Positions 1 to 64,000 of a stretch of DNA of 64,000 nucleotides are shown one piece after another (the stretch's first letter is position 1; the number at the start of each line of letters is the position of its first letter). The notes under the pieces were generated by a model, which saw only the letters and a list, made by a program, of their open reading frames with translations, was not told where the DNA came from and did not search any database. Origin of the DNA: Firmicutes bacterium UBA5766 (GTDB taxonomy: Bacteria > Bacillota > Desulfotomaculia > Desulfotomaculales > Nap2-2B). Where the stretch lies: positions 9,551 to 73,550 of the forward strand of contig DIEU01000001.1 of NCBI GenBank assembly GCA_002418775.1, given 5' to 3'. Made by a program: the position numbers and the translations under genes.

Positions 1-71
1 AAACCCGTCCTTTATCAAAGGATAAAAGATGGCGTGTTGTTGAAGTATTGGAGAGAGCTGAGCAAGTGTAG
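1..71 (+). CDS. rpsQ: 30S ribosomal protein S17, C-terminal fragment (gene begins upstream of window)
   Basis: Frame 3 reads ...TRPLSKDKRWRVVEVLERAEQV and stops at TAG 69-71. This is an S17-like C-terminus directly 5' of rplN, as in the S10/spc operon. Confidence 0.8.
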   Translation, partial: TRPLSKDKRWRVVEVLERAEQV

Positions 72-92
72 TATCAGGGGGGGGAACGTCAG

Positions 93-461
93 TTGATTCA
101 AGTCCAGACTATCCTGAAAGCGGCAGATAATACTGGCGCACGACGTCTGATGTGTATAAGGGTTCTTGGTGGTTCGAAAAGGCGTTATGCCGGTTTGGGT
201 GATGAAATTGTAGCTGCTGTAAAAGAAGCCACACCCGGTGGCGTGGTAAAAAAGGGTGATGTTGTAAAAGCTGTTATTGTGCGCACAAAGAAGGAAGTCA
301 GGCGTATAGACGGCTCATACATAAAGTTTGATGAAAATGCCGCCGTGATCATCAAAGATGATAAAAGTCCAAAAGGGACAAGAATTTTTGGTCCCGTAGC
401 CAGGGAACTAAGAGAGCGTGATTTCATGAAAATCGTATCTCTGGCCCCGGAAGTTATCTAA
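93..461 (+). CDS. rplN: 50S ribosomal protein L14
   Basis: 122 aa, [27 protein letters not shown]..., canonical L14. TTG start follows a G-rich SD. Operon position fits. Confidence 0.97.
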
Positions 462-541
462 AGTAAAAGAAGTGAGATCAATAAGGGTTTTTCAATTCCA
501 AGAAAGAAGTTGTTTGAGAAGTACAAAAAGGAGGTGTGAAA

Positions 542-862
542 ATGCCCCCAGTTCATGTGCGCAAGGGAGACAATGTTTTAATTATTACAGGAAAAGATGC
601 TGGCAAACGGGGAAAAGTGCTGTCTGTGGAACCCAAGAAGAGCAGGGTGATAGTTGAAGGCGTAAATAAAGTAAAACGCCACTCGCGCCCTACCCGGTCA
701 ATGCCGCAAGGGGGAATTATGGAAAAGGAAGCCCCGATACATTGTTCAAATGTTATGCTGGTTTGTAATAAATGCAACAAACCGACACGACCCGCCCGGA
801 CCATACTGGAAGATGGGAAAAAAGTTCGTGTCTGCAAAAAATGCGGAGAGTCTTTCAGTTAA
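542..862 (+). CDS. rplX: 50S ribosomal protein L24 (KOW domain plus C-terminal CxxC...CxxC zinc ribbon)
   Basis: [26 protein letters not shown]... The ATG at 542 lies 8 nt after GGAGG; the ORF track starts two codons earlier at GTG 536. The C-terminus reads CNKCNK...CKKCGE. Confidence 0.95.
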
Positions 863-898
863 CCGGCTTTGGGAAATGGAACAAGGGGGATAATCTAA

Positions 899-1474
899 AT
901 GCCAAGATTGAAGGATAAATATAGCGGCGAAGTAATAAAGGCAATGGTTGAAAGGTTCAGCTACTCTAATATCATGCAGGCGCCCAGGTTAGAAAAAGTT
1001 GTGATCAATATGGGAGTTGGCGACGCTATCCAAAACAGCAAAGCTTTGGATGCGGCAGTAAGCGACCTGGCGATCATTACGGGGCAGCGCCCTGTAATAA
1101 CCAAAGCTAAAAGATCAATTGCTGCCTTCAAACTGCGCCAGGGAATGAGGATAGGCTGTAAGGTGACCTTGCGCGGGAACCGTATGTACGAATTTGTAGA
1201 TAAGTTATTCAACATAGCGCTTCCCAGAGTAAGGGATTTCCGGGGGGTTTCCCCTGATTCGTTTGACGGGCGCGGTAATTACAGCCTGGGCATTAAGGAA
1301 CAGCTAATCTTTCCGGAAATCGAATATGACAAAATTGAAAAAATCAGAGGGATGGATATAATTTTTGTTACAACAGCTAAAAGCGATGAAGAAGCAAGGT
1401 TTTTCCTGGGCTTGATGGGGATGCCTTTTAAAACAGTATCAGGCCGGCAAAAAGCAGACGTTGCTTCTGCTTGA
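899..1474 (+). CDS. rplE: 50S ribosomal protein L5
   Basis: 191 aa, MPRLKDKY...VINMGVGDA...LGMPFK, an L5 signature. It carries about 12 extra C-terminal residues beyond the usual ...GMPFK end. Confidence 0.97.
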
Positions 1475-1535
1475 GGAAAGTAAAAAGTTTGGAAAACGGA
1501 TATGTGTAAATATCCCAATTATAAGGAGGGGAATG

Positions 1536-1721
1536 ATGGCAAAAAAGTCTTTGGTTAATAAAGCCATGCTTGAGCCAAAGTTTAAAGTGCGCAAATACAA
1601 TAGATGCATGTTATGTGGTAGGCCCCGTGCTTATATACGCAGGTTCGGCATTTGTAGGATTTGTTTTAGGATGTTGTCTTACAGAGGAGAAATTCCTGGT
1701 GTGCGTAAGGCAAGCTGGTAG
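1536..1721 (+). CDS. rpsN: 30S ribosomal protein S14 type Z (zinc-binding, 61 aa)
   Basis: [45 protein letters not shown]...ASW. AGGAGG lies 6 nt upstream of ATG 1536. The longer track ORF (1461) overlaps rplE and is not needed. Confidence 0.93.
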
Positions 1722-1738
1722 AAAGGGGGCAGGTTTTC

Positions 1739-2137
1739 ATGGTGATGACGGATCCAGTGGCGGATTTTTTAATCCGGATTAAGAATGCTAATGTAGTATA
1801 TCATGATAAAGTTGAAGCTCCTGCTTCGAGAGTGAAACAGGCTATTGCCGGTATTTTAAAAGAAGAAGGCCTAATTAGGGATTTCGAATTTATTAATGAT
1901 GGAAAACAGGGCGTTATAAGGGTATTTATGAAATACGGACCCGAAAAGCAAAGGGTAATTGCAGGAATCAAAAGGATTAGCAAACCCGGGTTAAGAGTTT
2001 ACGCAAGAAAAGATGCAATTCCACGTGTGTTGGGAGGGTTGGGGATAGCAATTATCTCTACTTCCCGAGGTATTATGACAGATAAAAAGGCGCGCAAGCT
2101 GGGTTTAGGAGGGGAGGTTATCTGCTACGTCTGGTAG
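1739..2137 (+). CDS. rpsH: 30S ribosomal protein S8
   Basis: 132 aa, [17 protein letters not shown]..., canonical S8. Confidence 0.97.
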
Positions 2138-2159
2138 CCTTGAAGGAGGTGATATATAA

Positions 2160-2708
2160 ATGTCGCGTATAGGTAAACAGCCTGTAATGTTGTCTGGAGC
2201 CGTAGATGTGCAGGTCGTTGAAAACAGGGTTTCCGTGAAGGGTCCAAAAGGTCAGCTGGTCAGGGATATTCATCCTGATATGGTGATTCGCAAAGAAAGC
2301 GATCGTGTTTTAGTTGAAAGGCCTTCGGATTCAAAACTGCATAGTTCCTTACATGGTCTAACCCGCACTTTGATAAATAATATGGTCATAGGTGTAACGA
2401 ACGGGTTCGAAAAGACCCTGGAGCTCACTGGTGTAGGTTACCGGGCCAGCAAACAGGGAAATAAACTTGTTCTATTGATGGGATATTCTCACCCCGTTGA
2501 AATAGTTCCTGAGGAAGGGCTGGAAATAGATGTTCCTGCGCCGACCAGGGTTATTGTTAAAGGGACGGATAAAGAGAGGGTCGGCAATCTGGCGGCAAAG
2601 ATACGCGCTGTCCGCGAGCCAGAACCATACAAAGCAAAAGGGATAAAATACGAGGGAGAAAAGATTAGAAGAAAAGCTGGTAAAGCTGGCGGCAAGGGAA
2701 AGAAGTAA
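2160..2708 (+). CDS. rplF: 50S ribosomal protein L6
   Basis: 182 aa, MSRIGKQPV...GVGYRA...[10 protein letters not shown], canonical L6. Confidence 0.97.
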
Positions 2709-2740
2709 GCGTCCGAACAAAGAATTAGGAGGTAAGCAGA

Positions 2741-3109
2741 TTGATTAAAAAAACCAGCCGTGAGAAATTGCGCTGCGAACGCAGATGGCGGGTGCGCAGG
2801 AAAATAAAGGGCACTGCTTCCCGGCCGAGGCTAAATGTTTTCCGCAGCCTGAATCATATATACGCCAATATAATTGATGACAACCAGGGGATGACGGTGA
2901 TTTCTGTTTCATCTCTTTCTCCTGAGTTAAAGGATGACTTGAAAAGCGGTGGAAATACGGCAGCCGCTGCCGCGGTTGGAAAATTGGTGGCTCAAAAAGC
3001 AATCCAGGCAGGAGTTAAAAATGTAGTTTTTGATAGAGCCGGTTATTTGTATCATGGCCGTATAAAGGCACTGGCTGAAGCCGCAAGAGAAGGCGGTTTG
3101 GAGTTTTAA
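2741..3109 (+). CDS. rplR: 50S ribosomal protein L18
   Basis: 122 aa, ...[20 protein letters not shown]...[29 protein letters not shown] start after AGGAGG. Confidence 0.96.
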
Positions 3110-3141
3110 AAGAAATATTTGAATATTAAGGAGGTGGATGG

Positions 3142-3681
3142 GTGTCACGGATAGATGCCAATAAACTGGAGTTAAGTGAGAAAGTGGTTTATGTCAACCG
3201 TGTTGCCAAGGTTGTCAAAGGAGGACGTCGTTTTAGCTTTTCAGCCCTTGTTGTTGTTGGTGACAGCGATGGTCATGTGGGCGCAGGATTAGGCAAGGCC
3301 GGGGAGGTTCCCGAAGCTATTCGCAAGGGGATTGAAGATGCCAAAAAAAATATGATTAAAGTTCCTGTCATTGGTACTACTATTCCTCATGAGGTAGTAG
3401 GGATTTTTGGGGCGGGAAAAGTGCTTCTAAAACCCGCAGCGCCTGGGACGGGAGTCATTGCAGGTGGACCAGTCCGGGCTATTTTGGAATTGGCCGGTGT
3501 TCGAGATATTTTAACCAAATCTTTAGGTTCGCATAACGCAAACAATGTGGTTCACGCCACAGTGAAAGCTCTAAAAGGACTTAAAACACCTGCTGAGGTA
3601 GCTCACTTGCGTGGTAAACAGCAAGAGGATCTTGATTGGAAAGGTTATGGAGAACAGGCCGCTTTCACGACAGCGACATAA
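3142..3681 (+). CDS. rpsE: 30S ribosomal protein S5 with an atypical C-terminal extension of about 13 aa
   Basis: 179 aa, ...[27 protein letters not shown]..., canonical S5. After ...[11 protein letters not shown], where S5 normally ends, it continues [15 protein letters not shown]. Confidence 0.95.
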
Positions 3682-3748
3682 AACACTAGACGCGGTTTCT
3701 AATTTTGAAAAAAAGCCCTTAAACATTGGGATAATGATAAAGTTGTAG
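3647..3748 (+). pseudogene. rpmD: Possible decayed remnant of rpmD (ribosomal protein L30)
   Basis: The slot between rpsE and rplO that normally holds rpmD is only about 100 nt. A 33-codon frame, [33 protein letters not shown], keeps L30-like strings (RP..QR.KTL.A and G.MI.K[LV]). It lacks the N-terminal beta-strand and a central block, and it overlaps the extended rpsE 3' end. Confidence 0.35.
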
Positions 3749-3779
3749 CTTTTCGTATTAGTTGTGGGGAGGTGTTATA

Positions 3780-4238
3780 GTGGTATTGTTAAACGAACTG
3801 CAACCTGCTCCAGGCGCCAGGAAGAAACCAAACCGCAAAGGACAAGGTATTGGCAGTGGCCAGGGTAAGACGGCTGGCAGAGGTTCAAAAGGACAAAAGT
3901 CTCGTTCCGGCGGCGGAGTTCGTCCTGGTTTTGAAGGTGGACAGATGCCTTTACAGCGTCGTCTGCCCAAAAGAGGTTTTACAAATGCTCCTTTCAAAAA
4001 GCATATTACCGGTGTAAATGTTGAAGTTTTGAATCGTTTTGAAGACGGGACACTGGTCTCGCCCATGGAACTGAAGTCCTCCCGGATAGTTAAAAAAATA
4101 GGTGACGGCATAAAAATACTCGGACAGGGTGAGTTAACCAGAGCACTGACTGTTCAAGCGCACTTTTTTAGCAAAACTGCCGCAGAAAAGATTATTGCCG
4201 CAGGCGGTAAGGTCGAGGTGATCACTAATGATCAATAG
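3780..4238 (+). CDS. rplO: 50S ribosomal protein L15
   Basis: ...[36 protein letters not shown]..., canonical L15. GTG 3780 lies 7 nt after GGGGAGG; the track ORF begins 6 codons earlier at 3762. Confidence 0.95.
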
Positions 4239-5487
4239 CTTGATGGGCGCGTTAAAAATAGGCGATCTCAGGCAGAAACTGATTTTTACCATACTTATGT
4301 TGTTTGTCTTCAGGCTGGGAGCGCATGTTCCTGTTCCGGGTATTAATACAGAGGTATTTTCAAACCTTGTTTCACAAGGCGCTCTTTTCGGATTCTTTGA
4401 TGTGATCTCGGGCGGCGCGTTTAAAAAGTTTTCTGTTTTCGCAATGAGCATAACCCCTTATATAAACGCTTCAATTATCATGCAGTTATTAACTGTTGTT
4501 ATTCCTCACCTCGAGCGTTTAGCCAAGGAAGGCGAAGAAGGACGCAGGAAAATAACACAGTATACCCGCTATTTGACGGTTGTGTTGGCTTTTATACAGG
4601 CAATTGGTATGAGTATAGCGCTTAAAAACGCCTTTATAAGACCAGCTCTGGACCAATACCTTTTAGTTTCTTTGACTTTAACTGCCGGGACTGCATTTTT
4701 GATGTGGATAGGGGAGCAAATTACAGAAAAAGGAATCGGCAACGGGATATCACTTTTAATCTTTGCCGGTATAGTGTCACGTGTGCCTTCCGGTATAGTC
4801 AGGTCGGTAGAATACATTCAGGCAGGCACAATAAGTTATTTCAACATTCTTCTGCTTGTTATTATTGGAATCCTGGTAATAGCATGTATTGTCCTAATCA
4901 ATGAGGGTCAGCGAAGGATTCCTGTGCAGTATGCCAAGCGTGTGGTTGGAAGACGGGTTTACGGAGGCCAAAGCACGCATATTCCGCTCAGGGTAAACCA
5001 GGCAGGTGTTATTCCTGTAATCTTCGCGTCGTCCATATTGATGTTTCCCCAACAGTTGGTTCAATGGTTTTCAGGAGAAAAGTTTTCCGCCTGGTATACG
5101 ACTTATTTTGATTGGGGAACAGCTGCGCACACAATTATATATGCCTTGCTGGTAATTGGTTTTACTTTTTTCTATACAACAGTGATAATGAACCCCTCGG
5201 ATGTAGCGGAAAATATTAAAAAATATGGCGGTTTTATTCCCGGGATACGTCCAGGCAGACCGACCGCCGAGTATATAAGCAAGGTAATGAGTAAGGTAAC
5301 TCTTGTAGGCGCAGTGTTTTTGGCTTTAATAGCAATTTTACCAAACTTTGTTTTATTGGCGACACGTATTCCTAACGTTTATTTTGGTGGGACTGCGCTT
5401 CTCATCGTTGTAGGAGTGGCGTTGGATACAATGAAACAAATAGAGTCCCAGATGCTGATGCGGAGTTACCACGGTTTCATCAAGTAA
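4228..5487 (+). CDS. secY: Preprotein translocase subunit SecY
   Basis: 419 aa polytopic membrane protein. It contains ...[21 protein letters not shown]... and ...[13 protein letters not shown]... and overlaps the rplO end by 11 nt. Confidence 0.97.
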
Positions 5488-5502
5488 AATGGAGTATGGT
5501 CA

Positions 5503-6249
5503 ATGATAACCATAAAATCAAAACGAGAGATAGCATATATGCGTGATGCCGGAAGGGTAGTGGCCGGGACCTTTACAGAACTTTTTAAGTTAATCAAACC
5601 TGGTGTAACGACCGCAGAATTAGCTTGCGCTGCGGAGGAATATATTATCAGTCATGGCGCAAAACCGGCTTTCAAAGGTTTATATGGTTTTCCTGCCTGC
5701 ATCTGTGTTTCTATAAACGAGGAAGTTGTTCACGGTATTCCTGGTTTAAGAAAATTAAAGGACGGAGATATTATAAGTATTGACATAGGGACGGAAATAA
5801 ATGGATACTATGGTGACGGCGCACATTCATTTCCTGTAGGAAATGTTACTGAAAAAGCATTAAGGCTTCTAAAAATTACCGAAGAGTCTTTGTATGAGGG
5901 TATTAGAAAAGCTCGTGAAGGAAACCGTTTGTCGGATATATCCAATGCTATTCAAACACATGTAGAGAAAAACGGTTATTCTGTTGTAAGAGATTATGTT
6001 GGGCATGGAATTGGTAAAAGTATGCATGAGGAACCACAGGTTCCAAATTTCGGTCAGCCAAACCGTGGAATAAGACTTAAGTCCGGGATGACCCTGGCTA
6101 TCGAACCAATGGTCAACATCGGCACACACGAAGTATATACTCTAGCTGATAACTGGACGGTAATTACTAAGGATGCGGAGCTATCGGCCCATTTTGAACA
6201 TACCGTGGCCATTACCGAAGGAGAACCGGAGATTTTAACGCGGCTTTAA
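5503..6249 (+). CDS. map: Type I methionine aminopeptidase
   Basis: 248 aa, MITIKSKREIAYMRDAGR...VVHGIP...DIG...GHGIG...HEEP...EHTV, the metal-ligand pattern of MetAP-I. Confidence 0.96.
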   Translation: MITIKSKREIAYMRDAGRVVAGTFTELFKLIKPGVTTAELACAAEEYIISHGAKPAFKGLYGFPACICVSINEEVVHGIPGLRKLKDGDIISIDIGTEINGYYGDGAHSFPVGNVTEKALRLLKITEESLYEGIRKAREGNRLSDISNAIQTHVEKNGYSVVRDYVGHGIGKSMHEEPQVPNFGQPNRGIRLKSGMTLAIEPMVNIGTHEVYTLADNWTVITKDAELSAHFEHTVAITEGEPEILTRL

Positions 6250-6260
6250 TTGAGGAGATC

Positions 6261-6557
6261 ATGGTCATGGAAAAAAAATTTTTACCTGGTCGTTTGGTAT
6301 GTTCCATTGCCGGCCGGGATGCGGGAAAGCTATATATTATTATTGATACTTTAAGTGATAACATGGTTCAGGTTGTTGACGGAAAAATCCGGAAACTTAC
6401 TGCGCCAAAAAAGAAAAATATTAAGCACCTGATGGCTTATTCACAAAAATCCGGTGAAATAGAGGAGAAAAAAAAATCCGGTCAGCGTATTACAGATCTT
6501 GAGGTGCGTAATATAATGAAGCGTTTAATGGCCGAAACACTGGTGAAAAGGGGGTAG
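6261..6557 (+). CDS. KOW-domain small RNA-binding protein (clostridial map-infA spacer gene)
   Basis: 98 aa, ...[20 protein letters not shown]...[10 protein letters not shown], a KOW-like motif. The position between map and infA is typical of Clostridia. Confidence 0.7.
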
Positions 6558-6559
6558 CT

Positions 6560-6778
6560 ATGTCAAAACAGGATGTTATCGAGGTGGAAGGTACTGTAAT
6601 TGAACCGCTTCCCAATGCGATGTTCCGGGTAAAGCTGGAAAATGGTCACAAAGTACTGGCCCATGTATCCGGCAAAATAAGGATGAATTTTATTCGGATT
6701 CTTGCCGGAGACAGAGTAATGGTAGAGTTGTCCCCTTATGATTTAAGCCGGGGCCGCATTGTTTATCGATACAAGTAG
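6560..6778 (+). CDS. infA: Translation initiation factor IF-1
   Basis: 72 aa, [66 protein letters not shown]. Confidence 0.97.
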
Positions 6779-6811
6779 ACTGTTGAAAGGTTTTTGGGGG
6801 GTTGAAGTAAA

Positions 6812-6925
6812 ATGAAAGTACGGCCATCCGTGAAGTTGATTTGTGAGAAGTGTAAAATCATTCGACGCCATGGCAAGATTAGGGTAATCTGTGAGAACCC
6901 AAAACATAAACAGAGGCAAGGATAA
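6812..6925 (+). CDS. rpmJ: 50S ribosomal protein L36 (below the ORF-track length cut-off)
   Basis: Hand-translated as [37 protein letters not shown] with a TAA stop. A G-rich SD lies upstream. It sits between infA and rpsM. Confidence 0.93.
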
Positions 6926-6966
6926 AAAAGTAAGTATTTGAGGTCTGAAGGAGGTGTCTAAACTTA

Positions 6967-7338
6967 ATGGCGCGTATTGCAGGGGTGGATTTGCCTCGTG
7001 ATAAACGTGTGGAAGTTGCCATTACATATATTTATGGTATCGGGCGTTCACAGGCCAAAAAGATAATAACCAGCGCAAAATTAAACCCTGATACCAGGGT
7101 AAGAAACCTGGCCGAGGAGGAAGTAAACAAGCTCAGGGAGATTATTGAAAAGAATCATCAAGTTGAAGGTGATCTGCGCAGGGAAATAGCCCTGAACATA
7201 AAAAGGCTTATTGAAATTGGATGTTACCGTGGCCTTCGTCACCGCCGCGGTATGCCTGTCAGGGGCCAACGGACAAAAACAAACGCCCGTACCCGGAAAG
7301 GACCGCGCAAGACCGTAGGTGTACGCCGCAAGAAGTAA
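6967..7338 (+). CDS. rpsM: 30S ribosomal protein S13
   Basis: 123 aa, [26 protein letters not shown]... Confidence 0.97.
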
Positions 7339-7381
7339 AAATGACACCGCAGCACGGTGAAAGATAAAGGGAGGTGTTAGG

Positions 7382-7771
7382 ATGGCTCGTCGACAGGTTC
7401 GAACTAAACGGCGGGAGCGAAAAAATATTGATCAGGGTGTAGCCCATATTAAATCTACTTTTAATAATACAGTGATTACCATTACAGATACAAAAGGAAA
7501 TGCTATTTCATGGTCCAGCGCGGGAACTGTCGGTTTTAAGGGTTCGCGCAAGAGCACTCCTTTTGCTGCTCAAATGGCAGCTGAAACAGCAGGGAAGGAA
7601 GCTATGGAACATGGCATGAAACAGGTCGAGGTTCTTGTAAAAGGTCCGGGCTCCGGTCGTGAGGCAGCTATACGTTCATTACAGGCTGTTGGTCTTGAAG
7701 TAAGCTTAATTAAGGATGTTACCCCAATTCCTCATAATGGCTGCCGGCCACCAAAACGCAGGAGAGTTTAA
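7382..7771 (+). CDS. rpsK: 30S ribosomal protein S11
   Basis: 129 aa, ...[21 protein letters not shown]...[14 protein letters not shown]... Confidence 0.97.
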
Positions 7772-7806
7772 TTCTATCCAACTAGGACGGGAGGTAAATC
7801 AATTAG

Positions 7807-8436
7807 ATGGCGAGGTATACGGGTCCTCAGTGTCGACTCTGCCGTCGTGAAGGCGTTAAATTATTCTTAAAAGGAGAAAGATGTTACACAACAAGGTGTT
7901 CTGTTGAACGGCGCGGTTATCCGCCCGGCATACACGGTCAAAAGCGGCGGGCAAAACAAAGTGAATACGGCCTTCAGCTCAGGGAAAAGCAGAAAGCGCG
8001 TCGTATTTATCATGTACTGGAAACCCAGTTCCGCAATTACTTTGAGGAAGCTGAACGTGAAAAAGGCGTAACTGGCGAAAACCTGCTTAAGCTTCTCGAA
8101 AGAAGGCTGGACAGTGTGGTATATCGCTTAAGTTTGGCCGCTTCTCGATCAGAAGCCCGTCAATTGGTTCGACATGGTCATTTTTTGGTTAATGGCAGGA
8201 AAGTAAATATTCCTTCTTTTAAAGTGCGGGTTGGTGATCTAATCGCAATCCGCGAAAAGAGCAGGGAATCTGCCCGTTTAATTGAGTTAATGGAAAGAGC
8301 AGCTGAAAGGACTCCCCCACCGTGGTTAGAATTACTTCCCGAACAAAAGGGAGGAAAGGTGATAGGTCTCCCCACGAGGGATCAGATAGACAGTTCTATC
8401 CAGGAGCATTTAATTGTAGAGTTGTACTCCAGGTAA
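7807..8436 (+). CDS. rpsD: 30S ribosomal protein S4
   Basis: 209 aa, [26 protein letters not shown]...; an S4 RNA-binding domain follows. Confidence 0.97.
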
Positions 8437-8494
8437 AGCCGTTTGTATAGTCTAATAGATTTTTCGGCTAAAAGAAGGAGGGTTAACTCGAACA

Positions 8495-9442
8495 ATGTTG
8501 GAGATTGAAAAACCAAGAATAGAATGTTTACAGGTTAATGATGATAATAACTATGCCAAGTTTGTCATGGAACCTTTGGAAAGAGGATACGGGATTACTC
8601 TTGGTAATTCAATAAGAAGAGTGCTGCTTTCATCCCTTCCGGGCGCTGCAGTGACAGCAGTGAAGATTGACGGTGTTCTTCATGAGTTTTCAACTATTCC
8701 AGGGGTAGCTGAAGACGTTACTGACATAATCCTGAACCTCAAGGGTTTATGTTTAAGAATGTATTCTGATGAAGAAAAAATTCTCCGTATTGGAGCTGAG
8801 GGTGAAGGAGAAGTTCTGGCGCGGAATATTATCCATGACTCAGACATTGAAATTCTTAATCCGGACATGCATATTGCTACTATGGACAGTGGACGATTAT
8901 TTATGGAAATTATTGTGTCAAAAGGGAGAGGCTATGTATCGGCCGAAAGAAATAAAAAGGGTGAACAGGTAATAGGACTTATTCCTGTGGATTCAGTCTT
9001 CACGCCTGTCAAAAGAGTTAATTACGTTGTTGAAAACACCCGTGTCGGTCAGCGTACTGACTATGACAAATTGACTATTGAGGTATGGACTAACGGTGGT
9101 ATCAGACCTAATGAGGCAATAAGCCTTTCCGCCAAAATTTTAGGTGAACATTTACAGTTATTTATCGGTCTTACCGAGACTGTTTCAAATGAAGTAGAGA
9201 TAATGGTTGAAAAAGAAGCGGAGCAAAAAAATAAGCTTCTTGAAATGAGTATCGAAGAACTGGATCTGTCAGTAAGATCATATAACTGCTTAAAACGCGC
9301 CGGAATAAACACCGTTGAAGAATTACTCCAGCGAAATGAAGAAGAAATGATGAAAGTCCGCAATTTGGGCAGAAAGTCTCTGGAAGAGGTTGTCAAAAAA
9401 CTTAATGAGCTGAATTTATCTCTGCGCAAGAGCGACGATTAG
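8495..9442 (+). CDS. rpoA: DNA-directed RNA polymerase alpha subunit
   Basis: 315 aa, [10 protein letters not shown]...[23 protein letters not shown]...; C-terminal [20 protein letters not shown] (alpha-CTD HhH). Confidence 0.97.
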
Positions 9443-9453
9443 GGGGGGCCACG

Positions 9454-9792
9454 ATGGGTTACCGTAAATTAGGCCGTAATACAGGTCACCGTAAAGCCAT
9501 GTTAAGAAACCTTGTTACGTCCTTATTATTAAACAATCGTATAGTAACAACTGAAACCAGGGCAAAGGAAGTTAACAGCCTGGCAGAAAAGATGATTACC
9601 CTTGCAAAAAGCGGTGAATTATCTGCCCGGCGTCAGGCCTTGTCTTATTTGTACAGTGAAACTGTGGTCAGGAAGCTTTTTACCGATTTAGGCTCCCGTT
9701 ACAGTGAAAGACAGGGCGGCTATACGAGAATTGTTAAATTGGGATATCGGCGCGGTGATGCAGCGCCGCTTGTAGTGCTTGAACTAGTTTAA
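9454..9792 (+). CDS. rplQ: 50S ribosomal protein L17
   Basis: 112 aa, [20 protein letters not shown]... Confidence 0.97.
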
Positions 9793-9825
9793 AATTTTAC
9801 TAATTGTGGTAAAAGAGCATTTTGG

Positions 9826-10572
9826 ATGCGTAACATAAAGTTGACTGTTGCTTATGACGGCACTAATTATCATGGATTTCAAAAGCAATACAACACAGGG
9901 CTTCTTACAATTCAGGAAGTCTTGGAAAATGCTTTGTTTCGTTTGTCAAAAAGAGAAATAAAGGTAACAGGCGCAGCGCGCACAGATGCCGGAGTTCATG
10001 CCCGTGGACAAGTAATTAATTTCGATGCTTCGAGTTGGTCTATTCCTTCAGAACGTGTAGTTTTTGCTTTAAACGGTATGCTTCCACGGGACATTGTAAT
10101 TATGAGTTCAGAACAGGTTGATCTTGATTTCCACGCCCGGTATAGCGCACTGTCAAAAACTTATTTCTATGTTTTATACAACGATAGCAAGCCTTCCCCT
10201 TTCTGGCGCCTATACAGCTGTTTTATGCCGTATTCACTTGATATTCCGGCAATGAAAAGCGCTGCTCTAATGATGGAAGGGGAAAATGATTTTTCAGCGT
10301 TTCAGGCGTCAGGTTCATCCGTAAAATCAACAGTACGGACGCTGTTTAAAACTGATGTCAGAAAAAAGGGGAAGTTTGTCTACCTAACTTTTAAGGGCAA
10401 TGGGTTTCTTTATAATATGGTTAGGATTATGGTGGGTACCCTGTTGGAAATTGGTCAGGGTAAGCGACTTCCTGAAGAAACCGAACAAATTATAGCTTCA
10501 CGAAAAAGGGAAATGGCGGGATTTACGGCGCCTGCCTGCGGGTTATATCTGAAACTGGTAGAATACTTATAG
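9826..10572 (+). CDS. truA: tRNA pseudouridine(38-40) synthase
   Basis: 248 aa, MRNIKLTVAYDGTNYHGFQ.Q...GAARTDAGVHA.GQV..., with the catalytic Asp context of TruA. Confidence 0.93.
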   Translation: MRNIKLTVAYDGTNYHGFQKQYNTGLLTIQEVLENALFRLSKREIKVTGAARTDAGVHARGQVINFDASSWSIPSERVVFALNGMLPRDIVIMSSEQVDLDFHARYSALSKTYFYVLYNDSKPSPFWRLYSCFMPYSLDIPAMKSAALMMEGENDFSAFQASGSSVKSTVRTLFKTDVRKKGKFVYLTFKGNGFLYNMVRIMVGTLLEIGQGKRLPEETEQIIASRKREMAGFTAPACGLYLKLVEYL

Positions 10573-10621
10573 CTGAAGCCTGTTTTAAGATAAGATTGGA
10601 ATGTCACAAGGAGGATTCTAA

Positions 10622-11053
10622 ATGACGAAGACATTCATGGCCAAAGAAAAAGATATCATGCGGAAATGGTTTGTCATTGACGCACAGGGAAAGGTTCTGG
10701 GACGGCTGGCTGTAGAAGCGGCTAAGATTTTACGTGGTAAACACCACCCTCTTTTCACACCTCACGTTGATACAGGTGATCACGTGATCATAATTAACGC
10801 AGACAAAGTAATTCTGACGGGAAATAAGCTGAATAAAAAAATTGAGAAACATCATTCAGGCTATCCTGGCGGTTTAAAGGAAACCAGCTACGCCAAGCTT
10901 ATGCAGACAAAGCCGGAATTTGTGGTTAAAAAGGCTATTATAGGAATGCTTCCCCATAATAGACTTGGGTCCTCCATGGCAAAAAAATTGCGTATATATT
11001 CCGGATCAACTCATCCGCATCAGGCGCAGAAACCTGGCCAGTGGCCGATGTAA
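10622..11053 (+). CDS. rplM: 50S ribosomal protein L13
   Basis: 143 aa, ...[16 protein letters not shown]...[22 protein letters not shown]... Confidence 0.97.
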
Positions 11054-11078
11054 TATTTTTAGAAAGTAGGTATTTTGA

Positions 11079-11471
11079 ATGGATCAGGTAAGTTTTTATG
11101 GGACCGGCAGAAGAAAGGAAGCTATAGCAAGAGTTTACCTTTACCCTGGTGATGGAAAAGTACAGGTAAACAATCATAACATAGAAAATTATTTTAGCCG
11201 GAAGATATTAGAAATTTTGGTTAGACAGCCGCTTGAGATAACTGGAACTGGAGTTCTCTTTAATGTAAGAGCTTTTGTGCATGGCGGAGGAGTAAGCGGC
11301 CAGGCCGGCGCCTTGAGGCAGGGGATTGCTCGCGCTTTGCTGCAGGCGGATCCCAACCTCAGGAGTGCGTTAAAACGTGCTGGTTTTCTGACCAGGGATC
11401 CAAGAATGAAGGAACGCAGAAAATATGGTTTAAAGAAAGCGCGACGGGCGCCGCAATACTCAAAGCGGTAA
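11079..11471 (+). CDS. rpsI: 30S ribosomal protein S9
   Basis: 130 aa, ...[17 protein letters not shown]...GGG.SGQAGA...[24 protein letters not shown]. Confidence 0.97.
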
Positions 11472-11594
11472 ATATTTCTTGCCGGCTTTACTTTTTCTTA
11501 TTATTTAAAACACCCAAACCGTTAGTGCTAAGGTAACTTATCTTTAGTGATTTACATATTTTATCTATAGAAACAACGGAGTGGGTGAACGGAT

Positions 11595-12500
11595 TTGACA
11601 CAGAGAAAGTTTGGATTAGCTCTTGGCGGAGGTTTTTTGCGGGGAGCAGCGCATATAGGAGTTTTAAAAGTACTTGCCGGCGAGGGTTTTAAACCGGATA
11701 TAGTTGCCGGTACCAGCGCTGGCAGTATTATAGCGTCACTGTATTGTTCAGGCTGGAGCCCGGAGAGACTCGAGAAAATTGCATTAAAACTAAAGCCAGG
11801 TTATTTTTACGACCTGTATTCAACAATCATCAACCTCTGCGAAATGGCCATGGCAGCTTTACTGGACTTTTTTAAACTGCCTTTTTATATAAACGTTCCT
11901 TTGGGTTTGACATCAGGCAAAAAAATGAAAGCATGGCTGGAAGGAGAACTGGAGAGAAAAACATTTTATGATCTTGGAACAACTCTGGCGATTACTTCCG
12001 TAGATATTAATACAGGCCAAAGAATAGTTTTTGTCAACGGCGCCACGGAGTATAATCATTTAAAAGTTTCAAATGATATTGTTTTTATAAAAGGAGTTAA
12101 TGTTTCCGATGCTGTAGTGGCAAGCTGTGCGGTTCCCGGGTTCTTTACACCAAAAAAAATCGGGATCCGCCTTTTAGTTGATGGAGGTTTAAGAGGTAAT
12201 ATACCTGTGGAAGTACTTTCCCTTATGGGAGCGGAAAGAGTAATTGCTATTGATGTCGGTTACGATGGCGAACCATATAAGAAAATTAGTAATATCTTTC
12301 AACTGCTGAGTCAATCCCTGGATATAATTGCCTCGAAAAGTATCGATACCGAACTGGGGGACTACGCCGATCTTGTTATCAGACCTTTGCTGAAAAATGT
12401 TGCTCCCTGGAATTTCGACCTCATCCCATATTGTATAGAACAAGGGGAAAGAGCAGCGATGGAATGCATCCCTCAAATCCGAAAGCTTATCGAAAATTAA
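11595..12500 (+). CDS. Patatin-like phospholipase family protein
   Basis: 301 aa with an oxyanion GGGFLRG, a nucleophile elbow GTSAGS (GxSxG) and a distal DGG. This is the patatin Ser-Asp dyad layout. Confidence 0.85.
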   Translation: MTQRKFGLALGGGFLRGAAHIGVLKVLAGEGFKPDIVAGTSAGSIIASLYCSGWSPERLEKIALKLKPGYFYDLYSTIINLCEMAMAALLDFFKLPFYINVPLGLTSGKKMKAWLEGELERKTFYDLGTTLAITSVDINTGQRIVFVNGATEYNHLKVSNDIVFIKGVNVSDAVVASCAVPGFFTPKKIGIRLLVDGGLRGNIPVEVLSLMGAERVIAIDVGYDGEPYKKISNIFQLLSQSLDIIASKSIDTELGDYADLVIRPLLKNVAPWNFDLIPYCIEQGERAAMECIPQIRKLIEN

Positions 12501-12535
12501 ACATGTTTGAGTAAAGATAATGTAAGAATTATTGG

Positions 12536-13618
12536 GTGGGGTTTACAATGGTGTTATCAATCAACGGTCTGGCAACAGGAATTGGGAGCCTTCCATTTTT
12601 AGATGAATATGAGGCTGTCAATTTTGTACTGGAGAGGCTTCCAAAGATTCCACACTGGCCACAGCTGCCCGGAAGGGGAGAACAGGAAGGTTTTGTGTTT
12701 CAATATCTTTATCCGCTGGTTAAATCGGGATTGCTAAACATAGAAGATGGACAGGCATGTTTTGATACGGCTCACCCGGATTGGATCGACAAGTTGACCT
12801 GTTTTTACTCACTCTACCTTGAAGCAGAATCCGGAGATCCTGAAGCATTGGAGCAATTTTCGTTTCCCAGGTCAGCGGCAGCCGGTTTCTATGCTTTTGA
12901 GGAATTAATCGGCAAGAAAGGCCTTACAGAAGCGGTTTATTTCAAGGGACAGTTAACGGGCCCTTTGACTGTGGGTTTTCAAATTAAAGATGAAAAAGGA
13001 CGTCAGGCATACTATGACGAGCAGCTTCGCGACATCCTTGTTAAAACACTGGCCATGCATGCCCGCTGGCAGACTCAAAAGTTGGCCGCTTTGGGACGGC
13101 CGGTGATAGTGTTTATTGATGAGCCGGCAATTCGCGTCTTTGGTCAGGTAAGCTATATAACAATATCCAAAGAAATGATTCAAAACGATATTTCTGCAAT
13201 TATTAAATCGATACACGAAGCCGGCGCATTTGCAGGAGTACATTCCTGTGACGAAGTCGACTGGTCTCTGCTTTTTGGAATTGATTTGGATATTGTGAGC
13301 CTTGATGTATACAATTATGGGGACTCTTTATTGCCTTGCGCCGAAGAGGTGAAAAATTTTTTAAGCCGGGGTTGCGTTATAGCCTGGGGAATTGTTCCAA
13401 CCAATGAGAAAGCATTTAAAGTTACCGATGATAGTCTGTTTATATTATTAAAAAAGCTATGGCAGTCCCTTGCCAACCGGGGTATGGATATTGCGGTTTT
13501 AAAAAAACAGTCGATGATTTCACCGGCCTGCGGCACGGGTTTGTTATCAAAAGAACTGACAGAACGAATTTATCAGCTTAATGGCCTGATATCTGATAAA
13601 ATACGGGTGGAACTATAG
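12536..13618 (+). CDS. UROD/MetE-like (cobalamin-independent methionine-synthase-fold) hypothetical protein
   Basis: 360 aa with IDEPA, a His-x-Cys (VHSCD) and a C-terminal SPACGTG, resembling Meth_synt_2/UROD-fold enzymes. ATG 12548 has the better SD spacing. Function unknown. Confidence 0.5.
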   Translation: MGFTMVLSINGLATGIGSLPFLDEYEAVNFVLERLPKIPHWPQLPGRGEQEGFVFQYLYPLVKSGLLNIEDGQACFDTAHPDWIDKLTCFYSLYLEAESGDPEALEQFSFPRSAAAGFYAFEELIGKKGLTEAVYFKGQLTGPLTVGFQIKDEKGRQAYYDEQLRDILVKTLAMHARWQTQKLAALGRPVIVFIDEPAIRVFGQVSYITISKEMIQNDISAIIKSIHEAGAFAGVHSCDEVDWSLLFGIDLDIVSLDVYNYGDSLLPCAEEVKNFLSRGCVIAWGIVPTNEKAFKVTDDSLFILLKKLWQSLANRGMDIAVLKKQSMISPACGTGLLSKELTERIYQLNGLISDKIRVEL

Positions 13619-13635
13619 CTAAGGAGAGAGTTTTT

Positions 13636-14439
13636 TTGTTTCCTGATTACCACTGTCATACAAATCTTTGCGGCCATGCTTCGGGAGAGATGGAAGATTA
13701 TATTGCGGCAGCTCTTTTAAAAGGTCTGCAGGAATTAGGTTTTTCAGATCACCTGCCCATGTACTGGTTGCCCGAAAGCGAGCGCAATCCCGGTTTGGCA
13801 ATGAGTGAACAGGAATTGCCCCTTTATGTGGAGAAGGTTATTAAGCTGCAGAAAAAGTACAGTGATCTCAGCATCAAGCTTGGAATTGAAGCTGACTACA
13901 TACCCGGTAATAATATGGAATTAAACAGGCTGCTTGAAATGTATCCTTTTGATTATGTTCTGGGTTCGGTTCATTTTGTCAATGGCTGGGCTGTTGACAG
14001 CCCGGCAAATAAAAATGATTATGAACATTTAAATATTGACGAGATCTATACAGATTATTTCTCCTATCTGCAAATCGCCGCCCGGTCCGGTCTTTTCAAT
14101 ATCATGGCTCATCCGGACCTGATCAAAAAATTTGGCTACCGGCCCAAAAAGAATCTGGCTTCTCTTTATGAGCAGACAGCAGAGATTTTTGCAAAATCAG
14201 GTGTATGCGCGGAAGTAAATACAGCTGGTTTAAGGTATCCTGCACGGGAGATTTACCCTTCACTGGAATTGCTGAGGCTGTTTAAAAAGTACGGTGTAGC
14301 CGTAACTGTGGGTTCCGATGCTCATTTTCCAGAGCAGGTAGGGGAAGATTGGGAAGAAGCAGCTTTGTATCTTAAGGAGGCAGGCTACAGAGAAACAGCG
14401 GTCTTTTCAGGCAGGCGTCTAAAAATGGTTAAGATATAA
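13636..14439 (+). CDS. hisJ: PHP-family histidinol-phosphatase (HisJ/HisK type)
   Basis: 267 aa, ...DYHCHT..CGHA...FSDH...GSVH...HPD...GSDAH, the PHP metal-ligand series. TTG start 8 nt after AGGAGAG. Confidence 0.75.
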   Translation: MFPDYHCHTNLCGHASGEMEDYIAAALLKGLQELGFSDHLPMYWLPESERNPGLAMSEQELPLYVEKVIKLQKKYSDLSIKLGIEADYIPGNNMELNRLLEMYPFDYVLGSVHFVNGWAVDSPANKNDYEHLNIDEIYTDYFSYLQIAARSGLFNIMAHPDLIKKFGYRPKKNLASLYEQTAEIFAKSGVCAEVNTAGLRYPAREIYPSLELLRLFKKYGVAVTVGSDAHFPEQVGEDWEEAALYLKEAGYRETAVFSGRRLKMVKI

Positions 14440-14523
14440 AAAAGTATTGTTTGCTTAAAATTTTAACTATCATGAAAGAATACGCGTAAAGATCTTATTG
14501 CTGGTTTTTTTGCGGAGGCGTAA

Positions 14524-15426
14524 ATGCCAGAGCTTAATTCTTCACATAATCTAAAGGAGATTCTAAGCAGGTTCGATTTCCAATTCCATAAGGGGCTGGG
14601 TCAAAACTTTCTTCTGGACGGCAATATTATCCGTAAGATAATTAATTCCTTAAATCTGTCCGGTGATGATGTGGTTGTGGAAATTGGTCCTGGAGCGGGT
14701 ACGCTGACCTCTGCCCTGGCAAGATATGTCAGGAAGGTGATTGCTGTAGAACTTGATCAAAGGCTTTCACCTGTCTTAAAAGAGACACTTAACGGCATTG
14801 ACAATATAGAACTGGTCTTTGAAGATGCGCTCAAAGTAGATTTCGACAACCTTGTCGAATATAAATGCAAGGGTTTGCCCGCCTGCAGTCAAAAATCATA
14901 TAAAATAATTTCCAACCTGCCTTACAGCATTACAACACCAATCCTAATGTACCTGCTGCGTAAAAAATTCAATTATAGTTCCTTAACCGTAATGGTCCAG
15001 CGTGAAGTTTCTTCGCGCCTGGTTTCAGTTCCCGGCAGCAGGGATTACGGTAATTTAAGTGTAGTTGTCCTATATTATACAGTTCCCGAGGTTCTGTTTA
15101 TGGTGCCTCGAACTGTATTCTACCCGCGTCCGGAAGTGGAATCGGCTGTCGTTCTTCTTGCCAGGCGGGAAGCGCCGTTGGTAGAGGTTCCTGATGAGGA
15201 GCTTTTTTTTGGTCTTGTACGCGGCGCCTTCGGCCAGAGACGGAAAACCATTTTAAATGCCCTCTCAGACGGTCATATAATCACCGGTCTTAGCCGTCAG
15301 CAATGGAAAGAGATTATACAGTCCGTAGGAATTGATCACTGCCGGAGGGGGGAAACTCTTAATCTAAAAGAGTTTTCGGATATCTGTTGGCGCTGCTGGG
15401 AGTATAAGTCTTTAGAAGACACATAA
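14524..15426 (+). CDS. rsmA: 16S rRNA (adenine1518/1519-N6)-dimethyltransferase
   Basis: 300 aa, ...KGLGQNFL.D.NI..KI...VVEIGPGAG.LT...NLPY.I.TP. Confidence 0.93.
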   Translation: MPELNSSHNLKEILSRFDFQFHKGLGQNFLLDGNIIRKIINSLNLSGDDVVVEIGPGAGTLTSALARYVRKVIAVELDQRLSPVLKETLNGIDNIELVFEDALKVDFDNLVEYKCKGLPACSQKSYKIISNLPYSITTPILMYLLRKKFNYSSLTVMVQREVSSRLVSVPGSRDYGNLSVVVLYYTVPEVLFMVPRTVFYPRPEVESAVVLLARREAPLVEVPDEELFFGLVRGAFGQRRKTILNALSDGHIITGLSRQQWKEIIQSVGIDHCRRGETLNLKEFSDICWRCWEYKSLEDT

Positions 15427-15454
15427 GTTTAAATACAGGGGAGGAGGTATAAAA

Positions 15455-15925
15455 ATGTATTTTATTAGCCCCACCAAAGGCAGGCTCGTCTTCAACGAGA
15501 TGATGTCTGAAATAGTCAGTTATATTAGAGGTCTGCCGACTTCGATGTACAAGATAATTATCGGCACAGACTCCCAGGTTAAGCAAGATTCCTGTTTTGT
15601 CACAGCAATAATTATCCACAGGCTTGGCAAGGGGGCGCGTTATTTTTACCGTAAGAAGCTTCAGCGTAGAATCAAGAGTTTGAGGCAAAAAATATTTTAT
15701 GAAACATCTTTAAGTCTCGAAATGGGTGGATTAGTTGCAAAATCTCTTTCTGAATGCGGACTTGATGACACTGAAGTAGAAATCCATATTGATGTTGGAA
15801 AGCAGGGAGAAACCCGGGATTTAATCAGAGAAGTAGTTGGAATGGTGACCGGCAGCGGGTTCCAGGCAAAAATTAAACCCGAGGCCTTTGGAGCTTCAAG
15901 CGTTGCTGACAAACATACAAAGTAA
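15455..15925 (+). CDS. YkuK/DUF458-like RNase-H-fold protein
   Basis: 156 aa, ...YKIIIGTDSQ...CFVTAIIIHR.GKGARYFY...EIHIDVG..G.T... This resembles the Bacillus YkuK family (recalled from memory). Confidence 0.55.
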   Translation: MYFISPTKGRLVFNEMMSEIVSYIRGLPTSMYKIIIGTDSQVKQDSCFVTAIIIHRLGKGARYFYRKKLQRRIKSLRQKIFYETSLSLEMGGLVAKSLSECGLDDTEVEIHIDVGKQGETRDLIREVVGMVTGSGFQAKIKPEAFGASSVADKHTK

Positions 15926-15929
15926 GCCG

Positions 15930-16739
15930 TTAAGTGAAAATCTTCTTCAGAAAATCCTCCAGCAAGTCAAATCTTCTTTCTATATGGTATCCAAGATAAG
16001 TCTTACCGTTATGAGTCCTGGTCCGTGTTTGGCCATAAAAAACCTGTAACGCCTCCAGACAATCTCCGATAATTGTTTCAGCAATCTGTCTGTTATGATA
16101 AAAATCCCTTTGCCTGGAACCCAGTCTGGCGTGTGGAAGACGCGCCCCTATACCTACATCCAGGCGGCAGCGCGCTGCCAGGGCAAGCGCTGCCGGAGGA
16201 ACGGCAAATTCCTGGTAGGGTACACTTTCAATAAATTTTCTTGTAATAGCATGTGGACCATGCGAAGGAGAAGCGTTTCCGATTGCTTCTTCAAAACCTA
16301 AAGTTTTGTTCAGCTCTGAACGCAGACTTAATAAATATCTGGCAAGTTGTGAGGGTTTACTCCCCGTTTCCGGTGGATAGCAGTCGGTTAAAGCCATCTG
16401 AAACCCTTTCCTTAAGATACTTGACAAAAGCCTCCTTAGAGTATTGGCTATATTTCCTTCCATATCACCATCAATAAAAAGAACTATCTCCGCCCCCAGT
16501 TTGTATGCCCAGGCGGCTCCTACAGACCTTGGGACATCTATTCCCAATGAGCTTTCAAAATGTATAGGCGAAATGTTTGCACAGTTCATTACTTCAATTA
16601 TTTCCCTGGATCTATCCGTGCAGCCGTTAAAGACAGGAATTATAAGATCAACTTCTGTACTGCTGACAGTTCTAATAACTTTCCTGATTGTCGCTGCTTC
16701 ATTTTTAACCGGTATAACTGCTGCTATCATTAATAACAC
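15930..16739 (-). CDS. GT-A fold nucleotide-sugar transferase-like protein (GT2/GT81-like)
   Basis: 269 aa. N-terminal AAVIPVKNEAATI and a DxD-like FIDGDM are typical of GT-A glycosyltransferases. Substrate unknown. Confidence 0.55.
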   Translation of the reverse strand: MLLMIAAVIPVKNEAATIRKVIRTVSSTEVDLIIPVFNGCTDRSREIIEVMNCANISPIHFESSLGIDVPRSVGAAWAYKLGAEIVLFIDGDMEGNIANTLRRLLSSILRKGFQMALTDCYPPETGSKPSQLARYLLSLRSELNKTLGFEEAIGNASPSHGPHAITRKFIESVPYQEFAVPPAALALAARCRLDVGIGARLPHARLGSRQRDFYHNRQIAETIIGDCLEALQVFYGQTRTRTHNGKTYLGYHIERRFDLLEDFLKKIFT

Positions 16740-16788
16740 CCTTTTTTAATTTCTTCTATCCTGAAATTACTTGAAGTCTACTTGCATC

Positions 16789-16968
16789 AGGAAGGTCAAT
16801 TGTCTACGCGCTCATGTTCACCTATTATACTTGTACGAACTCGTTCACCCTCGGGCTCGGTTAAACTCGGCGCTATGCGCCTCAAACAAACAGTAACCTC
16901 GCTTATCCTCGGGTCCACTCGTTCTCTGAATAAAGGCTCAAAATCGCGCTTAAGACATTGACCTTCCT
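16789..16968. other. About 180-nt element bounded by a long imperfect inverted repeat (candidate structured sRNA, MITE or gene relic)
   Basis: The left arm AGGAAGGTCAATTGTCTACGCGC (16789-16811) pairs with the right arm GCGCTTAAGACATTGACCTTCCT (16946-16968) in blocks of 12+4+4 bp. The interior has a GGCGC-TAT-GCGCC hairpin (16869-16881) and permuted ACTCGTTC/CCTCGGG motifs. Confidence 0.3.
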
Positions 16969-17123
16969 CTATTGATAAATTTTCATCCCTATAGCTGGCG
17001 TCGTTTAAGCAGTATGGAAGTCTAATTTAAACTATGTACTTTTAAGGAAAAAGTTTCCTGAGCTGTTATCACATCTCAATAGTTATAAAACATAAACTGT
17101 AAAAAAATAGTTATTAAGGGGGT

Positions 17124-18002
17124 ATGGCAATGGAGAAGATTAAACCTGGAGATATTGTTGGAAGAATATCTTACGGATGCGATATTTTCTTTAAAGTAAT
17201 CGAAATATTTACCGGCGCTGACGGCAATGAATACGCCCGTCTTAGAGGAGTAGATATGCGTCTGATGGCAAATTCACCCCTTGGCGACCTGTACAAATTT
17301 GAAGCAAGTAAGGTAGCCGAGTACTTACGTAAGTTTATGGCCAACAATCATGAACACATGAAAAGAGTCTTTGCCAGGCGTCAGAATGAACAAAATGAAA
17401 AATTAAACAGGATAGTCAACCAGTCTAATAAAATTGAAAGTTTCGATTTGCCGGGTTCAGTTCTCCACATTGACGGAGATGAAGATTATTTGGAACTCTG
17501 TCTTACTACCTATCGTCAACTAAGCATCTCGGCCAATGGTTATTTTATTTCCGAAGAACTGCAGTCCAAGGAGGTAGGAAAGCTGCTTCGAAAGCATAAC
17601 CCGGACATTCTGGTTATTACCGGACATGACGGTCTTGTCAAAGGCGCCCGGGACTTCACAGATCTTAAGAATTACCACAGTTCGTCCTATTTTATTGACT
17701 CCGTAAGGGCATCCCGCGAATTTGAAAGAAATAAGGATGATCTGATTATTTTTGCAGGCGCCTGCCAGTCTCATTACGATGCAATTCTGGATGCAGGCGC
17801 AAACTTTGCGAGTTCCCCTGAACGTGTTCTTATTCATGCCTTTGATCCTGTCTTTGTTGTTGAAAAAATAGCTTACACATCAATTTATGATCCTATTTCT
17901 TTGAAAGACATTATAAGCGGTACCATAACCGGGTTTCCGGGAATTGGCGGCATTGAAACCAGAGGAAAATACCGTATGGGTATCCCAAAATCCCCCTATT
18001 AA
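17124..18002 (+). CDS. yabG: Sporulation-specific protease YabG (peptidase U57)
   Basis: 292 aa, ...IKPGDIVGRISYGCDIFFKV.EI...HIDGDE.YL..C...ITGHD...AGACQSH... It lies downstream of rsmA (two genes intervene; Bacillus has ksgA-yabG). Confidence 0.88.
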   Translation: MAMEKIKPGDIVGRISYGCDIFFKVIEIFTGADGNEYARLRGVDMRLMANSPLGDLYKFEASKVAEYLRKFMANNHEHMKRVFARRQNEQNEKLNRIVNQSNKIESFDLPGSVLHIDGDEDYLELCLTTYRQLSISANGYFISEELQSKEVGKLLRKHNPDILVITGHDGLVKGARDFTDLKNYHSSSYFIDSVRASREFERNKDDLIIFAGACQSHYDAILDAGANFASSPERVLIHAFDPVFVVEKIAYTSIYDPISLKDIISGTITGFPGIGGIETRGKYRMGIPKSPY

Positions 18003-18078
18003 TCAGTATTAATAAGTTCCTTAACACCCTTCCGCAACTATATGCATATGATGACTTAGGAATTAGGGGGTTTGATAT

Positions 18079-19083
18079 ATGGAAAGGCATCTCAAAGCAA
18101 TAAATAAGTACAGCAAAGAACTGCTCAGTAAGGCTAACGTCATAGGTATCGGGGTCGGATATAAACAAATACGGGGAGAAGAAACGGATAAGCTCTCATT
18201 AATCATTTTTGTAGAGAAAAAAATACCCTTGGACCGCTTAAGCAAAGGCAGTATTATTCCTGGAAAAATCAATGATCTCTATACTGACATTGTTGAAATC
18301 GGCCGCGTCCGGCTGCTTGATAACCGTGTTGATCGCTGGCGTCCCGCCTGTCCGGGTATAAGTATCGGTCACTATAAAATATCCGCAGGCACATTCGGCG
18401 CAGTTGTGAAAGACAAAACTACAGGAGAAAAACTTATCTTGAGCAACAACCATATTCTGGCAAACGCCACAAACGGCGCTGACGGGCGCTCATCATTAGG
18501 AGATCCAATTCTGCAGCCAGGTCCGCATGACGGCGGAGGGGCAAAGGATCAAATAGCAACTTTACTACGCTTCATACCAATACGGCATACTGTCCAGGAT
18601 GTTGAATGCCCTGTTGCAGCCGCGGCTATGCAGGCAGGGAATATCATTATCCATACCGTCCGTCCCAAATACAATATCAGGTTAACCAAATATACAGATG
18701 ATATGAATAATATTGACGCTGCAGTCGCTAAACCGGATAAACAAAGTTTGGTTGGTGAAGAAGTTTTGGAAATAGGCAGGATTGAAGGCGTAGCGCGCGT
18801 AATACCCGGGGACTCGGTAAAAAAGAGCGGACGTACTTCAGGATTGTCAGAAGGGAAAGTCCAGGCAATCGGAGTAACAATTAAAGTGGGTATCAGTGAG
18901 GAAGAAAATGGTTTATTCACTGACCAGGTGGTCAGCAATATTCTTTCACAGCCCGGTGACAGCGGTTCGCTGATTGTTAATTCGGAAAAACAAGCCGTTG
19001 GACTGCTCTTTGCAGGTTCTGAAAAATATACTATTTTTAACCGTATAGATAATGTGATGGAACGGCTTAAGATTAAATTTTAG
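18079..19083 (+). CDS. Chymotrypsin-fold (S1-like) serine protease
   Basis: 334 aa. The putative triad is His in LSNNHILAN, Asp in NNIDAAVA and Ser in QPGDSGSLIV. No obvious signal peptide. Confidence 0.65.
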   Translation: MERHLKAINKYSKELLSKANVIGIGVGYKQIRGEETDKLSLIIFVEKKIPLDRLSKGSIIPGKINDLYTDIVEIGRVRLLDNRVDRWRPACPGISIGHYKISAGTFGAVVKDKTTGEKLILSNNHILANATNGADGRSSLGDPILQPGPHDGGGAKDQIATLLRFIPIRHTVQDVECPVAAAAMQAGNIIIHTVRPKYNIRLTKYTDDMNNIDAAVAKPDKQSLVGEEVLEIGRIEGVARVIPGDSVKKSGRTSGLSEGKVQAIGVTIKVGISEEENGLFTDQVVSNILSQPGDSGSLIVNSEKQAVGLLFAGSEKYTIFNRIDNVMERLKIKF

Positions 19084-19162
19084 AAGGATGCTTCTTAGTG
19101 ATATACTGGTACGTTTATTGAACTATGTAAACCCTGCTGCAACAAATAAGGAGGTTTAAAAC

Positions 19163-19576
19163 TTGGGTTATAAAATCTTTTGCATGGGGAAGGTCGCCCT
19201 CGTTTTACTTGGAGAGGTGCCGGTTGTCGGACCACAAATCAGCGGCAGGGAAAAAGCTGTCCGTGTTGCGCAGAAATTGTTTAAGGAAATTGATAAATTA
19301 ATGGCCGGTTCATCCGTGGGGCCTTATCAGATTGTTTTTAAGCATAGAATCGGTGGACGTTATGACCTGGCCGTTAAGAGCAGTGAACTATCCCTGGAAA
19401 TACTTCATGATCTTGATGAGCTCTGGATAAAAAGGTTCCGCAAAATCTTTCACGGTATTTTTATACTCAGCTGTTTTTATGAAAAAAATGATAATCTGGA
19501 ATGCCTTGCAGTTACTGATGGTTTAGGCGCTGTTTTGTATTCCTCTGAGGTAAGACAGTTTTTCCAGACACGGTAA
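19163..19576 (+). CDS. Hypothetical protein
   Basis: 137-aa ORF with a TTG start 9 nt after AGGAGG. No family recognised. Confidence 0.45.
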   Translation: MGYKIFCMGKVALVLLGEVPVVGPQISGREKAVRVAQKLFKEIDKLMAGSSVGPYQIVFKHRIGGRYDLAVKSSELSLEILHDLDELWIKRFRKIFHGIFILSCFYEKNDNLECLAVTDGLGAVLYSSEVRQFFQTR

Positions 19577-19776
19577 GGTCAGTATTACCAGTTAGAACCA
19601 TCTGGAGAAGATTATGCGATATTATACATACGGACAAGCTCTGGAAGTTGTCTGTTAAATAATTGCAGTATATACAGTGATATTCATCATATCTTTATTT
19701 GTCCACTGAATAATTAATTTGGTAAACTGTTAGAGATTTGAGATATCAAATATCTTAAGAAAGGGGTAATTCTGTT

Positions 19777-20565
19777 TTGATGAAAAAAAGTCGTAAAACA
19801 CCGTTCGCAATGCTGTTGGTATTACTGTGTATTTGTTTTCTGTGGTCGTCAATCCCCCAGGTAACACAGGCAGCCCTGCCGGCATTTGACGGCAAGAAGA
19901 TGTTGTCGATGAAAGATTTTAGTAAACTAAGCAGCTTGAATCCCGGAGAATACAAGTATACAGTAAACTGTGCTCCTGACGATTTAAACAGCTGTCTCGA
20001 AAAATTAGAGAAATGGCTGAATGAAATCCTGAAAGGTAACAGCGCCAATTACTGCAATGTACAAAAATATCAGCCTTTAAGAAACAAACAAACTACTCCC
20101 AAAACCACTCCTAATACTACTCCCGATACCAATTCCAACTCCAACTCCGACTCCGATTCGGATTCTGACCAGCAAGTTGAATGTCTAACTGCCGACGAGC
20201 AGGAAATGGTCGATCTGGTCAATAGCGAAAGGAAAAGAGCGGGATTATCACCCTTGAAGGTTAATCTGGATTTGGTTAAGGTAGCCCGTCTTAAGGGTGA
20301 AGATATGATTGAAAATAGTTATTTCAGCCATAACTCTCCCACGTATGGTTCTCCTTTTAATATGATGAGCCAGTTTGGAATTTCTTACATGACCGCAGGA
20401 GAAAATCTGGCCGGCGCTCCGACGGTTGAATCCGCCCATGAGAACTTAATGAATTCTGCAGGGCACAGGGCTAATATTCTAAATTCGAGTTTCAAGGAGA
20501 TAGGAATAGGGGTAGTGGAAGGAAGCCAATATGGTAAGATTTTCGTGCAGGAGTTTATAGGTTAG
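19777..20565 (+). CDS. Secreted CAP/SCP (YkwD-like) domain protein with a low-complexity TP/NS/DS linker
   Basis: 262 aa with a signal peptide (MMKKSRKTPFAMLLVLLCICFLWSS...AA), a linker TTPKTTPNTTPDTNSNSNSDSDSDSD and a C-terminal CAP domain (...SHNSPTYGSPF...GENLA...HENLMNS.GHR.NIL...). Confidence 0.8.
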   Translation: MMKKSRKTPFAMLLVLLCICFLWSSIPQVTQAALPAFDGKKMLSMKDFSKLSSLNPGEYKYTVNCAPDDLNSCLEKLEKWLNEILKGNSANYCNVQKYQPLRNKQTTPKTTPNTTPDTNSNSNSDSDSDSDQQVECLTADEQEMVDLVNSERKRAGLSPLKVNLDLVKVARLKGEDMIENSYFSHNSPTYGSPFNMMSQFGISYMTAGENLAGAPTVESAHENLMNSAGHRANILNSSFKEIGIGVVEGSQYGKIFVQEFIG

Positions 20566-20575
20566 AAAAAGAAAA

Positions 20576-20606
20576 ATTGGACGATCCGGTTAACGGATCG
20601 TCCAAT
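20576..20606. terminator. Bidirectional hairpin between convergent genes
   Basis: Perfect 13-bp arms, ATTGGACGATCCG/CGGATCGTCCAAT, surround a GTTAA centre. An A-run on the left gives the minus-strand transcript a U-tract. The right arm contains the last codons and stop of the minus-strand gene. Confidence 0.7.
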
Positions 20607-20934
20607 TGAAACCATTGTTGTTGTCCCAGTTATTGGCGGAATCTTTAAAGCAGAAGGTAATTTGGTTATTTTGTATACGTATAGTTTTCTCCCATCCTTT
20701 AAAACTCTTATCCATACGGATTGTGTTTACGTTTGACCAACTTCTGGGATCGCCTAACCCGTAGTGCAGGAATACCTGATCAGCCCCTGATTTGGACAGC
20801 AAACCACCATAGACTATGTTTGCCTCATCAAAACCGCCTGGTTTTACCTCTACCCCTTTTTGGTAATCATTCCATGATTGAATCATCATAGCGCCTCCAT
20901 AATCATAATTAAGTTCCCTATTTATTATTGTCAA
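20590..20934 (-). CDS. Small stand-alone carbohydrate-binding-module-like protein (CBM25/26-like)
   Basis: 114 aa. The C-terminal ...CFKDSANNWDNNNGFNWTI matches the 'F.D...NWDNN.G.N' signature of starch/glycogen-binding modules. No catalytic domain and no signal peptide. Confidence 0.5.
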   Translation of the reverse strand: MTIINRELNYDYGGAMMIQSWNDYQKGVEVKPGGFDEANIVYGGLLSKSGADQVFLHYGLGDPRSWSNVNTIRMDKSFKGWEKTIRIQNNQITFCFKDSANNWDNNNGFNWTIR

Positions 20935-21076
20935 CTATAGCCGTTAAATATTACTGGTTTTTTTTAACATTAGAAATGGTCAACTTGCGGCCCAAAAGAG
21001 TATAAAGTCTTTATGCGCGTTAAAATATGTTTTTTAGGAGAAAATAATTTTAACTTACAAAGGAGGGATAAAGAAA

Positions 21077-21343
21077 ATGCCGTCAGGAGAAAAATTTTTA
21101 CTTGCTGGTTTAGGAATTATTGCTGTAATGAAAGAAAAAGCGCAAAAACAAATAAATGTTTTAATCCAAAAGTGCGGGATTTCGAAAGTTTATAAAAGTA
21201 CGGTTTTGAATATGTGTCATTCAGGCTCGGTATTTTTCTGCTTCCTCACAGGATGCGTCATAAAAAATACAATTCAGCCGATCAATACACATTCGTTAAA
21301 AAAATCCCGGCAATCTTTTCAGAATTGGGAACGACATTTATAA
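21077..21343 (+). pseudogene. Truncated phasin-like small protein (only about 36 N-terminal residues look genuine)
   Basis: MPSGEKFLLAGLGIIAVMKEKAQKQINVLIQKCGIS resembles the N-terminus of small phasin-like proteins that precede ABC1 kinases in Firmicutes (from memory). The rest of the frame is nonsense and overlaps the next gene out of frame. Confidence 0.3.
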
Positions 21344-22479
21344 AGCTTGGGCAAATTTTAAGCACAAGGCATGACCTGCTTTCACCAGATTTGATCCATG
21401 AACTTGAAAAGCTTCAGGATGAAGTACCTGCATTCCCTTTCGAAACAGCTAAAAATATTATTGAAACGGAATTAAAGGGCGATCTGGAAGAGTTCTATTC
21501 TTTCTTTGATTGTGAGCCTCTGGCCGCTGCGTCAATCGGCCAGGTCTACAGGGCTGTTTTAATCAATGGAAGGCAGGTTGTGGTTAAAATATGCCGTCCT
21601 GATATCAATAAAGAAGCAGAAGCAGATCTAAAAATTCTCTATAGAATAGCACGGTTTTTAGAAAAAAGGATTTCCTGGGCTCAAAATGGCGCTTTCGTTG
21701 AGTTGATAGCCGAGTTTGAACGTACGATCAAAGAAGAAATGGACTTTACTTTCGAAGGACGCAATGCCAGTAAATTTAAGAGAAATTTTGCCTCTGATCC
21801 GGAAGTGCTTATTCCTGCGGTATACTGGCAATTCACTACTTCCAAGATTCTGACCCTCGAATATTTAAACGGAATCAAGTTTAACGATCTTGAGGAAATA
21901 GAAAGATCAGGCTTTGCCAGGATGGAACTGGCCATTAAGCTGGTACAGGCTTTATTTAAACAAATCATGATGGAAGTGGTTTTTAAATACCGTGTACGTC
22001 TTCTGCCAGAATTCATTATGCTTACAAAATCGCTGATGACACTGGAAGGAGTGGTTCAGAAACTTGCCCCCGGTTTAAACATTGTTTCAATGGCAGAACC
22101 TTTTGCGCGAAAACTTGTTGCTGAAAGGTATTTTAGAAAGGATCTGCCTGAGAAAGCCGGGAAGACTTTACTGGACTTGGGTGAAGCCATTTATAAGTTC
22201 CCCAAGCGGATTGAGCAAATATTGGAGAATCTTGCTCAGGGTGAGGTAAAAATAAACCTGAAAGTGGATCATTATTATCCAAATGAAAAAAACTTGCCGT
22301 CCAGTACGAATGCTCTTATCAACCAGTTATGGGTAATTATAGCAATATTGCTGATCAGTTCGGTTCTTTTGGCCTTAAACGGGACCTTTTTTCTTGGTGG
22401 CTTTCCGGTAGTTAAAACGGGATTTATCGCTGCCGGTTTCATACTTGTTTTTCTTGCGTTATACATATTGCGCAAGTAA
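21214..22479 (+). CDS. UbiB/ABC1-family protein-kinase-like protein lacking its catalytic segment
   Basis: 421 aa. It has LGTTFIKLGQILSTRHDLL, AAASIGQVYRA and VVVKICRPDI (ATP-binding Lys region) plus two C-terminal TM helices. ...ALFKQIMMEVVFKYRVRLLPEF... jumps over the HxDxHPGN/DFG block. Confidence 0.8.
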   Translation: MSFRLGIFLLPHRMRHKKYNSADQYTFVKKIPAIFSELGTTFIKLGQILSTRHDLLSPDLIHELEKLQDEVPAFPFETAKNIIETELKGDLEEFYSFFDCEPLAAASIGQVYRAVLINGRQVVVKICRPDINKEAEADLKILYRIARFLEKRISWAQNGAFVELIAEFERTIKEEMDFTFEGRNASKFKRNFASDPEVLIPAVYWQFTTSKILTLEYLNGIKFNDLEEIERSGFARMELAIKLVQALFKQIMMEVVFKYRVRLLPEFIMLTKSLMTLEGVVQKLAPGLNIVSMAEPFARKLVAERYFRKDLPEKAGKTLLDLGEAIYKFPKRIEQILENLAQGEVKINLKVDHYYPNEKNLPSSTNALINQLWVIIAILLISSVLLALNGTFFLGGFPVVKTGFIAAGFILVFLALYILRK

Positions 22480-22570
22480 GCAAAAAGATATCCTTGCAGC
22501 TCCATCTACGAGGATGAAAAGAAAAGTAAAGTATAGTAGACACGTCCAAAGGGCACGGTGTAGTCAGAGT

Positions 22571-23845
22571 TTACCTGTTTCTAAAAATTATTTTTCTGCA
22601 CAAGCAAATAAAGGTTGATCCTGTTAAAATTGCTATTAAGATCAAACCGAAAACGGCCAGCAGAAGGGGCAAAAAGGTCCACAATGAAGGGTTGTGGGCT
22701 TGTTGAATCATCGCAGCCCGGGTTGCCGGTGAAGTAAGGCGAAAAAAAAAGTTTGTATAAACTGCTGCCAGGAAGGCATGAGCGAACCGGGTCAGGACAA
22801 AAAGTTTCATTCTGATATCGGTTTCAGAAATTACGCTTGCTACCTGGGCGTGAATAGAAATTCCGCTCCAAGCCAGAATTACGGCAATTACCGTGAGCTG
22901 CTGCAGTAAAGAGGCTTCAGACGCTGAAGCAAGTTTCGTTCCGACAGTCATTTCTATTAATCCGCTTGTTAAGGCTGGAAGGACTGATGAGGAAAAACCC
23001 AGCGGGATCAAGACAAGTCCCAACTTGCCGGCGATAAAATCAATAAATCCCGTCTGTTTTAACAGTTGGATCAGCACGGCAAATATTGTTATAAATCCGC
23101 CAATGTTAAGAAGGCTTGAAACAGAGTTTTTCACGGCGTCGCCCATTATCTTTCCCGGGGAGCGGTTTTCCTGCCTGTAGATGCGAAACAGTTCGGAAAA
23201 AGCCCTGGCCAGGGGAGACACTTCTTTTATGGGCGCAGTTATCAATTCGGGATCATTTTTTCCATAAAAGCGCAGAACAATGCCCAGGGTCAGGTTGGAT
23301 GTGTAATGGGCTGCTGCAATTACCGGCCCAAGCTCCGGGTTGTTGAGCATGCCGACAGAAACAGCAGCGAGCATAAAAAGAGGACTTGAATTATTCGTAA
23401 ACGAAACCAGCCGTTCCGCTTCAATACGCGTGCAGAGGCGCTGAGAACGCAAACGGGCCGTAATCATTGCCCCAATCGGGCAGCCGGATGTATAGCCTAC
23501 TGCCAGTACAAAAGAACCGCATCCCGGGACGTTAAAGAGAGGCCGCATTAAAGGTTCCATTAACGTACCCAGAAAATGGACCATACCGAAACTTAACAGC
23601 AAATCGGAGATGACCAGAAAGGGCAGAAGCGAGGGGAGAACTATGTTAAACCAGAGATTGACTCCTGTCACAGCCCCCTTGTAAACGGTCCCTGGCTGAA
23701 TTATCATTCCTAATGCCAGTGTGATGATGCAGATCAGCCAAAAAAGTTGTTCCCTGCAACGGCCGTCGTTAGTCAAAAAAAATAAATATTTTTTAAATAC
23801 TATTAAGCTGATTAATATAAGTAGTAAAATGAACAGAACCCACAT
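22571..23845 (-). CDS. ylbJ: Sporulation integral membrane protein YlbJ
   Basis: 424-aa polytopic protein, ...GVNLWFNIVLPSLLPF.VISDLL...PLFNVPGCGSFV.A.GY.SG.P.GA..., a nucleoside-recognition/YlbJ signature. Confidence 0.8.
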   Translation of the reverse strand: MWVLFILLLILISLIVFKKYLFFLTNDGRCREQLFWLICIITLALGMIIQPGTVYKGAVTGVNLWFNIVLPSLLPFLVISDLLLSFGMVHFLGTLMEPLMRPLFNVPGCGSFVLAVGYTSGCPIGAMITARLRSQRLCTRIEAERLVSFTNNSSPLFMLAAVSVGMLNNPELGPVIAAAHYTSNLTLGIVLRFYGKNDPELITAPIKEVSPLARAFSELFRIYRQENRSPGKIMGDAVKNSVSSLLNIGGFITIFAVLIQLLKQTGFIDFIAGKLGLVLIPLGFSSSVLPALTSGLIEMTVGTKLASASEASLLQQLTVIAVILAWSGISIHAQVASVISETDIRMKLFVLTRFAHAFLAAVYTNFFFRLTSPATRAAMIQQAHNPSLWTFLPLLLAVFGLILIAILTGSTFICLCRKIIFRNR

Positions 23846-23986
23846 TTTTTCAGGCCCCTTTACTGAAAGCCCCTTTTCAAATGATATATATGGGTCCTGA
23901 TCTTCTAATATGTTGGGATTGTTTTTGCAGATAATCCGGATATTATGCTTTTCACTTTAAATGTGCTTTAAAATTATAGAGAAGAG

Positions 23987-24724
23987 GTGGTCTTAGCCAA
24001 TTTGAAAATTTATGCAATCAGTGATCTCCACCTTTCTTTTATAAAAACTCCTGATCCGGAAAATTGGCAGCCTGACTTGCAGTATAAACCAATGAGCGAA
24101 ATTAATGAGGAATGGGAATCCCACGCCTTAAGAATTTATAATAACTGGTGTAAAATCATAGGACCGGATGACGTGGTTTTAGTTCCGGGCGATATTTCAT
24201 GGGCTATGCGTCTTGATCAGGCTTGTCAGGATCTTAACTTTATAAGGCTTCTGCCGGGCTTGATAATTTTTATTCAGGGAAATCACGATTACTGGCTGCA
24301 GAGTATTTCCAAGGCAAAAGAAGTCCTTCCCCCTAATATGCGCCTGATCCGGAATGATCATTTTTCCCTTGGCGGCATAGCCATCTGTGGTACCAGGGGG
24401 TGGCTGTGTCCAGGAAGCGACTACTTTCAACCGGGGGATATGAAAATCTACTTGCGGGAATTGGGCCGTCTGGAAAAATCACTTGCCAGCGCAGGCGCTT
24501 CCAATCAAGAGATTATTGTTATGATGCATTACATGCCGACCAATGAAAAGCACGAATACAGCGGTTTTATAGAACTGCTCCAAAAATACAGGGTAAAAAA
24601 GGTTGTTTATGGGCACCTCCACGCCAGGGCTTGTCGTTTACGTCTTCCGGATCATGCATGGGATATCTCTTTTTGCCTGGTTAGCGCAGATTATTTAAAC
24701 TTTACCCCGCTTTTACTTACTTAA
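23987..24724 (+). CDS. Calcineurin-like metallophosphoesterase
   Basis: 245 aa with ISDLH, PGDISW, GNHDYW, MMHY and GHLH, the metallophosphoesterase motif series. Confidence 0.8.
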   Translation: MVLANLKIYAISDLHLSFIKTPDPENWQPDLQYKPMSEINEEWESHALRIYNNWCKIIGPDDVVLVPGDISWAMRLDQACQDLNFIRLLPGLIIFIQGNHDYWLQSISKAKEVLPPNMRLIRNDHFSLGGIAICGTRGWLCPGSDYFQPGDMKIYLRELGRLEKSLASAGASNQEIIVMMHYMPTNEKHEYSGFIELLQKYRVKKVVYGHLHARACRLRLPDHAWDISFCLVSADYLNFTPLLLT

Positions 24725-25905
24725 AGGCCAACTTCCTTTGCCAGATCAGTAAAGGCGGGCAGGGAATTAATTACCGTTTGAAGGGGGACGCTATAAGAGA
24801 GCCGAAAGTAACCTTTTAGACCAAATCCCTTGCCGGGAACAAGTAAAATATTGTACTTTTTGGCCATCTGCACAAATTCAAGATCATCAGCCAAAGGCGA
24901 TTGGGGAAACATGTAAAAGGCGCCTTTGGGTTTAACCATTTTGAAACCAATTTCGGTTAAATGGGCGTACAGAAGATCCCTCTTTTTCAAATAGCCGCTT
25001 AGATCCGCCTGCTCCTTCTGTAAATGAGCGACAAGGCGCTGCATTAGGGCAGGCGCGTTAACAAAACCCAGCGTTCGGTTGCAGAAAACCATGCCATCAA
25101 CGAGCAGTCTGGCATCAGCGGCTTCCGGGTGTACCGCGATGTAGCCAATCCGTTCACCGGCCAGGCCAAGGTCTTTACTGTGTGAAGTAACCAGAATACT
25201 GTTCTTTACATAATTAAATACAGGAGGCGTTTTTACTCCATCGTAGACAATCCTGGCGTAAGGTTCATCTGAAACCAGGTAAATTGTCGTACCCAATTCG
25301 TGTTCTTTTTGTCTTAAAACAGCTGCTAATTCCTTGAGACAATCGGAACTGTAAACAACACCTGTTGGGTTATTTGGGGAATTGATAATAATTGCTTTCG
25401 TTTTTGAAGTAATAGCGGCGTTGATTGCACCCAGGTCAGGCTGGAAATCTGCTCCGGCCGGGACCTCTTTAATGACTCCGCCGTGGTTGTCGACGTAGAA
25501 TTTGTATTCTACGAAATAGGGCACAAGGACAATTACTTCATCCCCGGGGTTTAGAATAGTTTTAAAGACGACATTTAATCCGCCGCCTGCGCCGCAGGTC
25601 ATGATAATATGTGATGAATTAATCTGCAAACCGGTGTTTTCAGCCAGGTTGGCTGCAATTGCCTGGCGGGTAGTTTCGTATCCGGAATTGCTCATATAAC
25701 CATGCATTCCAGGCAAAGGATTGTCTGCCAGTTTTTTGAGCATTTCCCGGAAAGCAGACGGTGGTTCCGTATCAGGATTACCCAGGGTAAAATCGTACAC
25801 ATTTTCCGGCCCTATAATTTTTCGCAGGCGTTCTCCTTCTTCAAACATTAGTCTTATCCAGGAAGCGTTGGCCAGATTCTCATTTATTTTATTGCTGATT
25901 GGCAT
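24721..25905 (-). CDS. PLP-dependent aminotransferase, class I/II (aspartate/alanine aminotransferase-like)
   Basis: 394 aa, ...INSPNNPTG.VY...SHSKD.GLAGERIGY... (Lys in SHSK is the PLP lysine). Confidence 0.85.
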   Translation of the reverse strand: MPISNKINENLANASWIRLMFEEGERLRKIIGPENVYDFTLGNPDTEPPSAFREMLKKLADNPLPGMHGYMSNSGYETTRQAIAANLAENTGLQINSSHIIMTCGAGGGLNVVFKTILNPGDEVIVLVPYFVEYKFYVDNHGGVIKEVPAGADFQPDLGAINAAITSKTKAIIINSPNNPTGVVYSSDCLKELAAVLRQKEHELGTTIYLVSDEPYARIVYDGVKTPPVFNYVKNSILVTSHSKDLGLAGERIGYIAVHPEAADARLLVDGMVFCNRTLGFVNAPALMQRLVAHLQKEQADLSGYLKKRDLLYAHLTEIGFKMVKPKGAFYMFPQSPLADDLEFVQMAKKYNILLVPGKGFGLKGYFRLSYSVPLQTVINSLPAFTDLAKEVGL

Positions 25906-25994
25906 TATGATTCTCCTTGGTATAAAGATATTATTAAAAAAGTCATATTCAGATTTGTTTATTTAAAAAATATAAAAAAAGAGGTTTTCTTTGA

Positions 25995-26627
25995 ATGGCA
26001 ATTTCGGCAGCTTTGTTTGATCTGGACGGGACTCTGGTAGATTCCCTCCCTTTTATTATGAGCACTTACCACCTCGTTTTTAAAAAACTGAACCTTCCCT
26101 GGTCTGAAGCAGAGTTGATCAAGTGGATCGGCCGTCCTTTAAAAGAGATAGCCCCTTTTTTTGCCGGCGGGAAAAAAGACGAATTTTTAAAGCTCTACGA
26201 GAAATATTATAACCTTGACTTTGAAAATAACGTAAGTCTCTTTCCCGGTACTGCTGAGATGCTGGATTTTCTTAAAATAAACGGATTCCTTCTGGGCATA
26301 GTCACGTCAAAGGGTAAAGAAGGGGCTGAGCGTACGATTAAACTAACCGGATTGGATAATTATATGGATGTCGTTATAACCGCTCATGATGTTTATGTGC
26401 ATAAACCTTTTCCTGACCCGATCCTGAAAGCGCTTGATGTATTGAACATTTCCCCCGGGCAGTCGCTTTATATAGGTGACAGCTACCATGATATTAAAGC
26501 CGGTCTTGACGCCGGTACGACCACCTTGGGGGTAACCTGGGGTATAAACACCAGGGAAGAACTGGCGGCTTTAAACCCTGACGGCCTGCTCGAAAGCTGG
26601 GCTGATCTTAAAAGATATTTGGTTTGA
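25995..26627 (+). CDS. HAD-superfamily hydrolase (PGP/PpaX-like)
   Basis: 210 aa with motif I FDLDGTLVDS, motif II VTSK and motif III/IV K...GDSYHDI.AG. Confidence 0.85.
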   Translation: MAISAALFDLDGTLVDSLPFIMSTYHLVFKKLNLPWSEAELIKWIGRPLKEIAPFFAGGKKDEFLKLYEKYYNLDFENNVSLFPGTAEMLDFLKINGFLLGIVTSKGKEGAERTIKLTGLDNYMDVVITAHDVYVHKPFPDPILKALDVLNISPGQSLYIGDSYHDIKAGLDAGTTTLGVTWGINTREELAALNPDGLLESWADLKRYLV

Positions 26628-26704
26628 AATCTTAAAAGACATTTAGTTCGAAACTAAAACGGCGAAAGCGCTTAAACACTTCCGCCGTATTTTTACTGTA
26701 ATAA

Positions 26705-27562
26705 TTATTTGTAGTTATAGAAACCTTTTCCTGATTTGCGTCCAAGATGACCTGCGCGGACCATTTTACGCAGCAGGGGGCAAGCACGATATTTGGAATC
26801 CTGGGTTTCCTCAAAAAGAGAATCTTGTATTAAAAGTGTGGTATCCAGTCCAATTAAGTCTGCCAGAGCGAGAGGGCCGATAGGATGATTGGCGCCCAGT
26901 ACCATTCCCTTATCGATATCTTCAGCTGATGCAACACCTTCTGAAAGGACAAATATAGCCTCGTTGATCATTGGAATCAGGATACGGTTGACCACGAAAA
27001 GTGGCGCCTCATTAACCATAATCGGCTGTTTGCCCATTTTTTCCGCAAGTTCAAATGTAAGCTTAACTGTATCGTCGGCAGTGTCCGCTCCCCTGGTTAC
27101 TTCCACAAGCTTCATTACCGGCACGGGGTTGAAAAAATGCATGCCGATGAATTTTTCCGGCCGTTTGGTGACGGAAGCCATTTGGGTGATCGAAAGGCCG
27201 GATGTGTTGGATGCAAAAAATGTGGACGGAGGACAAATCTTTTCCAGTTCGCCAAAAACAACTTTTTTGAGATCCATTTTTTCTATTACCGCTTCAACGA
27301 CAAAATCCGCTTCCGCCAAAATATCCATGTCTACAGTTCCCCTGACACGGCCAAAGATAGCGTCGGCTTCTTCTGCGCTGAGACGGTTTTTCTGAACATC
27401 CCTGTCCAGATTTTTGCGGATTATATTTAAGCCGTTAGAAACAAAATTGTCCGCAATGTCCCGCATAATAACGTTAAATCCCGCTTTTGCCGCGGTTTGG
27501 GCTATGCCCGCTCCCATGATACCGGCGCCCAATACTGCAAATGTCTTAATCTCCAATTGCAT
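26705..27562 (-). CDS. hbd: 3-hydroxybutyryl-CoA dehydrogenase
   Basis: 285 aa. Rossmann fold GAGIMGAGIAQ, then ...NTSGLSIT...P.KFIGMHFFNPVPVMKLVE...PGF..NR... Confidence 0.9.
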   Translation of the reverse strand: MQLEIKTFAVLGAGIMGAGIAQTAAKAGFNVIMRDIADNFVSNGLNIIRKNLDRDVQKNRLSAEEADAIFGRVRGTVDMDILAEADFVVEAVIEKMDLKKVVFGELEKICPPSTFFASNTSGLSITQMASVTKRPEKFIGMHFFNPVPVMKLVEVTRGADTADDTVKLTFELAEKMGKQPIMVNEAPLFVVNRILIPMINEAIFVLSEGVASAEDIDKGMVLGANHPIGPLALADLIGLDTTLLIQDSLFEETQDSKYRACPLLRKMVRAGHLGRKSGKGFYNYK

Positions 27563-27722
27563 AAACCTCCCTAAAACTTTTTTATCTGTGCAAGCCTTAA
27601 CCGCTGGGATAAACGGTTTTGCATCAGAATTTATATGTCTATTATTTTTTCTATATTAAAGGGAATAAGTCCTCTTTTTTATTAAAAATAACAATGATAA
27701 TGGTATACTATAAAAACAAGGT

Positions 27723-28187
27723 TTGGTTAAAGGACGGATCATTTTGCTGATTTCTCTTTTGATAACTCTTTTTGCGGATCAACTGGCCAAAAATATTATC
27801 CGGAACGTGATGTTAGAAGGGCAGTCAGTTCCAGTTTTTCCGTTTTTTTATCTGACTTATACACGCAACCCGGGCGCCGCTTTTGGACTCTTTGCATACC
27901 GGACCAACATCCTGATCGCAGTCACCATTCTGGTGATTGTGATTATGACGGTCATACTGCTTACACGGCCTGTTGCCGAAAAAAAAGGGCTGATTACGAT
28001 AGGGATGGGGCTGATCATCGGCGGCGCCTTGAGCAATTTAATTGACCGCCTGCAGTTTGGGCTGGTTATAGATTATCTTGACTTTCGTATTTGGCCGGTC
28101 TTTAATCTTGCCGACACGGCAATTTTCATCGGCGCCTGTCTTTTGTTTAAGGAGATTTGGTATGGAGAGTCACTACGAGGCAGATGA
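27723..28187 (+). CDS. lspA: Lipoprotein signal peptidase (SPase II)
   Basis: 154 aa, ...FADQLAK...TRNPGAAFG...NL.DR...V.D.L.F...WP.FN.AD... Confidence 0.9.
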   Translation: MVKGRIILLISLLITLFADQLAKNIIRNVMLEGQSVPVFPFFYLTYTRNPGAAFGLFAYRTNILIAVTILVIVIMTVILLTRPVAEKKGLITIGMGLIIGGALSNLIDRLQFGLVIDYLDFRIWPVFNLADTAIFIGACLLFKEIWYGESLRGR

Positions 28188-29064
28188 GTCAGATGCGGGA
28201 AAAAGGCTTGATCTTTACCTAGTTCATCAGAATCCTGCCTTGAGCCGTTCCCATATTCATAATTTAATAGCCGGCGGGAATGTACTCGTAAACGGAAATT
28301 CAGCAAAACCGGGCAGCAGGTTGAAAGCCGGTGATGCAATCATTCTGCTTGAAGTTCAGCCGAAGGATCCCATTCCCGGACCGGAACCCATTACACTGGA
28401 CATTTATTATGAAGACAGTGAGCTTGTAGTGGTAAACAAGCCAAGAGGCATGGTTGTCCACCCGGCTGCGGGGAATTATTCCGGAACACTGGTCAATGCC
28501 CTTTTGTTTCACTGCCGCGATCTTTCCGGCATTAACGGAGTGCTCCGCCCTGGTATTATTCACAGACTGGACAAAGACACTTCCGGTCTGCTTTTAGTTG
28601 CCAAGAATGACGCTTCACATCTTAATCTAAGCAAGCAGCTCCAGGACCGCACGATTGTAAGGCGCTATTTAGCCCTGGTACATGGTGTGGTGAAGGAAAA
28701 CCAGGGGGTTATAGAAGCGCCTGTAGGAAGACATCCACACGACCGTCAGCGCATGGCTGTAACAAAAACAGGCGGGCGGCCGGCAGTTACACACTACGAC
28801 GTAATCAGGCGCCTTGAGAAGGTAACTTTGCTGAGGGTCAGGCTTGAAACGGGCAGAACCCACCAGATCCGTGTACACATGACCTATCTGGGTTACCCGC
28901 TGGTAGGGGATACAAAATATGCCCCCTCAAGAAACCATTTTGGCCTTGAGGGACAGTTTCTTCACGCCCAGGTTTTGGGTTTTAAGCACCCGTCTACCGG
29001 GGAGTATCTGGAATTTTCCGCCCCGCTGCCTGAACAACTGGCCTCTTTCCTGGAACAGCTATAA
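28162..29064 (+). CDS. rluD: 23S rRNA pseudouridine synthase, RluD subfamily
   Basis: MESHYEADESDAGKRLD.YL... (S4 domain), then ...HRLDKDTSGLL..AK... and ...GRTHQIRVH... ATG 28162 follows AAGGAG and overlaps lspA by 26 nt; the track ORF starts earlier at 28078. Confidence 0.9.
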   Translation: MESHYEADESDAGKRLDLYLVHQNPALSRSHIHNLIAGGNVLVNGNSAKPGSRLKAGDAIILLEVQPKDPIPGPEPITLDIYYEDSELVVVNKPRGMVVHPAAGNYSGTLVNALLFHCRDLSGINGVLRPGIIHRLDKDTSGLLLVAKNDASHLNLSKQLQDRTIVRRYLALVHGVVKENQGVIEAPVGRHPHDRQRMAVTKTGGRPAVTHYDVIRRLEKVTLLRVRLETGRTHQIRVHMTYLGYPLVGDTKYAPSRNHFGLEGQFLHAQVLGFKHPSTGEYLEFSAPLPEQLASFLEQL

Positions 29065-29103
29065 ACTTTTAGTTTATCATAACAAGATCATATTTTCTGT
29101 TTA

Positions 29104-29134
29104 ACCCCTGTATATTGATAGGGGTGTCTTTTTT
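29104..29134 (+). terminator. Rho-independent terminator after rluD
   Basis: ACCCCT-(10 nt loop)-AGGGGT followed by GTCTTTTTT. The T-run abuts the next start codon. Confidence 0.6.
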
Positions 29135-29842
29135 ATGAGAAGGTATGATCCGAACCTTAAAAAGAAAATTGTTCCATCGCTGATCATTTTGCTTGCCGCG
29201 GCGCTGCTGCTTTATGTTCTCTTTATTCTTTTTGCGGGTCCTAAGATATCTCCAAACAAACTGTTGACAGAAGCAATTCAAAACACTGTTTCCAGTAAGA
29301 CTTTTCATTATCGCATGGAAATAAAGACAAGCAGGCAGAGTTTTTTAAGCGTTGTCGAAGGTGAAAGGATATCTCCCGACCGGATGCACATTAAAGGCAA
29401 TATGTTTAACACGCCGGTAGAATTTATCCAGATAGGCGCACAAGCATATATGAAAGATATCTGGACAGATAAATGGATAGCTTTAAAAAGCAACAGCCTG
29501 GGGCAGGCGAGTACATTTATTGAAGAACTGGGTCCGGTGAACTTTTTAAGTTATGGAAGTTTGCTTGATGTACATTATACCGGGACGGAAAAAATAAACG
29601 GTAAAAAGATGTCTGTGATAGAATTCAATCCGCAGCTGGTGGGTTCGTTTTCAGGTCAGAAGTATCAAGGGTATCACTGCAAAATATGGGTAGATCAAAA
29701 AGAACGGCTTATAGGGCAGGTTGTTTTGAACGCTGCTTTAAAAGACAGTGATTTGCCTACGGTTACTTTAAATCTCTGGGGTTTTGGGCAGACGGTATCT
29801 ATTAACCCTCCCAGCGCAGATTATTTGCTTAATCCATCGTAA
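29135..29842 (+). CDS. Membrane-anchored hypothetical protein (possibly LolA/LprG-like fold)
   Basis: 235 aa with an N-terminal TM helix (VPSLIILLAAALLLYVLFILFAG). No motif recognised with confidence. Confidence 0.45.
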   Translation: MRRYDPNLKKKIVPSLIILLAAALLLYVLFILFAGPKISPNKLLTEAIQNTVSSKTFHYRMEIKTSRQSFLSVVEGERISPDRMHIKGNMFNTPVEFIQIGAQAYMKDIWTDKWIALKSNSLGQASTFIEELGPVNFLSYGSLLDVHYTGTEKINGKKMSVIEFNPQLVGSFSGQKYQGYHCKIWVDQKERLIGQVVLNAALKDSDLPTVTLNLWGFGQTVSINPPSADYLLNPS

Positions 29843-32705
29843 ATCCAGTCAATAGGGCAACGGGAAGGATTTTCAGAGCACTGGCTATAGGAAGCTCTTT
29901 TTGATCCGGGCAATACTTTTTGGCAACTTCGAGTCTCTCACCTGTGAGAATATTTTCCCAGGAATCTGGAGCCCGCTCCGGTAAAACAATAGAGCTGTTG
30001 CCCCATACCGATTTGCCTGTCGGAGGTTCTGCCCGCACGAATTCAGCATCCTCGTCATGGTTTCCTGGCTGGTTTTCTCTGTTTTTTTTAATTAAACTTG
30101 CCGGAAGCCGTACCGCGGCGCTGATTACCCACCTGCCGGCCATGTGACGGGCAAATGAACAAACATGTTTTAGCCCTTTCCCTGTGCATTCGAGAGGCAA
30201 ATAATCGCCCCTTTCAAAGAGGTCTTTGTATGTTTTACGGGAATTCAAAGCTTTATAAGTAAGGAAAAGCTTTATCCAACCATCCTCCCAGTTTCTAAAA
30301 AGATTCTTGACCATGCTCTGCAGGTCAACCGCCTCTTTAACGCTTATCTTTTCAATAATCTTAGGCCTTTCTGAATAGTCCACAGGACGGCGGTTATCGG
30401 GATCTACCAGGCTGAAATCCCAGAGTTCGGTCCCCCGGTAGAAATCGGGTATTCCGGGCGAGGTAATTTTAAGTAATACCTGGGCCAGTGAGTTAATAGC
30501 GCCGTAGTATGAAATAATCTTCTGAAACCGGACGAAATCGTTAAGAAACAGATTGCTTTCGGTAGGTTCCAGGATTGAATCGACAAAAGCCCTTAGCGCA
30601 TCCTCGTAGTCTTTATCGGGTTGGAGCCAACTGGTGTGAATTTTGGCTTCACGGGCCGCTTTTGCAAAATAGGCGGTTAAACGTTCCCTGAAAAGGGGGA
30701 TTTCATTTTCATTCAAAGGCCATGTTCCGACCAGTGTCTGGTAAATAAAAGATTCCATGTTTCCGTCGGGAACCGTTTGATCATTGATGACCTTTTTTGC
30801 AGCAAGGTTATAACGCCGCCATCTTGCCAACTGCACTGACCACAATTCGGGAATCTCAGTCAGGACGTTGATTCTGGCGCGGACATCCTCACTGCGTTTG
30901 GTATCGTGTGTGGAAGTTGCGTTCATAGTATGGGGAGTGAGTTGGAGTCTGGTCCTGTTGCGACGATGAAATTCATCAACAGATATTCCGGCTGTGCCGG
31001 GGTTGCTGCCTACTTCGTTAAAGGAGATCAGTCTGTTAAAAATATACAGCGCAGTATCTTCACAGCCTTTAGCCATGATAGGTCCTGTAAACTGCTGCCA
31101 CCACATTACAAATTCAAGCCAGGCTTTAGCCCATTCAAAGGACTTTCCTTTTTTAAGATCAAGCAGCAGCACGTTTTGTAAAAAGTCAAAGCCCTGTCCG
31201 GCATCAGGTTGGCGCTGCCTGGCAGCAGTTAAAGCCTCAAGGATATAGAAACGGTCAGAACCTTCAACTTTGAAATCCCTGATATAAGTCCTGTAAACTC
31301 TCAGACAGGCGGTTGTTTCTATAAGCGCTTGCCTTAATTCTTCCTGTTTAATGTCGCGTCCGTAGCGATTTTCCCCGGCAAGGTGCGCAAGCCGCCATAC
31401 GAGATTATCTATTTCAGCGGCAAATATTTCCTCGATCACAAAACGCTTCCGTGAGCGCAGCAGGCTTGTAAAGTCTGACCTGTACCCGCTCAGTCTGGCA
31501 TAGATTTCCTCTAAGACTGCAATCCCTTCATTGTCCACGAAAAGTTCGTTTAAGTTGTTCAGAAAATCGTAACCTGTCGTTCCGGAGACAGGCCAGTCAA
31601 CAGGCGGTTTTTCGCCGTCAGTTAAAATTTTCTCAACCACAATAAAAAACCCGGGATGTTTTTTGCTGATTGCTTTTTGAAGCCTGGACAGGTACGCCTG
31701 CGGATTCAGGAGGCCGTCAATATGATCTATTCTTAAACCGGTTACTTTGCCGAGACTAATCAGTTTCAGGACAAAGTGATGAGTATAGTCAAAGACAGAT
31801 TTGTTTTCCATATGCAGGCAAATAAGTTCGCTGATGTCAAAAAATCTCCGGTAGTTGATTTCTTCCCCGGTAACACGCCAGTAAGCAAGACGGTAAGCCT
31901 GTTGTGACAGGATCTGTTCCAGTTCAGAAAAACTGTCTGGTTTACCTTTTTGGCCGTTAATCATGGTCAGTTGGCGATTGACAAAAGATTTCAGCAAAAC
32001 GTTTTTATTATAAAGCTGCCAGAGGTTATGAATTTTTTTGTTATTGTTTGACTTCCTCTTATGTTGTGTTAGCGTATCGAACAGGTTTTTGAATTCTGTT
32101 AATGCCGGGTGGTTGCTTTTGTATCTTTTATCCAGTTTTTTATTCCATTTTGAGATGAGCGATTTATACGAATCGAAGCTAAGCGGAAATTTGATCCCGT
32201 TATAGTTTATCTGCAGTCCTTTTTCTTCGATAGTTAATAAAATCTTCTGGTTTTCCAGCGCTTCACTAAAAGGTTCGCCCAGGACAGGAACAAGGATCTT
32301 TCCGTTTAAACCTGTTTTTCCGGACTGCCAGTCTATGTCAAAAAAAGAAGCAAACTTTGAGCCCGGTCCATTTTGGAGCACATCGTACCAGTAAGGATTT
32401 TCGCTGCTCACAGCCATGTGGTTAGGCACAATATCAAGGACGAGCCCCATTTTATTTTCACTTAAGGTATCCGTCAGGGAAAAGAACTCTTCAGAATCGC
32501 CCAGTTCCGGATTTAACGTCTTCGGATCCGTTGCGTCATAGCCATGTTGGCTTCCCGGTAGTGCTTTAAACACAGGGGAAGCATAAAGATCAGTAATCCC
32601 CAGAGTATGCAGGTAGGGTATGAGGTCTTTTGCTTCCTTAAAGCCAAACCCGTTGTTGAATTGAAGCCTGTATGTTGCGGAGGGAATGCGCTGCTGGTCC
32701 ATCAC
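29829..32705 (-). CDS. treY: Malto-oligosyltrehalose synthase
   Basis: 958 aa, ...TYRLQFN..F.F......PYL..LGI.DLY.SP...A..GS.HGYD..D......ELG...VLDIVPNHM..., typical TreY. Its start overlaps the upstream stop (GTGATG context). Confidence 0.92.
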   Translation of the reverse strand: MMDQQRIPSATYRLQFNNGFGFKEAKDLIPYLHTLGITDLYASPVFKALPGSQHGYDATDPKTLNPELGDSEEFFSLTDTLSENKMGLVLDIVPNHMAVSSENPYWYDVLQNGPGSKFASFFDIDWQSGKTGLNGKILVPVLGEPFSEALENQKILLTIEEKGLQINYNGIKFPLSFDSYKSLISKWNKKLDKRYKSNHPALTEFKNLFDTLTQHKRKSNNNKKIHNLWQLYNKNVLLKSFVNRQLTMINGQKGKPDSFSELEQILSQQAYRLAYWRVTGEEINYRRFFDISELICLHMENKSVFDYTHHFVLKLISLGKVTGLRIDHIDGLLNPQAYLSRLQKAISKKHPGFFIVVEKILTDGEKPPVDWPVSGTTGYDFLNNLNELFVDNEGIAVLEEIYARLSGYRSDFTSLLRSRKRFVIEEIFAAEIDNLVWRLAHLAGENRYGRDIKQEELRQALIETTACLRVYRTYIRDFKVEGSDRFYILEALTAARQRQPDAGQGFDFLQNVLLLDLKKGKSFEWAKAWLEFVMWWQQFTGPIMAKGCEDTALYIFNRLISFNEVGSNPGTAGISVDEFHRRNRTRLQLTPHTMNATSTHDTKRSEDVRARINVLTEIPELWSVQLARWRRYNLAAKKVINDQTVPDGNMESFIYQTLVGTWPLNENEIPLFRERLTAYFAKAAREAKIHTSWLQPDKDYEDALRAFVDSILEPTESNLFLNDFVRFQKIISYYGAINSLAQVLLKITSPGIPDFYRGTELWDFSLVDPDNRRPVDYSERPKIIEKISVKEAVDLQSMVKNLFRNWEDGWIKLFLTYKALNSRKTYKDLFERGDYLPLECTGKGLKHVCSFARHMAGRWVISAAVRLPASLIKKNRENQPGNHDEDAEFVRAEPPTGKSVWGNSSIVLPERAPDSWENILTGERLEVAKKYCPDQKELPIASALKILPVALLTGFTMD

Positions 32706-35137
32706 TTATCCCTTTTTACCTTAAGCTTGTCGCCAAGAGCTTCAAAATGAGCAATCCAGGTCCGGAGACTTTCATCTCCCTGCGTTCCCTTGGCCTGTAA
32801 TTCCGGGTAGTTCCTCTGCAACATTTCATAATATATGTTTTGTATTTTCCACAGGTCAACCTCAAAAGGGAGGGTCATGATTAGGCCGACGAATAAATCC
32901 AAATGCTTGATCAAAGAGATGTCCTCAGGATTTTTATACAACCTTTCGCTCATCTTCTCCAGCGATTTTTTAATGATATACCCTAGGCTTGCTCCGTCCA
33001 GGGGAACTTTGAATATTTTGGCTTCATTTAAGATAGCTTTAATTCGCTCAATGTCGGGCTCGTCTTCTGCAAGGGCATATCTTAAGCTGGTGTTTAAAAC
33101 AAACTCTGTGGCCGTATATAAAGCTTTAGGCTGCGGTATGTTCAAATCTTTTAAAAATAACATCAAGGGGGCGTGCCGTTCGTAGATATGCCTGTAATCG
33201 GCGGCAATCTCAGCAAGTGTTGTATTCAGTATCTGATCCAGGACCTTTCTTTGTTTGTCGCGGAAAAGCTGCTTGAGGGAGTATATTGTTCCTTCAAAGT
33301 AATGGTCGAAAAGTCTGATTACTTCAGATGAATCTACACGGTCGAATGCTCCTGTTACTTCCCGGATCATTTTCTGGTAAGCCTCTTCGCTGTATGCTGC
33401 CCGAACTCCCGCATTTACATTTTGATTGCCGAAGTTAACCGCTCCGTAATTAAGAAGCACAGATTCCCTTGTTATTTCCGAGGTTACCCTGGCGCGCCCG
33501 ATAATCAGCCTTGACGATCCGGCCAGACGGCACCGGTTATCTTCCCGTTCAACCTCGTAGCAATAGATCCGTGAATGTTCATCGTATGTTTCAAACAATG
33601 AGCAGATTACGTAATGAGCGCCTACTTTTAAGAGATCGACCATGGAGGGCTTGACAAACTTTTCGTAAATCCAGGCGCCGTCCCGGTATTCTTTAATGTT
33701 GCTTTTTGCATGGGCAAGCATTTTGAGAAACTCTGGTTCCAGGTCCGTATTAAAAAGTTCGCGTGCCAGCTGAATAACCCGGCCGGCGTATTGGAGCACC
33801 TGGACTGTTTCTATTCCTGAAACTTCGTCAAAGAACCAACCGCAGCTTGTAAACATCAGCATTGCGTGGCGCTGCATTTCAAGCAGTTTAATTACCGTAA
33901 CCTGCTCTTCGATGTTTAACTTCTTTGCCGCCTGAATTTCCAGGAAGTTGTTCAAATTCTCCGGTGAACGGTCCAGAATTATCGAGATATATTCGTTGCG
34001 CGCTGCCCAGGGATCTTTGAGGTACAGGCGAGCCTTATTTTCAAAACGGTCCAAAAGAGTATCCCGAAGCCAGTTCAAAGCATCTCTTAAAGGGGCTCGC
34101 CAGGACTGGCTCCATCCCGGGTGCAGGCCGGAATTGCAGCCGCAGTTATTGCGCCAGCGCTCCACACCATGGGCGCAGCTCCAGGAGGAATTATCATTGA
34201 TTTCCACCTCGAAATACGGGGGGTATTTCTCAAGATATTCGCCGTAATTTGTGATTTTCGCCAATTTGTTGGACTCAATGTAGTAAAGGGCATAAGCAAG
34301 GGCCATTTCTCCGTAGCGATGATGGTGTCCGTAGGTTTCCCCGTCTGTGGCAATGTTTATAATCTGGGGGGAATCCTTTTCCTCACGGAAGGCCGACAAT
34401 AACCTTCCGGCAAATCTCTCCCCATTAAAAAGAAGCTTTTCAAAGGCTACCGCCTGGGATATATCTCCGTTGTAGAAAAAGACCGAGATCGAGCGTTCAG
34501 TGCCGGGAAGGTTAACCAGATAGGGCATAGTGGAGTCAATTCCCCTGGCGCTTATTTCTTCCCAGTAGCCTCCGTCGCCAATCCTGCGGATACGCCTTGC
34601 CTGATAGGGCGCAAGGACCGTAAAAATAATTCCCTGCCCGGCCAGGATCTCTAAAGTATTCAGATCCACAGCGGTTTCGGGGAGCCACATTCCTTCCGGC
34701 TGCCTGCCGAAACGCATTTCGAAATCTTTGATTCCCCAGAGGACCTGGGTGTATTTATCATTTGAATTTGCCAGAGGCATGATCATATGGTTGTATGCCT
34801 GCGCAAGAGCCGAGCCGTGTCCCGAATGGTTGTGGACGCTTACGCGGTCGGCTTCAATGATTGCCTTATAAATGTCAGGATCGTTAGATTCCATCCAGGA
34901 CAGTAAGGTCGGCCCAAAATTAAAACTCATCTTTGCATAATTATTGACGATTCTTTTTATCCAGCCGTCTTCATTTAGTATTCTTGAAGCGGCGTTTGTT
35001 TCGTAGCATTCCGCCGATATTCGCTCATTCCAGTCATGATAGGGATAAGAACTGTCCTGAAGCTCAATATTTTCCAACCAGGGATTTTCCCTGGGAGGCT
35101 GATAAAAATGGCCATGAATACAAATATGCTTATCCAT
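32702..35137 (-). CDS. GH57-family glycoside hydrolase with DUF3536-type C-terminal region
   Basis: 811 aa, MDKHICIHGHFYQPPRENPW...ETYGHH... (GH57 catalytic region). Confidence 0.85.
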   Translation of the reverse strand: MDKHICIHGHFYQPPRENPWLENIELQDSSYPYHDWNERISAECYETNAASRILNEDGWIKRIVNNYAKMSFNFGPTLLSWMESNDPDIYKAIIEADRVSVHNHSGHGSALAQAYNHMIMPLANSNDKYTQVLWGIKDFEMRFGRQPEGMWLPETAVDLNTLEILAGQGIIFTVLAPYQARRIRRIGDGGYWEEISARGIDSTMPYLVNLPGTERSISVFFYNGDISQAVAFEKLLFNGERFAGRLLSAFREEKDSPQIINIATDGETYGHHHRYGEMALAYALYYIESNKLAKITNYGEYLEKYPPYFEVEINDNSSWSCAHGVERWRNNCGCNSGLHPGWSQSWRAPLRDALNWLRDTLLDRFENKARLYLKDPWAARNEYISIILDRSPENLNNFLEIQAAKKLNIEEQVTVIKLLEMQRHAMLMFTSCGWFFDEVSGIETVQVLQYAGRVIQLARELFNTDLEPEFLKMLAHAKSNIKEYRDGAWIYEKFVKPSMVDLLKVGAHYVICSLFETYDEHSRIYCYEVEREDNRCRLAGSSRLIIGRARVTSEITRESVLLNYGAVNFGNQNVNAGVRAAYSEEAYQKMIREVTGAFDRVDSSEVIRLFDHYFEGTIYSLKQLFRDKQRKVLDQILNTTLAEIAADYRHIYERHAPLMLFLKDLNIPQPKALYTATEFVLNTSLRYALAEDEPDIERIKAILNEAKIFKVPLDGASLGYIIKKSLEKMSERLYKNPEDISLIKHLDLFVGLIMTLPFEVDLWKIQNIYYEMLQRNYPELQAKGTQGDESLRTWIAHFEALGDKLKVKRDK

Positions 35138-35142
35138 TCTAT

Positions 35143-36996
35143 TTAAATCCCGTCCTCATTTACCTTTTCATATAAAATACAAGACCAGGGAGACAGGCAA
35201 AGGCTTACTTCCCCGTTTGAATCTAAGATTGCAGGATTGGTATTGCCGTCTCCCAGCCAGCGCCTGTTTGCCGAATCAAGCCTGCAGAGCCACTTTGCCG
35301 GAGGCAGGGGTAAACCGGCAGACACACTTTCTTCTGAAAAGTTGAATACCGTACAAACCTCGGAAGAACCATACCAGCGCCTCAGGAAAAGCAATCGCTC
35401 TTTTCCAAAAGTTATAATTTCCTGATCTTGAAGATTAGATTCATTTATTGCCGGCAGTTCCTTGCGTAGGAGGATCAGGTTTCTGTAAAATTTGAACAGA
35501 ATACTGTGTTTTTCACTTTTGGCCAGATGATGATTCAGGTGTGACATAAAAAATGTTGCCGCGTCCTGTGGATCCGGAACCCCGTTTTCTTCACGGGATA
35601 GTGATATTTCATTTTCCCTTCCTTTGGATACCGCTTTCGCAAGAACCGGATCACTGTAATCTGTAAAGAAGTGAAAAGGGGCAGTTTCACCATATTCCTC
35701 CCCCATGAATAAAAGGGGCAGGAACGGGGCCAGGATTACAACACCGGCGATTAATTTCAATGCCTTAAAGGGGACTGTTGCGCCGGTTCTTTTGCCTCGG
35801 CCCTGGTTTCCAACCTGGTCGTGGTTTTGCGCGAAAACAATAAATTTGCTTGCGTCAGGCAATACGGGAGTCCGCCCGTGCCTTCGCTGTCTGAATGGCG
35901 AATACTGCCCTGTATAGGTGTATCCTGTTCTAAAAGAATGGGCAATATGTTCCATTGTCCCAAAATCCCTGTAATAACCTTTTTGCTCTCCTGTTACCAG
36001 GGTTTGCAGTGAATGGTGAAAATCATCGCTCCACTGGGCGTCCAGGTCAAAGCCGCTTAAGGTCCGCGGCCTGATTACGCGATCATCGTTGAGATCGCTT
36101 TCAGCAAAGACATAGATGCGACGTCCCAGGCGTTCAGCCTGCCGGTGGATAACTTCAGCGAGTTCTTCAAGGAAAGGTACAGCAGATCTGTCTTCAATCG
36201 CATGGATGGCATCCAGCCGGAGGCCGTCGATATGAAATTCGTTAATCCACATTAAGGCGTTTTCAACATAAAACCGTTTTACCTCGTCACTGCCCGGTCC
36301 GTCAAAGTTCATAGCAGGTCCCCAGGGGGTATGGTATCGATCGGTAAAATAATATCCGAAATCTCCAAGGTAACTTCCTTCGGGACCAAAATGATTGTAA
36401 ACTGCGTCGAGGATGACCGCCAGTCCTTTTCCATGGCAGACGTCTACCAGCCTTTGCAGACTTTCTGGTCCTCCGTATGTGTTTTGGACCGCGTAAGGAT
36501 AAATCACATCATAACCCCAGTTCCGGCTTCCGGGGAACTGACCGACAGGCATAAGTTCAATCGCCGTTATGCCCAGGTCAATCAGCTTGTCCAGGCAGGG
36601 AATCAGCGCTTCCAAGGTGCCATTTGCGGTGTATGTTCCCACATGCAGTTCATACAGGATAAGATCCCGTTTTTTAGGGCCCGGCCAGTTCTGATCAGAC
36701 CACAGGCGCAGAAGTGTATTGACAACCTCCGAGGGACCATGCACCCCTTCAGGCTGAGAGCGGGAAGCGGGGTCAGGACGCTCTGTTTTCTTGTCTAAAA
36801 GAAAATAGTATCTTGAACCATGTTCCACACCTGCTATTTTTCCAAAATGATAGCCGCGTTTTCCTTTTGTTAAAGGGAAAAATATGTCCTTTGGTGAAAC
36901 AAGGTGTACCGCAACTGAGTCTGCTTTTGGCGCCCAAACGCTAAAAAAACAGTGGTTTTCAACAGGACAAGCGCCTAAAGCAGGTTTAAAGTTCAT
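35143..36996 (-). CDS. treZ: Malto-oligosyltrehalose trehalohydrolase
   Basis: 617 aa with an N-terminal CBM48-like FSVWAP.A..V. It carries GH13 regions YELHVGT, GYD, DAVYNH, GLRLDA, AESD and NHDQ. Confidence 0.92.
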   Translation of the reverse strand: MNFKPALGACPVENHCFFSVWAPKADSVAVHLVSPKDIFFPLTKGKRGYHFGKIAGVEHGSRYYFLLDKKTERPDPASRSQPEGVHGPSEVVNTLLRLWSDQNWPGPKKRDLILYELHVGTYTANGTLEALIPCLDKLIDLGITAIELMPVGQFPGSRNWGYDVIYPYAVQNTYGGPESLQRLVDVCHGKGLAVILDAVYNHFGPEGSYLGDFGYYFTDRYHTPWGPAMNFDGPGSDEVKRFYVENALMWINEFHIDGLRLDAIHAIEDRSAVPFLEELAEVIHRQAERLGRRIYVFAESDLNDDRVIRPRTLSGFDLDAQWSDDFHHSLQTLVTGEQKGYYRDFGTMEHIAHSFRTGYTYTGQYSPFRQRRHGRTPVLPDASKFIVFAQNHDQVGNQGRGKRTGATVPFKALKLIAGVVILAPFLPLLFMGEEYGETAPFHFFTDYSDPVLAKAVSKGRENEISLSREENGVPDPQDAATFFMSHLNHHLAKSEKHSILFKFYRNLILLRKELPAINESNLQDQEIITFGKERLLFLRRWYGSSEVCTVFNFSEESVSAGLPLPPAKWLCRLDSANRRWLGDGNTNPAILDSNGEVSLCLSPWSCILYEKVNEDGI

Positions 36997-39122
36997 TTTT
37001 TTGGCCTCCCGGGAGATGTTTCTCTAAGCTGTTTAATTTCTTTCAGCAAGGTAATCAAGCTCTTATTACTGGTGAATACCTCAATTGGAAAACGGGCTTT
37101 TCTGGACCAGTTGGGGTGATTGGTTTCGCCCGGTATATTTTGAGAATTTGTTTCCTGCCAGAGGTCTTCCAGGTTGACTAAAAAAATATCCGCACGGCTG
37201 GACGCCAGGTGTTTCAGGCATCCTTTTAAGATTTCATAGTTATCAAAAGTAGGGGACCACAGCCAACCCTGCTGGTGAAGATAAAGAGGCAGGCAAATCC
37301 GGTCCGCCACATTTTTTTCTTTTTCCTGCCAGAAAGCTGTAAAAGGAGGGAGATCGTGAGTGTTGAGCGAGGCCAGCGCCTTTTTGGGGATCAGACCTAA
37401 CGCCTGATGCGGATCAGGCTTGTATTCCAAAGACGCAACATACATTGTGTATATTTTATGCCTTGACATCTGCTTTCGGATATAGCCGGGGACGTTGCCA
37501 AGATCCTCGCCGATAATGACCGAACAGCTTCTGTGGGATTCCAGGGTTAAAAGAGCGTAAAACTCATCAGCCTTATATTTCACATACACACCATCGGCTG
37601 CCGTCATTCCTTTGGGTATCCAAAAAAGCCTTTGCAGTCCCGCGACATGGTCAAGCCTTAAAAGGTCTGCATACTTTAAGTGATGACGCAGCCCTGAAAG
37701 GAAATATTTATAACCCTGCTGACGGATTTTTTCCGGGTGAAGGGGTGGGAATCCCCAATTCTGTCCCTGGCTGTAAAACATGTCCGGAGGGGCTCCAGCA
37801 CTGACATCCTGGGCGAACACGTCCCTTTCGCGCCAGACATCATAACCGGCGGAATGAACACCGAGGGGTAAATCAAGGTACAATTTTTGTCCAAGATCCC
37901 TTGCCCGGATGGATAGTTCCTTGAACTGTCCGTCTATTGCCCATTGGACATACAGGTGATATTGTTCCGTGCTGGTTTCATAATCCCCTTCCCGAATTGC
38001 ACCCTCACGCAGACGGGGAGGCCATGACGGCCACCGGCAGCCTTGCTTTTCTGTACAGGCCTGGAAACGCGCATAGTCGGCTACTGTTTGATGCTTTTGC
38101 AGCCAGTTATGGAATTTTTCAACGCGCCGGTCATTTTTCTGAAAGAAACCGGCTGCCAGGCATTCCAAAATCTTTCGTTTGGCAGCCATGACGCGTGAGT
38201 AATCTACCAGAGGACTGGAGCGCAGGTCATCCATTTCTTCTATAAAAGGGCTGGAATTTAGCAATTCGCGTGCCTGGTCATTGTTCTTCAGCTCCTCAAG
38301 GCGAGTAATGTCCAGGTAAAATTCGCTCCAGAAAAGGCGGCTCACCGGTGCATATGGGCTTGGGCTGTAAGGTTCGTCAAGAAAAGTAGTCAAAAGCGGA
38401 AGGGTACCCGTCAGATGGCCTCCCAATTCATGCGTCCAATTTATTAGAAGCTCCAGGTCGGAAAGATCGCCGGCCCCCCAGCTGCGGCTGGAGTTTAGAG
38501 CATAAAGGGGAACAAATAATCCCCAAAGCCTTTCGTTTTTCCTTAAATCAGGGGAGAATGCCCGGTACGGAGCGCAGATAATCAAGGTTGTATAAGATTG
38601 CCCCTGCAGATCCAGGTTAAAAATGTGATAGCCCCAGGGGAGGCAGTCCGGAAGGGTATATTTTTTTACAGTGTATATAGCGCCCTCGACAATTTCAGTT
38701 TTCAGTACGGGTAAAACTGAAAGATCCAGAGTCCAATTCAGCGATTGGCCGTCTTCTGTTTCAAGGCGGGCTTTTGCTCTAAGCCCGCTTATAGCCTCAG
38801 GAAGGCGCAGTGTTAAAACAGCAGGATTTGTTTTTCTGCAAACTACTACAGGTTCCAGGCAGCGCTGCAGCAGTTCCAATTTGCGCTGCCGGATTGCGGA
38901 GCGGATATCTTGCATGCTTTCCAGTGGAGCACCAAGAATTTTCAAGACTGCCGTGAGGGTATCGACGGGTACTTGTTTTTGCTGGTCAGGAGCCTCCCTG
39001 AACGTGGCCTCTAACCCATATAAGACTGCCAGTTCATTTAGCAGGCGCAACTCGGAAGCTGACAAACTACCATACCCCCAACATAAAAAATACTGTAGTA
39101 GTATGCCCTGTAATCTTTTCAA
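36993..39122 (-). CDS. malQ: 4-alpha-glucanotransferase (amylomaltase, long MalQ type)
   Basis: 709 aa, ...WG.GD...L...GG...PL...SPY...WGFPP...LRLDH..G....W.IP..., a GH77 signature. TTG start without a clear SD, so the exact 5' end is uncertain. The stop overlaps the treZ ATG (ATGA). Confidence 0.88.
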   Translation of the reverse strand: MKRLQGILLQYFLCWGYGSLSASELRLLNELAVLYGLEATFREAPDQQKQVPVDTLTAVLKILGAPLESMQDIRSAIRQRKLELLQRCLEPVVVCRKTNPAVLTLRLPEAISGLRAKARLETEDGQSLNWTLDLSVLPVLKTEIVEGAIYTVKKYTLPDCLPWGYHIFNLDLQGQSYTTLIICAPYRAFSPDLRKNERLWGLFVPLYALNSSRSWGAGDLSDLELLINWTHELGGHLTGTLPLLTTFLDEPYSPSPYAPVSRLFWSEFYLDITRLEELKNNDQARELLNSSPFIEEMDDLRSSPLVDYSRVMAAKRKILECLAAGFFQKNDRRVEKFHNWLQKHQTVADYARFQACTEKQGCRWPSWPPRLREGAIREGDYETSTEQYHLYVQWAIDGQFKELSIRARDLGQKLYLDLPLGVHSAGYDVWRERDVFAQDVSAGAPPDMFYSQGQNWGFPPLHPEKIRQQGYKYFLSGLRHHLKYADLLRLDHVAGLQRLFWIPKGMTAADGVYVKYKADEFYALLTLESHRSCSVIIGEDLGNVPGYIRKQMSRHKIYTMYVASLEYKPDPHQALGLIPKKALASLNTHDLPPFTAFWQEKEKNVADRICLPLYLHQQGWLWSPTFDNYEILKGCLKHLASSRADIFLVNLEDLWQETNSQNIPGETNHPNWSRKARFPIEVFTSNKSLITLLKEIKQLRETSPGRPKK

Positions 39123-39201
39123 TATATTAAACGGGCCAGTTTTAAGAGAATAACTTTTTCGGATTTGAGTTTTTACATCTGCTCCGTTAATAAGTCAATA
39201 A

Positions 39202-39474
39202 TTAGTAATAAGTCAAGCCTGACCCCGGTTCCTGGCAGTGGAAACACTGCCGTTTCACAAAACGCCTTATTTGTTCCCCGTTTTTTTCGAACTTGTGGCT
39301 TTGTACCACTGTCCACTGGTTTACCGCCAATTCAACATTCTCGCTTGCCGGCGCCGTTTTACTTTCCTGTTTTTGTTCAGGTTTCAGTCCGTTGTACAAA
39401 GAGCAGGCCACCTCGCAGCTTCCACAGCCTATACATCTGGTAATATCAACGAGCGCACCCATTTTACTTGTCAC
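39202..39474 (-). pseudogene. Truncated 4Fe-4S dicluster (HybA/DmsB-like) electron-transfer subunit
   Basis: 90 aa. The first cluster CIGCGSCEVAC is intact. The second motif begins CFHCQEP and then runs into GSGLTYY-stop instead of ..C...CP. At least half of a normal subunit is missing. Confidence 0.6.
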
Positions 39475-39537
39475 GTGACGCCATCCTTTCCTATAAAAAA
39501 TTTAATAATAATTACGGCGTGCTTGTTATATTCCCGG

Positions 39538-41091
39538 CTATACCGCCTTGAAAAGCAACGGATGCAGCTTGTTGGCGCGAGAATGGTACTCTGTGTGCAG
39601 CAGTTCTTCCGCCAGTTCACTCATTGGGTGTTCCAGAAAATTTTGATATAGAGTCGCCACTTCTGCATTCTCGTAGCTCTTGCGCTTGGGCAATGAAGTA
39701 TCGGCTTTGTAAAGAGCGGCAAGGCGCTGTTCGCGTATTGCGTCTGTGGGAGGGACAGCAGTGCGTGGTTGACCGCCGCCGGCGATGCAGCCGCCCGGGC
39801 AGGTCATGAATTCAACAAAGTGCCAGGGAGCATTTCCGGCGCGCACAGCGTCCAAAACCTTACGTCCGTTGGCCATACCGTGACATACGGCGACACGGAG
39901 CGTTCCCACTCCCGGTATATCCGCCGCCGCTTCCTTAACACCATCCATGCCGCGCACCGGAGTCAAGTTCAGGAACAGGGCAGGCGGTTCCTGACCGGTA
40001 ATCAAAAAGTAGGCTGCTCTTGCGGCAGCTTCCATAACTCCTCCGGTCGCGCCGAAAATAATTGCTCCGCCTGTTTCTTCACCCATAATAGGATCATAGT
40101 GTTCTTCGGGAAGGGATGTAAAATCAATCTTATTCTTTTTAATCATCCGGGCTAGTTCCCTGGTTGTAAGGACATAGTCTACGTCTTTAAAACCGCTGTC
40201 ATTCATTTCAGGCCTGTTGCATTCGAATTTCTTGGCTGTACAGGGCATAATGGATACAGAAACAATGCTGGCGGGGTCGATTCCTCTTGCCTTGGCATAA
40301 TAAGTTTTGGCTAAAGCGCCGAACATCTGCTGGGGCGATTTGCATGATGATATATTGGGAAGCAGATCGGGGTAGAAATACTCGCAAAACTTAATCCAGC
40401 CCGGTGAGCAGGAAGTGAATTGCGGCAGGGGCCTTTTAACCTCCCCTTTAATCCGCTTGAGCAGTTCTGTGCCCTCTTCCATAATTGTCAGGTCGGCGGT
40501 AAAGTTTGTATCAAGGACAGCGTCAAAGCCAAGCCTTCTTAAGGCTGCTATCTGCTGCCCTTCTACCTATGTGCCAGGGGGGGGGAGGCCGAACTCCTCT
40601 CCCAGGGCGACTCTTGTCGCAGGCGCTGTTTGAATTAGAACAAACTTGTTTTGATCGTTGATAGCATCATATACTTTGTCAGTATCGTCACGCTCGCTGA
40701 TTGCCTCGGTAGGACAGGCCATGGAACACTGTTCGCAGTGAATGCAGATCGTTTCGTCAACTATTGGCAAGCTGTAATAACCAAAGACACTCTCAATGTT
40801 TTCGCAAGTCTCCAGGCACTGCCCGCATAAAACGCATTTTTGATTGTCACGCATAATGGATGGATTGTCCAGGTCAATGGGAACACGGCCGCGTACCTGA
40901 GCCGGAAAAGTACCTGCGGCATTGTACTGGTTTGGCAACCAGCCTTCGCCGCCCGGGCGTTTCGGGTTCTTGTCGTCGCAGCCGGCCAGAGCGCCGGTTA
41001 AACCGGCCAACAGCCCCATGCTTGTTGCCATTTTTAGAAAGGAACGGCGAGTAACTGCTTTGTTATCTGGGCAACTGGCGCCATCTTTCAT
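39538..41091 (-). pseudogene. hydA: Tat-exported [FeFe]-hydrogenase catalytic subunit interrupted by one in-frame TAG (40567-40569)
   Basis: The N-terminal ORF (174 aa) has TRRSFLK, LAGC and two CxxCxxCxxxC(P) ferredoxin motifs, and ends ...QTAPATRVALGEEFGLPPPGT. The C-terminal ORF has MPCTAKKFE and EFMTCPGGCIAGGGQP. Both are in one frame, and the 28 intervening codons read as hydrogenase (VEGQQIAALRRLGFDAVLDTNFTADLTI). Confidence 0.88.
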
Positions 41092-41250
41092 AACTACTTT
41101 TCCTCCTCCTCCAATTCAAAAAATGGTTAAAAAAATGGTGAATCTTATCTCTGCAGCCTGTCCACCTCCAGATGAAAAATCATAATACACAAGGGCAAAG
41201 CAAAGCGCTTTCTTTCCGGAAAGCAAAAACAAGGCTGTTTAGAAAAATAA

Positions 41251-41302
41251 AAATACCACGGTTTTTCATCCTTCTGGACGAATGAAAACCTCCGTGGTAT
41301 TT
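41251..41302 (-). terminator. Strong intrinsic terminator with no gene upstream of it
   Basis: On the minus strand, AAATACCACGG(AG)GTTTTCAT-(12 nt loop)-ATGAAAAACCGTGGTATTT gives a 9+7 bp stem and is followed by TTATTTTTC. It lies about 160 nt upstream of the hydrogenase start. Confidence 0.55.
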
Positions 41303-41731
41303 CATTAAAAATAAAAAATTTCTGAATTTACTTATAAGGAATAAAAACACACAGCTGGCTTCAGCCAACATTAATTTGTTGAATTATATATTTAACTTTG
41401 GACTATGTCAACAGAAAAATTTCATGTGTGTTATTAATAAGCGGTAATGGAATGTTATAAATCAACAATCAGGGAAAATATTATCACTCTCCTGGCAGGG
41501 AACCGTCCCCTATGAAGAAATTTCTGTTGACAAAAATAGTGATATTCTATACTTTTAAATAAGAAAATGGAATATTTATGAAAGAAGTTTAGTAATTTCA
41601 AGGTAACTATGTCATATTGTTACAGACTTTTTTATCAAAATTTAGGAATTAAAAATATTTGATGGAGGTGATTAATAGAAACGAAAAATCAATCTAGTGT
41701 ATGAATATGAAAAAAGTGGGGGGATTTATTT

Positions 41732-43813
41732 ATGAAAAAAGCGTCAATAGTTATTGCGGTGTTGCTTTTGTTTTTATGTTTCTGTGGTGTAGCTTCCGCA
41801 GAAAATGTTGCAAAAGGGAAGTGGGCGGAACAGTCCAGTACGGATTATAATGCGCCACCGACTAGGGCTGTAGATGGAAATACTGATGGTAAATTTTGGA
41901 ATGGTTCGGTATCCCATACTAAGTTTGAGCACACTCCCTGGTGGCAGGTCGATCTGGGGGCCTCTTACTACATTAACAGCGTTATTATCAGCAACAGGAC
42001 TGATTGTTGCGGAGAGAGGTTGAGTGACTATTACGTTTTTGTTTCTGATAGTCCATTCACAACTAACGATGTGAATGCTCTTGCAGGGCAGAGTAATGTA
42101 GGCAAATTCTATATTTCAGGTCCAAACGGTTTGCAAAATCAGTTAAGCATTAACCGGAGCGGGCGTTATGTCAGGATACAACTAACTGGAGACAATTATC
42201 TTCATATAGCTGAGGTGGAAGTTTTGACTTCTGGTGTGAGCACTTCCTCTGCCTCCATTAACGCTACCGTTAGCCCTGGAACCTTGGACATAACAGTTAA
42301 ATACTCCGGGGCTCCTGGAAACGCAAAGGATTGGATTGGTTTTTACAAAGTAGGTTCTGCAGACAATGGATATATCAGTTATCAGTATTTAAACGGCAAT
42401 AAGAGCGGATCTCTAGCTTTCAAGGCGCCAGAACCCGGCGCCTATAATTTCCGCATGTTTGAAAATGATGGCTACAAATTACTTGCCACCAGCAACAATT
42501 TAGTAGCGGCATATAGCGCAAGCTTGACGGCAAAACTTGACGCCTCCGGAGAAAATATTACAGTTACTTACTCCATGGGTCCTGGGAACGCGAAGGATTG
42601 GATAGGTATATACAAAGTAGGCGCTGCAGACAATGGATATATCAGTTATCAGTATTTAAACGGCAATAAGAATGGCTCACTTACTTTCAAGGCGCCGGCA
42701 GTTTCCAATGTGCCACAAGTCGGCACTTATAATTTCCGCATGTTTGTAAATGACGGCTATACACTGCTTGCTACCAGCAACGAAATAGTAATTGGTCAGT
42801 CGACTTACAACTTGACGGCAACACTAAGTGGGGGCAATATCACAGTTACATACTCCGGGGCGCCCGGCAACGCGAGGGATTGGATCGGCATTTACAAAGT
42901 AGGCGCTGCAGACAATGGATATATCAGTTATCAGTATTTAAACGGCAAAAAGTCAGGCTCACTTAATTTCACAGCGCCGACAACCGCAGGTTCTTATAAT
43001 TTCCGTATGTTTGTAAATGACGGCTATACACTGCTTGCTACCAGCAACGAAGTAGTTATTGGTCAGCAAACTTCCGAACAAAATCTGAAAGCAGCCCCAG
43101 GTGACGGCAAGGTTTATCTGAGCTGGAATAAAGACACAAACACCAGCGTGATAGGTTATCACCTTTTCAGGGGCACATCCAGCGGCGGGGAAACCTCAAC
43201 CCCGGTAACGGACTTTGCAATAAAAGAAACCTCCTACGCCGACCCCAATGTCAGCAACGGGATTAAGTATTGCTATATTATGAAGCCGGTTTATAGTGGC
43301 GAAAAGCTAGGCGGAGCTTCCAACGAAGCCTGCGCGACACCGACGCCAAACAGTGGAGGTTCGTCTGGAGGATCCGGAAGCGGAACAGGAACAGGAACCG
43401 GAACCGGGACCGATAATCCCGTAGCAAAGGGAACAAAGATCGTTCTCCTGATCAACAATCCTTACATGACAGTAAACGACGTCAGTAAAGAAATAGACCC
43501 TGGCCGGGGAACAGTGCCCCTTATTTTGAAGGGTAGGACCCTTTTGCCAATCCGGTCTATTGTCGAAGCCATAGGCGGAGAGATTAAATGGAACGAATCT
43601 GAACGAAAAGTAACCATCCTTGTAGGAGCAACTACGATAGAAATGTGGATAGACAGTACTAACACGCGTGTTAACGGGTCTAATAGAACAACAGATGTTG
43701 CTCCTGCAATAATCAACGGAAGAACAATGCTTCCCCTGAGGTTTGTAGCAGAAAACCTGGGCGCTAATGTGAATTGGGACTCCGTAAATTACAAAATAAC
43801 GCTCCTCTTTTAA
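41732..43813 (+). CDS. Secreted multidomain surface protein: F-type lectin, three repeats, FN3, GS/GT linker, copper-amine-oxidase-N-like domain
   Basis: 693 aa with a signal peptide (...CGVASA). The lectin domain has SHTKFEHTPWWQVDLG...NRTDCCGERL. Three repeats of 89-96 aa carry DWIG[IF]YKVG..DNGYISYQYLNG...YNFRMF.NDGY.LLATSN. An FN3-like segment and SGGSSGGSGSGTGTGTGTGT follow. The C-terminus reads ...GRTLLPIRSIVEAIGG...GRTMLPLRFVAENLGA. Confidence 0.85.
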   Translation: MKKASIVIAVLLLFLCFCGVASAENVAKGKWAEQSSTDYNAPPTRAVDGNTDGKFWNGSVSHTKFEHTPWWQVDLGASYYINSVIISNRTDCCGERLSDYYVFVSDSPFTTNDVNALAGQSNVGKFYISGPNGLQNQLSINRSGRYVRIQLTGDNYLHIAEVEVLTSGVSTSSASINATVSPGTLDITVKYSGAPGNAKDWIGFYKVGSADNGYISYQYLNGNKSGSLAFKAPEPGAYNFRMFENDGYKLLATSNNLVAAYSASLTAKLDASGENITVTYSMGPGNAKDWIGIYKVGAADNGYISYQYLNGNKNGSLTFKAPAVSNVPQVGTYNFRMFVNDGYTLLATSNEIVIGQSTYNLTATLSGGNITVTYSGAPGNARDWIGIYKVGAADNGYISYQYLNGKKSGSLNFTAPTTAGSYNFRMFVNDGYTLLATSNEVVIGQQTSEQNLKAAPGDGKVYLSWNKDTNTSVIGYHLFRGTSSGGETSTPVTDFAIKETSYADPNVSNGIKYCYIMKPVYSGEKLGGASNEACATPTPNSGGSSGGSGSGTGTGTGTGTDNPVAKGTKIVLLINNPYMTVNDVSKEIDPGRGTVPLILKGRTLLPIRSIVEAIGGEIKWNESERKVTILVGATTIEMWIDSTNTRVNGSNRTTDVAPAIINGRTMLPLRFVAENLGANVNWDSVNYKITLLF
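42256..43070 (+). repeat. Three tandem coding repeats of about 265-290 bp with long identical nucleotide stretches
   Basis: Units start near 42256, 42521 and 42809. For example, GCAGACAATGGATATATCAGTTATCAGTATTTAAACGGCAA occurs three times, and ATAATTTCCG[CT]ATGTTTGTAAATGACGGCTATACACTGCTTGCTACCAGCAACGAA occurs twice. Confidence 0.9.
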
Positions 43814-43954
43814 AGACAGCAGAGTACTACGGGCGGCAGGTAAATAAAATTATCAGGGAGCATTACTAAAATAGGGAAAAGACTGACAAGGAAAATGAAG
43901 AAGCTAAAGCAAACAACACATATCGTTATTTAGTAGATTAATAATGAAAGATAT

Positions 43955-44000
43955 CTGATAAGATAAAAAAGCGGAGTATCTGCTTTTTTATCTTTATCAG
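43955..44000. terminator. Long A/T-flanked hairpin (bidirectional terminator) after the surface-protein gene
   Basis: CTGATAAGATAAAAAAGC-(loop GGAGTATCT)-GCTTTTTTATCTTTATCAG, an 18-bp stem with one bulge. Confidence 0.7.
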
Positions 44001-44386
44001 GCACATAATCTAAATCCAGACAAAAATTATAGTGTGATTAGTTTAAGAGGGTATTTACAAAGAACGAACTGTATGGTATCATACCTTACAATAGTTAAAA
44101 TAGAATATTTCTATCAATATTCTTCATTTTTTGCGATTAGTCGCATCATTTCTCAGCCCAAATTATTTTGCAAGTTACTCAAAAACCAAGAGCTATTTGT
44201 AAGGATATTATTTGCGCAGCTTTAATCATCGTATTTCAAGATATGCGATTATCCCGGCGAGTTAAGTAATCAGGCAATAAATTAAAGTGCATCGTATAGG
44301 AGATACATGACTGGAGTTGTTTACAAATGTTGGAATGAAAATTCAGGGTAATATATAAGGTATTGGGAAGCGAGGTGATCTAAATA

Positions 44387-44536
44387 ATGAATGAGCTGAT
44401 CTGGTCCGAGCCGCAAATAAAGGAAATTGAAATTAAGATGACAGAACTCAACAAAATTGGATTCAGTACTGATGCGTATTCTTCTTCCATACCCGGCTTG
44501 GTTGGGCGTTTAGAGCCTAATCAGCCCTGCTCTTAG
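44387..44536 (+). CDS. Lasso-peptide-type RiPP precursor 1 (49 aa, below the ORF-track cut-off)
   Basis: Hand-translated as MNELIWSEPQIKEIEIKMTE/LNKIGFSTDAYSSSIPGLVGRLEPNQPCS. GAGGTGA lies 8 nt upstream. It is paralogous to the next ORF and lies upstream of an AsnB-like enzyme and an ABC exporter. Confidence 0.75.
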   Translation: MNELIWSEPQIKEIEIKMTELNKIGFSTDAYSSSIPGLVGRLEPNQPCS

Positions 44537-44611
44537 TGTTGATGTGCAATACATTATGACCACAGGTCCTTTATCTGTTATATACTAATGAGAAGGCGAG
44601 GTGATATAGAA

Positions 44612-44770
44612 ATGAAAAAACTGATCTGGTCCGAACCTCAAATAGCAGAAATTGAAGTCAAAATAACAAGGGATTTTAATAAAGTAGGATTTAATGATGA
44701 TCTATATACACAAGCTACGAATGGTGAACTTCAGGGGGATATATGTCCTGCGGGATCGTGTGGATCATGA
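44612..44770 (+). CDS. Lasso-peptide-type RiPP precursor 2 (52 aa)
   Basis: MKKLIWSEPQIAEIEVKITR/DFNKVGFNDDLYTQATNGELQGDICPAGSCGS, with the same GAGGTGA SD. The track ORF (44588) adds 8 unlikely N-terminal residues. Confidence 0.78.
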   Translation: MKKLIWSEPQIAEIEVKITRDFNKVGFNDDLYTQATNGELQGDICPAGSCGS

Positions 44771-44955
44771 TTTTAATTCTAAAAATGTAATAGCGGAGCA
44801 GCTTTTTTAGTTTTCACAATGCTCTATTAAAATGACTGATGGTCAGTCGACAGCAGAGTGTCCCCCGGAGGATGTAACATACATTCGGTTTTTAATCAAA
44901 GTTGCCTAAGAATATTGATTTTGGCGGCAAGAAGCTAAGAGGCCTTTAAAATATA

Positions 44956-44984
44956 GGCACAAGGCTTGTGCCGTTTTATTTTTT
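44956..44984 (+). terminator. Intrinsic terminator/attenuator between the precursor genes and the cyclase gene
   Basis: GGCACAAGGCTTGTGCC hairpin followed by GTTTTATTTTTT, 37 nt before ATG 45022. Confidence 0.7.
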
Positions 44985-45021
44985 AATTTACACGATTACA
45001 CAAAGACGGTGAAAATCGAAA

Positions 45022-46965
45022 ATGAGCGCCATATGCGGCATTTATTATCTTGACGGCAGGCCGGTTGCCATGGAGACAGGCACAGCCATGATGCGCGAAT
45101 TAAGTATCTATCATGCGGATGATACTGGAGTCTGGCGAGATGGGCACGTATTTATGGGCTGCCATGCCCGTCATGTTACTCCTGAGTCGGTGCAAGAAAT
45201 TCTCCCGTTTCGCGATGACGAGGCAGGTTTATTAATAACAGCGGATGCTTTTATTGATAACCGGGTTGATTTACATGACAGGCTAGGCATTGATTATTCT
45301 CTTCGGGACAATATGACGGACAGTCAGCTTATTTTGCAGGCTTACCGGAAATGGGGCCAGGACTGCTTAAAATATCTTATAGGTGATTTTTCCTTTGTCA
45401 TTTGGGACGAAAAGCGGCAAAAACTGTTTTGCGCTGTGGATCATACAGGTACAAGAGCATTATATTATTTCCGTTCGTCAGAACTTTTTGCCTTTTCAAC
45501 TTTGATCAAACCATTATTTGTGCTGCCGGAGATTACCAAGGAGTATGATGAAAATTGGATCGCCGATTTCCTGGCTATGCCTTCCGTAATGCATCAACTG
45601 GATGCAGAGTTGACCTTATATAGGAATATTTATTTGCTGCCTGCAGGACATACTCTGACAGTATGCCCCAGTGGAGCGGAAAAGCATGTTTACTGGCAAA
45701 TCGAAAGGTATAATGAATTAAAATTAAAGACGGATCATGAATACGAAGAAGCTTTACTGGAAGTTCTTGGTGAAGCAATTCGATGCCGCAAGCGGTGTAT
45801 TCGTCCGGTGGGTGTGATGATGAGTGGAGGACTGGATTCCACCTCGGTGGCCTGTTTGGCTGCCCGGGAAATGGCTGTAAGCGGCCTGCGGCTCCAGGTA
45901 TTTAGCGCTGTACCTATGCTTGGCTATCGGGATTGGGTTCCCGCCGGGATGTTGGCTGATGAGACACCACTTATTGAAGCAGTAAGGGAACATACTGGAA
46001 ATATCGATGTTACATATTGCCGCTCTGAAGGAAAACACTCTTTAAGCGATACCGGCCGGTTTTTGGCAGTATTGGAGCAGCCTTACAAGATTATTGAGAA
46101 CCTGCTCTGGATTGACAGTATTATGATGACGGCGCAGGAATGTAATATCGGTGTCATGTTAATAGGAAGCGCGGGCAATATAACAATTTCATGGGGCGAT
46201 TCTTCATCATATCTGATGTCATTGCTAAAATCTGGTCAATGGTGGCAGTTTCTGCGCGAAAGCCGGAACACAGCCAGGCGTTACCGCAGACCGTTAAAGG
46301 CGTGGCTTAGGTTAATGGATAGAATGCTTCCATATAACTTAAAAATAAATATAAATAGAATCAAAGACCGCGATTGGCACAAGAAGATGCAAGGCCTGTC
46401 TCCCATAAACCCGGATTTTGCACGTTACATTAATGTGCAGGAGAGATTTCGCCGGTTTGGGTATGATCCATATTATTTAAGGCAACTGGACTCTTTTGAA
46501 TCTCGAAAAAAGTATTTTAAACCGGATTTATTCAGTCATCTTGGCGTCATTATGACCAAACATTCGTTGGCTTATGGAATACCGCTGCGTGACCCGACAA
46601 TGGATAAGCGGGTAATCGAATTTTGTCTCAGTTTGCCGGAAAACCAGTATGTGCGCAATGGCCGGGACAGGTTTTTGATCCGTCGGGCTATGAAAGGCAT
46701 TTTGCCTGACGAAGTGCGGCAGAACGTGACGATGCATGGTAAGCAGAACGCCGATTTAGCCCAGCGACTGCAATCTTGCTGGACGGAACTGGCTGAAGAA
46801 ATAAAAGATATCGGCCTTTTGGAAACTGAGCGAAAGTATCTTGATGTTGCCAAAATTCGGTTTGAACTAGAAAAATATAAAACCATAAATGATGATGCGG
46901 CAGATGACTTCGGCTTGCGTATGTTAATACGCAGTCTAATCTTCAGCAGGTTTTTAAGACAGTAA
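45022..46965 (+). CDS. Asparagine-synthetase-fold enzyme, putative lasso-peptide macrolactam cyclase (C protein)
   Basis: 647 aa. The N-terminal Ntn-amidotransferase-like domain starts MSAICGIYY. The PP-loop reads VGVMMSGGLDSTSVACL. Its context is after the precursors and before the ABC exporter. Confidence 0.8.
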   Translation: MSAICGIYYLDGRPVAMETGTAMMRELSIYHADDTGVWRDGHVFMGCHARHVTPESVQEILPFRDDEAGLLITADAFIDNRVDLHDRLGIDYSLRDNMTDSQLILQAYRKWGQDCLKYLIGDFSFVIWDEKRQKLFCAVDHTGTRALYYFRSSELFAFSTLIKPLFVLPEITKEYDENWIADFLAMPSVMHQLDAELTLYRNIYLLPAGHTLTVCPSGAEKHVYWQIERYNELKLKTDHEYEEALLEVLGEAIRCRKRCIRPVGVMMSGGLDSTSVACLAAREMAVSGLRLQVFSAVPMLGYRDWVPAGMLADETPLIEAVREHTGNIDVTYCRSEGKHSLSDTGRFLAVLEQPYKIIENLLWIDSIMMTAQECNIGVMLIGSAGNITISWGDSSSYLMSLLKSGQWWQFLRESRNTARRYRRPLKAWLRLMDRMLPYNLKININRIKDRDWHKKMQGLSPINPDFARYINVQERFRRFGYDPYYLRQLDSFESRKKYFKPDLFSHLGVIMTKHSLAYGIPLRDPTMDKRVIEFCLSLPENQYVRNGRDRFLIRRAMKGILPDEVRQNVTMHGKQNADLAQRLQSCWTELAEEIKDIGLLETERKYLDVAKIRFELEKYKTINDDAADDFGLRMLIRSLIFSRFLRQ

Positions 46966-47034
46966 ATACATACGTGTTTTTATTGGCCGGCGTTTGTAAA
47001 ATTAAACGGGGAATTTAATTAAGGATTTTGAGAA

Positions 47035-48849
47035 ATGGATATACTTTTAATTTATGTCAGGGAGTTATTCGATTTATCTCCAAAGAAACTTATCGTTAAT
47101 ATGATGCTGATGGTTGTGCTTGGTATTATAGAGGGCATAGGCACATTAATGATCATACCGTTATTAATGGTATCCGGCATTATTCCCGGTATGCAAGAGA
47201 GCAGCGGATTGACTTTCTGGCTGAATCACATTTTTCAAATCGCCGGCGTACCATTAAATTTGCCGGTTATATTATTGTTGTATATAGGTCTTAATTTTGG
47301 GCAGAGCTGGCTGCAACGCTTTCAAACCATACTTAATTTTGATATACAGCAGTCATTTGCTGTTTTTTTGTCTTCCAGGTTGTTTCGGGTTGTAGCCTAT
47401 GCCGAGTGGCAGCTTTTGATATCCAAGACGAAATCGGATATTACCAATGTTATTATAAATGAATTAATACGTGTTTATTCAGGTGTAAATTTTTTCTTGC
47501 AGATAATAACTAACTCACTGATCACTTTAATACAAATTATTTTTGCTTTTATAATAGCTCCTGCACTGACTTGTTTAGTACTGGCCGGAGCTTTTATTTT
47601 ATTCATGTCTTTACAAACATTTACTAAAGAGTCCCGCAGGATGGGACAACATGTTTCGGATTTAAACCGTGATTTGCTTTTTGATCTTACGGAGCATTTA
47701 AACGGTATAAAAGAAATTAAGAGCTATGGTGTTGAGGCTGCTCAGATACGCAATTTTGTCAAGGCGCGTAATATGATGAAGGAGAATCTGGTCAGATTTA
47801 ACGCAATTCAGACCAGGACAGCCATGGCGTATAAAGTTGGCGCGGCTGTCTTTATAAGCTTGTTCTTGTTCAGCGCAATTGAGATATTCAGGCCAAATCC
47901 CCAGGTACTCATAATAATTGCCGTTATTTCGGCACGTCTCTGGCCCAGGCTTGCTTCCTTTCAAACGGGTTTACAGAATATTAATATGAATCTTCCCGCT
48001 TTTCGTGCTGCAAAAGAATTGGAAAATCAATGCCTTGCCGCCCGTGAGAACATGCCGGAAGAAGGAATCATGAGAAGGATGGAGTTAAAGTACGGAGTCG
48101 AATTCCGCAATGTTTCGTTTTTCTATGACTCCGATCGTGCAAGTTATGCTGTTAAAGAAGTTAATTTTGAACTTCCTGTCGGCACAACTACCGCTTTTGT
48201 TGGCGTTTCCGGTGCAGGTAAAAGCACTTTGGTAGATTTATTAATTGGATTGTTAACACCAAAAGAGGGAGATATTTTAATAGACGGTGAACAATTGCTG
48301 GATAATTTGCGTCCGTGGAGAAATTCTATAGGTTACGTACCGCAGGACGCGCTTTTATTTAACGCCAGCATCAGGGATAACCTGTTATGGGCTTGTCCGG
48401 ATGCTGCAGAGGATGATATGTGGGAATCCTTGCGGTTAGCTGCTATCGATTCCTTTATCGGCAGTCTCCCGAATGGTCTGGATACAGTTGTGGGCGATAG
48501 GGGAGTGCGTTTATCCGGTGGCGAGCGGCAGCGTGTTGTTCTGGCGAGGGCGCTTTTAAGAAAGCCGTCGGTTCTTATTTTGGATGAAGCCACGAGTTCC
48601 TTGGATTCTGAAAACGAAACACGTATCCAGCAAGCTATTGAAAACCTGCAGGGTAAAATGACAATCGTAATTGTCGCTCATCGTATATCAACGATTAGGA
48701 ATGCTGACCAGATTCTTGTGCTTGAGCAGGGGCAAATCGTGGAGAAGGGAAATTATCAATCGTTGATGAAAAACAAAGATGGCCGGTTCTATGCCTTAGC
48801 CAGCCAATATAGTGATGAAGAGCGTTTCGCAGGCTGCACATCTATTTAA
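47035..48849 (+). CDS. ABC exporter, fused TMD-NBD (McjD-like D protein)
   Basis: 604 aa with an N-terminal six-helix-type TMD. It has Walker A GVSGAGKST, signature LSGGERQRV, Walker B ILILDEATSSLD and an H-loop VAHR. Confidence 0.9.
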   Translation: MDILLIYVRELFDLSPKKLIVNMMLMVVLGIIEGIGTLMIIPLLMVSGIIPGMQESSGLTFWLNHIFQIAGVPLNLPVILLLYIGLNFGQSWLQRFQTILNFDIQQSFAVFLSSRLFRVVAYAEWQLLISKTKSDITNVIINELIRVYSGVNFFLQIITNSLITLIQIIFAFIIAPALTCLVLAGAFILFMSLQTFTKESRRMGQHVSDLNRDLLFDLTEHLNGIKEIKSYGVEAAQIRNFVKARNMMKENLVRFNAIQTRTAMAYKVGAAVFISLFLFSAIEIFRPNPQVLIIIAVISARLWPRLASFQTGLQNINMNLPAFRAAKELENQCLAARENMPEEGIMRRMELKYGVEFRNVSFFYDSDRASYAVKEVNFELPVGTTTAFVGVSGAGKSTLVDLLIGLLTPKEGDILIDGEQLLDNLRPWRNSIGYVPQDALLFNASIRDNLLWACPDAAEDDMWESLRLAAIDSFIGSLPNGLDTVVGDRGVRLSGGERQRVVLARALLRKPSVLILDEATSSLDSENETRIQQAIENLQGKMTIVIVAHRISTIRNADQILVLEQGQIVEKGNYQSLMKNKDGRFYALASQYSDEERFAGCTSI

Positions 48850-48859
48850 AAGCAATCAA

Positions 48860-48961
48860 ATGAAATCAGTCAAAGTTTTGAGAAGAAAATTAATTAATGC
48901 TGTTTTAACGATTTTTGCAGCAGTTGCACTGGCAACATTCATTGCAAACAGTCCGGCATGA
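48860..48961 (+). CDS. Possible 33-aa single-pass membrane peptide
   Basis: Hand-translated as MKSVKVLRRKLINAVLTIFAAVALATFIANSPA. It starts 10 nt after the ABC gene stop. No SD, so it is weakly supported. Confidence 0.2.
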   Translation: MKSVKVLRRKLINAVLTIFAAVALATFIANSPA

Positions 48962-49042
48962 ACACTGATAAATCCTTCCTGCAATCCATTATGCAATATG
49001 AGTAGACCGTGAAGTGGTTCCTCCCCCTTTTTCTCTAAGATG

Positions 49043-49072
49043 GTTGAAATATTTTATGTTGAAATATTTTAT
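49043..49072. repeat. Perfect 15-bp tandem direct repeat (GTTGAAATATTTTAT x2)
   Basis: Read directly at 49043-49057 and 49058-49072, about 80-110 bp upstream of the candidate hpt promoter. Confidence 0.9.
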
Positions 49073-49151
49073 TCATTAATAAAACTTTTTATGGTTGTTT
49101 CCATGCGGTATGACAGGTAGATTTGTGAATTTAAAGGATAAGACGTTATTA

Positions 49152-49180
49152 TTGAAAGTGGATAATTATCCTGTTATAAT
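49152..49180 (+). promoter_or_regulatory. Candidate sigma-A promoter of the hpt-guaA-pur-his array
   Basis: TTGAAA (49152-49157), a 17-nt spacer, then TATAAT (49175-49180), 62 nt upstream of the hpt start. Confidence 0.5.
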
Positions 49181-49241
49181 TAATTGTATTTTCTGTAGAG
49201 GAAAAAGTAGGTTTTGGTTGCTCTATCTGGAGTGAAAAAGA

Positions 49242-49763
49242 TTGTTTTTAGGCCGGGTTTTGCTTGGCGAACGGGAAATACAGGATCGGGTACGCAAACT
49301 CGGGGAAGAAATCTCCAGGGATTATTTCGGTAACGAATTGTTGATGGTAGGAGTCCTTAAAGGAGCTTTTATTTTTTTGGCCGATCTTGCCCGCTGCCTG
49401 ACAATCCCGGTCCGTCTGGATTTTATCACAGTATCCAGTTACGGAGAATCGCTGGAGTCTTCTGGAAAAGTAGTCGTCTTGAAAGATCTGGGAATAGAAC
49501 TGAAAGACAGGCATGTTTTACTTGTCGAGGATATTATCGATACGGGCTTGACAATTGATTTGCTGACGGACAACCTGGCCGGGCGAAATCCGGCAAGTCT
49601 TAAAACCTGCGCCCTGTTGGACAAGCCGGGCAGGCGCAAGGTGGATGTAAAAGCGGATTACGTCGGGTTTACCGTACCTGATGAGTATATTGTCGGGTAT
49701 GGGCTTGATTATCAGGATAACTACCGCTGTTTAAAAGACATTTTTGTGCTGGGACGCTGCTGA
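49242..49763 (+). CDS. hpt: Hypoxanthine phosphoribosyltransferase
   Basis: 173 aa, ...[22 protein letters not shown]...[12 protein letters not shown] (PRPP loop)...[16 protein letters not shown]...YR.L. TTG start 7 nt after GGAGTG. Confidence 0.92.
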
Positions 49764-49806
49764 CCCGGCGTTTTATTTTGCAGCCGGGTATTTAAAGGGA
49801 GGAAAT

Positions 49807-51348
49807 ATGCGGACCTTAGAAGAAGAAATGATTATCGTTTTAGACTTCGGCGGGCAATACAGCCACCTGATTGCCCGGCGGATCAGAGAGTGCAGCGTCT
49901 TCTGCGAAATGCTTCCCTATAATACTTCAATAGAATTAATCAAAGAAAAAAAGCCGCGGGGAATAGTCTTTTCGGGGGGGCCGGCAAGCGTTTATCAGCC
50001 TGACGCACCTGCCTGTGATCCGGCTATTTACAGTCTGGGCATACCAATTTTGGGTATTTGCTACGGTCTGCAGTTGATGGTCTTGCAGTTGGGGGGGACA
50101 GTCTCCCCTGCCAAACAAAAGGAGTTTGGCAAGGCTATTCTAGAAATATCGGTTAAAGATAAGCTTTTTAACGGCCTTGAAGCGCAGGAACAGTGCTGGA
50201 TGAGCCACGGTGACAGGGTGGAAACGCCGCCGCCCGGTTTCGTAATTACAGGCAGGACATCCCAGGCGCCGGTGGCGGCAGCAAGTGACTCCGAAAGAGA
50301 AATTTACGGGGTTCAGTTTCATCCCGAGGTAATTCATACACCAAAAGGCCAAGACATTCTGCGCAATTTTCTTTTTCAAATCTGCGGGTGCAAGGGGCTA
50401 TGGACAACGGGTTCGTTTCTGCGTCTTTCTGCGGAAGAAATCAGCAGCCGGGCTGGAGAAGGCCGGGTTATCTGCGCTTTAAGCGGAGGGGTCGATTCTT
50501 CCGTGGCGGCTGTGCTTGTCAATCGCGTGATTGGCGAGAGGTTGACCTGTGTGTTTGTCGATCACGGCCTGTTGAGAAAAAATGAAGCCAGGCAAGTTTT
50601 GAGCACTTTCAAGGAAAAATTTAAGCTTAATGTGATTCATGTTGACGCTTCGGAACGTTTTCTTAACCGTTTAAAGGGAGTTTCCGATCCCGAGAGAAAG
50701 CGGAAAATTATCGGAGAAGAGTTCATCAGGGTGTTTGAAGAAGAAGCAGCCAAACTGGGTAAGGTTGATTTCCTTATTCAGGGTACCTTATACCCTGATG
50801 TTGTCGAAAGCGGCACTGCCACGGCCGCCGTTATTAAAAGCCACCATAATGTCGGCGGTCTGCCGTCAGACATGCGTCTTAAAATTATTGAACCGCTGCG
50901 CTGGCTTTTTAAGGACGAGGTGAGGGTTGTCGGAGAGGAACTGGGGCTGCCGCAGGAAGTGGTCTGGCGTCAGCCTTTTCCAGGGCCCGGCCTGGCGATA
51001 CGCATTATCGGTGAAGTTACTCCGGACAAACTGGAACTGCTGCGCGAAGCGGATGCAATAGTTACCTCCGAGATTCAGCAGGCGGGCTTAGACCGTGAAA
51101 TCTGGCAGTATTTCGCAGTGCTCACGGATATGCGAAGCGTCGGCGTAATGGGTGATGAGCGGACCTATGCCAATACTGCCGTGGTCAGGGCTGTGACCAG
51201 TCATGACGCAATGACTGCGGACTGGGCAAGAATTCCCAATCATGTACTGGAAAAGATCTCTTCCCGCATAGTTAACGAAATTGCCGGCATCAACAGGGTG
51301 GTCTACGATATTACTTCAAAACCACCGGCTACTATTGAATGGGAGTAA
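49807..51348 (+). CDS. guaA: GMP synthase (glutamine-hydrolysing)
   Basis: ...[20 protein letters not shown]...GICYG.Q...HPEV.HT...[10 protein letters not shown]...TIEWE. ATG 49807 follows GGGAGG; the track ORF begins 21 codons earlier. Confidence 0.95.
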
Positions 51349-51383
51349 ATGAAAATAACTGATTAAGAAAAAGGTGAATAAAG

Positions 51384-51863
51384 ATGCCGGAACCGCTTGT
51401 TGGAATTGTCGTCGGCAGTGAATCTGATCTTCCCGTGGTAAAGGAAGGCTGCGAAATCCTTGATTATTTGGGTATTACTTATGAACTTGTAATCTCATCA
51501 GCGCACCGCGCGCCGCGTAAAACTGTCAAATATGCAAGTTCGGCTGCGGAACGCGGTTTAGCGGTGATTATTGCCGCCGCCGGCGGAGCGGCTCATTTGC
51601 CGGGTGTAATAGCCGCCTACACTCCGTTGCCGGTTATCGGCCTTCCAATAAGTTCCGGGTCTTTAAACGGACTTGACGCCCTTTTTTCAATCGTTCAGAT
51701 GCCCTCAGGTGTGCCTGTGGCTACTGTTGCTATAAATGGCGCAAAGAACGCCGCCCTTCTGGCAGGCCAGATCATTGGTGTTTCTGACCTTCCGATGAGG
51801 GAAAAGATTAGGCAGTACAAAGAGGCTATGGCTGCGCGCCTGGAAGAAAAGCCCACTCATTAG
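51384..51863 (+). CDS. purE: N5-carboxyaminoimidazole ribonucleotide mutase
   Basis: 159 aa, ...VGIVVGSESDLPV...SAHR.P...AGGAAHLPGV.A..T.LPVIG.P... Confidence 0.93.
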   Translation: MPEPLVGIVVGSESDLPVVKEGCEILDYLGITYELVISSAHRAPRKTVKYASSAAERGLAVIIAAAGGAAHLPGVIAAYTPLPVIGLPISSGSLNGLDALFSIVQMPSGVPVATVAINGAKNAALLAGQIIGVSDLPMREKIRQYKEAMAARLEEKPTH

Positions 51864-51874
51864 AATTATCTTTT

Positions 51875-53188
51875 GTGAAGGGATTGAAGTATAAAGTGAT
51901 CGAACGCTATACCCTGCCCGAAATGAAGGCTATCTGGTCGCCTGAAAATAAATTTAAAATTTGGCTGGATGTGGAGATTACCGCCTGCGAGGCAATGGTC
52001 CAATTAGGATTGGTCCCGCCGGAAGCGCTGCTTGAGATAAAGGAAAAAGCCAACTTTGATATTAAAAGAATCGATGAAATAGAAGCGGTGGTCAACCATG
52101 ATGTAATCGCTTTTCTTACCTGTGTCGGAGAATATGTCGGCGAAGCGTCGAAGTACATCCATCTGGGGCTGACTTCGTATGATGTTGTCGATACCGCCCT
52201 GTCGGTATTGATGAAAAAAGCCGGGAAAAAAATCCTTGACCGTTTAAAAGAACTGCGGGAAGCCATAAAGGAACAGGCCATAAAGCACAGGTATACGCTG
52301 ATGATGGGCCGTACGCACGGCGTGCATGCCGAACCGATTACTTTTGGCTTGAAGATGCTGCTCTGGCTGGCAGAAACTGAACGAAACATAGAGCGGGTAA
52401 AAAGAGCAATTGAGACAATCAGTGTCGGGCGGCTTGCCGGAGTGGTCGGCACATATGCAACTATCGATCCCTTTGTGGAATCTTATGTTTGCGATCGTTT
52501 GGGTCTTCAGCCGGCGCTTGTTTCCACTCAGGTACTGCAAAGGGATCGTCATGCCGAGTATTTGACTACACTTGCTATTGTCGGTACTTCATTGGACAAG
52601 TTTGCCATGGAAATAAGGCATCTGCAGCGCACAGAGGTTCGCGAAGCGGAGGAATTTTTCGCCGAGGGTCAAAAGGGTTCATCGGCCATGCCTCACAAGA
52701 GAAACCCGGTTATAGCCGAGCGGATCAGCGGTCTTTCCCGGCTGCTGCGCGGAAACGCCGTTGCCGCCATGGAAAACGTAGCCCTGTGGCATGAACGGGA
52801 CATATCGCATTCTTCAGTAGAGCGTGTTATTATTCCCGACAGTACTATTGCGCTCGACTATATAATTTTCAAATGCACAGAGATGATCAAAAATCTGCTT
52901 GTTTATCCAGAAAAGATGTTTGCGAACATGCAGGTCAGCCACGGCCTTGTTTTTTCTCAAAGGGTTCTGATCGCTCTGATTGAAAAAGGGATCAGCCGCG
53001 AGCAGGCCTATTCTATTGTTCAGCGCAACGCTATGAAATCGTGGAATGAAGGAAGAGATTTTAAAACCCTCTTGAAGGCCGATTCGGAGGTAACCGGTTT
53101 ATTAAACTGGGGAGAAATTGAAACCCTTTTCGATTACCATGTTTATCTTAAAAATATTGATCATATATACGGCAGATTTGGGTTATAA
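51875..53188 (+). CDS. purB: Adenylosuccinate lyase
   Basis: 437 aa, ...IERYTLPEMKAIWS.ENKF..WL.VE...GSSAMPHKRNP... The start may be GTG 51896. Confidence 0.94.
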   Translation: MKGLKYKVIERYTLPEMKAIWSPENKFKIWLDVEITACEAMVQLGLVPPEALLEIKEKANFDIKRIDEIEAVVNHDVIAFLTCVGEYVGEASKYIHLGLTSYDVVDTALSVLMKKAGKKILDRLKELREAIKEQAIKHRYTLMMGRTHGVHAEPITFGLKMLLWLAETERNIERVKRAIETISVGRLAGVVGTYATIDPFVESYVCDRLGLQPALVSTQVLQRDRHAEYLTTLAIVGTSLDKFAMEIRHLQRTEVREAEEFFAEGQKGSSAMPHKRNPVIAERISGLSRLLRGNAVAAMENVALWHERDISHSSVERVIIPDSTIALDYIIFKCTEMIKNLLVYPEKMFANMQVSHGLVFSQRVLIALIEKGISREQAYSIVQRNAMKSWNEGRDFKTLLKADSEVTGLLNWGEIETLFDYHVYLKNIDHIYGRFGL

Positions 53189-53205
53189 GGGAGAGTAACG
53201 ACAAT

Positions 53206-54660
53206 ATGAGGCAGTTGTTGATCCCGGATTCCGGAAAGCTTCACGAGGAGTGCGGCGTTATCGGCGTCTATGCTCCGGGATTGGATGTGAGCAGACTCGC
53301 TTTCTACGGGCTGTATGCCCTGCAGCATCGGGGGCAGGAAAGCGCAGGGATTGCAGTGGCGAATGGAGAGGAGATAATCCTGCACAAAGGGATGGGTCTT
53401 GTGCCCGAGGTGCTTGGTGAAAGGGAACTGGACAGTTTGCGGGGCGACCTGGCCATCGGGCATGTACGTTACTCTACAACAGGCGCAAGCCAGCCGATAA
53501 ACGCCCAACCGCTCGTTTTTCGTTACGCGGGTGGGATGATTGGCCTGGGGCATAACGGAAACCTGACCAATGCGGTTGCTCTGCGGGAACGGCTCGCTTC
53601 TTCAGGAGCGGTCTTCCAGTCTACTACGGATACTGAAATTATTGTCAACATGATTGCCCGTTATTACCAGACCAGCCTTGTCAACGCCATTATTAAATGT
53701 ATGGTATCGCTGGAGGGCGCCTATTCGCTGGTTATTCTGACCGAGAACCAGCTTTTCGCCGTCCGCGATCCTTTCGGTTTCCATCCGCTATGCCTGGGAG
53801 CGCTTAATAATCACGGATTCGTCGTGGCTTCGGAATCCTGTGCTTTGGATACCGTGGGCGCAAAGATGATCAGGGATGTCCTGCCCGGTGAGATAGTGAT
53901 TATTGATCACAGGGGGCTTACTTCCATCCGGGGACAGAATTTGGGACGCTGCGCGCACTGTATTTTTGAGTATATATATTTCGCGCGTCCCGACAGCTGC
54001 TTAGACGGTTTTCACGTTAATCAGGTCCGCCGTGAGATGGGCCGCCAGCTTGCGCTTGAGTACCCGGTAAAAACCGATCTGGTGATTCCGGTTCCGGATT
54101 CGGGAAACGCCGCAGCTCGCGGCTATGCCGAAAGCCTTGGTGTCCAATTTGAAGAAGGTTTAATGAAAAACCGTTATATCGGCAGGACATTTATTCAGCC
54201 CAAACAGGATGTCCGGGATTTAAGCGTGCGTTTGAAAATAAATCCTGTCAAAAGGATATTGTCAGGGAAAAGAAGTGTTGTTATGGTGGACGACTCGCTT
54301 GTGCGCGGGACTACGAGCGGCAGAATGATCGAGCTTTTACGTGACTGTGGAGTCGGGGAAGTGCACTTGTGTTTAAGTTCGCCGCCGGTAACTCATCCTT
54401 GTTACTATGGTATTGATATATCTGATGATAATGAGTTAATCGCCGCCCACAAACCTGTGGAAGAAATCAGGCGGATGATTGGGGCGGACGGGCTGCATTA
54501 TCTCAGCATGGAAGGTCTTTTAAAAGTATTTGGCGACCGCAGCGCCGATTTTTGCACAGCCTGTTATTCAGGTAATTATCCTGTCGGGGATTTTAATTCC
54601 ATGCGTCCCGGTAAAAACGATTTGGAAAAGAAGAAAACAGCAGGAAACAGGAACCTATAG
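53206..54660 (+). CDS. purF: Amidophosphoribosyltransferase (short propeptide before the Cys nucleophile)
   Basis: 484 aa, ...[12 protein letters not shown]...[12 protein letters not shown]...; PRPP loop [12 protein letters not shown]; C-terminal CxxC... Confidence 0.95.
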
Positions 54661-54670
54661 AGGTGAGCAA

Positions 54671-55723
54671 ATGGAAGAAAAAAACGGTTTGACCTATTCG
54701 GACGCCGGTGTAGACATTGAATCCGGCAATAAAGCAGTTGAACTGATGCGGCAGGTTGCCCGGACTACATGGAGGCCGGAAGTAATTGGGAATTTGGGTG
54801 GTTTCAGCGGCCTTTTTTCACTTGATAAAGACAAGTACAAACAACCTGTTCTTGTATCCGGAACCGATGGCGTGGGTACGAAGCTAAAAGTTGCCATACT
54901 GATGCAAAAGCATGATACTGTAGGCATTGATCTTGTTGCCATGTGCGTTAACGATATTGCCACCTCCGGCGCGGAGCCTTTGTTTTTCCTTGATTACCTT
55001 GCGACGGGCAGGCTTGTTCCGGAAAAAGCGGCTGCAATCGTTTCCGGAATAGCGGATGGCTGCCGGCAGGCGGGTTGTGCCCTGATCGGCGGTGAAACTG
55101 CTGAAATGCCGGGTTTTTACGGCCAGGATGAATATGACCTGGCTGGTTTTGCAGTGGGGGTTGTAGAAAAGGAACGGATTATTGACGGTTCCAGGATACA
55201 ACCGGGTGATTGCCTGATCGGACTTTCTTCATCGGGACTGCACAGCAACGGCTATTCTCTTGCCCGGCGCGTCCTGCTTGAAGCAGCCGGTTACAGGATG
55301 GATGACTTTATTCCCGAACTCAGGCGTTCTTTGGGCGAGGAAATGCTGAAGCCGACCCGGATTTATGTAAATCTGTTAAAAAAATTGAATAACAATTTTG
55401 ATCTTCTTGGGGTTGCCCATATCACAGGGGGCGGTCTGACAGAAAATATCCCGCGGCTGTTGCCTTCGGGAATGGCTGTCGTTATAGACCCCACAGTGTG
55501 GCCTGTGGCTCCCGTTTTTTCATTGATTCAGCAAATTGGACAGGTTGAAGGCAAAGAAATGTTCAGAACCTTTAATATGGGCCTGGGGATGGTTTTAATC
55601 CTTCCTGCGACACAAGCCGGGGATTGCCTGGACTTTTTGAAAAAAGCAGATGAAAAGGCTTATTTGATTGGCCAGGTTGTTAAAGGGGAAAAAGGCATAG
55701 AATATACAATTTTGAACCCTTAA
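54671..55723 (+). CDS. purM: Phosphoribosylformylglycinamidine cyclo-ligase (AIR synthetase)
   Basis: [20 protein letters not shown]...GTDGVGTKL...[10 protein letters not shown]...GGETAEMPG... ATG 54671 follows AGAGGTGAG; the track ORF (54530) overlaps purF. Confidence 0.95.
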
Positions 55724-55760
55724 TTGATCTATTTACAGGAATTACAGGAAGTGATTGAAA

Positions 55761-56366
55761 ATGGTTTTAAAGATCGGTGTTTTGGTTTCAGGACGAGGGT
55801 CGAATTTGCAGGCAATTATGAATGCCTGCGATGAGGGAAGAATACCGGCGCAGGTAGTTGTTGTGGTTAGCGATGTTGGCGATGCGCTGGCTTTAGAACG
55901 GGCACGCTCAAAAGGAATAGACGCCGTACATGTAGATTATCATGGATTTAGCGGCAAGAAGGAATACGAGCAGGTTGTCGCGGGCATCTTGAAAAACCAT
56001 CATGTTGAACTTGTTTGCCTGGCCGGTTACATGCGCATTGTGGGCAGTACTCTTTTAGACGCTTTTCCGGACAGGATAATAAACATTCACCCGGCGTTAT
56101 TGCCGTCATTTCCAGGTCTGGATGCGCAAAGGCGGGCTTTTGAGTATGGGGTGCGTTTCAGCGGCTGCACTGTCCATTTCATAGATGAAGGGATTGATAG
56201 TGGCCCGATTATTTTACAGGCGGTAGTGCCTGTTCAGCAAAATGATACGCCGGAAACATTGGCCCAGCGCATACTTGCTGAAGAGCACCGTATTTATCCT
56301 GAGGCAATCGGCCTTTTTGCCGGGGGAAAACTGAAAATAGAAGGCAGAAAAGTTTTGCTTGGCTAG
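55761..56366 (+). CDS. purN: Phosphoribosylglycinamide formyltransferase
   Basis: MVLKIGVLVSGRGSNLQAI...INIHPALLP.F.G...GCTVHF.D...D.GPII.Q. ATG 55761 has better SD spacing than TTG 55755. Confidence 0.93.
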   Translation: MVLKIGVLVSGRGSNLQAIMNACDEGRIPAQVVVVVSDVGDALALERARSKGIDAVHVDYHGFSGKKEYEQVVAGILKNHHVELVCLAGYMRIVGSTLLDAFPDRIINIHPALLPSFPGLDAQRRAFEYGVRFSGCTVHFIDEGIDSGPIILQAVVPVQQNDTPETLAQRILAEEHRIYPEAIGLFAGGKLKIEGRKVLLG

Positions 56367-56418
56367 AATCTGAAAATAGTGGGTAGTAAGGATTATTATA
56401 AATAACAGGAGGGCTAAA

Positions 56419-57957
56419 ATGATCAAACGTGCTTTAATTAGTGTATCCGACAAAGCAGGGCTTAAGGAACTTGCAGGGCCTTTGAATGAGATGGGGGTTG
56501 AGATAATTTCAACCGGCGGGACCTACAAATTTTTAAAAGAAGCTGGTATCCCGGTTACATATATTGCAGACGTTACTGGTTTTCCCGAAATTCTTGACGG
56601 ACGCGTTAAAACACTGCACCCCAATATACATGCCGGAATACTGGCTTTAAGGTCACCCGAACATGTCAGCCAGTTGAACGAACACGGGATCGGCACGATT
56701 GACCTGGTTGTGGTTAACTTGTACCCGTTCAGGGAAACTATCGCCAAGCCGGGGGTTACCCTGGAAGAAGCCATTGAAAATATAGATATCGGCGGACCGA
56801 CAATGATCAGGGCGGCGGCCAAGAATTATAACAACGTACTGGTGGTTGTGGACCCTGACCGGTATCCCGGCCTGCTTGACGCCCTGCAGAAAGACAAGGT
56901 AGATGAAAAATTCAGGTTGCTTTTAGCCCTTGAAGCATTCAGCCATACAGCTGCTTACGATTCGGCAATAGCTGGTTACCTGCGTGAGATTGCCGGCAAG
57001 AGTTCTTTATTTCCTTCCACGCTCATTCTTTCGGCGGAACTGGCGCAGTCCCTGCGGTACGGAGAAAACCCGCACCAGAAGGCCGCTTTTTACCGTCAGC
57101 CAGGAGCGAAGGATCCTTCGGTCGGGAATGCGCAGCAGCTTTCAGGAAAGGAACTGTCTTTTAACAATATACTTGATTTAAACTCCGCCCTGGGATTGGT
57201 CAGTGAATTCTCCAGCCCATCGGCGGTAATCGTCAAGCACAACAGCCCCTGTGGCGCTTCAAACGCGGATAAGCTGGTCGACGCTTACCTGAGGGCCTTT
57301 GAGGGAGATCCCACATCGGCATTTGGCGGGATAGTCGCTTTTAACCGGAATGTTGATGCTGAAACTGCCAGGGAGATGGCCAAAATCTTTTTAGAAGCGA
57401 TTATAGCGCCTGATTTTACCCCTGAAGCTCTTGAAGTTCTTTCTGCGAAACAAAACCTGCGCTTGCTTAAAACAGGTCCTTTATCAGAAAAACCGGCCGA
57501 CAACCTGGATCTGCGTAAAGTCAGAGGCGGATTTTTACTGCAGGAAATTGACATGGAAACAGTAAAAACCGATCAGATAAAAGTAGTCACCAAAAAACAG
57601 CCGACCAGTGATCAGTTGGCGGAACTGCTTTTTGCCATGACAGTTGTTAAACACGTCAAGTCGAACGCCATTGTTGTGACCAGGGACCGCCAGTTGATTG
57701 GCGTCGGCGCCGGTCAGATGAACCGTGTAGGTTCGGCACGCATTGCCCTGGACCAGGCAGGAGAGCGCTCCCGCGGCGCTGTGATGGGTTCGGACGCCTT
57801 TTTTCCCTTCCGTGATACAGTGGATGAGGCTGCAAAAGCGGGAATAGTTGCCATAATTCAGCCCGGCGGGTCCATGCGGGATGAAGAATCCATTGCCGCC
57901 TGTGACGAGCACGGTATAGCCATGGTCTTTACAGGATTGAGGCACTTTAAGCACTAG
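56419..57957 (+). CDS. purH: Bifunctional AICAR formyltransferase / IMP cyclohydrolase
   Basis: 512 aa, [14 protein letters not shown]...STGGT...[12 protein letters not shown]...RHFKH. Confidence 0.96.
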
Positions 57958-57979
57958 ATGTACACCAGGAGGTGAACAG

Positions 57980-59245
57980 GTGAAGGTATTAGTTATCGGT
58001 TCAGGCGGGAGGGAACATGCGCTGGTCTGGAAAATCCGGCAGAGTCCACGGGTCAGCAAGGTCTTTTGCGCTCCCGGAAATGCCGGCATAGCAGCCCAGG
58101 CTGAATGCGTTGATATCAGCATTGATAATATTCCCCGTCTTTTGGATTTTGCGCGCCGGGAAAAAATAGAGATGACCCTCGTGGGTCCGGAAGCCCCATT
58201 GACTGACGGCATTGTAGATTCCTTTAAAGAGGCCGGTCTTAATGTTTTTGGCCCAACGGCCCGGGCGGCTGCAATAGAAGGAAGCAAAGTGTGGTCAAAA
58301 ACCCTCATGGATAAATATAATATTCCTACGGCAAGCTTTGCTGTTTTCAGCAATCCCGGATCAGCCGCGGATTACATAAGAAAGAACGGCGCGCCATGCG
58401 TTGTAAAGGCCGATGGTCTTGCAGCCGGCAAAGGTGTTATAGTATGCGCGACAGTTGAACAAGCTCTGGCGGCAGTTGAAGACATAATGGTAAAAAACGT
58501 TTTTGGTTCTGCCGGGGAAAGAGTAGTCGTTGAAGAGCGCCTGGAAGGCGAGGAAGTTAGCGTGATGGCCTTTACGGACGGAGAAACTGTTGTGCCAATG
58601 GTGTCCGCTCAGGATCATAAGCAGGTTTTTGACGCCGATTTCGGGCCCAACACGGGAGGAATGGGCGCTTATGCTCCTGCGCCGATCTGTACCCACGAAA
58701 TCTCACAATCAGCTCTGGAAGGTGTTTTAAAACCAATGGTCAGCGCTCTTGCCCGGGAGGGCTGTCCCTATCAGGGAGTGCTTTATGCAGGATTGATGAT
58801 CACCCGTCAGGGGATCAAAACACTGGAGTTCAATGTGCGTTTTGGGGACCCGGAAGCACAGCCTTTATTGATGCTTTTAGAAACAGACCTGATTGATATC
58901 TGCGAATCTGTTGTGACAGGCAAGCTTGCTTCACAAAAAGTCAGCTGGAAGAAGGGTTCGTCTGTATGTGTTGTTTTGGCTTCAGGGGGATATCCCGGTC
59001 ATTATTCAACAGGGTATCCAATTGAGGGTCTTGAGGGGTTGCCGGATGATCTTCAGGTGTTCCATGCCGGCACTAAAATAAAAGACGGTCAGCTTGTTAC
59101 TTCCGGCGGCAGGGTTTTAGGGGTTACAACTTTTGCGTCTGATATTCAGGAAGCAATTACGAAAGCATACGATGGTGTAAACCGGATTAGGTTTAAGGAT
59201 ATGCACTACCGGAAAGATATCGGTCATAAAGCTTTGAATAGATGA
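57980..59245 (+). CDS. purD: Phosphoribosylamine-glycine ligase
   Basis: 421 aa, MKVLVIGSGGREHAL.WK...APGNAG...VVKADGLAAGKGV...; ATP-grasp domain; GTG start. Confidence 0.95.
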   Translation: MKVLVIGSGGREHALVWKIRQSPRVSKVFCAPGNAGIAAQAECVDISIDNIPRLLDFARREKIEMTLVGPEAPLTDGIVDSFKEAGLNVFGPTARAAAIEGSKVWSKTLMDKYNIPTASFAVFSNPGSAADYIRKNGAPCVVKADGLAAGKGVIVCATVEQALAAVEDIMVKNVFGSAGERVVVEERLEGEEVSVMAFTDGETVVPMVSAQDHKQVFDADFGPNTGGMGAYAPAPICTHEISQSALEGVLKPMVSALAREGCPYQGVLYAGLMITRQGIKTLEFNVRFGDPEAQPLLMLLETDLIDICESVVTGKLASQKVSWKKGSSVCVVLASGGYPGHYSTGYPIEGLEGLPDDLQVFHAGTKIKDGQLVTSGGRVLGVTTFASDIQEAITKAYDGVNRIRFKDMHYRKDIGHKALNR

Positions 59246-59288
59246 TGACAGTGTTTTAAGTAAAAAAGATTTGGAGATTTCATGCCGA

Positions 59289-60578
59289 ATGCCGATAAAA
59301 ATTATTCGTTTTCAGGAATTTGAGAAGTCCCGTTTTTTCAGCAGGCAGTTTTCTTCTCCGGCTGGAGTCGGGGATCAGGTAAAAGACATTTTGGAAAACG
59401 TTCGGGAACAGGGCGACAAGGCTTTATGCGACTATACTGAGGCATTTGACGGAGTAAAATTACAGCCGGGACAATTAAAGGTGACAGACAGTGAACGCAA
59501 AGAGGCATACAGGCAGGCCGATGCAGGCTTTTTGGAATCTCTGCGTTTTGCTATGGACAGGATAGAATGCTTTCACAAAAAGCAGCTGCCAAATTCCTGG
59601 TTTGACGCCGGTAAACAGGGAATTTTCCTCGGTCAGCTGGTAAGGCCTTTAGCCCGTGTCGGAATCTATGTTCCAGGGGGCACAGCGGCTTATCCGTCCT
59701 CCGTGTTGATGAACGCTGTTCCCGCCCGGGTGGCCGGCGTTAAGGAAGTAGTCATGGTTACCCCCCCTTCCGAAGACGGCGGGATCAATAAAAATACCAT
59801 CATAGCGGCTATCGAGGCGGGAGTGACTGAGATTTATAAAATAGGGGGCGCGCAGGCTATTGCGGCGCTGGCTTACGGAACGGAAAGCGTTAAACCTGTG
59901 GACAAGATCACCGGACCGGGCAATATCTATGTGACACTGGCCAAGCAGCAGGTCTACGGCAGGGTGGATATTGATATGCTGGCCGGGCCAAGCGAAGTAG
60001 TCGTCGTGGCTGACGATTCGGCTGACCCGTGTTATATTGCCGCTGATCTGCTTGCCCAGGCTGAACACGATCCTTTAGCAACAGCTCTTTTGTTTACACC
60101 TGGTGAAGCGCTGGCCAATCTTGTCCGGGAGGAGATTGAACGTCAGCTTCCTTCTTTGTCCAGGAAAGATATTGCTTCACGTTCTCTTGCGGAACAGGGC
60201 GCCATAGTAATCACAGGCAATCTGGAGAAAGCAATGGAACTCGCCAACAGTTTTGCCCCGGAGCATCTCGAACTCGTTGTAGATAATCCTTTCCACTGGT
60301 TAACATACGTACAGAACGCAGGAGCTGTTTTTCTTGGTCCCTATGCGCCTGAGTCAGTTGGTGATTACCTTGCCGGTCCCAATCATATACTGCCGACCGG
60401 CGGTACGGCGCGGTTTTTCTCTCCATTGAGTGTCGATGCATTTTTAAAAAAGTCAAGTGTAATCAGTTTTTCCAGGGATGCTCTGGCAGAAGCCGGGGAG
60501 CATATAAGCAGAATAGCCCGGGTGGAAGGACTTGACGCACACGCAAAGACAATTGAAAAAAGGCTTGGGGGTTCTTGA
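59289..60578 (+). CDS. hisD: Histidinol dehydrogenase
   Basis: ...V..I...VR..GD.AL.DYT..FD...GGAQAIAA.AYGTE...VDKI.GPGN.YV..AK...AGPSE...AQAEHD... Start uncertain (TTG 59271 in the track, ATG 59289 here). It begins only about 25-40 nt after purD. Confidence 0.93.
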   Translation: MPIKIIRFQEFEKSRFFSRQFSSPAGVGDQVKDILENVREQGDKALCDYTEAFDGVKLQPGQLKVTDSERKEAYRQADAGFLESLRFAMDRIECFHKKQLPNSWFDAGKQGIFLGQLVRPLARVGIYVPGGTAAYPSSVLMNAVPARVAGVKEVVMVTPPSEDGGINKNTIIAAIEAGVTEIYKIGGAQAIAALAYGTESVKPVDKITGPGNIYVTLAKQQVYGRVDIDMLAGPSEVVVVADDSADPCYIAADLLAQAEHDPLATALLFTPGEALANLVREEIERQLPSLSRKDIASRSLAEQGAIVITGNLEKAMELANSFAPEHLELVVDNPFHWLTYVQNAGAVFLGPYAPESVGDYLAGPNHILPTGGTARFFSPLSVDAFLKKSSVISFSRDALAEAGEHISRIARVEGLDAHAKTIEKRLGGS

Positions 60579-61649
60579 ATGAGTTTTAATCTTCAAGAGA
60601 TTTTACGCCGGGATTTAAATGAGATCGTACCCTACGAGGCGCCAAGGGTGGGCGATGGTGTTATCAAGCTTGACGCCAATGAAAACCCTTTTGAATTCCC
60701 GGAAGATACAATAAAAGAGACATGTGAACGTTTAAAATCGTTCACGCGGTACCCGGACCCGATGTCTGCAGAGCTTATCGCTGCTTTATCGGAATATACG
60801 GGTGTGCCAAAAGAAGGAATCATGGCCGGCAACGGTTCAGATGAGCTTATCTTGAATATTTTGCTTGTCTTTGGAAACGGGGGACATATAATTATACCAG
60901 CCCCGACATTTTCGATGTACCGTATTCACAGCCTTATCGCCGGAGCTAAACCCGTCGAAGTGTCCAGGGGCTCCAAATTCGAAGTGGATGTTTCCGCCGT
61001 CGTCGAGGCTTGTAAAAGCTATCAGGCGCGTGCGGTGATTGTTTGTTCACCGAATAACCCTACAGCCAACAGTACTTCGGTTAGGGATGTCCAGTTTCTT
61101 TTAGAACAAAGCGGGGCACTGATTATAATTGATGAGGCTTATATAGAGTTTGGCGGCGAAAGCTGCCTTAAGTTACTCAACAGATATCCGAACCTTGTTA
61201 TCCTGCGCACGTTTTCCAAAGCTTTTGGACTGGCGGGACTTAGGGTCGGCTACCTCCTGGGCAATCCCGAGGTTGTTAAAGAAATACACAGGGTAAAACA
61301 GCCTTTTAATCTGAATATCTTTTCACAGCTGGCTGCCAGGACGGTTTTATCCAATTACGGCGAGTTTAAATTAATGGTTGATAAAATTTTAGCGATGCGG
61401 GACAATCTGATTGAGGAAATGTCGGTGATTAAGAATGTAACCGTATTCCCCAGCGAGGCTAATTTCATACTCTTCCGCACACAATTAAAGGGCAGAGAAG
61501 TTTTTGAGGGCCTTTTAAAAAAGGGCGTCCTGATCCGAAATGTCCATGCGCCTGGCATAGAAGACTGCCTGCGGGTTACTGTAGGCAGGGATAATGAGAA
61601 TAAATTGTTTTTAGATAGTTTACAGGCTGTTTTAAACGGGGACGGTTAG
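60579..61649 (+). CDS. hisC: Histidinol-phosphate aminotransferase
   Basis: 356 aa, ...KLDANENP...SPNNPT...IDEAY.EF...RTFSKAFGLAGLRVGY... Confidence 0.93.
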   Translation: MSFNLQEILRRDLNEIVPYEAPRVGDGVIKLDANENPFEFPEDTIKETCERLKSFTRYPDPMSAELIAALSEYTGVPKEGIMAGNGSDELILNILLVFGNGGHIIIPAPTFSMYRIHSLIAGAKPVEVSRGSKFEVDVSAVVEACKSYQARAVIVCSPNNPTANSTSVRDVQFLLEQSGALIIIDEAYIEFGGESCLKLLNRYPNLVILRTFSKAFGLAGLRVGYLLGNPEVVKEIHRVKQPFNLNIFSQLAARTVLSNYGEFKLMVDKILAMRDNLIEEMSVIKNVTVFPSEANFILFRTQLKGREVFEGLLKKGVLIRNVHAPGIEDCLRVTVGRDNENKLFLDSLQAVLNGDG

Positions 61650-61682
61650 TAAAAGGACAGTTGTAAAAGCGGGGGGATCTGT

Positions 61683-62279
61683 ATGGCAAAAGAAAGAACT
61701 GCCGGAATCAGCCGGAAAACAAATGAGACCGATATAAAAGTCTTAATCAATCTTGACGGGAAGGGAGTATGTTCCGTCCATACCGGGGTCGGCTTTTTTG
61801 AACATATGCTGCGCTTATGGACCAGGCATGCCTGCTTCGATCTAGAGCTGACAGGCAAAGGCGACCTGTTTGTTGATGCCCACCATACTATTGAGGACAT
61901 CGGCATCTGCCTGGGCCAGGCTATTAAGGACGCTCTTGGCGATAAAGCAGGAATTGCCCGTTTCGGCCAGGCGATTGTTCCCATGGATGAAGCCCTTGTA
62001 ATAACGGCAATAGACATCAGCGGAAGGGGTTTTCTGGTCTTCGAAGTAAATTTCCCCTCACAACGCATAGGTGATTTTGATACCGAACTGGTTGAGGAGT
62101 TCTTAAGAGCTCTGGCCGTAAACGCAGGCCTGACCCTGCATATCAGAAAATTTTCAGGATCAAATTCCCACCATATTTGCGAAGCGGTTTTCAAGTCTTT
62201 AGGCCGCGCTTTACGAGGCGCTGTTTCCTTTGATGAGCGCATAAAAGATATTCCTTCCACAAAAGGCATAATCGAATAG
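61683..62279 (+). CDS. hisB: Imidazoleglycerol-phosphate dehydratase (monofunctional)
   Basis: 198 aa, ...R.T.ET.I......DG.G......G.GF..HML......D.......GD..VD.HHT.ED.GI.LG...N.HH..EA.FK... Confidence 0.94.
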   Translation: MAKERTAGISRKTNETDIKVLINLDGKGVCSVHTGVGFFEHMLRLWTRHACFDLELTGKGDLFVDAHHTIEDIGICLGQAIKDALGDKAGIARFGQAIVPMDEALVITAIDISGRGFLVFEVNFPSQRIGDFDTELVEEFLRALAVNAGLTLHIRKFSGSNSHHICEAVFKSLGRALRGAVSFDERIKDIPSTKGIIE

Positions 62280-62315
62280 GAGTTTATTTAAGAGAAAAGT
62301 TTAGAGGTTTTTATT

Positions 62316-62945
62316 ATGATTGCGATTGTAGATTACGGGATGGGAAACTTGCGGAGCGTACAAAAGGGATTTGAGAAGGCGGGGTGGGAAGCTTCAATAG
62401 TCTCTGACGCTTCGTCACTGTCCAGATCGTCCGGGATAGTTTTGCCCGGTGTCGGGGCGTTCGCCAGGGCGATGGAAAATTTAAAACAGACAGGCCTGTT
62501 TGAAGCAATAAAGTCTGAAATAAACGCCGGAAAGCCCTTTTTGGGGATTTGCCTGGGGCTTCAACTGCTTTTTGAGGTCAGCGAAGAGTTTGGATTGACT
62601 GACGGAATGGGAATCTTCCCCGGCAGGGTCAAAAAGCTGCCTGATACGGTGAAAGTCCCACACATGGGCTGGAATAAGGTTTTTTTCAAAAAAGAAACCC
62701 CCTTAATGGAGGGGATATTGAACGGTTCACATTTTTACTTTGTTCATTCATATTTTGTCGATGCTGAAACTCCGGATCAGATAGTAGGTATTACAGAGTA
62801 CGGACTCAATTTCGCGTCAATGGTACAAAAAGATAATATTTTTGGAATCCAGTTCCATCCTGAAAAAAGCAGTACGCTGGGACTAAGGATTCTTAAAAAT
62901 TTCGGGGGGTTGGTGGCAAAAAATGATCGTAATTCCCGCTGTTGA
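62316..62945 (+). CDS. hisH: Imidazole glycerol phosphate synthase, glutaminase subunit
   Basis: 209 aa, MIAIVDYGMGNLRSV.K......LPGVGAF......GICLG.Q.L......HMGWN......FYFVHSY......QFHPEKS. Confidence 0.94.
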   Translation: MIAIVDYGMGNLRSVQKGFEKAGWEASIVSDASSLSRSSGIVLPGVGAFARAMENLKQTGLFEAIKSEINAGKPFLGICLGLQLLFEVSEEFGLTDGMGIFPGRVKKLPDTVKVPHMGWNKVFFKKETPLMEGILNGSHFYFVHSYFVDAETPDQIVGITEYGLNFASMVQKDNIFGIQFHPEKSSTLGLRILKNFGGLVAKNDRNSRC

Positions 62946-63651
62946 TTTGCGTGAGGGAAAGTGTGTAAGGCTTGTTGAGGGACGTGTGGACAGGGAAACT
63001 GTTTATTCAGACGACCCGGTAGCTATGGCCCGGCTGTGGGAATCGCAGGGCGCGAGCTGGCTGCACGTTGTGGATCTTGACGGTGCTTTTACAGGAGGAC
63101 TGAAAAACCTTGAAATCATCAGGGAAATTATAGCGACACTGAAAATTCCCGTCGAAGTAGGCGGCGGTATAAGGGAAATGTCAACTATTGAAGAACTGCT
63201 AGAAATTGGCGCAAAGCGTGTTATCCTGGGTACTGCGGCAATTGTCAATCCTGAACTGGTCGCTCAGGCAGCCGAAAAATATGGTGAAGCCATTGCCGTA
63301 GGAATTGATGCGAGAGATGGCAAAGTGGCCATTGAGGGATGGGGTGTGACCTCTGAAAAAGACGCCCTTGAATTGGCCATCCAGATGAAGGCGAGAGGCA
63401 TAAACCTTTTGGTTTTTACGGATATAAAACGGGACGGAACTTTAAAAGGGCCTAACCTGGCTGCTACTGAAAGAGTTGCCAGGGTTACCGGTCTTAAGGT
63501 TATTGCCGCCGGCGGGATCTCAGATATGGACGATTTAATAGCCGTGTCAAGCCTGGAAAATGCAGGTGTCGAAGCGGTTATTACCGGGAAGGCGTTATAT
63601 ACGGGCAGTATTAACTTAAAAGATGCCCTGTCTTTAATAGAAAAAAGGTGA
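62923..63651 (+). CDS. hisA: ProFAR isomerase
   Basis: 242 aa, MIVIPAVDLREGKCVRL..G......LHVVDLDGA......GGGIR......TDI.RDGT..G.N..... It overlaps hisH by 23 nt. Confidence 0.94.
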   Translation: MIVIPAVDLREGKCVRLVEGRVDRETVYSDDPVAMARLWESQGASWLHVVDLDGAFTGGLKNLEIIREIIATLKIPVEVGGGIREMSTIEELLEIGAKRVILGTAAIVNPELVAQAAEKYGEAIAVGIDARDGKVAIEGWGVTSEKDALELAIQMKARGINLLVFTDIKRDGTLKGPNLAATERVARVTGLKVIAAGGISDMDDLIAVSSLENAGVEAVITGKALYTGSINLKDALSLIEKR

Positions 63652-63660
63652 AGCAAAGTT

Positions 63661-64000
63661 ATGTTAACCAAACGTATCATACCCTGCCTTGACGTAGCTG
63701 AAGGAAGAGTTGTCAAGGGAACAAATTTTCTAAATTTGCGCGATGCGGGAGATCCTGTCGAACTGGCCGCTTTCTATGATCACGAGGGAGCCGATGAACT
63801 GGTCTTCCTTGATATCAAAGCGTCAGCTCAGGGGCGCAAGACAATGCTGGATATGGTCTACAGGACTGCCGGTGAAGTTTTTATACCATATACAGTCGGC
63901 GGGGGTATCTCTTCTATGGATGATATCCGGGACATTCTAACTGCTGGCGCCGATAAGGTATCGTTAAACACATCAGCAGTTTTAAATCCTCCGTTGATTG
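63661..64000 (+). CDS. hisF: Imidazole glycerol phosphate synthase, cyclase subunit (5' part; runs off the window)
   Basis: Hand-translated as [52 protein letters not shown]...GGGI...AGADKVS.NT. It is not in the ORF track because no stop lies inside the window. Confidence 0.9.

Follow-up and report, generated by a model that had tools for sequence, protein, structure and literature searches.

The in-frame TAG that interrupts the hydrogenase gene of this bacterium is real but ordinary: the gene is very probably a pseudogene, only recently formed, in an operon that is decaying. It is very probable that the window (the whole 64,000-nucleotide stretch of DNA that was analysed) carries a very recently inactivated copy of an operon for a Tat-exported, membrane-associated [FeFe]-hydrogenase, consisting of the genes for HydA, an Fe-S subunit and NrfD. 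As judged from sequence comparison, four changes fall in this one operon of one strain, and in no relative examined. In HydA, the Trp175 codon TGG has become the stop TAG, the C run beside it has gained 3 nt, and Glu replaces Gly next to a cluster-ligating Cys; downstream, a deletion of about 2.0–2.3 kb leaves a 90-aa stump of the Fe-S subunit gene and takes out the NrfD gene. The TAG would act as an ordinary terminator and leave a 174-aa fragment with the Tat signal and the ferredoxin domain, without the H-cluster domain. We infer that the TAG ends translation and that the operon is non-functional. As counter-evidence, the frame, the Shine-Dalgarno sequence and the perfect-consensus promoter-like site are all intact. 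The features are listed in Table 1.

Table 1. Features of the hydA locus in the window (positions are those of the window)
Feature	Position	Strand	Remarks
hydA pseudogene	39538..41091	(-)	group-A [FeFe]-hydrogenase catalytic subunit; own TAG terminator 39538-39540
Premature TAG, codon 175	40567..40569	(-)	from TGG (Trp), one G>A transition
C9 run then T, with 3-nt insertion	40576..40585	(-)	sister-locus comparison
G120E, GAA codon	40732..40734	(-)	second CxxCGxCxxxCP ferredoxin motif (CIHCEQCSMACP)
Fe-S subunit gene stump, 90 aa	39202..39474	(-)	Fer4_11 type; homology ends 39225
Deletion scar, ~93 nt unrelated filler	39132..39224	(-)	replaces 2,330 nt of L003 or 1,977 nt of L019
Promoter-like site TTGACA-17-TATAAT	41383..41411	(-)	perfect consensus match only; region conserved with sister

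Structure and Identity of the Interrupted Gene

Read on the minus strand from 41091 to 39538, the gene runs for 517 codons before its terminal stop and is broken by a single internal stop. This bears out the sequence-only reading, in which two ORFs (40567-41091 and 39538-40482) had been placed in a common frame and divided by a single TAG. The residues around the stop are ...GEEFGLPPPGT-stop-VEGQQIAALRRLGFDAVLDTNFTADLTI M..., and the codons before and at the stop are GGC CTC CCC CCC CCT GGC ACA TAG GTA, with the C9 run at 40577-40585. Past the TAG, the Pfam Fe_hyd_lg_C match picks up at position 27 of the 245-position profile, which places the domain on both sides of the stop, and full-length homologues (516-527 aa) align without gaps across the TAG save for one extra Pro in the window. 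Because the H domain straddles the stop and full-length homologues align across it, the ORF pair is one gene, and the codons after the TAG are H-domain sequence, as had been claimed.

The protein has the Pfam domains Fe_hyd_lg_C (7.6e-87) and a fused Fe_hyd_SSU (2.8e-21), together with two ferredoxin-type 4Fe-4S motifs. The H-cluster motifs TSCSPGW, MPCTAKK and CPGGC are present, and C228, C284, C431 and C435 fall in invariant columns. By descent the gene therefore encodes a group A [FeFe]-hydrogenase catalytic subunit (both domains, the Cys motifs and PDB matches to 2e-138); it fails as a functional member of that group in that the frame through the F and H domains is broken at codon 175. The Tat motif TRRSFLKM lies at residues 14-21, where R15, R16 and F18 show conservation of 90% or more among the best 120 homologues listed. 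After the Tat motif there is a lipobox-like LAGC (window 40978-41052 on the minus strand for HydA residues 14-38), whose G37 and C38 likewise reach 90% conservation or more in the same best 120. These motifs suggest that such Gram-positive HydA proteins may be Tat-exported lipoproteins.

The nearest proteins, 94% identical, come from MAGs labelled Desulfotomaculum sp. 46_80 and Eubacteriales bacterium; identity is 81% to HydA of Pelotomaculum terephthalicicum JT, 79% to that of P. propionicicum and 66% to that of Peptococcaceae bacterium SCADC. With an identity as low as 66%, the SCADC organism was rejected as the host, for which it had been a candidate since one contig stems from an SCADC metagenome; the literature searched yielded nothing pertinent on SCADC hydrogenases. 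The host is a Pelotomaculum-related bacterium, and the source is hydrocarbon-degrading methanogenic enrichment metagenomes. Among stops of the 64 kb that are flanked by long open stretches in the same frame, the TAG at codon 175 alone splits one real gene. The other four such stops lie between adjacent genes or are antisense; those at 60576-60578, 5485-5487 and 9790-9792 (plus strand) are boundaries of distinct neighbours, for example histidinol dehydrogenase and an aminotransferase.

Conceivably, the gene is now expressed as two proteins, of which the exported one would be ferredoxin-like and 174 aa long, and the other would carry the H domain and have its own start. Each ORF is long and uninterrupted, and H-domain-only [FeFe]-hydrogenases exist (Chlamydomonas-type chains match query residues 147-396), but past the TAG translation could restart no earlier than the ATG at 40482, which lies 28 codons into the H domain and has no Shine-Dalgarno-like sequence ahead of it. 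A product restarted there would be without the Tat signal and without ~55 residues at the N-terminal end of the H domain (query 147-203), a segment kept in the H-domain-only enzymes, and no relative is split in such a fashion among the best 120 homologues listed or the 29 related genomes. We regard this division of labour as highly improbable, and a single inactivated gene as the better reading of the ORF pair.

Presence of the TAG in Independent Assemblies

Protein matches on record include the exact 174-aa and 314-aa fragments, which were located on ten contigs (NCBI GCA_002421505.1; JGI 3300002219, 3300000032, 3300000568 and 3300000558; ENA ERZ27315034, ERZ27315067 and ERZ922797; Logan SRR5325344 and SRR636559) spanning at least nine sample accessions in four repositories. 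The string C9-T-GGC-ACA-TAG is identical in 10/10 contigs. Nine of the ten are 100% identical to window 38900-41500, or to whatever part of it each covers, and the tenth has three SNPs relative to the window, one of which makes a further stop. The downstream deletion of ~2 kb is seen in every contig that reaches that far. The lesion is thus reproducible in independent data, as a recent unitary pseudogene demands, and from these near-identical sequences the strain population looks clonal.

In the tenth contig (L010; ENA ERZ922797 / SRR636597), the SNPs are equivalent to window positions 39867, 39815 and 39814, in the C-terminal half of hydA. The G>T at 39867 gives the second stop, so that gene calling yields products of 205 aa and 102 aa. 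These SNPs may represent either further decay in a subpopulation or assembly error.

A sequencing error had been among the earlier suggestions; such an error, in reading or assembly, might be related to the homopolymer, with the true genome reading TGG. The DNA source is metagenomic and the C9 homopolymer lies only 8 nt from the TAG, both of which would favour such an error. However, the change is a substitution and no indel, the TAG and its surroundings recur unchanged in ten separately assembled contigs, and the linked 2-kb deletion accompanies it in all contigs long enough to show it. Because the same TAG is found in ten contigs, assembly or read error is excluded; this suggestion is almost certainly wrong and was rejected.

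Ancestral Codon and Further Lesions in hydA

The sequence-only reading had proposed a comparison of orthologues to find the ancestral codon, and this was run. All five sister loci (L001-L005, 94% protein identity) read ACA TGG GTA where the window reads ACA TAG GTA. In a DNA-level scan of 29 related genomes, which is independent of gene calling, the column holds TGG in 27, ATG in one, AAC in one and TAG in none, and no internal stop was found in the 29 genomic hydA copies. Since sisters and relatives read TGG, the TAG arose by a single G>A transition (TGG>TAG), which gives the disabling mutation an identifiable ancestral sense codon. In one homologue (L041) a seeming internal stop proved to lie upstream of the true start.

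At the protein level the column is Trp in 17 of the 20 closest proteins. Across the best 120 homologues listed, all of them uninterrupted, it is W in 64, N in 25, I in 18, F in 10, L in 2 and V in 1, and in two alignments with solved structures it is E and S. The description of this position as a variable residue holds across distant [FeFe]-hydrogenases, for which the structures with E and S speak, and fails for close orthologues, where Trp is conserved.

It had also been remarked that the C9 run has the length that keeps the frame. This is true, but the run conceals a second lesion: the window reads CTC CCC CCC CCT GGC against CTC CCC CCC GGC in the sister, a 3-nt insertion that makes GLPPPGT out of GLPPGT. 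The extra Pro occurs in none of the best 120 homologues listed and is missing from the solved structures too. A further change, G120E, adjoins a cluster-ligating Cys in an iron-sulfur motif. The column is Gly in 120/120 of the best listed homologues and CxxCGQC is found in 29/29 related genomes, against CIHC-E-QC in the window.

Among the 13 window-specific coding changes in hydA, seven are coding-strand G>A (W>stop, G>E, V>I twice, A>T twice and D>N). A mutational bias may lie behind this, or no more than the common predominance of transitions.

Loss of the Fe-S and NrfD Genes Downstream of hydA

In the sister the gene order is ABC transporter, AsnB, HydA (516 aa), Fe-S subunit (Fer4_11, 266-276 aa), NrfD membrane subunit (390 aa), DUF3842, MalQ, amylase and GH57. 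The HydA, Fe-S and NrfD genes are adjacent and intact in all ten related locus types, namely L001-L005, L016 (a 79%-identical MAG locus), L017 (P. terephthalicicum JT), L018 (Desulfoscipio gibsoniae) and L019 and L020 (two more close lineages). The intact trio recurs in differing genomic contexts (L016-L020), with an Fe-S subunit (Fer4_11) of ~260-276 aa and an NrfD of ~358-404 aa in the relatives.

In the window, homology to the sister L003 runs from 41447 to 39225 and resumes from 39131 (blastn). The filler between these points stands for 2,330 nt of L003 (7025-9354), which hold the rest of the Fe-S gene, NrfD and DUF3842; against L019 it stands for 1,977 nt, with the same left breakpoint as against L003. 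The 93-nt filler showed no similarity to the deleted region, to related loci or to the rest of the window. The Fe-S stump breaks inside a cluster-binding motif, reading ...CFHCQEP and then GSGLTYY and a stop, versus ...HCQEPACASAC... in the sister, and the window is without NrfD and DUF3842 genes at this locus. What is left of the trimeric Tat-exported module is the twin-arginine signal on HydA, recognized by motif; directly downstream of hydA there is no intact Fe-S and NrfD pair.

Loci of the 46_80 type have a small DUF3842 gene between NrfD and malQ, which is not called in the L019 lineage (L019 5640-5922 compared with L003 8828-9283), and this region is variable even with the hydrogenase intact.

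Region Upstream of hydA

The hydA leader is ~290 nt long, begins at the TTGACA-17-TATAAT match and is conserved with the sister locus. Within it, at ~41245-41300 on the minus strand, a long hairpin AUACCACGG...CCGUGGUAU is followed by a U-run (fold z-score -2.5), a predicted arrangement that resembles an intrinsic terminator or attenuator. No Rfam matches were found in 38900-44400.

Farther upstream, a 2.9-kb segment (window 41448-44346) is missing in the sister L003, which has 135 nt instead. It contains an ORF of 693 aa on the plus strand (41732-43813) with F5/8-type-C, SKICH/fn3-like and Cu_amine_oxidN1 domains and with diverged internal repeats of ~267 nt that are ~78-82% identical. The segment has N-gaps in the MAG assembly L006, and the gene called in L010 is shorter (599 aa).

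Selection and Timing of the Probable Inactivation

Pairwise dN/dS of hydA between the window and the sister was 0.068, which is below the flanking genes. In a three-taxon codon test (window, L003 and L019), the window branch of hydA had S = 44 and N = 9 (N/S 0.20), and the two intact branches had N/S of 0.17 and 0.25; the branches of the flanking malQ, amylase and GH57 genes were likewise symmetric. The raised N/S that a pseudogene might show on its lineage was not detected in this test. Therefore, hydA evolved under normal constraint along almost all of the branch, and the neutral phase is estimated from the codon test at ≤ ~6% of the branch. As there is no signal of relaxed selection, the inactivation is very recent. 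Equal N/S fits a very young pseudogene and is also what a still functional gene would show.

A signal of relaxed selection from a protein-level relative-rate test was considered and dropped. With the 5-15 nearest outgroups, the window had 15-16 derived changes versus 3-4 in the sister (p ~0.01), and with more outgroups the counts were 16 versus 13. Once a third close lineage (P0124/L019) was included the excess vanished, the unique protein states being 12 versus 6 and 6 (not significant).

The suggestion of a very recent nonsense mutation in the sequence-only reading is thus supported by the ancestral TGG, the lack of relaxed selection, the restriction to one clonal strain and the deletion of the partner genes.

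Evidence for and against Translation of the UAG

The UAG might be read as a sense codon, perhaps conditionally, through insertion of pyrrolysine or with a suppressor or near-cognate tRNA, to give a full-length and functional HydA. Pyrrolysine has been reported "almost specifically" in MtmB, MtbB and MttB (PMC3941956), and Pyl-using bacteria regulate the system instead of avoiding the codon (PMC3941956). In the window, TAG ends 17/63 ORFs, among them hydA and genes in the ribosomal-protein region. Such frequent use is not in itself enough to exclude Pyl, given that Pyl-using bacteria do not avoid TAG (PMC3941956). The sole positive hints for a translated UAG are that the frame is held, both across the TAG and across the 3-nt insertion, and that the signal of purifying selection is unchanged, N/S on the window branch being as low as in the intact sisters. 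The tolerance of the column in the wider family (W, N, I, F, L and V; E and S in structures) would also allow an inserted residue.

Against this, TAG is found at the column in no relative (0/5 sister loci and 0/29 genomes), so nothing suggests that selection maintains it. The gene encodes a hydrogenase and belongs to no known Pyl-using family, and Pyl is almost confined to methylamine methyltransferases (PMC3941956). The 64-kb window, whose contents include ribosomal proteins, glycogen metabolism, purine synthesis and histidine synthesis, contains no pyl or methyltransferase genes (Pfam annotation) and no tRNA genes, and no link between Pyl and Pelotomaculum was found in the literature searched. 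Recoding of the UAG would also have to coexist with truncated or deleted Fe-S and NrfD partner genes, and with G120E at a column that is invariant in the best 120 homologues listed. The stronger arguments are local: the TAG is private to the strain, it replaces TGG, and the other subunit genes of the operon are destroyed. Hence pyrrolysine or conditional read-through, as raised earlier, finds no support, with TAG absent from orthologues, TAG terminators common and the partner genes lost, and we judge it very unlikely. A variant in which a Pyl system or amber suppressor elsewhere in the genome translates the UAG, so that full-length Tat-exported HydA works with a different redox partner, is extremely doubtful; if true, it would be the first case of an [FeFe]-hydrogenase that depends on recoding of a stop codon.

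Implications

Positions 39538-41091 should be annotated as one pseudogene and not as two CDSs, and the 90-aa ORF as a gene remnant. The case matters little for genetic-code biology. Its lesson is that, when an in-frame TAG is met in a well-conserved clostridial gene, sister genomes and the integrity of the operon should be checked before recoding is invoked. For the organism, a Pelotomaculum-like member of methanogenic hydrocarbon-degrading enrichments would be shedding an externally facing, membrane-linked [FeFe]-hydrogenase, and this loss bears on the route of interspecies electron transfer, which might then run through other hydrogenases or through formate.

Comparison with Known Systems

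The closest known system is the HydA, Fe-S and NrfD module of Desulfotomaculum, Pelotomaculum and Desulfoscipio. It shares with the window the order of elements in HydA (Tat motif, two 4Fe-4S, Fe_hyd_lg_C and Fe_hyd_SSU), and in such loci as L018 and L017 hydA is placed relative to the Fe-S gene as it is in the window. In contrast to the intact module, hydA of the window has the TAG, the 3-nt insertion and G120E, the Fe-S protein is reduced to 90 aa and NrfD is gone.

The periplasmic [FeFe]-hydrogenase of Desulfovibrio (PDB 1hfe and 8ryh) and CpI of Clostridium pasteurianum (PDB 4xdc and 3c8y) have a homologous F-/H-cluster core, with E-values of 1e-110 to 1e-127 for these matches and conserved H-cluster Cys columns. 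Unlike the window gene, both enzymes are intact; they have other partners and other subunit arrangements, and across solved structures the residue at the TAG column differs, being E and S in two alignments.

The resemblance to the Pyl genes mtmB, mtbB and mttB lies in a lone in-frame TAG within an otherwise well-conserved ORF of a clostridial-type bacterium. Orthologues of those genes share the TAG, and the genes co-occur with pylTSBCD and methylamine metabolism (PMC3941956), whereas the TAG of the window is private to one clonal strain, replaces TGG and lies in an operon with other lesions.

Follow-up and report, generated by a model that had tools for sequence, protein, structure and literature searches.

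The paeninodin cluster of Paenibacillus dendritiformis C454 (padeCAKB1B2D) and its relatives in the Bacillota share one gene set, which consists of a precursor (A), a cyclase (C), an HPr-kinase-like kinase (K), a PqqD-type RRE (B1), a transglutaminase-like Cys protease (B2), and an exporter (D) (PMC5067487, PMC9266682, PMC13381572). Paeninodin-like precursors have a WxxP leader with W at position -15 and Thr at -2, a core that forms a 9-membered Asp9 ring, and a C-terminal Ser that is phosphorylated by K and is the known target of the kinase (PMC9266682). The W of the WxxP motif is nearly invariant in these leaders, where it is bound by the RRE, and it also stands at -15 in PbaA (PMC13381572).

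Partition of such genes between replicons has been described. Pseudomycoidin, the product of a paeninodin-like cluster of Bacillus pseudomycoides (psm) that carries both B1 and B2, was obtained by expressing psmCA from one plasmid and the other genes (K-B1-B2-N-D) from a second, although psm is a single cluster in nature (PMC6993621). Lanthipeptide leader proteases encoded outside their clusters are a further precedent for RiPP maturation by a remotely encoded protease (PMC8960859); they concern another RiPP class and protease family, whereas in the case described here the RRE and the kinase are remote too. Linear polyphosphorylated peptides (LPPs) come from cyclase-free loci (K, an RRE, a SipW-like peptidase, D, and N) that have the kinase, RRE, and exporter in common with paeninodin-like clusters and often reside in the same organism (PMC13381572).

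Here, we analyzed a 64-kb stretch of DNA (referred to as the window) whose lasso locus is most closely related to predicted K-B1-B2-A-C-D(-DUF1360) clusters of Peptococcaceae bacterium BRH_c4b, Desulfofarcimen acetoxidans DSM 771, and Sporomusa malonica (C, 61-72% identity; D, 65-78% identity; homologous precursors). Genome mining had earlier flagged lasso clusters in D. acetoxidans DSM 771 (asparagine-synthase tags Dtox_2340 and Dtox_3272; PMC4289311). BRH_c4b encodes a second A-C pair about 5 kb from its single K-B1-B2 set, a precedent for sharing. These clusters are contiguous, whereas the window lacks the K-B1-B2 half, and the K, B1, and B2 available to it come from another sub-lineage. 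At a probability of about 0.8, we read the window as carrying the precursor/cyclase/exporter half of a paeninodin-type (Bacillota, kinase-associated) lasso system whose genes are dispersed over at least three genomic places. Its precursors share the paeninodin features listed above, with the ring and the phosphorylation being predicted. The system differs from paeninodin in having K, B1, and B2 on another contig and two tandem precursors (four in the genome, with two cyclases); the precursor cores in the window are also longer (29-32 aa) and contain Cys, and their products are predicted.

The window encodes two precursors, a cyclase, and an exporter

The locus in the window (locus 1) has the order A1-A2-C1-D1. 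A first-pass annotation had listed two precursors with their Shine-Dalgarno sequences, a terminator, and the C and D genes, all of which we found in place, together with a candidate promoter and a possible gene remnant:

44054-44082 (+): candidate sigma-70-type promoter (TTTACA, 17 nt, TATCAT, with TG) for an A1-A2(-C-D) transcript
44372-44378 (+): Shine-Dalgarno sequence GAGGTGA of A1, seen directly in the letters
44387-44536 (+): precursor A1, 49 aa
44598-44604 (+): Shine-Dalgarno sequence GAGGTGA of A2, seen directly in the letters
44612-44770 (+): precursor A2, 52 aa counted from MKKL
44956-44982 (+): intrinsic-terminator-like hairpin and T-run between the precursor and enzyme genes
45022-46965 (+): cyclase C1, 647 aa (Pfam GATase_7 and Asn_synthase)
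47035-48849 (+): ABC exporter D1, 604 aa, fused TMD-NBD (Pfam ABC_membrane and ABC_tran)
48890-48949 (+): possible 3' remnant of a DUF1360 gene, inside the 49-aa ORF 48812-48961

The ORFs of A1, A2, C1, and D1 are all intact, and an alternative upstream ATG would extend A2 to a 60-aa form. Besides C1 and D1, the ORFs of at least 60 aa between 43814 and 49241 are this longer form of A2, shadow frames of C1 and D1, and ORF 44034-44225, for which a family search returned no match.

A1 begins with the leader MNELIWSEPQIKEIEIKMTE (44387-44446), followed by the predicted core LNKIGFSTDAYSSSIPGLVGRLEPNQPCS, which has a predicted Leu1-Asp9 ring and ends in Ser; A2 has the leader MKKLIWSEPQIAEIEVKITR and the predicted core DFNKVGFNDDLYTQATNGELQGDICPAGSCGS, which contains Asp9 and two Cys and likewise ends in Ser. 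In both 20-aa leaders, residues W6, P9, I11, and T19 place W at -15, P at -12 within an xxPxI motif, and Thr at -2. Asp9, the canonical ring position, is found in A1 (LNKIGFSTD), in A2 (DFNKVGFND), and also in A4, one of two precursors encoded elsewhere in the genome, and all four precursors (A1, A2, A3, and A4) end in Ser. The residues W(-15), P(-12), Thr(-2), Asp9, and terminal Ser are common to A1, A2, and the precursors of complete clusters, and both proteins match a canonical-cluster precursor (L007 A1; E = 1.5e-10 for A1 and 6e-12 for A2). The curated precursor model NF033524 matched neither A1 nor A2 and gave A4 21 bits (cutoff, 27). Production of a leaderless core from an internal start is ruled out, as the sole internal Met lies at -3 and would keep leader residues.

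Comparison with the sister species, Desulfotomaculum sp. 46_80, revealed conserved leaders and diverging cores, the pattern of an active RiPP. For A1, 1 of 20 leader residues (I5M) and 8 of 29 core residues differ (dN/dS = 0.29); in A2, the changes fall mostly within the core, and a one-residue indel at the leader/core junction makes its exact cleavage register uncertain.

Judged by its sequence relationships, C1 is a lasso cyclase, an ATP-dependent macrolactam synthetase with the Asn-synthetase fold. Its PP-loop, SGGLDS, spans residues 268-273 (45823-45840), and its top NCBIfam match is the lasso cyclase model NF033535 (424 bits). The complete BRH_c4b cluster encodes a cyclase with 72% identity to C1 and an exporter with 78% identity to D1. 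The NF033535 score lies below the curated cutoff of 525, as do those of cyclases in complete clusters of the same clade (424-449). By these scores and by neighbor-joining (NJ) trees of few sequences, C1 groups with the cyclases of complete clusters, apart from AsnB. Housekeeping asparagine synthetase B has the two-domain fold and the PP-loop SGGxDS in common with C1 but differs in its N-terminal Cys nucleophile, which C1 lacks because its N-terminus reads MSAICG (conserved in the clade as MSxICG). Together with scores under the cutoffs of the AsnB models (TIGR01536, 159.5 bits versus 267; NF006949, 88 versus 499), the missing Cys rules out C1 as a housekeeping AsnB. Elsewhere in the MAG, contig L176 carries an Asn-synthase gene of its own (615 aa). 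A PDB sequence search with C1 returned AsnB-type enzymes and one hydroxyamidotransferase only, with no solved lasso cyclase detectable by sequence. D1 is ruled out as a leader-cleaving PCAT transporter because it has no C39 peptidase domain, and the cyclase and WxxP leaders rule out the window as an LPP locus. The close match of C1 to a complete-cluster cyclase and the paeninodin-type leaders bear out the lasso-peptide identification made in the first-pass annotation; the clustering of C with housekeeping AsnB that it had considered was not observed.

Upstream of A1, the sole block conserved with the sister species is 44048-44108 (89% identity). This block contains the candidate promoter, which matches the consensus at 10 of 12 positions in a consensus scan, consistent with a promoter role for 44054-44082. 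The hairpin between the precursor and enzyme genes, GGCACAAGGCTTGTGCC at 44956-44972, followed by the T-run GTTTTATTTTTT, is 100% identical in the sister species (three assemblies). As its folding energy is unexceptional relative to shuffled sequences (z = -1.44), our belief in this hairpin is based on form and conservation, not stability; it probably serves as an attenuator by which the ratio of precursor to enzyme is set. An Rfam search of the whole window at gathering thresholds gave zero matches and thus pointed to no riboswitch or leader RNA ahead of A1.

In canonical clusters, a DUF1360 gene comes after D. Downstream of D1, six DUF1360 proteins match one place in one frame (LINAVLTIFAAVALATFIAN versus LIDAIITIFATISLATIITG), with 40-61% identity across 18-20 aa and E values of 4e-4 to 0.014 against a 1.4-kb target. 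It is possible that 48890-48949 is a leftover of such a gene, but the evidence is weak because the segment is hydrophobic. The remainder of ORF 48812-48961 is not conserved.

B1, B2, and an HPr-kinase-like K are encoded on another contig of the same bin

The genes for K, B1, and B2 were not found in the whole 64-kb window, either by tblastn (three query sets; best E = 0.046) or by HMM searches of six-frame segments of at least 25 aa (best E = 3.6 for B1, 1.2 for B2, and 0.033 for K, the latter being the P-loop of D1). On the positive control, the contig that carries locus 2 (L170), the same HMMs gave E values of 1e-40 to 1e-141. Remnants of the three genes were likewise not found by tblastn and HMMs upstream of A1 (43814-44386). 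These results extend the absence of B1 and B2 near the locus, as first annotated, to the whole window and to K.

Two further loci are present in the window's bin (MAG GCA_002421505.1). Locus 2 (contig DIKF01000132.1) encodes K, B1, A3, an exporter pseudogene, B2, and DUF1360, and locus 3 (contig DIKF01000103.1) encodes A4-C2, a precursor and a second cyclase. B2 of locus 2 (exact protein P0253) was located by protein-cluster membership and then by exact-protein look-up; a search of metagenome contigs with a B2 alignment gave no SCADC or MLSB contig among the matches listed, a false negative. The maturation genes of locus 2 are as follows:

L170 7564-8550: K (HPr-kinase-like), 64% identical to K of the BRH_c4b cluster
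L170 8563-8853: B1 (PqqD-type RRE), NF033536 101.5 bits (cutoff, 80), PF05402 E = 4e-21
L170 10001-10462: B2 (transglutaminase-like Cys protease), NF033537 105 bits (cutoff, 33)

B1 matches the solved lasso RREs 9x90, TbiB1, and TfuB1, and B2 retains 21 of 21 family-invariant residues, including Cys84 and His119. K matches the Hpr_kinase_C and HprK-related models weakly (E = 4e-4 to 5e-6, under cutoffs). The exporter pseudogene carries a 1.08-kb deletion and, lying upstream of B2, could affect B2 expression. Because locus 2 lacks a cyclase and, in the window's organism, also an intact exporter, it needs a partner locus; D1 is the sole intact exporter of its family among the three loci.

Since a second contig of the bin carries undamaged genes for the RRE, the leader protease, and the HPr-kinase-like K, no new chemistry is needed to account for the window. 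The first-pass annotation had raised such chemistry: the Asn-synthetase-like enzyme would act without leader removal, for example by installing an amide on a side chain of the uncleaved precursor, an undescribed RiPP logic. The local absence of B1 and B2 would fit this idea, and PsmC cyclizes a leaderless core in vivo (PMC6993621), which indicates that the cyclase has some autonomy. This independence, however, was seen with a core engineered to lack its leader. A1 and A2, by contrast, have complete leaders that retain the motifs on which B1 and B2 rely, for RRE binding and at Thr(-2). Moreover, C1 belongs with complete-cluster cyclases and has no architecture that distinguishes it from them, Asp9 is at the canonical ring position, and both B1 and B2 exist in the genome. 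We find a B-independent reaction very hard to credit. Another suggestion of the annotation, that a peptidase and an RRE act in trans, is supported by the canonical B1 and B2 and the HPr-kinase-like K on another contig of the MAG, which co-occur with the C ortholog in sister-species MAGs. With a canonical B1/B2 pair elsewhere that accompanies C, this is an ordinary split lasso cluster, in which B1, B2, and K would act in trans on the locus 1 precursors.

The split is conserved in a sister species, and its parts are under purifying selection

Desulfotomaculum sp. 46_80 shows the same split of lasso genes. Orthologs of C and B2 are both assigned to this organism and to two TPA MAGs, and loci 1 and 2 are also both present in assembly ERZ27315034. 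A similar split is seen in the RefSeq assembly of Pelotomaculum propionicicum strain C1, with K-B1-B2-D-IS110 on contig 12 and A-C on contig 14; this split is an independent event.

These observations bear on whether the K-B1-B2 contig might derive from another community member, which would leave the window's organism without B1 and B2. The MAG comes from enrichment metagenomes in which related Peptococcaceae co-occur, L170 has a lower GC content (0.404 versus 0.448), and its tetranucleotide correlation with the window is 0.93, compared with 0.97 for L176. Yet the pairing of C and B2 orthologs recurs in four MAGs that were binned independently and represent two species, the two contigs are equally diverged from 46_80 (about 90-96% nucleotide identity for both), locus 2 is itself incomplete, and the P. 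propionicicum genes are similarly divided; a binning artefact is thus improbable. From binning, co-occurrence, and matching divergence among MAGs and metagenome contigs, we infer that the window and the K-B1-B2 contig reside in one cell.

Relative to 46_80, dN/dS values are 0.16 for C, 0.14 for D, 0.13 for B2, 0.19 for B1, and 0.28 for K, compared with 0.19-0.20 for the flanking amylase and malQ genes. The parts of the locus are under purifying selection, the enzymes to a degree like that of the flanking housekeeping genes. It had also been suggested that the locus is decaying, such that A-A-C-D is a productless remnant left after deletion of K, B1, and B2. The lack of these genes in the window and the possible DUF1360 remnant downstream of D1 would agree with decay, and the pseudogenization of the paralogous exporter in locus 2 indicates that gene loss is under way in the system. 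Locus 1 itself, however, retains four intact ORFs with Shine-Dalgarno sequences, C and D with dN/dS values equal to or under those of the housekeeping flanks, and leaders that are held while the cores have diverged, as in active RiPPs; its architecture and the attenuator hairpin are kept across two species. We therefore regard decay of locus 1 as unlikely and favor a dispersed, functional system.

Maturation genes of the paeninodin-like family are usually, but not always, adjacent

A search of genome contigs with a cyclase alignment returned at least 80 loci, about half of them distant Mesorhizobium Asn-synthase-like genes. Among the matches listed, both B1 and B2 lie within the fetched flanks in 16 of 21 Firmicute C-homolog loci. 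Conversely, C lies within about 6 kb in 20 of 26 B2 loci. For about 15-25% of the paeninodin-clade genes retrieved (B2 or C), the fetched flanks lack the partner, and some of these genes are on short contigs. Co-localization is typical of the paeninodin-like family, yet it is no biochemical requirement. Mining rules that want B next to C (RODEO, antiSMASH-type) miss such loci or call them aberrant, and because the partner is sometimes missing from the flanks, genome-wide pairing of B and C is needed before new chemistry is claimed.

NJ trees built from few sequences group C1 and D1 in the BRH_c4b-type clade but place K and B2 of locus 2 outside it, which means that these partners have not evolved together as a single cluster. 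We assume that the locus 2 enzymes are compatible with the locus 1 precursors and cyclase; the arrangement raises the question of how RRE and protease tolerate foreign precursors and cyclases across lineages.

Proposed maturation route and origin of the dispersed system

Apart from the dispersal of its genes, the system is a conventional one that reveals no new enzymatic logic, and its relevance lies in genome mining and cluster evolution rather than in mechanism. By homology, A1 and A2 would be transcribed from the promoter near 44.05 kb, with the majority of transcripts ending at the 44956 hairpin and read-through supplying C1 and D1. The trans-encoded K would phosphorylate the C-terminal Ser of the precursors. 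B1 would bind the WxxPxI motif of the leader and present Thr(-2) to B2, which would cut after residue 20. C1 would then activate the Asp9 side chain by adenylation and couple it to the amine freed at the N-terminus, closing a 9-residue macrolactam around a threaded tail, and D1 would export the product.

Tentatively, C1 and D1 may stem from a BRH_c4b-like complete cluster after loss of K, B1, and B2, while the cyclase of locus 2 and, in the window's organism, also the exporter may have been lost, so that the loci are now complementary. The locus would offer a clean case of paralogous RiPP clusters with complementary losses, kept by selection across species.

A more speculative extension, which we consider doubtful, is a hub-and-spoke lasso system in which one K-B1-B2 set matures four precursors via two remote cyclases of other lineages, following reciprocal loss between paralogous clusters. 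As part of this scheme, the lasso B1/B2 protease could release A3 as a linear peptide phosphorylated at its C-terminus, a lasso-derived counterpart of LPPs, because the A3 core contains no Asp or Glu and no cyclase is adjacent. LPP loci resemble locus 2 (K-B1-A3-D2-B2) in this respect. No signal-peptidase (SpI-like) gene was called on L170 near locus 2, and the two types of locus differ: LPP loci combine a YxxP leader with the signal-peptidase-like LppS, whereas locus 2 combines a WxxP leader with the B2 protease.

A lasso locus without kinase, RRE or leader protease

The first-pass annotation's inventory of this region was borne out in full:

44387-44536, precursor A1, 49 aa, preceded by the Shine-Dalgarno sequence GAGGTGA
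44612-44770, precursor A2, 52 aa, paralogue of A1, likewise preceded by GAGGTGA
44956-44982, GC-rich 7-bp hairpin with T-run, 3' of A2
45022-46965, cyclase C1, 647 aa, GATase_7 and Asn_synthase domains, PP-loop SGGLDS
47035-48849, exporter D1, 604 aa, fused ABC_membrane and ABC_tran domains, without a peptidase domain

Between 43814 and 49241 there is no further credible ORF beyond A1, A2, C1 and D1. The annotation had also noted the lack of a leader peptidase and RRE; this holds and extends to the entire 64 kb, in which tblastn with queries from three related clusters found no match to the HPr-kinase-like kinase (K), the PqqD-type RRE (B1) or the transglutaminase-like Cys leader protease (B2). 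Searching all six-frame segments of at least 25 aa with profile HMMs for B1, B2 and K gave best E values of 3.6, 1.2 and 0.033, respectively (positive control, 1e-40 to 1e-141), and the best K match is the P-loop of D1. Elsewhere the window carries housekeeping genes: a ribosomal-protein operon and genes for purine biosynthesis, glycogen metabolism, and an [FeFe] hydrogenase.

Cyclase and precursors are of the paeninodin type

Among curated families, C1 best fits the lasso isopeptide-forming cyclase NF033535, at 424 bits where the curated cutoff is 525, compared with 159 and 88 for AsnB-type models. Cyclases from complete lasso clusters in its clade are likewise sub-cutoff at 424 to 449, so the low score characterizes the clade as a whole. 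Its conserved N terminus, MSxICG, has no N-terminal Cys and thus marks a cyclase without the class-II glutaminase nucleophile. The nearest relatives, from Peptococcaceae bacterium BRH_c4b (72% identity), Sporomusa malonica (65%), and Desulfofarcimen acetoxidans DSM 771 (61%), lie in contiguous clusters of K (HPr-kinase-like), B1 (PqqD), B2 (Transglut_core3), A, C, (NTP-transferase), and D.

A1 and A2 show homology to precursors from those complete clusters (E down to 6e-12). Common to both sets are the leader W-x-x-P-x-I-x-E-I-x-[IV]-K-x-T-x (W at -15, Thr at -2), an Asp as ninth core residue, a Ser at the C terminus, and a variable core. These are hallmarks of paeninodin-like lasso precursors. 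In paeninodin-like leaders the W of WxxP is nearly invariant and is read by a discrete RRE (PMC13381572); B1 passes the leader on to B2 (PMC5067487), and the cluster kinase acts on the terminal Ser (PMC9266682). With such leaders and a terminal Ser, A1 and A2 should thus depend on B1, B2, and K, all three absent from the window. The first-pass annotation had raised the possibility of a new RiPP logic that needs no leader removal. Nothing supports such B-independent chemistry except that B1 and B2 are missing locally, and no B1/B2 recognition feature has been lost from the precursors.

K, B1 and B2 are encoded elsewhere in the same MAG

The window sequence is also found in MAG GCA_002421505.1 (contig DIKF01000022.1) and in metagenomes of hydrocarbon and tailings enrichments. 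Using the closest relative's B2 as a query against a large protein collection and inspecting cluster members, we identified a B2 cluster with members assigned to the sister species Desulfotomaculum sp. 46_80 and two TPA MAGs, all of which also have a C1 ortholog (94% identical). One member, P0253, is encoded in GCA_002421505.1 on contig DIKF01000132.1 (L170, locus 2), in the following order:

7564-8550, K, putative HPr-kinase-like kinase
8563-8853, B1, NF033536 101.5 bits (cutoff 80)
8920-9084, A3, a third precursor (TTG start probable at 8929, giving MKKVWSEP...)
9243-9990, D2, exporter pseudogene
10001-10462, B2, NF033537 105 bits (cutoff 33)
after B2, DUF1360

The scores are from NCBIfam lasso models. 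B1 matches solved lasso RREs, and B2 keeps 21/21 clade-invariant residues, Cys and His among them. No cyclase lies within 10 kb. D2 carries an internal deletion of ~1.08 kb relative to the intact 46_80 copy (~600 aa; L095 4163-5950), leaving D1 as the only intact exporter of its family seen in the MAG. These findings support the earlier proposal that peptidase and RRE act in trans.

A third lasso locus (L176 7803-9944, DIKF01000103.1, same MAG) encodes a precursor, A4 (core TVKGYIGND..., Cys-rich, ending in Ser: TVKGYIGNDGMGCGAGQGCDHPGWIPPSHCCCS), and another cyclase, C2, which shares 60% identity with C1; no B, K, or D lies nearby. It is flanked by amt/P-II genes on one side and cell-envelope polysaccharide genes on the other. 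Such polysaccharide clusters (Wzz, Polysacc_synt_2, Bac_transf, PS_pyruv_trans, WecG, LytR) contain or adjoin the lasso loci of this clade at L170, L176, and two other compared loci, L007 and L008, a setting also reported for paeninodin-like and linear polyphosphorylated peptide (LPP) clusters in Bacilli (PMC13381572).

The split is conserved and under selection

Desulfotomaculum sp. 46_80 has the same two loci: A1-A2-C1-D1 in syntenic position beside the hydrogenase (93% nucleotide identity), and K-B1-A3-D2-B2-DUF1360 with D2 intact. Between the two species, dN/dS is 0.16 for C1, 0.14 for D1, 0.13 for B2, 0.19 for B1, 0.28 for K, and 0.29 for A1, with flanking amylase and malQ at 0.19 to 0.20. 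Precursor substitutions are concentrated in the cores; the A1 leader has one changed residue (I5M), and A2 has two changed leader residues and a one-residue indel at the leader-core junction. The putative attenuator hairpin is identical. The idea that the locus is decaying, also raised earlier, is contradicted by these selection data.

The K-B1-B2 contig might instead derive from another organism through misbinning. This is unlikely: four MAGs are concordant, both contigs show the same 90 to 96% nucleotide identity to their 46_80 counterparts, and locus 2 is itself incomplete. Tetranucleotide profiles of the L170 and L176 contigs correlate with the window at 0.93 to 0.97, and the independent assembly ERZ27315034 has both loci. 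Genome-wide, the system is predicted to work like paeninodin-type lasso biosynthesis, and its one clear departure from the family is the lack of co-localization; it is an uncharacterized paeninodin-type member with an unusual dispersed architecture.

Proposed biosynthesis and origin

By homology to paeninodin and pseudomycoidin at every step (PMC5067487, PMC9266682, PMC6993621), a promoter near 44054-44082 would produce precursors in excess, with transcripts ending at the hairpin and C1 and D1 supplied by read-through. Trans-encoded K would phosphorylate the terminal Ser, B1 would bind WxxPxI, and B2 would cut the leader after residue 20; C1 would then adenylate Asp9 and close a 9-residue ring on the new N terminus, and D1 would export the product. 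Pseudomycoidin was produced from two plasmids, one with CA and the other with K-B1-B2-N-D (PMC6993621), so physical linkage is not required.

In neighbor-joining trees, C1 and D1 group with the complete clusters of BRH_c4b, L091, and L092, a group that excludes locus 2's D2, K, and B2; C2 groups with an orphan cyclase of Pelotomaculum propionicicum. Just downstream of D1, a short hydrophobic stretch weakly matches the 3' end of DUF1360, the gene found at this position in complete clusters. Tentatively, locus 1 derives from a complete cluster through loss of K, B1, and B2. Locus 2 would have lost its cyclase and, in the window's organism, also its exporter through the 1.08-kb deletion, and the paralogous loci would now complement each other.

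A3 has a normal leader (WxxP, Thr at -2) and a C-terminal Ser, and its core, NYQAHGLNGPHLPNLPHGQNGSQGPHTLTAIS, lacks both Asp and Glu, making a lasso macrolactam impossible. It is the sole precursor without any acidic residue among the 41 paeninodin-like precursors collected, belongs to the K-B1-(D2)-B2 locus that lacks a cyclase, and is kept between species (ortholog L095 3823-3987, dN/dS 0.28). Speculatively, A3 may yield a linear phosphopeptide resembling LPPs, although these use a SipW-like peptidase (PMC13381572), which B2 would replace.

Surroundings of locus 1

Upstream, 41732-43813 encodes a secreted 693-aa protein (F5/8 type C, three SKICH-like repeats, Cu_amine_oxidN1). The segment containing it (41448-44047) has no counterpart in the fetched 46_80 locus L175, and in 46_80 the hydrogenase gene directly adjoins the lasso locus. 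In the window, an in-frame TAG at 40567-40569 (minus strand; TGG, Trp, in the sister species) splits the [FeFe]-hydrogenase large-subunit gene into ORFs of 174 and 314 aa, called identically in 6/6 assemblies; the TAG could mark a pseudogene, a site of read-through, or amber recoding. The three contigs L173, L174, and L175, from three assemblies of 46_80 and relatives, all stop ~200 bp downstream of D1, suggesting that in that species the lasso locus is directly followed by a repeat or mobile element; hpt-guaA-pur genes take this place in the window's organism.

Splits and co-localization in other organisms

Co-localization is the rule across the fetched loci but is not universal: among the matches listed, 16/21 Firmicute cyclase loci have both B1 and B2 in their flanks, and a cyclase lies within ~6 kb of B2 in 20 of 26 B2 loci. 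P. propionicicum strain C1 has K-B1-B2-D followed by an IS110-family transposase on contig 12 (L185 6753-11693), and a cyclase and Asp9 precursor (core KQKPYSGND...) on contig 14 (L010 3023-5172). This split is independent of that in the window's organism, and the IS110 element hints at IS-mediated rearrangement as a driver. BRH_c4b has a single K-B1-B2 set for two A-C pairs ~5 kb apart.

Two metagenome contigs (L118, Ga0316604_10000208; L161, Ga0316604_10000365) carry K-B1-B2-A-N-D loci with normal ring acids (D9 and D8) and no cyclase within ~6 kb on either side, and are further candidates for trans-encoded cyclases. L181 184-10142 (GCA_964393225.1) looks like an elaborate hybrid RiPP cluster, with a tandem pair of lasso-cyclase homologs, a small precursor after each, beside radical-SAM, PqqD, and HPr-kinase-like proteins, a sulfotransferase, and a methyltransferase.

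What the first reader, a model, noticed from the sequence alone, without database searches (positions are those of the whole stretch)
44387..44770. Precursor peptides: canonical lasso leader geometry but non-canonical predicted core starts, plus a conserved NK[IV]GF..D motif
**Seen**
- Both leaders read M..LIWSEPQI.EIE[IV]K[MI]T[ER], giving W(-15)xxP(-12)xI(-10) and Thr at -2 if cleavage follows residue 20.
- The cores would be LNKIGFSTD-AYSSSIPGLVGRLEPNQPCS (29 aa) and DFNKVGFND-DLYTQATNGELQGDICPAGSCGS (32 aa). Each has Asp at core position 9.
- Core 2 has two Cys and core 1 has one.

**Established**
- Lasso leaders carry a YxxPxL RRE-binding motif and a near-invariant Thr(-2).
- Rings are 7-9 residues closed on Asp/Glu.
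- Residue 1 is almost always Gly, Ala, Ser or Cys.

**Inference**
- The leader and the 9-residue ring fit a Firmicute (paeninodin-like, from memory) lasso family.
- Leu1 and Asp1 are unusual, and the cores are long.
- The strictly conserved Lys in NK[IV]GF lies 6 residues before the conserved Asp. That offers an alternative Lys-Asp side-chain isopeptide that would not need the missing B protease.
Basis: partly seen in the sequence, partly recalled or inferred. Interest (0 to 1): 0.7.

Follow-up and report, generated by a model that had tools for sequence, protein, structure and literature searches.

The report
Lasso peptide genes missing their protease
Two small genes encode real precursors of paeninodin-type lasso peptides, sitting beside a ring-closing enzyme and an exporter but with no leader-cutting protease nearby; related bacteria suggest the protease sits elsewhere in the genome, so this is an unusually arranged member of a known family rather than new chemistry.

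Summary
Two tandem ORFs (44387-44536 and 44612-44770) share a W(-15)xxP(-12)xI(-10)...T(-2) leader and an N-K-x-G-F...D core motif.

They belong to the paeninodin-like (Bacillota, WxxP-leader) lasso precursor family. They form a small subfamility, x-[ND]-K-x-G-x-x-x-D, with 14 distinct members. At least seven of these lie in canonical kinase-B1-B2-A-C-D clusters.

The predicted first residues Leu, Asp and Phe are new relative to characterised lasso peptides. They are ordinary for this family: only 61 of 130 predicted cores start with G, A, S or C.

The 64-kb window has no RRE (B1), no B2 protease and no kinase, and no remnants of them. A sister lineage has the same A1-A2-C-D module at the same chromosomal position. 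C and D are under purifying selection (dN/dS about 0.15).

Relatives show split clusters. Pelotomaculum propionicicum carries A-C on one contig and K-B1-B2-D on another.

The most likely mechanism is canonical lasso maturation with B1/B2 supplied in trans. The Lys-Asp side-chain idea is not supported. It is not excluded either, because the Lys-to-Asp spacing is constant while the Thr-to-Lys distance varies.

The parts
44330..44358 (+). Candidate sigma-70-type promoter (TTGGAA, 16-17 nt spacer, TATATA/ATATAA) just upstream of the first precursor gene
   Evidence: Read directly. The -10 region GGTAATATATAAGGTA is conserved in the sister lineage L083, while sequence further upstream is not. The scan tool did not report it. 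Inference only.
44387..44536 (+). Precursor peptide A1 (49 aa): 20-aa WxxP leader plus predicted core LNKIGFSTD...PCS
   Evidence: The identical peptide (P0124) is called on 16 contigs. The orthologue in the sister lineage has a leader differing at 1 of 20 residues and a more variable core.
44612..44770 (+). Precursor peptide A2 (52 aa): 20-aa WxxP leader plus predicted core (D)FNKVGFNDD...SCGS
   Evidence: It is homologous to the precursor of the canonical Peptococcaceae BRH_c4b cluster (MKQLWSEPQITEIKVRMTE|DDKVGDNTD...). It carries a one-codon (Arg) insertion at the leader/core junction relative to its orthologue.
44956..44982 (+). Intrinsic-terminator-like hairpin (GGCACAAGGCTTGTGCC followed by a T-run) between the precursors and the cyclase gene; probably a partial terminator that sets the precursor:enzyme ratio
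   Evidence: 7-bp stem, 4 GC pairs, T-run. It is identical in L083. The A2-C spacer is 85% identical overall between lineages. Its function is inferred.
45022..46965 (+). Lasso cyclase homologue C (647 aa, Asn-synthase-like; PP-loop SGGLDS intact; no N-terminal nucleophile Cys)
   Evidence: Pfam Asn_synthase and GATase_7. NF033535 scores 424 bits, below its 525 cutoff, but so do the cyclases of canonical clusters (376-449 bits). It is 72% identical to BRH_c4b C. S268-S273 are invariant. dN/dS is 0.16 against the sister lineage.
47035..48849 (+). ABC exporter D (604 aa, transmembrane plus ATPase domains, no C39 peptidase domain)
   Evidence: Pfam ABC_membrane and ABC_tran. It occupies the same position as D in related clusters. 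dN/dS is 0.14.

Best explanation
**What it is.** The two ORFs are genuine precursors of paeninodin-like class II lasso peptides. They belong to a subfamily whose ring segment reads x-N-K-x-G-x-x-x-D. They are encoded in a reduced module, A1-A2-C-D, which has been separated from the kinase-B1-B2 part of the ancestral cluster.

**Proposed mechanism** (every step is inferred from homology; none is shown for this locus):
1. A discrete RRE (B1) encoded elsewhere in the genome binds the W(-15)xxPxI leader.
2. Its partner B2 cysteine protease cuts near Thr(-2) or Thr(-3).
3. The 647-aa cyclase adenylates the conserved Asp (D9 in A1; D9 or D10 in A2).
4. The cyclase closes a roughly 9-residue macrolactam onto the new alpha-amine (Leu1 in A1; Asp1 or Phe1 in A2) around the C-terminal tail.
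5. The ABC transporter exports the product.
6. The conserved C-terminal Ser may be phosphorylated if an HPrK-like kinase is also present in trans.
For: **Leader.** The geometry matches the paeninodin-like hallmark W(-15)xxP.

**Cyclase.**
- C is 72% identical to the cyclase of Peptococcaceae BRH_c4b. That locus reads K-B1-B2-A-C-D and its precursor is a clear homologue of A2.
- C is 52-55% identical to the cyclases of Pelosinus and Formimonas clusters, which have K, PqqD and Transglut_core3 genes.
- The PP-loop is intact.
- Neither C nor D carries an extra domain that could replace B.

**Subfamily context.** At least seven distinct subfamily precursors lie immediately after B2 and before C.

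**Conservation of the B-less module.**
- A sister lineage has the same A1-A2-C-D at the same syntenic site.
- dN/dS is 0.16 for C and 0.14 for D, so both genes are maintained.
- Leaders stay nearly invariant while cores diverge.

**Trans supply is a real arrangement in relatives.**
- Pelotomaculum propionicicum GCA_048984525.1 has A-C on contig 14. It has K-B1-B2-D, with no precursor or cyclase, in the interior of contig 12.
- BRH_c4b has a second A-C pair that shares one B1-B2.
- About ten Paenibacillus and Cohnella loci have C-A-K with no B1/B2 within 8 kb.

**C-terminal Ser.** It is present in 105 of 130 family precursors and in both window peptides.
Against: - No B1, B2 or kinase is detectable anywhere in the 64-kb window, even with family HMMs run with filters off at E<=10 and tblastn at E<=50 on the flanks.
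- I could not show that the same genome encodes them elsewhere.
- A named search for B2 homologues (best 120 of 5727) returned none attributed to the annotated sister MAG 'Desulfofundulus kuznetsovii'.
- None of the best 80 metagenome loci came from the window's own metagenomes. Both lists are truncated and MAGs are incomplete.
- The number of residues between Thr and the invariant Lys varies (2, 3 or 5) across the subfamily while Lys-to-Asp is always 6. A fixed T(-2) cleavage therefore predicts rings of 9, 10 and 12 residues, which is awkward for the canonical model.
- No lasso peptide starting with Asp or Phe has been characterised. Asn1 was first reported in 2025 (PMC12670498).
Confidence: 0.62

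Rival explanations
1. B-independent chemistry. The cyclase adenylates the conserved Asp and joins it to the epsilon-amine of the invariant Lys six residues upstream. This gives a side-chain-to-side-chain 7-residue lactam, with or without later leader removal by a housekeeping protease.
For: - Lys and the Asp at K+6 are invariant in all 14 subfamily members.
- The length of the segment between Thr and Lys varies (2, 3 or 5 residues) and the residue before Asn is not conserved (L/F/D/I/Y/Q).
- Two lineages keep C and D under purifying selection with no B nearby.
Against: - At least seven homologous Lys-containing precursors sit directly behind B1-B2, so they are evidently processed by the lasso protease.
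- The window cyclase is 72% identical to those enzymes and has no extra domain.
- In the wider family Lys3 occurs in only 18 of 130 cores.
- From memory, not checked here: paeninodin (AGPGTSTPD ring, no Lys) is closed A1-D9.
- K3-D9 spacing of 6 follows automatically from Lys at ring position 3 of a 9-residue ring, as in AGKGWKQID and YGKGNTTID.
- The leader retains the RRE- and B2-recognition residues.
- The only known Lys side-chain macrocycle in lasso peptides (class V) is made by a clostripain-like transpeptidase, not by C (PMC13178200).
Confidence: 0.08
2. Orphaned remnant. The module lost K-B1-B2 and no longer makes a lasso peptide. The peptides are unprocessed or the genes are on the way to decay.
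For: - No B1, B2 or K in 64 kb, and no fragments.
- No B2 attributable to the same MAGs was found.
- One contig variant of the same species has the cyclase gene split into 499 + 137 aa (L089).
Against: - The same B-less module is intact in two lineages.
- dN/dS is 0.16 (C) and 0.14 (D), comparable to the neighbouring alpha-amylase at 0.19.
- Both precursor ORFs, their ribosome-binding sites, their leaders and the terminator hairpin are conserved.
- The split in L089 is in an old draft assembly. The other five contigs show an intact 647-aa gene.
Confidence: 0.12
3. Canonical lasso formation but in a different register. The core starts one residue later than the T(-2) rule predicts in A2 (Thr at -3, core FNKVGFNDD, ring F1-D9). 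The same would apply to P0132, L103 and L093, so every subfamily member makes the same 9-residue ring. This variant concerns only where B2 cuts.
For: - The sister-lineage orthologue of A2 lacks the Arg codon, so T(-2) there gives exactly FNKVGFDPD.
- The residue before Asn is hydrophobic in A1 (L), the A2 orthologue (F), P0132 (L), L103 (I) and L104 (Y).
- 21 of 130 family precursors have their first acidic residue at position 10. Many of these would give G1-D9 rings if Thr were at -3, for example TE|YGTKVTSKSD.
Against: - Thr(-2) is regarded as a near-invariant recognition element for B2 (literature cited).
- Window A2 also offers D9 for a D1-D9 ring.
- L104 fits neither the T(-2) nor the T(-3) register for the same ring.
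Confidence: 0.3

Closest known systems
Paeninodin-type lasso peptide clusters of Bacillota (padeCAB1B2 with HPrK-like kinase and ABC exporter; PbaA/PbaB1 of Popov et al. 2026)
   Same: - W(-15)xxPx[LIV]...T(-2) leader.
- An approximately 9-residue ring segment ending in Asp.
- A C-terminal Ser.
- An Asn-synthase-like cyclase, 36-43% identical to the Paenibacillus, Cohnella and Bacillus-group enzymes.
- An MsbA-like exporter directly downstream.
   Different: - No B1, B2 or kinase in 64 kb.
- Two tandem precursors placed upstream of C, whereas the Paenibacillus loci have C followed by A.
- The ring begins with Leu, Asp or Phe and has N-K-x-G instead of G-x-G.
- Cys-containing tails.
Peptococcaceae bacterium BRH_c4b cluster (VR69_02785-02805), uncharacterised
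   Same: - Closest named relative: C is 72% identical and the gene order is A-C-D.
- Its precursor MKQLWSEPQITEIKVRMTE|DDKVGDNTD...CCCS has the same leader, K-x-G...D ring motif and Cys-rich C-terminus ending in Ser.
   Different: - BRH_c4b carries K-B1-B2 immediately upstream.
- It has one precursor of this type, not two.
- It has a second A'-C2 pair downstream.
Split lasso loci in Pelotomaculum propionicicum GCA_048984525.1
   Same: - An A-C module with no B1/B2 within 3.3 kb upstream (where the contig ends) or 10 kb downstream. Its cyclase is 60% identical to the window's.
- The precursor has a WxxP leader and a C-terminal Ser.
- The K-B1-B2-D module is on another contig without a precursor or cyclase.
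   Different: - There the exporter travels with B1-B2, not with C.
- The core is KQKPYSGND, not the NKxG type.
- In that genome the trans partner is visible. For the window genome it is not.
Lasso peptides with unusual first residues (metanodin, Asn1; from memory also citrulassin/lagmysin, Leu1)
   Same: A predicted non-Gly/Ala/Ser/Cys residue at ring position 1 with Thr two residues upstream.
   Different: - Those come from Proteobacteria and Actinobacteria, with YxxP leaders and complete clusters.
- Asp1 and Phe1 have no characterised precedent that I could find.

Membership tests
Paeninodin-like lasso precursor peptides | Leader with a W(-15)xxP(-12)x[LIVF](-10) RRE-binding motif | tested here: met
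   Both peptides read WSEPQI with W at -15. The motif definition comes from PMC13381572. 130 of 138 family precursors collected here have the same 15-residue W-to-cleavage spacing.
Paeninodin-like lasso precursor peptides | Thr at -2 and an Asp/Glu acceptor at core position 7-9 | tested here: met
   T19 is at -2 in both, and D9 is present in both. Caveat: the Asp conserved by alignment in A2 is D10, and the orthologue lacks the Arg codon.
Paeninodin-like lasso precursor peptides | Core residue 1 small (Gly/Ala/Ser/Cys), as in characterised lasso peptides | tested here: not met
   Predicted residue 1 is Leu (A1) and Asp or Phe (A2). This criterion also fails for 69 of 130 predicted family members, so it does not define this family.
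Paeninodin-like lasso precursor peptides | C-terminal Ser (phosphorylation site of the HPrK-like kinase) | tested here: met
   Both peptides end in Ser, as do 105 of 130 in the family. No kinase gene is in the window.
Lasso peptide biosynthetic gene cluster (A + B or B1/B2 + C) | Asn-synthase-like macrolactam cyclase adjacent to the precursor | tested here: met
   The gene at 45022-46965 has Pfam Asn_synthase plus GATase domains. NF033535 scores 424 bits, which is below the cutoff like all family members. It is 72% identical to the cyclase of a canonical cluster.
Lasso peptide biosynthetic gene cluster (A + B or B1/B2 + C) | RRE (PqqD-like B1) and transglutaminase-like leader peptidase (B2) in the cluster | tested here: not met
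   There are no hits in the whole 64-kb window. This was tested with phmmer using three seeds per family, family HMMs with filters off at E<=10 and tblastn. The same methods found B1 in 63 and B2 in 61 of 80 homologous loci (57 have both).
Lasso peptide biosynthetic gene cluster (A + B or B1/B2 + C) | B1/B2 present somewhere in the same genome | not testable with these tools
   Only 64 kb of the genome is available, and the collection scans are capped and truncated. A relative with split modules is documented.
Lasso peptide (product) | N-terminal alpha-amine to Asp/Glu isopeptide with a threaded tail | not testable with these tools
   This needs MS/MS, thermal or carboxypeptidase unthreading assays, or NMR.
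Graspetide / side-chain Lys-Asp macrolactam RiPPs | ATP-grasp ligase next to the precursor | tested here: not met
   No ATP-grasp domain was found in the cluster genes or in the neighbours scanned between 39538 and 53188.

The most novel reading that the evidence does not exclude
In this x-N-K-x-G-x-x-x-D subfamily the lasso-type cyclase would use the epsilon-amine of the invariant Lys, not the alpha-amine of residue 1, as the nucleophile. The result would be a Lys-Asp side-chain lactam with a variable N-terminal overhang of 2-5 residues. In the two B-less lineages this chemistry would work without leader proteolysis.

This reading would explain two things: the constant K-to-D spacing despite a variable Thr-to-Lys distance, and the maintenance of C and D where no B is detectable.
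Probability: 0.07. Interest if true: 0.8.

Novelty: new variant of a known kind. Interest (0 to 1): 0.38.

Why it matters
Only a handful of Bacillota lasso peptides have been characterised, and none from strictly anaerobic Desulfotomaculia-type bacteria. This locus bears on three open points.

- **First-residue range.** It is a concrete test of how far the first-residue tolerance of lasso cyclases extends (Leu, Phe, Asp). The first Asn1 example was still reported as unprecedented in 2025.
- **Genome mining.** Lasso modules can be split across a genome. Mining tools that require A, B and C together will miss or mis-score such loci.
- **Cleavage register and ring size.** The subfamily has a conserved ring motif that slides relative to the Thr cleavage mark. 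This gives a natural series for asking what sets the B2 cleavage register and the ring size.

If the Lys turned out to be the nucleophile, that would be new chemistry for this enzyme family. The evidence makes this unlikely.

Tried and rejected
- **B1/B2/kinase in the window.** I searched with single-sequence seeds, family HMMs (filters off) and tblastn on the intergenic flanks. Nothing was found except a P-loop match between the kinase and the ABC ATPase.
- **B2 in the same MAGs.** I used the last named protein search and the single metagenome scan. I followed six B2 candidates (P0141, P0161, P0180, P0184, P0251, P0158) to their contigs. None came from GCA_002421505.1 or GCA_001507835.1.
- **Sub-cutoff NF033535 score as a sign of a non-lasso enzyme.** Rejected, because cyclases of canonical clusters score the same or lower.
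- **The upstream 693-aa secreted protein as part of the cluster.** Rejected, because it is absent from the sister lineage, where the hydrogenase gene directly precedes A1.
- **A peptidase domain on the exporter.** None found.
- **Rfam scan of 43800-45100.** Nothing credible.
- **PDB sequence search with C.** It returned only Asn synthetases and a hydroxyamidotransferase. No lasso cyclase structure was found to compare against.
- **A coding role for the 25-aa ORF at 44832-44909.** Rejected, because an indel disrupts it in L083.
- **Literature.** Several searches for B-less lasso clusters or Lys-nucleophile lasso cyclases found no precedent.
- **Not used.** I did not run structure prediction. 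The tool folds single chains, so it could not address leader-RRE or peptide-cyclase complexes.

Full report
**1. The observation**

Reading 44200-44900 and listing ORFs confirms two small + strand ORFs.
- A1, 44387-44536: MNELIWSEPQIKEIEIKMTELNKIGFSTDAYSSSIPGLVGRLEPNQPCS.
- A2, 44612-44770: MKKLIWSEPQIAEIEVKITRDFNKVGFNDDLYTQATNGELQGDICPAGSCGS.

Each is preceded by GCGAGGTGAT at ribosome-binding distance. With cleavage after residue 20, both have W(-15), P(-12), I(-10) and T(-2). The cores are 29 and 32 aa with Asp at position 9, and carry one and two Cys respectively.

One detail needs correcting. The Asp that lies six residues after the Lys, and that aligns with the conserved Asp of homologues, is D9 in A1 but D10 in A2.

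**2. The locus**

- Downstream lie a 647-aa Asn-synthase-like protein (45022-46965) and a 604-aa ABC exporter without a peptidase domain (47035-48849).
- A terminator-like hairpin sits between A2 and the enzyme gene.
- Next come hpt, guaA, purE and purB.
- Upstream are a secreted F5/8-type-C / Cu_amine_oxidN1 protein and Fe-hydrogenase genes.
- The best NCBIfam hit of the enzyme is the lasso cyclase model NF033535 at 424 bits, below its 525-bit cutoff. Cyclases from canonical clusters of this family score 376-449 bits on the same model, so the shortfall says nothing.
- The PP-loop SGGLDS is invariant across homologues.

**3. The missing genes**

I took the kinase, PqqD (B1) and Transglut_core3 (B2) proteins from three relatives, after confirming them by Pfam. 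With these I searched six-frame translations of 80 homologous loci and the window.
- B1 turned up in 63 of the 80 homologous loci and B2 in 61 (57 have both). The window gave none.
- Family HMMs run with filters off at E<=10 gave nothing credible.
- tblastn on the flanking intergenic DNA at E<=50 also gave nothing credible.

**4. Family placement**

The cyclase has hundreds of homologues in Peptococcaceae, Desulfotomaculia-type bacteria, Sporomusa, Clostridium and Paenibacillus.
- A pattern scan of the loci finds W-x-x-P-x-[LIV]...T-x peptides next to nearly every cyclase.
- Popov et al. 2026 (PMC13381572) report that W at this position is nearly invariant in paeninodin-like precursors. They also show it is a main determinant of binding to the discrete RRE PbaB1 (Kd below 1 uM).
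- The closest named relative, Peptococcaceae bacterium BRH_c4b (C 72% identical), reads K-B1-B2-A-C-D. Its precursor is MKQLWSEPQITEIKVRMTE|DDKVGDNTDMWTNMTGLDGDIVPDGTCCCS, an evident homologue of A2.

A profile search with the peptides, plus mining of all fetched loci, gives 14 distinct members of a subfamily x-[ND]-K-x-G-x-x-x-D. At least seven lie directly between B2 and C in complete clusters (L081/L095, L096, L097, L103, L104, L093). Three more share a contig with a B2 hit, judged by equal contig lengths.

**5. How unusual are Leu1 and Asp1?**

In 130 distinct family precursors with the W(-15)...T(-2) geometry, predicted residue 1 is distributed as follows:

| Residue 1 | Count |
|---|---|
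| A | 36 |
| G | 21 |
| Y | 12 |
| D | 11 |
| L | 10 |
| N | 10 |
| others | 30 |

- The first acidic residue is at position 9 in 72 precursors and at position 10 in 21.
- 105 precursors end in Ser.
- Non-canonical predicted starts are therefore the rule in this family.
- Experimentally they remain almost untested. The metanodin paper (PMC12670498) still listed Gly, Cys, Ser and Ala as the observed first residues and reported Asn1 as a first in 2025.

**6. Is the B-less module alive?**

- The identical locus occurs on many contigs from alkane-degrading and oil-sands tailings metagenomes, and in MAG GCA_002421505.1.
- A sister lineage (MAG GCA_001507835.1 and others; C 94.6% identical) has the same A1-A2-C-D next to the same hydrogenase and glycogen genes, again without B.
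- Between the two lineages, dN/dS is 0.16 for C, 0.14 for D, 0.29 for A1 and 0.57 for A2. The neighbouring alpha-amylase gives 0.19.
- Leaders differ at 1-2 of 20 residues while cores differ at about a third.
- The module is therefore maintained by selection, which argues against simple decay.

**7. Where could B come from?**

Relatives show that modules are shared or split.
- BRH_c4b has a second A'-C2 pair 5 kb from the only B1-B2.
- About ten Paenibacillus and Cohnella loci have C-A-K with no B1/B2 within 8 kb. In four others, the same kind of module sits 4-5 kb from another module that has B1-B2.
- Most tellingly, Pelotomaculum propionicicum GCA_048984525.1 carries A-C on contig 14. It carries K-B1-B2-D, with no precursor or cyclase, in the interior of contig 12.
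- 'Desulfotomaculum sp. 46_80' has a K-B1-A-D-B2 locus without a cyclase. Its precursor has the same WSEP leader but no acidic residue in the core.

I could not find the partner locus for the window's own genome. The trans-supply step therefore remains an inference.

**8. The Lys-Asp idea**

*For.* Lys and the Asp six residues later are invariant in all 14 members. The number of residues between Thr-x and Lys is 2 in nine members, 3 in four (window A2, P0132, L103, L093) and 5 in one (L104). A strict T(-2) cleavage would then give rings of 9, 10 and 12 residues.

*Against.*
- The same peptides sit in clusters with B1-B2.
- The cyclases are close homologues of those acting on Lys-free rings.
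- Lys at ring position 3 of a 9-residue ring gives the spacing automatically, as in AGKGWKQID and YGKGNTTID elsewhere in the family.
- The leader keeps its RRE and protease recognition residues.
- The only documented Lys side-chain macrocycle in lasso peptides is made by a clostripain-like transpeptidase (PMC13178200).

A simpler reading of the sliding register is that B2 tolerates Thr at -2 or -3, so that the ring always begins at the residue before Asn. The sister orthologue of A2 lacks the Arg codon and then obeys T(-2) exactly with core FNKVGFDPD. I put the Lys-nucleophile reading at about 7-8%.

**9. Verdict**

These are real precursors of a paeninodin-like lasso subfamily, in a reduced A-A-C-D module that most likely depends on B1/B2 encoded elsewhere.
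- It is a new architectural variant and a new sequence subfamily of a known kind.
- It is of moderate interest.
- The cleavage register, the ring size and the source of the protease are left open.

Noticed in passing
L176:4483-8501 (JGI 3300010236 / 'Desulfotomaculum sp. 46_80'); precursor at L176:5862-6026: A K-B1-A-D-B2 locus next to Wzz with no cyclase gene. Its precursor, MLPLKKVWSEPTVIEISTKTTE|NYQAHGLNGPHLPNLPHGSNGPQGPHTLQVIS, has a paeninodin-type leader, no Asp/Glu anywhere in the core, and a C-terminal Ser. It looks like a cyclase-less, presumably linear (and phosphorylated?) derivative of the lasso pathway that still uses the lasso B1/B2 protease.
   Followed up: partly
L180:3047-5172 and L181:8753-12254 (Pelotomaculum propionicicum GCA_048984525.1, contigs 14 and 12): A split lasso cluster. 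A-C is on one contig; 3.3 kb upstream that contig begins with an rve transposase fragment. K-B1-B2-D, followed by an IS110 transposase, is on another. A second WxxP-leader peptide with a Gly-rich core and no acidic residue at positions 7-10 lies at L180:8190-8408 (-).
   Followed up: partly
L081:14811-17138 (Peptococcaceae BRH_c4b): A second precursor-cyclase pair. Its predicted core, MPANDHPPGNANGKISTGNDAFGLGHS, has no Asp/Glu at positions 7-10 (only D5 and D20). It does not fit a 7-9-residue ring if cleavage follows T-x.
   Followed up: no
Loci L001-L174, family-wide: 21 of 130 paeninodin-like precursors have their first acidic residue at predicted core position 10, and 16 have none at positions 7-10. 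Many of the position-10 cases would give a Gly1-Asp9 ring if Thr were at -3 (for example TE|YGTKVTSKSD, TN|HGTTITKKPD, TK|DGVSPTAEHD). The T(-2) rule may mis-place the core start for a sizeable part of this family.
   Followed up: partly
window:39538-41091 (-): The Fe-only hydrogenase is read as two ORFs (314 aa with the catalytic and small-subunit domains, plus a 174-aa ferredoxin-like part). This holds in the window and in all contigs of the same species. The sister lineage has one 516-aa gene at the same place (L086:7916-9466). It could be a genuine split or a conserved frameshift.
   Followed up: no
window:41732-43813 (+): A 693-aa secreted protein (F5/8 type C, SKICH-like and Cu_amine_oxidN1 domains) lies between the hydrogenase genes and A1 in this species. 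It is absent from the sister lineage, so it is an insertion unrelated to the peptide module.
   Followed up: partly
window:44771-45021 (+): The 250-nt spacer between A2 and the cyclase gene is 85% identical between lineages, with long identical runs that include the terminator hairpin. That is at least as conserved as the precursor genes (nucleotide identity 85% for A1, 81% for A2). No Rfam family matches.
   Followed up: partly
L089:10636-12580 (JGI 3300000032): On one draft contig of the same species the cyclase gene is called as two pieces (499 + 137 aa). This is probably an assembly or sequencing error, since the other contigs are intact.
   Followed up: no
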